Shown here piece after piece: positions 1 to 17,922 of a stretch of DNA of 17,922 nucleotides (within the stretch, counting starts at the first letter, position 1; each line of letters starts with the position of its first letter). The notes beneath the pieces were generated by a model that saw nothing but the letters and a program-made list of their open reading frames with translations, was not told the DNA's origin and did no database searches. Location of the stretch: the IMG/VR virus record IMGVR_UViG_2526164632_000023; one strand, 5' to 3'. This stretch comes from a virus (lineage: Duplodnaviria; Heunggongvirae; Uroviricota; Caudoviricetes). The position numbers and the translations under genes are program-made.

Positions 1-1227
1 GTGGCTGGCACAAACAAACTGAGTGATAAAAAATTAAGATCGCTTCTCGGCGTAAAGCGGGATTCAGTAATTACCATTGCGGATGGTGAAGGATTAAGCA
101 TCAAAGTATCCATGATGGGATGCATTAGTTGGGTTTTCTCTTATCGTCTTGGTGGGCGTGGGAGCAAGTTAGAGCGCATTGTTCTTGGGCGTTACCCTGA
201 CATGTCGTTGAAAATGGCTAGGGAGAAGAGGGAACTATGCCGAAAATGGTATGCGGACGGGCTGAATCCACGACTTGAATTAGAACTTAGCGCAGAAGAA
301 AACCTTAACCCCGTAACTGTCCATGATGCCCTTGAATATTGGCTAATTCATTACGCAAGAAAAAAACGTAGTGACGAGGAACTGGTGCGGGCGCAATTAC
401 GTAAGCATATTTATCCGCGTCTTGGCCACTATCCGTTATCCCGGTGTGAAACGCGTCACTGGGTGGCATGTTTTGATGAAATTAACCAGTTCAGGCCAAT
501 CACTGCCGGGCGAATGTTCCAGATTTGTAAACAGGCCTTAAGATTCTGCAAGGTTCGCCGTTATGCCTCATGTGATGCCCTGGCTTTTATGACAATCCAG
601 GATGTAGGGCAACCATCGGGGCAGCGTGATAGGGTGCTGTCAGATAGTGAGTTAGCTGATGTATGGCGGTGTACTTATAGCGATGAACAGCAATTTTATT
701 ATCTTCGTCTGCTTAAGTTGCTTGTGCTGTTTGGGGCGCGAACAATGGAAGTAAGATTATCACGGTGGAGTGAATGGGATTTTCAGTCATGGATTTGGAC
801 GGTTCCTAAAGAACACAGCAAAACTCGTGAAAAAATAGTTCGTCCAATTCCAGAGGGCATTCGCCCATGGATTGAGGATCTAAAAAAGGAAACGGGAAAA
901 ACAGGAATTGTACTGGGTGAAGAACGTTCCCGCCAGGCTGCTTCGCTTAAAGGGCGTAGGCTATACAAAGATTTTCATCATAATGAGCCATGGACGCTTC
1001 ACGATTTGCGCAGAACATTTTCTACAGGTTTAAATAATATGGGTATTGCGCCACATATTGTAGAGCTTTTACTTGGTCATGCATTGCCGGGGGTGATGGC
1101 TATTTATAACCGTAGTCTGTACTTACCTGAGAAAATGGATGCGTTGAATAAGTGGTATGGCCGATTAGAACTTCTGGCGGGTAATCATCAAAATGTGGTG
1201 CTGTTACCTGTATCGAATAGAGGTTAA
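1..1227 (+). CDS. int: Tyrosine recombinase / integrase, P4-type (satellite/PICI integrase); 5' end lies at the window edge and may be truncated by a few codons
   Basis: 408-aa ORF. N-terminus LSDKKLRSLL...DGEGLSIKV...WVFSYRLGG matches the P4-type integrase arm-binding domain; C-terminus HDLRRTFSTGLNNMGIAPHIVELLLGHALPGVMAIYNRSLY carries the R/H/R/Y catalytic residues. First gene of the island. Confidence 0.9.
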   Translation: MAGTNKLSDKKLRSLLGVKRDSVITIADGEGLSIKVSMMGCISWVFSYRLGGRGSKLERIVLGRYPDMSLKMAREKRELCRKWYADGLNPRLELELSAEENLNPVTVHDALEYWLIHYARKKRSDEELVRAQLRKHIYPRLGHYPLSRCETRHWVACFDEINQFRPITAGRMFQICKQALRFCKVRRYASCDALAFMTIQDVGQPSGQRDRVLSDSELADVWRCTYSDEQQFYYLRLLKLLVLFGARTMEVRLSRWSEWDFQSWIWTVPKEHSKTREKIVRPIPEGIRPWIEDLKKETGKTGIVLGEERSRQAASLKGRRLYKDFHHNEPWTLHDLRRTFSTGLNNMGIAPHIVELLLGHALPGVMAIYNRSLYLPEKMDALNKWYGRLELLAGNHQNVVLLPVSNRG

Positions 1228-1318
1228 ACTGATATTACGGGCATAGGTCGGCCAACCGAAAAGCGGGAAACCCTACCCGCCTGGCTCGTAAAGTATTTAG
1301 GGCGTTGAGGGTAGCGCA

Positions 1319-1429
1319 ATGGCTAACGACATTAAAATTCCTTTTCAGTATTGCAACATTGAACGTGCATCAAGATTGCTGGGTTGCGAGATTAGCGATC
1401 TCGTGAATTTAGGTGTTACTAAAAAATAG
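1319..1429 (+). CDS. Very small ORF (36 aa) with helix-turn-helix-like segment; may be an N-terminal fragment of the downstream gene
   Basis: ATG 1319 to TAG 1427-1429, MANDIKIPFQYCNIERASRLLGCEISDLVNLGVTKK; ERASRLLGCEISDL resembles an HTH recognition segment. Ends in an A6 run; one extra A would fuse it in frame to the 1471 ORF. Below the ORF-track size cutoff. Confidence 0.2.
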   Translation: MANDIKIPFQYCNIERASRLLGCEISDLVNLGVTKK

Positions 1430-1470
1430 CTTTATGCCTAAATTTATTTGATGCTCGCGCTGTTTTATAT

Positions 1471-2247
1471 ATGAATACTGATAGCGAGTCTGCAACTGCT
1501 TGGTTTGATACCAGAAATGCAAAATCGACCACATCACTGATGGGGAACAATATTACGGAATACTCCAGATTTCATCTTTTCAGATACAATTATAATGAGG
1601 AGACAGATGAAACTATACACGCGCCTTTATTCGGTCAAGACTCAGAAAACGGATGCTTTAGCTCTATTGGTAGGGCTTATGGATTGTGGCGCCTTTGGAG
1701 TGGGCTGGAAGAGCTACAAAATTTTGGAGAGTATTCCCTAAGTGGTTTTGAATTAACCCCGTGTCATCCAGAAACTGATAATCCTGCCGTACAACTTTTA
1801 ATGGTTGGTGAAGATAGTGATTATGATGAAGAAGACGATCAAATATTAAAGAATAATATTTCTATAAATGACTTGTGGATTACCGCTCATGATATAAGGC
1901 GACTTCTTGACTGTGGTGGCGATTATTTTACGCTAACAGATAATTTTGAATCTGTAGAACCTCACAAGATGAATGGCAATGAAATTGTGCACCATTCTGC
2001 TGAAAGACATGCAAGAAATCGAGAGCAAATTTTAATGGTTGCTATGCGTTTTAAAGAAGAGCAACAAAATACTTTTAATGAGACCTGCAGAAAAAACGAT
2101 GGAACGATTAACTATTCTGCTTGGGCTCGTGAGTTGATCGCCAGACCTGATTGGTTCATTAATAGTGAATTGCCAATAAAAACAGAAACAAAAATAGCAG
2201 CAATTTTAAGTAATGCTCATAAGAGGCCGAGTGAAAGATCGCAGTAA
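1471..2247 (+). CDS. Hypothetical protein, AT-rich orphan/accessory gene (no recognisable domain)
   Basis: 258-aa uninterrupted ORF with visibly lower GC than its neighbours, acidic stretch GEDSDYDEEDDQ, no motif I recognise. Sits between int and alpA. Confidence 0.6.
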   Translation: MNTDSESATAWFDTRNAKSTTSLMGNNITEYSRFHLFRYNYNEETDETIHAPLFGQDSENGCFSSIGRAYGLWRLWSGLEELQNFGEYSLSGFELTPCHPETDNPAVQLLMVGEDSDYDEEDDQILKNNISINDLWITAHDIRRLLDCGGDYFTLTDNFESVEPHKMNGNEIVHHSAERHARNREQILMVAMRFKEEQQNTFNETCRKNDGTINYSAWARELIARPDWFINSELPIKTETKIAAILSNAHKRPSERSQ

Positions 2248-2269
2248 GCCTTACTCATATACTCCTAAG

Positions 2270-2302
2270 CATACTGATATATTTATAAGCATTATCAGTA
2301 TG
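2270..2302. repeat. Perfect inverted repeat (10-bp arms CATACTGATA / TATCAGTATG, 13-nt spacer); terminator or operator candidate
   Basis: Read directly: catactgata at 2270-2279, reverse complement tatcagtatg at 2293-2302; 23 bp after the stop of the 1471-2247 ORF and upstream of alpA. Confidence 0.5.
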
Positions 2303-2384
2303 TTTCTATGATTACTACTGTGTTTTAATCCAGTATTAAAGATTGCAAAATAGCCTCCGCAAGCATAGATACAGTGGAGGCAAT

Positions 2385-2669
2385 ATGACAAAAACCACAT
2401 TCATTCCCCCAACTCCAGAACAACGCCGGGCGCTTCTTGAAGAATACGGTTTTGAATTTGATCGCCGTATCCGTGAAAAGGAATGCCAGGAAATCACCAG
2501 TCTGTCGCGCTCAACTCGCTTCAAAATGGAAAATGAAGGGCGTTTCCCGCCTCGTTGTCATTTCGGGCGCAATAGCTGTGCGTGGCTTCTCTCTGATGTG
2601 CTTTGGTGGGTTCGTAACCCACCTGCTGTAGATAAAGTCAATAATCCGTACGGTAAGAAAGCTGCATAA
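2385..2669 (+). CDS. alpA: AlpA-family phage/island transcriptional regulator (HTH, excisionase-like)
   Basis: ITSLSRSTRFKMENEGRFPPRCHFGRNSCAWLLSDVLWWV matches the AlpA/Xis-type HTH. Start chosen at ATG 2385, 6 nt after a GGAGG Shine-Dalgarno (2376-2380), rather than the ORF-track start at 2343. Confidence 0.75.
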   Translation: MTKTTFIPPTPEQRRALLEEYGFEFDRRIREKECQEITSLSRSTRFKMENEGRFPPRCHFGRNSCAWLLSDVLWWVRNPPAVDKVNNPYGKKAA

Positions 2670-2696
2670 GGGGGGAGTTATGACACATAAAACAAA

Positions 2697-2716
2697 GGCG
2701 ACCGGGGGCGGTCGCC
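2697..2716. terminator. GC-rich hairpin between convergent genes (candidate terminator for the minus-strand operon)
   Basis: ggcgaccg / cggtcgcc 8-bp stem with GGGG loop; on the minus strand it is followed by a T-rich tract. Lies between the alpA stop and the stop of the minus-strand ORF at 2781. Confidence 0.4.
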
Positions 2717-2780
2717 AATGGGAAAACACTAAACATAAGCCCGAACATCATAGTGATTTGCTGGCTGGTGGGCAATGTGA

Positions 2781-2969
2781 TCAGTCAGATTTGGTTCGTT
2801 CCAAGGTTTGCAACGAGAGCTTTTTCCTGTGCTCTTTAAGGAATTGCTCAAGGGCAAAAGCACATGGCGCGAATCTTTCTGATTCATGCTCTATCTTTCT
2901 GCGCCGTCTTTTCCGTGCCGGTGATAATGTTTTGGTCAATTCTTTATCGGTCATTGTGTTGTCCTGCAT
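2781..2969 (-). CDS. Small highly basic hypothetical protein (57-62 aa), downstream of the RHH gene on the minus strand
   Basis: ORF MQDNTMTDKELTKTLSPARKRRRRKIEHESERF...; an alternative start at the second Met (coordinate 2954) has an AGGA upstream. No recognisable family. Confidence 0.3.
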   Translation of the reverse strand: MQDNTMTDKELTKTLSPARKRRRRKIEHESERFAPCAFALEQFLKEHRKKLSLQTLERTKSD

Positions 2970-3011
2970 AGCAATGCGCCGTAGTTACTCACACCACGGC
3001 GCTGGTGATGG

Positions 3012-3190
3012 TTACTCCTGCTCTTTGGCCTTGCGACGCTGGCGGCGTTTGATCTCACCTTTAACGGCAGTAACTATAAATTGCGCCTTGCTTTCACCTT
3101 CATCTAAATTTTTTCTAAGTCTGCAACAACATCATGCGGGAATCTGGCATTTAACTGTTGCGACTTATTATTTGTTGAACCTGTTGCCAT
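3012..3190 (-). pseudogene. Ribbon-helix-helix (CopG/Arc/MetJ-like) DNA-binding protein gene, interrupted by an apparent +1/-1 frameshift in a homopolymer run
   Basis: Minus-strand ATG at 3190 gives MATGSTNNKSQQLNARFPHDVVADLEKI then a stop. The adjacent frame continues DEGESKAQFIVTAVKGEIKRRQRRKAKEQE to a TAA at 3012-3014. Adding one base in the A3/T6 run at 3106-3114 restores a 59-aa product with beta-strand, helix, G-x-S turn and second helix. Confidence 0.5.
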
Positions 3191-3301
3191 TACTGAATCC
3201 TCTCTAAGTTGGTGCGATTCAGTATACACAAAAAAAATTTCAGAGAAAGAGTTGAAGTGCGATTCACTTACTGATGGGTTAAAAACGAATGGTGCGATGC
3301 A
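3191..3301. promoter_or_regulatory. Divergent control region with operator-like repeats between the RHH gene and the rightward early operon
   Basis: Inverted repeat TACTGAATC (3191-3199) / GATTCAGTA (3216-3224); three direct copies of GTGCGAT(T/G)CA at 3212-3221, 3257-3266 and 3292-3301; A8 tract at 3229-3236. Confidence 0.45.
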
Positions 3302-3380
3302 CCAAACAACAACGCCCCGCAGTGGTGGCACACATGCAGGGCGTCTAACCACCAACGATAGCGAAAGTATCGAGGTAGCT

Positions 3381-3584
3381 ATGAGAAATTATACCAGACA
3401 CCCGCAAGGGCGGGACTCGTACAACCTGAATAAATACATCTGGCGTTTTATCGCCCTGAGCACGGCACAACCGCGCGTGATTACCATTGAGGCCACCAGC
3501 GAACAGGAAGCACGCCAGCAATCTCCTGATGACTGCGTGATGGTATTCGCCGCCCGTATTCGTCAGGGGGTGCGCCATGCATGA
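3381..3584 (+). CDS. Hypothetical small protein (67 aa), first gene of rightward early operon
   Basis: ATG 3381 preceded by GAGGTAG; the ORF-track extension back to 3252 uses a TTG inside the operator repeats with no RBS. No family recognised. Confidence 0.35.
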   Translation: MRNYTRHPQGRDSYNLNKYIWRFIALSTAQPRVITIEATSEQEARQQSPDDCVMVFAARIRQGVRHA

Positions 3585-3792
3585 TGACCGTTATTTTAAA
3601 TCAATGAGCCATGCAGAAAACGCACTGACTAACAGTGAATGTTTGAGGCAAATATTTCTTATCTGGCTTGATGGTTTAAGTGATGCGCCGGAAGATGAGC
3701 GTGAGTCTAATCTTGCTGGTGCGTTTATTTCATTACTCGATACGGTAATCGTCGAATTAAATAAAGCGATCGAAATTCACGATAAAAAATAA
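3577..3792 (+). CDS. Hypothetical small protein (71 aa)
   Basis: ORF overlaps the upstream stop (coupled arrangement); no family recognised. Confidence 0.4.
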   Translation: MHDDRYFKSMSHAENALTNSECLRQIFLIWLDGLSDAPEDERESNLAGAFISLLDTVIVELNKAIEIHDKK

Positions 3793-3808
3793 ACGCGGAA
3801 TAAAAACC

Positions 3809-4096
3809 ATGAAACAGAAAATTTCTGGCTTTACTGCCAGCGGCCCCGCTCGGCCTGAAATCCGCCCCGGCGATATTTTCCGGGATAACTATGGCGGCAC
3901 GGTAACGATAAAAGGCGTGGTAGAACGGCACATTACTTACCGCCGTGAAGGTTATGAATATGACTGCGTGATGCCTGTTTATCAGTTCCGGCGTGATTTC
4001 ACGCTGGTGGGCCATCGTAAAGCCGTAAATCAGAAACGTGCAGCAAGTCATATCCGCAAAATTCGTGAAATGCTGGTCGCAGGGGGTAAAAAATGA
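3809..4096 (+). CDS. Hypothetical protein (95 aa), translationally coupled to the replication ATPase
   Basis: Stop overlaps the start of the 4093 ORF (ATGA). Confidence 0.5.
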   Translation: MKQKISGFTASGPARPEIRPGDIFRDNYGGTVTIKGVVERHITYRREGYEYDCVMPVYQFRRDFTLVGHRKAVNQKRAASHIRKIREMLVAGGKK

Positions 4097-5499
4097 AACT
4101 GGCACCGAACGTAAAACTGTTACCGAAAGATAAACACACTGAGGCGGTTATTTTTGCGGGTGATAATGCTCACTCCTTTGCAGAACATTACATGATTGCA
4201 CAGGCCAAAAAAGCAGGCGATCCCATCCCTCCGGTTTACCTGGGCCGTTATCAGTTAAGCGAACTGGACAACCTGCAGATTGTTGATGAGGGGCGATACA
4301 GGGTAACGGTGATACGCGCCGGAAATATTGACGAAGCGCAGCTGTTAACCATAGCGACAAAACTGGCGATCGCCGGAGTCCAGGAAGCGCGGCTGCTTTC
4401 TGAAAACTTCGAATTACTGGAGAAATGGACCGACCAGCTTCCACGGCTACGGGAGACATGGGAGAGAGGGGAAAGCCTGATCATGAACGGAGGAAAACAA
4501 AAAATCACGCTACCGATTTCATGGGGTTCTGAGGGATTCGACGCGCAGCAAAGCTACGTAATTAAGGGGCTTATTCCGGCTGAATCATTATGCAGCACCT
4601 ACGGGGCCAGCGGTTCTTATAAATCGTTCCTGGCTATTTCCTGGTCGTGCCATGTTGCCACAGGTATGGCATGGGGAGGCCGCAGGGTAAGTAAGGGCGC
4701 GGTTATCTATATCGCTGGCGAAGGCAGTATGGGCGTAAAACGCCGCGTTAAGGCGTGGGAGATAACCCACGACAAGGTGGTTACGGATTTGTGCATCGTT
4801 AACGCGCCTGTCTTCCCTGCATCGCCTGACTATGTGGAGCAGGTTATCAGGACTGCCGGACTTGTTAAGAGCAGAACGGGCGAAAATGTGCGGCTGATTG
4901 TGATCGACACGCTGGCCCGTTGCTTTGGTGGGAATGATGAAAATGATTCCCGTGATATGGGCGCATTTATCCAGGGGTGTGACGCGATAAAGCAGGCCAC
5001 AGGGGCCACGGTACTGGTGGTTCACCATTCCGGCAAGGATGAAACAAAGGGGGCGCGAGGTTCCAGCGCATTCCGCGCTGCACTGGATGCAGAGTACCGA
5101 ATCAGCCGGGAAAATTCAGACGTTACAGCACTGGTGGCGGCGTGTACGAAGATGAAAGACGCAGAGGAGCCAAAAGAGAGCGCATACGACCTTAAAAGCG
5201 TGGAGGTGTTTACCGATACCGATGGCGAAGAGATTGTGTCCATGGTGGTGATTGACGTTCCCCGCGCCCCTGCTGAACTGGAGCGCATAGAGGAGGCCGG
5301 GAACAAGACGGAAAATCACACGGCTTTATGGGGTTGTATCCGGTCACGTATACAGCATGGTGATAAATGCACGATCCCGCTGCTACGTGATGACATGAAA
5401 AAGCTGGGATATGACACAAAACACCTTAAACGATGGTTAGCCAAACTGGAAAAAGACGGCGTGATTTGCGTCGATGGGGATGATGTTCACCCACTGTAA
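4093..5499 (+). CDS. Replication initiator / RecA-fold AAA ATPase (RepA-like helicase, AAA_25-type) of the island
   Basis: 468 aa. Walker A GASGSYKSFLAISW, Walker B LIVIDTLARCFGG, VLVVHHSGKDETKGARGSSA motif typical of RepA-like helicases; followed directly by an iteron array. Confidence 0.8.
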   Translation: MKLAPNVKLLPKDKHTEAVIFAGDNAHSFAEHYMIAQAKKAGDPIPPVYLGRYQLSELDNLQIVDEGRYRVTVIRAGNIDEAQLLTIATKLAIAGVQEARLLSENFELLEKWTDQLPRLRETWERGESLIMNGGKQKITLPISWGSEGFDAQQSYVIKGLIPAESLCSTYGASGSYKSFLAISWSCHVATGMAWGGRRVSKGAVIYIAGEGSMGVKRRVKAWEITHDKVVTDLCIVNAPVFPASPDYVEQVIRTAGLVKSRTGENVRLIVIDTLARCFGGNDENDSRDMGAFIQGCDAIKQATGATVLVVHHSGKDETKGARGSSAFRAALDAEYRISRENSDVTALVAACTKMKDAEEPKESAYDLKSVEVFTDTDGEEIVSMVVIDVPRAPAELERIEEAGNKTENHTALWGCIRSRIQHGDKCTIPLLRDDMKKLGYDTKHLKRWLAKLEKDGVICVDGDDVHPL

Positions 5500-5700
5500 A
5501 AAGTGGGCGTTAAAAGTGGGAATAGTGGGTAATTTAACTGGAATTTAACAAAATCGCCCACTTTCCCACGTGTATACATCCCAAAAAGTGGGCACTAAAA
5601 AAATTCTTATGAAACAGCACGATATAAAACCACAAAATCCCAGGTGGGACGAAGTGGGAAACCATGAAAAGTGGGTAGAAAAAGTGGGCACAGGTGGGCG
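5490..5700. repeat. Iteron array (about 10 copies of (A/G)GTGGG, mostly as AAAAGTGGGNA, two inverted), candidate replication origin
   Basis: Read directly: AGTGGG at 5502, 5515, 5524, 5587, 5653, 5670, 5683; GGTGGG at 5643, 5693; inverted CCCACT at 5490 and 5557. Immediately downstream of the rep gene. Confidence 0.6.
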
Positions 5701-5701
5701 C

Positions 5702-5953
5702 ATGACCAGAAAAACCAGAGATAAGACAACACCAAAATATCGCGCATTAGACATGACAGAGCACGCCTTAAAGGTGGCAATCAGAACGATAGACCGCCAC
5801 GCCGGAGAAGGATACGCGAAAGCACATCCCGAACTGATAAGCGCATTCATGATCACGGCGGCGGCAAATTTTGCCACACTGACAGAACGGGAGATTGCCG
5901 AAGCGGAACAGGTGACAACCATCAACGTTAAAACCGGAGAGCAGACAGCATGA
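5702..5953 (+). CDS. Hypothetical protein (83 aa)
   Basis: Start moved to ATG 5702, just past the iterons; the ORF-track N-terminal 44 aa would be translated through the repeat array. Stop overlaps the ssb start (ATGA). Confidence 0.45.
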   Translation: MTRKTRDKTTPKYRALDMTEHALKVAIRTIDRHAGEGYAKAHPELISAFMITAAANFATLTEREIAEAEQVTTINVKTGEQTA

Positions 5954-6375
5954 CAGCACAGATAGCGGCTTACGGGCGGCTGGTGGCTGACCCGCAGCTA
6001 AAGACCACCAGCAAAGGGACACAAATGGCGATGGCGAGTATGGCGGTTCCCCTGCCATGCAGCCAGGCAGATGACGGAACGGCGACGATGTGGTTATCTG
6101 TCCTGGCGTTTGGCAGACAGGCCGACGCACTGGCAAAACACCACAAAGGCGAACTGGTGAGCGTGGCGGGTAACATGCAGGTGAGCCAGTGGACAGGCCA
6201 GAACGGGGAAACGCGGCAGGGCTGGCAGGTTATTGCAGACAGCGTAATCAGTGCGCGAACGGCGCGACCGGGCGGCAAAAAAGGTCAACAGGGCCAGGCC
6301 ACTGACGCACTGAACAGGGCAAAACAACAGACAAGCCAGCACGATGACCCGTACGGGGATAACATACCGTTTTAA
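5950..6375 (+). CDS. ssb: Single-stranded DNA-binding protein
   Basis: 141 aa; OB-fold-like N-terminal region, Gly/Gln-rich linker, acidic C-terminal tail ending DDPYGDNIPF (canonical SSB tail ends DDDIPF). Confidence 0.8.
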   Translation: MTAQIAAYGRLVADPQLKTTSKGTQMAMASMAVPLPCSQADDGTATMWLSVLAFGRQADALAKHHKGELVSVAGNMQVSQWTGQNGETRQGWQVIADSVISARTARPGGKKGQQGQATDALNRAKQQTSQHDDPYGDNIPF

Positions 6376-6411
6376 TTCACAACAGCGAACAGAGTAATTA
6401 CGGGGGAAGGC

Positions 6412-6954
6412 ATGACAACGCTGACCATTAACCGGAAGCCGAAAGGCATTTACGGCACGCCGCAGAAAACGACGCAGGCGGCGCAAGAGCAGGATAAAAC
6501 CACATCGGCGCATAAAGTGATACCCGATAATCAGAACGCACAGCAGAGCCGCAAACAGAAGACCGCAGGGGCGACACCGTGGCAGCATATGACCAAAAGA
6601 CAGCGCAAAAACCGCCGACGCGTTAACCGCCTCACTGAGATGTGGCCTGACTTATTCAGCCATAAAGCACCGAAGCCGCTTAAGGTGGGGATATTCGACG
6701 ACCTGATGCAGGATATCGCCGTCAGGGGGCTGGCATTCGGGTCGGGGGTATTACGTGCGACGCTGGCATCCTATGCGCAGTCTCCGCGCTATTACCGCGC
6801 CCTGATAGCTGGTGGCGCACGTTACGACCTGAAAGGCCAGCCATGTGGGGAAGTGACACCACAGGAACAGCAGGAGGCAGAAACACGGCTGATGGTGCTG
6901 AATGAGAAGCACAAGCGCCAGCGCCGGGCAGCAAAGGGGGATACATGCCAGTGA
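6412..6954 (+). CDS. ProQ/FinO-domain RNA-binding protein
   Basis: Central region PLKVGIFDDL...LRATLASYAQSPRYYRALIAGGARYDLKGQPCGEVTPQEQQEAE aligns by eye with the ProQ/FinO N-terminal domain as I remember it (PLKIGIF.DL ... LRSALRLYT.S.RY ... RVDLDGNPCGEL). Basic N- and C-terminal extensions. GGGGAAGG RBS before ATG 6412. Confidence 0.8.
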   Translation: MTTLTINRKPKGIYGTPQKTTQAAQEQDKTTSAHKVIPDNQNAQQSRKQKTAGATPWQHMTKRQRKNRRRVNRLTEMWPDLFSHKAPKPLKVGIFDDLMQDIAVRGLAFGSGVLRATLASYAQSPRYYRALIAGGARYDLKGQPCGEVTPQEQQEAETRLMVLNEKHKRQRRAAKGDTCQ

Positions 6955-7193
6955 CATTTGAAGAAGTTCAGCAACATAAAAAGCTTCATGGTTTTGATGA
7001 TCTGGAAACCACGACAGCAAAAAAATATCGTCGGTTGCTTTCTTCCGATGCGTTATTTTTTGTGGATCATCATGATTTTCTGCGTAGCTCACTGACCGGG
7101 GAAATTTTCGCAACCAACCGTGAGCAGGTGGAAGCGATGATCGAATATTTGTGGAAAATAAGACGCAGAATGCGGGAGCCAGTGAAACAATAA
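6945..7193 (+). CDS. Hypothetical protein (82 aa), last gene of early operon
   Basis: Start overlaps the previous stop; followed by a terminator hairpin. Confidence 0.5.
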   Translation: MPVTFEEVQQHKKLHGFDDLETTTAKKYRRLLSSDALFFVDHHDFLRSSLTGEIFATNREQVEAMIEYLWKIRRRMREPVKQ

Positions 7194-7202
7194 AGCGATA
7201 AA

Positions 7203-7229
7203 GGCCCGGATTTTTTCCGGGTCTTTTTT
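7203..7229 (+). terminator. Rho-independent terminator after early operon
   Basis: CCCGGA / TCCGGG stem with T-rich loop, followed by a T run (aaggcccggattttttccgggtctttttt). Confidence 0.5.
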
Positions 7230-7264
7230 CAGGTTTTGTAAATTATTTGTTCGTGGTTGTTCCA

Positions 7265-7272
7265 GGTTGTTC
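7265..7272. repeat. Target-site duplication (left copy) GGTTGTTC
   Basis: Identical 8-mer directly abuts both IS ends (7265-7272 and 9976-9983). Confidence 0.8.
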
Positions 7273-7357
7273 GTAAGCGCATCATTTAAACCGTCTTTCG
7301 CCTCCCTTTCCTGTTTCCGATACTAATGTCCATTTTCGCAGTAAAAGGACATTTAAG

Positions 7358-8008
7358 ATGAATGCACGAAAAGCGGTACTGGCAGATAATCCAGAATTGA
7401 TCCTGCGTGTGCTACAGCTGAGATTTGACGAGTCACTGTCGTACCCGCGCATTTCTGCGCAGACTGGTGTCAGCAAAACCGCCATTTTTTCTCTGGTGAG
7501 GCGATTTCACCAGGTATTCACTGACTGGCCTCTTTCCGGTGAATATTCCTGCGGGCAACTGGCCCGGGCTCTTTTCCCGGGGCGATACCCTTCAGCCCCG
7601 ACCGTGACTCAGCCTGTGAAAGCAGAGAAACCCCGCCGGAACCGATTTTCACCGGAGTTTAAATGGAGACTGGTTCAGCAAACTCTTTTACCCGGTGCCT
7701 GTGTCGCACAAATAGCTCGAGAGAATGGAATTAACGATAACCTGCTCTTTAACTGGCGGCATCTCTGGCGTAACGGTGGCCTGCAACCGCCCGGCGAACA
7801 TGAAACATCGCTACTTCCCGTGACGTTAACTCCGGAGCCGGATAATAAAATCCCGGCACCAGTGCAGATACCTGAACAGATAAATACACTGCCAGACAGT
7901 CTGTGCTGCGAGCTGGTTCTGCCGGCCGGAACTCTCAGGCTGAAAGGTGAACTGACACCGGCGTTATTACAGACACTTATCCGCGAAATGAAAGGGAGCA
8001 GCCACTGA
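7358..8008 (+). CDS. tnpA: IS66-family accessory protein TnpA (orfA)
   Basis: 216 aa with HTH-like N-terminus; position and sequence typical of IS66 orfA; stop overlaps the tnpB start. Confidence 0.8.
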   Translation: MNARKAVLADNPELILRVLQLRFDESLSYPRISAQTGVSKTAIFSLVRRFHQVFTDWPLSGEYSCGQLARALFPGRYPSAPTVTQPVKAEKPRRNRFSPEFKWRLVQQTLLPGACVAQIARENGINDNLLFNWRHLWRNGGLQPPGEHETSLLPVTLTPEPDNKIPAPVQIPEQINTLPDSLCCELVLPAGTLRLKGELTPALLQTLIREMKGSSH

Positions 8009-8355
8009 TGATATCTCTCCCTGCCGGTTCGCGTATCTGGCTGGTTGCCGGTATCACCGATATGCGAAATGGCTTTAACGGCCTGGCCTCAAAAGTTCAG
8101 AACGTCCTGAAGGATGACCCGTTCTCCGGGCATCTGTTCATCTTCCGCGGACGCCGGGGTGACCAGATAAAAGTGCTGTGGGCTGACAGTGACGGACTGT
8201 GCCTCTTCACCAAACGCCTGGAGCGGGGCCGCTTCGTCTGGCCGGTCACCCGCGATGGAAAGGTTCACCTTACTCCGGCTCAGTTGTCCATGCTTCTCGA
8301 AGGCATCGACTGGAAGCACCCGAAACGAACGGAACGCGCTGGCATCCGCATATAA
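8008..8355 (+). CDS. tnpB: IS66-family accessory protein TnpB (orfB)
   Basis: 115 aa, MISLPAGSRIWLVAGITDMRNGFNGLA...LWADSDGLCLFTKRLERGRF is the conserved IS66 orfB signature. Confidence 0.9.
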   Translation: MISLPAGSRIWLVAGITDMRNGFNGLASKVQNVLKDDPFSGHLFIFRGRRGDQIKVLWADSDGLCLFTKRLERGRFVWPVTRDGKVHLTPAQLSMLLEGIDWKHPKRTERAGIRI

Positions 8356-8374
8356 CCCGTTGTAAAGTGAGGAT

Positions 8375-9945
8375 ATGGACACCTCACTTGCTCATGAGAA
8401 TGCCCGCCTGCGGGCACTGTTGCAGACGCAACAGGACACCATCCGCCAGATGGCGAAATACAACCGCCTGCTCTCACAGCGGGTGGCGGCTTATGCTTCC
8501 GAAATCAACCGGCTGAAGGCGCTGGTTGCGAAACTGCAGCGCATGCAGTTCGGTAAAAGCTCAGAAAAACTTCGCGCTAAAACCGAACGGCAGATACAGG
8601 AAGCACAGGAGCGAATCAGCGCACTTCAGGAAGAAATGGCGGAAACGCTGGGTGAGCAATATGACCCGGTACTGCCATCCGCCCTGCGCCAGTCTTCAGC
8701 CCGTAAACCGTTACCGGCCTCACTTCCCCGTGAAACCCGGGTCATCCGGCCGGAAGAGGAATGCTGCCCGGCCTGTGGTGGTGACCTCAGTCCTCTGGGG
8801 TGTGATGTGTCAGAGCAACTGGAGCTTATCAGCAGCGCCTTTAAGGTTATCGAAACACAACGTCCGAAACTGGCCTGTTGTCGGTGCGACCATATCGTGC
8901 AGGCAACAGTACCTTCAAAACCCATTGCACGCAGTTATGCCGGAGCGGGGCTTCTGGCCCATGTTGTTACCGGGAAATATGCAGACCATCTGCCGTTATA
9001 CCGCCAGTCAGAAATATACCGTCGCCAGGGCGTGGAGCTGAGCCGCGCCACGCTGGGGCGCTGGACAGGTGCCGTTGCTGAACTGCTGGAGCCGCTGTAT
9101 GACGTCCTGCGCCAGTATGTGCTGATGCCCGGTAAAGTCCATGCTGATGATATCCCCGTCCCGGTCCAGGAGCCGGGCAGCGGTAAAACCCGGACCGCCC
9201 GGCTGTGGGTCTACGTCCGTGATGACCGTAACGCCGGTTCGGAAATGCCCCCGGCGGTCTGGTTCGCGTACTCACCGGACCGGAAAGGTATCCATCCACA
9301 AAATCATCTGGCCGGTTACAGCGGTGTGCTTCAGGCCGATGCTTACGGTGGTTACCGGGTGTTATACGAATCCGGCAGAATAACGGAAGCCGCGTGTATG
9401 GCTCATGCCCGGAGAAAAATCCACGATGTGCATGCAAGAGTGCCCACCGACATCACCACGGAAGCCCTGCAGCGTATCGGTGAACTGTATGCCATAGAGG
9501 CAGAATCCGGGGATGTACAGCAGAACAGCGTCTGGCGGCAAGAAAAGCCAGAGCTGCGCCACTGATGCAGTCACTGTATGACTGGATACAGACTCAGATG
9601 AAAACACTGTCGCGTCACTCGGATACGGCAAAAGCGTTCGCATACCTGCTGAAACAGTGGGATGGCCTGAACGTGTACTGCAGTAATGGCTGGGTGGAAA
9701 TCGACAACAACATCGCAGAGAACGCCTTACGGGGAGTGGCCGTAGGCCGGAAAAACTGGCTGTTCGCGGGTTCCGACAGCGGTGGCGAACATGCGGCGGT
9801 GTTGTACTCGCTGATCGGCACATGCCGTCTGAACAATGTGGAACCAGAAAAATGGCTGCGTTACGTCATTGAGCATATCCAGGATTGGCCGGCAAACCGG
9901 GTACGCGATCTGTTGCCCTGGAAAGTTGATCTGACCTCTCAGTAA
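8375..9945 (+). pseudogene. tnpC: IS66-family transposase TnpC, split by an apparent 1-nt frameshift near 9500-9510
   Basis: ORF 8375-9565 has the leucine-zipper N-terminus, CPACGG...CCRC zinc-finger motif and DDE core; ORF 9565-9945 in another frame carries the conserved C-terminus [26 protein letters not shown]. The second frame is open back to 9484, so the shift lies in 9484-9565. Confidence 0.8.
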
Positions 9946-9975
9946 ATATCAATACGGTTCTGGCGAGCCGCTTAC

Positions 9976-9983
9976 GGTTGTTC
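9976..9983. repeat. Target-site duplication (right copy) GGTTGTTC
   Basis: See left copy at 7265-7272. Confidence 0.8.
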
Positions 9984-10177
9984 GGTGATTCTGGCTGATG
10001 TTTACATACTGATTTTTATGTATATGTTGGCGTGTGGCACTCAGACGTGAGCCGCCACAATGCCGCCTGACCCCCTGCGCGATGCCGGGTTGATCTGCGA
10101 GATGCCGAGAGTGTCGGGCGGCGCTCCCCCCGTGTTGGTTTCACGTCCTGAATCTTAACCAATGCGAGAAAACATTC

Positions 10178-11323
10178 ATGAAGAAATTAATCGAACTCCG
10201 CCAGCAAAAAACCGCCCTGAAAAACCAGATGCGATCCCTGCTGGAAAAAGCCGACAATGAAAACCGCAGCCTGAACGATGACGAAGGCAAACAGTTTGAT
10301 GAACTGCGTGCAAAAGCCGATTCCCTCGACACAGAAATTTCCCGCCTCGAGTCTGTGGCTGATGAAGAACGTAACCAGCCTGGTGTTCCCGTCGAAGATA
10401 AAATCACCAAAAATGAGCTACGCTCTTACATTCTGACCGGGGAAACCCGCAACCTGTCCGGCAGTGTTCCGGCTGATGGTGGTTATACGGTTATCCCGGA
10501 ACTGAACAGAGAAATTATGCGTCAGCTTTCTGATGAGTCGGTGATGCGTAAAATCTGTACTGTTAAAACCATTCACAGTAATGAATTTAAGCAACTGGTT
10601 TCTGCCGGGGGTGCGGTCGTGGGACACGGCGAAGAAGGTGCGGCACGTAACCAGACGGCAACCCCAAAACTGAATGAAGTCAGTATCCGCCTGTATCCGA
10701 TCTACGCTTACCCGAAAACCACTCAGGAAATTATCGATTTTTCCGAAGTCGATATTATGGGCTGGTTATCTTCTGAAATTGGCGACACTTTCGTTGATAC
10801 CGAAGAAACGGATCTGGTTTCCGGTGATGGCGAGAAAAAAGCCAAAGGTTTCCTGACTTTCCCGCGCACTACGGATAATGACAAAACCCGTCCTTTCGGT
10901 ACGCTCCAGACGAAAAAAGTGACTGGCAGTCTCAGCGCCGATATGCTGATTGACCTGAAATTTACGCTGCGCAATAAGTACCGCAAAAAAGCTGTATGGG
11001 TGATGAACTCAAATACAGCCGCCTCCGCACAAAAACTGAAAAATGCCACTGGTGATTACATCTGGCGCGATCGTTTACAGGCTGGTGATCCTGATTCTCT
11101 GCTGGGGCTTCCGGTTGAATATCTGGAATTTATGCCGGACGGTGTGATTGCAGTCGGTGACTTTAAGCGCGGTTATTTCATCGTTGACCATAAAACCGGT
11201 ACGCGTACCCGTCCGGATTTCAGCGAGCCTGGATTCATTAACATCTATACCCAGAAATATCTGGGCGGTGGTGTGGTGGATTCGAACGCCATCAAGATTC
11301 TGGAAATTCAGGCTGGCAAGTAA
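10178..11323 (+). CDS. Major capsid protein, HK97 fold, with N-terminal coiled-coil delta/scaffold domain
   Basis: 381 aa; coiled-coil-like N-terminus MKKLIELRQQKTALKNQMRSLLEKA...; GGYTVIPE and LLGLPVEYLEFMP...GDFKRGYFIVDHKTG motifs typical of HK97-family capsid proteins. Confidence 0.85.
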   Translation: MKKLIELRQQKTALKNQMRSLLEKADNENRSLNDDEGKQFDELRAKADSLDTEISRLESVADEERNQPGVPVEDKITKNELRSYILTGETRNLSGSVPADGGYTVIPELNREIMRQLSDESVMRKICTVKTIHSNEFKQLVSAGGAVVGHGEEGAARNQTATPKLNEVSIRLYPIYAYPKTTQEIIDFSEVDIMGWLSSEIGDTFVDTEETDLVSGDGEKKAKGFLTFPRTTDNDKTRPFGTLQTKKVTGSLSADMLIDLKFTLRNKYRKKAVWVMNSNTAASAQKLKNATGDYIWRDRLQAGDPDSLLGLPVEYLEFMPDGVIAVGDFKRGYFIVDHKTGTRTRPDFSEPGFINIYTQKYLGGGVVDSNAIKILEIQAGK

Positions 11324-11331
11324 TGAGCAAA

Positions 11332-11352
11332 GGGGGCTTCGGCCTCCTTTTT
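11332..11352 (+). terminator. Hairpin with UUCG tetraloop plus T5 tract between capsid and protease genes (candidate partial terminator)
   Basis: gggggc-ttcg-gcctcc (one G-U pair) followed by ttttt, 9 nt after the capsid stop. Confidence 0.45.
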
Positions 11353-11372
11353 CAGCTTTATGGAGTACACCG

Positions 11373-11933
11373 ATGAAAAACACCGATTTTGAAATCCGTA
11401 CATCTGAACTGACCGCCAGCGATAAAAAACTGGTGGGTTATGCCGTTCGCTGGAACAGCCTTTCAGAAATTATCTGGGACGAGTTTCGCGAACAGTTCAC
11501 GCCGGGGGCTTTTGCTGACTATCTGGCGGCGGGTAATGATGTGCGCTGTCTGTATGAGCATGACTATACCCAACTGCTGGGGCGTACCAAATCCGGCTCA
11601 CTGGTACTGACTGAGGATAACACCGGGCTACGTTTTGAACTGACACCGCCAAATACCCAGCTTGGAAAAGATGTGCTTACGCTGGTGGAACGTGGCGATA
11701 TTACAGGAATGAGCTTTGGCTTTCGCGCATTATGCGAGGAGTGGAATATCGCGCAAAAACCGTATCTGCGTACTGTAACCGCCGCAGAACTCCGTGAAAT
11801 CACGATAACATCGATGCCTGCTTATCCCGAATCCGGCGTGGAGATTGCCCACCGTTCGTTGTTTGCACAGTACCCTGAATTACGCCCGGCAGGAAATAAT
11901 CGTCATCGCTGGGCTGAACTGGCGGGGTTGTGA
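11373..11933 (+). CDS. Prohead maturation protease, HK97 family (S78/U35-like)
   Basis: Start at ATG 11373 with GGAG 8 nt upstream. KLVGYAVRWNS...FTPGAFADYL...LYEHDYTQLLGRTKSGSLVLTEDNTGLRFE...GDITGMSFGF matches the HK97 prohead protease family. Confidence 0.85.
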   Translation: MKNTDFEIRTSELTASDKKLVGYAVRWNSLSEIIWDEFREQFTPGAFADYLAAGNDVRCLYEHDYTQLLGRTKSGSLVLTEDNTGLRFELTPPNTQLGKDVLTLVERGDITGMSFGFRALCEEWNIAQKPYLRTVTAAELREITITSMPAYPESGVEIAHRSLFAQYPELRPAGNNRHRWAELAGL

Positions 11934-11934
11934 T

Positions 11935-13149
11935 ATGTGGTGGCCTTTTAGTCGTAAAAAAAGCGATCTGCGTAACCTGTCCATTGATGATTTTCTGGCG
12001 TTGTCTGGTGTACCAAATACCGGATCCGGAGAATATGTTTCTGCCGGGACGGCTGAATCATTGCCTGCTGTGATGAACGCGGTTTCTGTCATCGCTGAGG
12101 CGGTGGCCACGATGCCGTGTTACCTGTATCTGGTACGCAATGATAAGGGCAGAGAGGCGCGGGAATGGCTGGACAGTCACCCGGTAGATATTCTGCTGAA
12201 TGAGCAGCCTAATTCGTGCCTGACACCTTACCAGTTTAAACGCACAATGATGCGTCACTGCCTGCTGAACGGTAACGCCTATGCGGTTATTGAGTGGGGG
12301 CGGGACGGGCAGCCAAAATCACTTCATCCTTATGCGCCGGGGTGTGTTGTACCGGAACGCACAGGCACACACAAATACCGCTATACCATCACCGAACCCT
12401 GTACAGGAACGGTGCGCACGTATTTACAGGAAGAAGTTCTGCATCTCCGCTATGCCTCGGATGATGGCTTTCTGGGGCGTTCCCCCGTCACGATTTGCCG
12501 TGAGGCGCTGGGGCTTGGCCTTGCTCAACAGCGCCACGGAGCCAGCATTATGAAAGATGGCATGATGGCGGCAGGGATTATCACGTCAGGTGAATGGCTG
12601 GACGGCGTGAAAGGTAAACAGGCATTAGACGCACTGGAACGCTACAAGGGGGCGAAAAATGCCGGAAAAACGCCAATCCTTGAAGGGGGCATGGATTACA
12701 GGCAGCTGGGGATGAGTAACCAGGATGCGGAATGGCTGGCCTCCCGTCGCTTCTCCATTGAAGACATCGCCAGGATGTTCAACGTGTCGCCGATTTTTCT
12801 TCAGGAATACAGCAACAGCACCTACAGCAATTTCAGTGAGGCGAGCCGCGCATTTCTGACCATGACAATGCGCCCGTGGCTGGCGAACTTCGAACAGCAA
12901 ATCAAGGCCGCTTTGCTGGTGACTTCTCCCGTACCTGGTACCCGTTATCTGGTTGAGTTTGATTCAGCCGATTTACTGCGCGCCACACCCACCGAACGTT
13001 ATGCCACGTATGAGAAAGGGATTAAGAGCGGGATCATGAATCCGAACGAAGCTCGCGAACGCGAGGGTATGCCGCCGCGTGAAGGTGGTGATGAGTTCAG
13101 CCAGGCATGGAAACAGACTGTGAAAATTAAAGGGAGAAAAGATGAGTGA
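11935..13149 (+). CDS. Portal protein, HK97 family
   Basis: About 404 aa from ATG 11935, immediately after the protease stop; sequence typical of HK97-type portal proteins. Confidence 0.85.
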   Translation: MWWPFSRKKSDLRNLSIDDFLALSGVPNTGSGEYVSAGTAESLPAVMNAVSVIAEAVATMPCYLYLVRNDKGREAREWLDSHPVDILLNEQPNSCLTPYQFKRTMMRHCLLNGNAYAVIEWGRDGQPKSLHPYAPGCVVPERTGTHKYRYTITEPCTGTVRTYLQEEVLHLRYASDDGFLGRSPVTICREALGLGLAQQRHGASIMKDGMMAAGIITSGEWLDGVKGKQALDALERYKGAKNAGKTPILEGGMDYRQLGMSNQDAEWLASRRFSIEDIARMFNVSPIFLQEYSNSTYSNFSEASRAFLTMTMRPWLANFEQQIKAALLVTSPVPGTRYLVEFDSADLLRATPTERYATYEKGIKSGIMNPNEAREREGMPPREGGDEFSQAWKQTVKIKGRKDE

Positions 13150-13444
13150 AGCCAGAATTACACCTGATGAAGTCAGGGCACATCTTCGACTTGATGATGA
13201 TTTATCCGGTGAAGGCGAACTTCTGAAAATGTATACCGATGCGGCGCTGGAAGCCTGCCAGAAGCATATCGGGAAACGTTTTGAAGACGGGCTGGAATTT
13301 ACCCCGGCAATGCGTGTTGGTTGCCTGATGTACATCGCTTTCCTGTACGAGAACAGGGAAGCAGTTTCACCAGTGGAGCAGTCTGAACTGCCTATGGCTA
13401 TTTCTGCGCTCTGGTCGGTTTATCGTGATGTGGGGGTGTACTGA
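13142..13444 (+). CDS. Head-tail connector / gp6-like adaptor protein
   Basis: 100 aa, ITPDEVRAHLRLDDD...GELLKMYTDAALEACQKHIGKRF pattern typical of gp6-like head-tail connector proteins; start overlaps the portal stop. Confidence 0.65.
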   Translation: MSEARITPDEVRAHLRLDDDLSGEGELLKMYTDAALEACQKHIGKRFEDGLEFTPAMRVGCLMYIAFLYENREAVSPVEQSELPMAISALWSVYRDVGVY

Positions 13445-13884
13445 TGCCGTGGCAACCATTAAGGCGATGCACTGAGCCGGGCTGTAATAAGCGCGTGAAG
13501 TCCGGCAAGTGTGAAGAGCACAGACGGGCTGTATGGCGTGCAGAGGATGCCAGACGGGGACACCGCCGCGCGCGCGGGTATTCCCGACAGTGGGACAAAT
13601 ACCGCGCCCTGTACCTGAGCAAAAACCCGTTATGCGTGCGTTGTCTGGCTAAGGGGATTTATACGCCAGCTCTTGTGGTGGATCACATCATCCCCATCAA
13701 TGGCGGCGGTGATGTTCTCTTCTGGCCTGAGTGGAACCACCAGGCATTGTGCCAGACGTGCCACAACCGTAAGACGACACGGGAAGATCCAGCCACGAAA
13801 GCGAACCGTAAGGCGGGCATGTATCGCGAGCAGGAAGAACGGGCAGCACACCGTAACGACTGGATGTATGGCGATGATGACTGA
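13444..13884 (+). CDS. HNH endonuclease (packaging-associated)
   Basis: Cys-rich; CVRCLAKGIYTPALVVDHIIPINGGGD...WNHQALCQTCHNRKT contains an HNH-type D-H...N...H arrangement; sits beside terS/terL as in HNH-dependent cos packaging modules. Confidence 0.8.
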   Translation: MPWQPLRRCTEPGCNKRVKSGKCEEHRRAVWRAEDARRGHRRARGYSRQWDKYRALYLSKNPLCVRCLAKGIYTPALVVDHIIPINGGGDVLFWPEWNHQALCQTCHNRKTTREDPATKANRKAGMYREQEERAAHRNDWMYGDDD

Positions 13885-14053
13885 ACAGGAGCAAACCAGG
13901 CTGATACGTGGACTGATAAGGCAGCGTGACTTATGGAAGACACAGGAGACAGGGCACAAAGCCAACAGGACAGGGCGCACAAAACGCACCACAGCGAAGC
14001 GATTAACCGACCGTGACCGCGAGGTCATGGAATGTTTTCGCAATCGCTGGTGA
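13868..14053 (+). CDS. Small Arg/Thr-rich hypothetical protein (about 61 aa)
   Basis: In-frame ATGs at 13868/13874/13877 overlapping the HNH stop; MAMMTEQEQTRLIRGLIRQRDLWKTQETGHKANRTGRTKRTTAKRLTDRDREVMECFRNRW. Could be spurious. Confidence 0.25.
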   Translation: MAMMTEQEQTRLIRGLIRQRDLWKTQETGHKANRTGRTKRTTAKRLTDRDREVMECFRNRW

Positions 14054-14172
14054 GGCCGTCAGAGGGGGTGGGGGTGGTTTTCAGGACGAAACCGTCCCTG
14101 CCGGACACCGACCGCCTCCTCAAATTTTTGTGCACGGGAATTTTTTTGAAAATAATTGGGCGAAAAAAGAAC
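14054..14172. other. Candidate cos/packaging-initiation region between HNH and terS
   Basis: 119-bp non-coding gap with G-rich block (gagggggtgggggtgg), hairpin ggacg-aaac-cgtcc and T-rich tracts, positioned where cohesive-end sites lie in HNH-dependent HK97-like modules. Confidence 0.3.
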
Positions 14173-14529
14173 ATGGCAAGACCACCAAAAGCCCCCGCTT
14201 ACCTGGATGAAATCGCGGTCAGGCAGTGGAAGGAAAAATCGCGCCAGCTTTCCGGACGGGAAGACCTTACCCCCGCCGACTGGAGCAATCTGGAGCTGTA
14301 TTGTGTTAACTACTCCATATACCGCAAAGCCGTCGAAGACCTTGCCACGCGCGGGTTCAGCATTGTTAACAGTCAGGGCAGCGAGAGCAGAAACCCCGCC
14401 CTGAGCGCAAAGGCTGACGCTGAAAGAATAATGATCAAAATGGCTTCTTTGCTGGGTTTTGACCCGGTAAGTCGCCGCAGAAATCCACCGGAAACAGAGG
14501 AAGAGGACGAGCTTGACCGCCTGGCATGA
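14173..14529 (+). CDS. Terminase small subunit, P27 family
   Basis: Start at ATG 14173 (MARPPKAP...). LTPADWSNLELYCVNYSIYRKAVEDLATRGF...SRNPALSAKADAERIMIKMASLLGFDPVSRRR matches the P27-type TerS pattern. Confidence 0.75.
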   Translation: MARPPKAPAYLDEIAVRQWKEKSRQLSGREDLTPADWSNLELYCVNYSIYRKAVEDLATRGFSIVNSQGSESRNPALSAKADAERIMIKMASLLGFDPVSRRRNPPETEEEDELDRLA

Positions 14530-16174
14530 GTACGCAGAAGGCGTAAAAAACGGCAAAATTACGGCCTGTAAACGACTGAAACAGGCCGTTAAACGGTATT
14601 TTTCTGACCTTGAAAACCCCCTTTACACGTTCGATCCGGAGGTCGTGGAGCGGTTTATTGCCTTTTCCAGGGTGTGTCCGCACGTAAAAGGCGCAATGCG
14701 CGGTAGCCCCATTGAGCTGGAGCCGTGGCAGCAGTTCGCCTTTGCGTGCATCCTGGGCTTTAAGGTTAAGGCCACCGGACGGCGCAAATACACCAGCGCA
14801 TTCATTGAAGTGCCGCGAAAAAATGCCAAATCCACGGTCGCCGCTATCCTGGCTAACTGGTTTCTGGTTATGGAAAACGGGCAGCAGGATATTTACACCG
14901 CCGCCGTGAGTCGTGATCAGGCGCGGATCGTGTTTGATGATGCGCGTCAGATGTGCCTTTTATCCCGACCGTTACGAAAGCGGGTAAATATTCAGGCACA
15001 CAAGGTGATACACCCGAAAACCAACAGCCTGTTAAAGCCACTGGCAGCAAAAGCGGCAACCATTGAAGGTACAAACCCGAGTCTTGCCATTGTGGATGAA
15101 TATCACCTGCACCCTGACAACGGGGTTTATTCCGCGCTTGAACTGGGAATGGGGGCGCGTCCGGAGGGGCTGTTATTTGCCATCACCACATCGGGGAGCA
15201 ACGTTGTTTCAGCCTGTAAACAACACTATGACTATTGCTGCCAGATACTGGATGGTGAAGAGGTGAACGAATCCATGTTCGTGCTGATTTACGAGCTGGA
15301 TGATGAAAGCGAGGTTGACGATCCGGCGATGTGGATAAAGGCGAATCCCAATATCGATGTTTCCGTCGATCGTGAAAAACTGGCCTCAACCATCCAGAAA
15401 GCGCGGGGTATTCCGTCGCAGTGGGTGGAAATGCTCACCAAGCGATTCAATATCTGGTGTCAGGGGGCTACGCCGTGGATGGGTAACGGTGCATGGGCGG
15501 AGTGCGCCGGAACGTTCGCGGAGGCGGATTTATACGGTCAGGAGTGCTACGCGGGGCTGGACTTATCATCAACCAGCGATATTTCCAGCGTGTGCTATGC
15601 CTTTCCGGTCGGTAAAAAGATTATGCTGGTTTCCCGTCACTATCTGCCGGAATTTCAGCTACAGAACCCCGCCAATAAAAACCGCGCCATCTATCGCCAG
15701 TGGGTAAAGGCGGGCTGGATACGCACAACACCGGGTGACTGCATTGATTATGACCGTATCCGTGATGACATCATGGCGGATGCAGAGAATTTCAATATCA
15801 GGCTGGTGGGCTTCGATACATGGAACGCCACGCACCTGAGGACGCAGCTACAGGGGGCAGGATTTGAGGTGGAGCCGTTCCCGCAAACATACCTTCGTTT
15901 CAGTCCGGCGGCGAAATCGTTCGAAGTTTTTGTTAACCGGAAGGTGATTGTGCATCGTGGCGATCCGGTGCTGGCCTGGTCAATGAGTAATGTTGTGATG
16001 CAGAGTGACGCGAACGCCAATATCAAGCCGAACAAGAAAAAATCATCCAACAAGATAGACCCGAGCGTTGCGGCTCTGATGGCTTTTGGCACATTCCAGG
16101 CAGAGCATGAGGAATTTGCATTTGATATGAGCGACAGCCACAAAGAGCGGCTTGCGGCGTTTGATGGGGTATGA
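14513..16174 (+). CDS. Terminase large subunit
   Basis: 553 aa; N-terminal ATPase and C-terminal nuclease regions typical of TerL; overlaps the terS end by 17 nt. Confidence 0.9.
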   Translation: MTAWHEYAEGVKNGKITACKRLKQAVKRYFSDLENPLYTFDPEVVERFIAFSRVCPHVKGAMRGSPIELEPWQQFAFACILGFKVKATGRRKYTSAFIEVPRKNAKSTVAAILANWFLVMENGQQDIYTAAVSRDQARIVFDDARQMCLLSRPLRKRVNIQAHKVIHPKTNSLLKPLAAKAATIEGTNPSLAIVDEYHLHPDNGVYSALELGMGARPEGLLFAITTSGSNVVSACKQHYDYCCQILDGEEVNESMFVLIYELDDESEVDDPAMWIKANPNIDVSVDREKLASTIQKARGIPSQWVEMLTKRFNIWCQGATPWMGNGAWAECAGTFAEADLYGQECYAGLDLSSTSDISSVCYAFPVGKKIMLVSRHYLPEFQLQNPANKNRAIYRQWVKAGWIRTTPGDCIDYDRIRDDIMADAENFNIRLVGFDTWNATHLRTQLQGAGFEVEPFPQTYLRFSPAAKSFEVFVNRKVIVHRGDPVLAWSMSNVVMQSDANANIKPNKKKSSNKIDPSVAALMAFGTFQAEHEEFAFDMSDSHKERLAAFDGV

Positions 16175-16422
16175 CGAGAATGAGCGAAACCGAACTACTA
16201 AAAATAATCCGCCGCGTTACCGGAATCAGCCAGCAGCATGACGAACAGGCCACGCAGCCGGACAGCGTGACCGCCGAAAATTATGTGCGTGTTGTAGCGG
16301 AAGTGATGCGCCGTAATGGTATCCAGCTTAATGATGTGGATATGCGCAACATACGGATCCGCGTTCTGGAAATGCTGGCATACCGTCGCCGCGTGGAGAT
16401 GTATCGGGAGAAGGAAAAATAA
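16171..16422 (+). CDS. Hypothetical protein (83 aa) downstream of terL
   Basis: Start overlaps the terL stop (ATGA); no family recognised. Confidence 0.45.
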   Translation: MTRMSETELLKIIRRVTGISQQHDEQATQPDSVTAENYVRVVAEVMRRNGIQLNDVDMRNIRIRVLEMLAYRRRVEMYREKEK

Positions 16423-16457
16423 CTTACCACTGGAAGAAGCCGGAGCGGTTGCGGCGG

Positions 16458-16650
16458 TAACTGGTTGATATTTTCGAAATTCGCCAGCGGCGAACATCGG
16501 GGAAACCAGCCTAACCCGTTGATATTTTCGGGAACAGCCAACGGCTGAGGCCGGATCAACCGACTATCTTTCAGATAGTCACAAACTACGAAATTTTCAC
16601 AGTTTAATTACTCGCCAGCTTAATCGCTAACTCACTGATATTTTCGGAAA
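16458..16650. repeat. Three direct copies of a ~20-bp unit TAAC(N4)TGATATTTTCG(R)(R)AA, with a fourth partial copy at 16767-16779
   Basis: Exact 11-mer TGATATTTTCG at 16466-16476, 16520-16530 and 16636-16646; 15-mer GCCTAACCCGTTGAT at 16509-16523 and 16765-16779; palindrome GACTATCT-TTC-AGATAGTC at 16562-16580. Confidence 0.6.
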
Positions 16651-16790
16651 CCTCGATTTGAGGAGACCGGAACGTCTACATGGCTGCATCACCATAACGA
16701 TGATTTAGCCCACCAGCAACCATAACGATTTCCGTTACAGTTGATGTGCTTTTTTGCTGGTAAGGCCTAACCCGTTGATTCTTCCACAAT

Positions 16791-16848
16791 CCCCCATTGG
16801 GGGAGGCTGGACGGCCTGCTGTGGGCTTTTCCACCATTGGTGGAAAAG
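16791..16848. repeat. Two palindromes centred on CCA-T-TGG (CCCCCATTGGGGG and CTTTTCCACCATTGGTGGAAAAG)
   Basis: Read directly: 6-bp arms at 16791-16803 and 11-bp arms at 16826-16848, each around a single central T. Confidence 0.5.
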
Positions 16849-17385
16849 TGGCGCGACTACAGGGCTGGATCATCAATATGGTGACGCAGCAACAGAGTGA
16901 CCATTAGTCACCTTGTTCTAACTCGCTGTATTCGTTTAATTTCCACCAACTGCGGAAATTGAGAAACTCACCCGCCAGATTCTGAATGGTGAAAATCACC
17001 GGGGATCTGAATAGGCATTTCCTCTATGGAGGTCGCACCGTTTTCGGGAGAAGGTGCGATCATGTTCGTCATACCGGTTCCGTTGAAATGAAATAGCCTT
17101 GTATGGGCATCATCACCATGCAGGGGATCAAAATCTCTGTAGCTTCATGTTGCCGGGACCGCCAGCCTCGCCAAATTTTTGCGTTTGTGAAAAACGAAAA
17201 TTATTACGTGCTTTGCCCTCTCCTGTTTCTGATGTTGTATACTCGCGGCCTTCTAATTGTGCTGGTGCTTTTTTGAGATTGTGGCGCTGTGTATCGATCC
17301 GTATATCATTCGGTGTATCACTTTTGATAAATTGCTACGTGTGAATTTGTTTTTAACTGACAAAAATCAGTGAGTTATGTGAATT

Positions 17386-17922
17386 ATGAAACATATTGTA
17401 GAAGTAATGATCCCCGAAGCGGAGATTAAAGCGCGTATCGCCGAACTGGGTCGTCAGATTACTGAGCGTTACAAAGACAGCGGCAGCGATATGGTGCTGG
17501 TGGGTCTGCTGCGTGGCTCATTTATGTTTATGGCGGACCTGTGCCGTGAAGTTCAGGTATCTCATGAAGTCGACTTTATGACCGCCTCCAGCTACGGTAG
17601 CGGCATGTCCACCACCCGTGATGTGAAAATCCTCAAAGATCTGGATGAAGATATCCGTGGCAAGGACGTGCTGATTGTTGAAGATATCATCGACTCGGGG
17701 AATACACTGTCGAAAGTGCGTGAGATCTTAAGCCTGCGCGAACCGAAGTCGCTGGCGATTTGTACGCTGCTGGATAAACCGTCCCGTCGTGAAGTGAACG
17801 TCCCGGTAGAATTTATCGGTTTCTCGATCCCGGATGAGTTTGTGGTGGGTTACGGCATTGATTACGCACAGCGTTACCGTCATCTGCCGTATATCGGCAA
17901 AGTGATTCTGCTGGACGAGTAA
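17386..17922 (+). CDS. hpt: Hypoxanthine phosphoribosyltransferase (chromosomal core gene)
   Basis: 178-aa product is near-identical to E. coli Hpt as I remember it ([55 protein letters not shown]...); complete, with stop at the window end. Confidence 0.95.

Follow-up and report, generated by a model that had tools for sequence, protein, structure and literature searches.

The window, that is, the whole 17,922-bp stretch of DNA analysed here, is with high confidence a complete capsid-forming phage-inducible chromosomal island (cf-PICI) without its left attachment site (attL) and with an IS66-family insertion, whose integrase uses as its bacterial attachment site (attB) the 5′ end of the hpt coding sequence and not a tRNA gene. 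The integrated element supplies the region upstream of hpt, its start codon, and its first four codons, and thereby leaves an intact reading frame behind.

Overall organization of the island

The window opens with the GTG start codon of a P4-type tyrosine integrase and closes with the hpt stop codon; attL lies outside it, ~175–195 bp beyond its left edge. The following genes and elements make up the coding part of the island.

1–1227, + strand: P4-type tyrosine integrase (int), GTG start, hpt-targeting subfamily (Pfam Arm-DNA-bind_3, Phage_int_M, and Phage_integrase)
1236–1302, + strand: int-alpA RNA motif, RF02996 (Rfam, 55.2 bits against a gathering threshold of 35.8)
2343–2669, + strand: AlpA-family regulator, probable excision/directionality factor (Pfam Phage_AlpA, E = 6e-12)
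4093–5499, + strand: RepA-like replication helicase, AAA_25 (Pfam; RefSeq annotation of the identical gene in the AST240 island, L004)
7274–9975, + strand: IS66-family insertion with a split transposase ORF, not part of the ancestral island (PHROG transposase matches; missing in L004)
10178–16174, + strand: cf-PICI head/packaging module comprising major capsid protein, S78 prohead protease, portal, head-tail adaptor, HNH protein, TerS, and TerL (PHROGs, Pfam, and RefSeq annotation of L004)

Besides int, AlpA, and the RepA-like helicase, the island body encodes an SSB and a ProQ-like protein, and no tail or lysis genes were found among the ORFs between int and hpt. With int, alpA, a replication gene, unidirectional gene order, and a size (15.1 kb without and 17.8 kb with the insertion sequence) within the range of 10–20 kb, the element has the gene set of a PICI. 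The gene content also follows that of the cf-PICI prototype EcCIEDL933 (bioRxiv 10.1101/2022.09.08.507074), in which int, alpA, and replication genes precede those for capsid, protease, portal, connector, HNH protein, TerS, and TerL, without tail or lysis genes; the likeness of the window to this prototype is one of gene content, and the window copy differs from it in carrying the IS66-family insertion. The cf-PICI study (Alqurainy et al., bioRxiv 10.1101/2022.09.08.507074) gives six attB sites for E. coli.

The integrase shares 84% amino acid identity (78% at the nucleotide level) with that of the hpt-integrated PICI of E. coli VG1046-3E9 (L003) and 56% amino acid identity with that of a PICI integrated at fis (L006). 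It is thus a terminal tyrosine integrase akin to those of the clade of fis, hpt, and helper-embedded PICIs (HE-PICIs), as judged from Pfam architecture and pairwise identities. Directly downstream of int lies the int-alpA RNA motif, the sole Rfam match in the window.

The IS66-family insertion is 2.7 kb long, is flanked by a target duplication of ~9 bp, and is missing from the 99.9% identical island of strain AST240. Its ORFs occupy 7358–8008 and 8008–8355, and TnpC is split into 8375–9565 and 9565–9945. Located just upstream of the capsid gene, the insertion may disrupt expression of the late operon and cripple transfer of this copy.

Attachment site at the 5′ end of hpt

P4-type integrases commonly target the 3′ ends of tRNA genes. 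The first-pass annotation, made from the window only, had seen nothing tRNA-like in a gap of ~950 bp between the last island ORF and hpt, and had left the choice between a non-tRNA att core and a tRNA-like target at the left junction, beyond the window. Both the gap and its lack of such a gene were borne out: 963 non-coding bp separate the end of the last island ORF (16422) from the hpt start (17386), and ARAGORN detected 0 tRNA or tmRNA genes in the whole window and none in 22 kb of AST240 that include the entire island and both junctions. Rfam at gathering thresholds likewise gave nothing over the whole window besides the int-alpA motif. A permissive Rfam search returned nothing credible for window positions 16300–17922 (one chance match to a lncRNA, E = 0.53) and zero matches for the left junction (L004 18400–19400).

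To locate the junctions, the right end of the window was compared by megablast with 5,426 complete E. coli genomes. Hpt was found in 5425 of them, and the matches to island-free genomes start at window position 17385, the base that precedes the hpt ATG. The gcd and hpt genes of K-12 are divergently oriented and 205 bp apart. In three carriers of an island at this locus, ATCC 43886 (L001), AST240 (L004), and VG1046-3E9 (L003), the intact 205 bp are found beside gcd, and next come ATGAAACATACTGTAGAAG, island DNA, and int, which starts 175 bp past the attL block in ATCC 43886 and AST240. The right junction of the window reads ...GTGAATT-ATGAAACATATTGTAGAAG-TAATGATCC..., where island DNA runs into hpt. 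The comparison with the island-free K-12 locus, which had been suggested at the outset as a check, therefore defined attB together with a duplicated 19-nt core: the identity block common to attL and attR, (T)ATGAAACATA[C/T]TGTAGAAG, corresponds to hpt coding nt 1–19 (20 nt with the preceding T), and the direct repeat flanking the island contains a single mismatch at hpt nt 11, which is C in attL and T in attR.

17385–17404, + strand: attR identity block TATGAAACATATTGTAGAAG, hpt nt −1 to 19 (three-way attB/attL/attR alignment, attP contig, and partition of mismatches at nt 11 and nt 20)
17386–17922, + strand: hpt, hypoxanthine phosphoribosyltransferase, with codons 1–4 derived from the island and the remainder chromosomal (Pfam Pribosyltran; island-free genomes match from 17385)

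Of the two options left by the earlier reading, the non-tRNA core is thus the one found. A tRNA, tmRNA, or small RNA gene as the target, situated beyond the window at the left junction, would accord with the usual habit of P4-type integrases and with the fact that the window begins exactly at int and leaves attL out of view; in all three carriers, however, the DNA to the left of int is the unaltered gcd–hpt intergenic region plus hpt nt 1–19, in which neither ARAGORN nor permissive Rfam found an RNA gene, and we give this alternative almost no credence. The att blocks do not overlap the 3′ end of a tRNA or tmRNA gene, and both junctions are derived from hpt.

The same site is used by other elements. 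The attL and attR share TATGAAACATA...TGTAGAAG at the 5′ end of hpt and match the published attL and attR of hpt PICIs. Exactly the same junctions bound the island of VG1046-3E9, a largely unrelated second E. coli element without capsid genes, and a pattern search of IMG/VR retrieved the island-type right junction in 14 stretches, beside several distinct sequence variants of the hpt 5′ region.

A further alternative would treat hpt as cargo of the element, with the true right end beyond the window. Hpt is indeed co-oriented with all island genes and directly follows them, and carriage of hpt within the element had been raised in the first-pass annotation as a possibility that synteny would reveal. 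The synteny argues otherwise: the order hpt–can–yadG is identical in K-12 and in the carriers, and only the 5′ end of hpt is borne by the element, the remainder of hpt together with can and yadG being chromosomal in 5425 of 5426 E. coli genomes. Hpt is moreover present in all but one of the 5,426 genomes as against at most 28 with the island, and the circular attP contig described below contains no hpt past nt 19. Cargo status of hpt is accordingly held to be extremely improbable, and attB is assigned to the hpt 5′ end.

Position of strand exchange

Two positions that differ between host and island bracket the crossover. At nt 11, attL has the host-type base (C) and attR the island-type base (T) in the three carriers as well as in the published E. 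coli and most of the published Salmonella junctions, and at nt 20 the situation is opposite, with the island C in attL and the host T in attR. Based on this partition, both cleavage points are located between nt 11 and nt 20, and the predicted 6–8-bp overlap must lie within hpt nt 12–19, TGTAGAAG (window 17397–17404), the exact cleavage positions being estimated from the junction sequences. The first-pass description of the island as lying upstream of hpt and abutting it was therefore close in placing the boundary but not exact, as the right boundary falls inside the hpt coding sequence. Such bracketing of the crossover to nt 12–19 goes beyond what is discussed in the published catalogue of these elements (PMC10111431).

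In Salmonella, hpt has T at nt 15, and the published junction pairs show T/T, A/T, and T/A in attL/attR, respectively; the attP contig also has T. Such a mixture would be expected for a position inside the overlap, where a heteroduplex may be formed and resolved either way. The mismatch at this position would require either that the recombination tolerates mismatches within the proposed overlap or that attP is polymorphic, and the attP contig does carry the T variant.

These data also bear on the possibility of an att core in the intergenic or promoter region in front of hpt, with the coding sequence left untouched. A weak similarity between the right end of the island and the native hpt leader, GTGA(A)TTTGTTTTTAA, could be read in that way. 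However, the sole block common to attB, attL, and attR comprises nt −1 to 19 of the ORF, attL is of host type through nt 11–19 whereas attR is of island type through nt 11, and the attP circle agrees with this division, so that an intergenic core appears very unlikely in comparison with a core within the hpt coding sequence.

Excised form and distribution

If attB is the hpt 5′ end, the excised form is predicted to contain the junction ...GTGAATTATGAAACATATTGTAGAAGCAAAAATT..., the predicted attP being also written as ...GTGAATTATGAAACATATTGTAGAAGCAAAAATTATT.... A metagenomic contig of 15,908 bp with a 77-bp terminal overlap, IMGVR_UViG_3300014071_000007, carries the P arm, ATGAAACATATTGTTGAAG, the P′ arm, and int contiguously. 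This assembly represents a circle or concatemer in which attP is intact. The contig has T at hpt nt 11, which is the base of the element itself, and contains no hpt sequence beyond nt 19. In a scan of IMG/VR for the doubled motif, L018 was the only relevant match and the others were mostly unrelated repeats. The 77-bp terminal overlap (L018 1–77; L020 5397–5473) has its end precisely on the final base of the att core, which is consistent with a branch in the assembly graph between excised (attP) and integrated (attR) forms in one sample.

In a distant-mode search, the conserved P arm was found in 28 of the 5,426 complete E. coli genomes, at a single place in each, and the island type of the window in about nine (8–9). 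An integrase scan with one genome per species returned one locus only, a fis PICI, and so conveys little information on distribution.

It may be asked whether the copy in the window, even with the att site correctly assigned, has become a fixed remnant that is no longer mobile, the present function of the region being only the expression of hpt. The 2.7-kb IS66-family element immediately upstream of the capsid operon and the restriction of the island type to ~9 E. coli genomes speak for such a state. On the other side, int has an intact ORF, no differences from the IS-free copies are seen in attL, attR, or the arm repeats, all of which are intact, and an IS66-free twin exists in other strains. 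We consider immobility of this copy a real but clearly minor possibility.

Non-coding region preceding hpt

The interval 16900–17385, to which the first-pass annotation had drawn attention, is made up of three parts, the tail of a module common to PICIs, a spacer specific to the island type, and a conserved P arm; only ~17258–17385 of it is specific to the att site. The non-coding features to the left of hpt are as follows.

16423–17095, + strand: non-coding module common to PICIs at other att sites (pieces found in 638 E. coli genomes at other loci)
17096–17257, + strand: spacer found only in this island type (no match outside the 8–9 genomes carrying it)
17258–17384, + strand: conserved P arm of attP (95% identity to L003 over 17258–17922, the island bodies being otherwise unrelated)
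17290–17321, + strand: three TGTATC-type repeats spaced by 12 bp, TGTATCGA, GTATATCA, and GGTGTATCAC, candidate integrase arm-type sites
17356–17371, + strand: palindrome ACTGA-N6-TCAGT (nearly invariant in the P-arm alignment; ACCGA in one arm, L026)

Three ORFs predicted near or within the gap, 17099–17344 (+), 16676–16876 (−), and 16198–16497 (−), were treated as spurious, having no Pfam matches; the first of them is not kept in other P arms in an alignment of 15 arms.

The module at 16423–17095 contains hairpins and four copies of a ~47-nt repeat (family D1) at 16455, 16509, 16625, and 16765. Each repeat has a core, TTGATATTTTCG, followed by a small hairpin; the copies span 16455–16811, and more palindromes extend to ~16960. 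A cis-acting role in packaging (cos) or in recognition by the terminase is plausible for this module. Part of it recurs in E. coli MS 200-1 (L005 8430–19179), where a classical PICI is situated between cspD/yljB and clpS, just upstream of a housekeeping gene, and ends on the right in ~1.1 kb of non-coding DNA that is partly homologous to window positions 16176–17095.

The P arm is a conserved module of ~130–150 bp that is common to 15 distinct P arms from several enterobacterial hosts. The segment CCGTATATCAnT(C/A)GGTGTATCA (17299–17320) is identical in all 15 except for the marked base, which is A only in L026; it is preceded at 17290 by a third copy of TGTATCGA, and AATTGC is kept in most of the arms. 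In two diverged elements, the exact 9-mer GGTGTATCA occurs at −74/−75 from the hpt ATG and again as a doublet at +146/+147 and +158/+159. The latter, with its 12-bp spacing, is located in the P′ arm, ~25 bp upstream of int. About 0.3 exact copies per 39.5 kb would be expected by chance, by our own estimate from 4^9. One more exact copy, within terL and on the minus strand, probably arose by chance, and the 6-mer GTATCA shows no enrichment in the window, only the 9-mer being informative. The GGTGTATCA repeats are probable arm-type sites for the Arm-DNA-bind_3 domain of Int, as far as can be deduced from their conservation and placement on both sides of the core.

Relationship with known PICIs

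PICIs at hpt have been catalogued previously, with 49 elements mapped by use of TIGER (NAR Genom Bioinform 2023;5:lqad036, PMC10111431). The published junctions are ...gagaTATGAAACATActgtagaagcaaaa for attL and ...TATGAAACATAttgtagaagtaatgatcc for attR; they are the same in E. coli and Salmonella, and a matching AAACATATTGTAGAAG block is present in Xenorhabdus (PMC10111431, Supplementary Files 3 and 4). The element in the window has the same target and junctions, a terminal co-oriented tyrosine integrase of the same clade, and a size of ~15 kb. It differs in its integrase, which has no more than 84% amino acid identity to that of the common E. coli type, in its island-side flanks, and in its capsid-forming body, the sole published-type hpt PICI inspected (L003) having no capsid genes. 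In those supplementary att alignments of PMC10111431 that are available as text, neither the island-side flank of the window nor the accessions of the carrier strains were found. The attachment site is therefore already known, and the element is a diverged member of both the hpt PICIs and the cf-PICIs. In a paper on P2 phages (PMC3448106), "hpt" abbreviates "homogeneity partition test" and has nothing to do with the gene.

PICIs at fis, of which 2642 are listed (PMC10111431), have a related integrase, as seen in L006, and an attP scaffold homologous to that of the hpt elements, with TTAACTGATTAAAATCAGT, TTTTCATGCTTT, and TTTATAATCAAT in common (L006 8700–8940 compared with window 17340–17404 and L004 18808–19012). 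L006 also has a doubled TGTAT-type motif with 12-bp spacing ~25 bp upstream of int. In contrast to the hpt elements, the fis PICIs target the 3′ end of their gene and replace its stop-codon region, and their arm motif is TGTATAAACA in place of GGTGTATCA. L006 has the same 19-nt TTAACTGATTAAAATCAGT at its fis-PICI junction, where it derives from a palindrome of the fis stop-codon region that is homologous to ACTGA-N6-TCAGT. This suggests that the hpt attP may be a retargeted fis-type attP in which the fis stop-codon palindrome was retained.

The arm motif varies with the integrase subfamily, being TGTATCA in hpt, TGTATAAACA in fis, and TGTATTGC in helper-embedded PICIs. For the last of these, the doubled motif tgTGTATTGCantgTGTATTGCa has been described at −81 and +132 of attP and stated to be absent from other PICIs (PMC10111431). 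The hpt elements have an analogous doublet of different sequence, placed about −74 and +147 relative to the hpt ATG; a third variant is present in a fis PICI. The family thus lends itself, as a natural series, to the study of how tyrosine integrases come to use new targets.

Phage 21/e14 at icd and P4 at tRNA-Leu, for example, are integrating elements known to replace one end of the target gene. There, as here, attP brings a replacement for the displaced part of the target gene, which stays intact; unlike those elements, which replace the 3′ end, the hpt island replaces the 5′ end, and the duplicated block is very short (19 nt). Integration at icd and at tRNA genes is also cited in PMC10111431, in which no comment is made on the 5′-end nature of the hpt site or on a surrogate start codon or promoter. 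With a 5′ end to be replaced, signals for the start of transcription and of translation must come from the element as well. Replacement of this kind is rarer than that of the 3′ end.

Consequences for hpt and possible effects on int expression

Everything to the left of ~17397, including the hpt start codon, is island DNA. Integration severs hpt after about codon 4–6, and the P arm, at the right end of the island, rebuilds an intact hpt ORF with a new upstream region, start codon, and codons 1–4. Displaced to attL, the native gcd–hpt intergenic region and hpt nt 1–19 now face the P′ arm and int. In the window the ORF is restored with a single substitution, MKHIVE in place of MKHTVE (Thr4 to Ile), and the protein is annotated as WP_000680691.1 in both island types versus WP_000683335.1 in K-12. 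Three island lineages provide different starts that are all in frame with hpt, namely MKHIVE, MKHYVE (Sen35135), and MSELKHIVE in the Xenorhabdus element, in which the ATG lies outside the identity block. These varied but in-frame starts argue that the translatability of hpt is under selection.

The promoter that serves hpt in the integrated state is presumably also supplied by the island. A scan for consensus sigma-70 promoters over window positions 16400–17450 found no site. The spacer contains a −10-like TATACT at 17238–17243, a candidate surrogate promoter element for hpt; its position is kept among hpt PICIs in the 15-arm alignment, where a GATG(C/T)TGTATACTCGC block is conserved, and in most hpt PICIs TATACT is found just downstream of a strong terminator. 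Another promoter candidate, TTCGCA-N17-GATAAT, is present in the P arm of L020 within sequence common to most other arms and is degenerate in the window.

At attL (L004 18808–18897), island DNA directly follows the displaced hpt promoter and the 19-nt hpt stub, and the fusion creates an ORF of 29 codons, MKHTVEAKIILYSCCYVFALGSVFIFYNQ*, directed toward int. No convincing terminator lies between this ORF and int; its L003 counterpart has 19 codons and is not conserved. One may speculate that the native hpt promoter drives int from this position. With a housekeeping gene hit at its 5′ end, and with int leading the island genes in the orientation of that gene, a promoter swap can be envisaged: in the lysogen, the native hpt promoter would read through the 19-nt stub and the P′ arm into int, while hpt would be placed under an island promoter situated among the Int arm sites, and in the excised circle the island promoter would face int across attP. 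We rate this scheme, jointly with the retargeting of a fis-type attP suggested above, as unlikely, though not negligibly so.

Altogether, the missing tRNA gene reflects no annotation gap but a genuine attachment site in a protein-coding gene, as published previously, to which the present analysis adds the mildly new points of the bracketed overlap, the logic of 5′-end replacement, and the subfamily-specific arm motifs. If the promoter swap were true, expression of int would be coupled to the physical state of the satellite, and purine salvage of the host would come under the control of the satellite through Int and AlpA.
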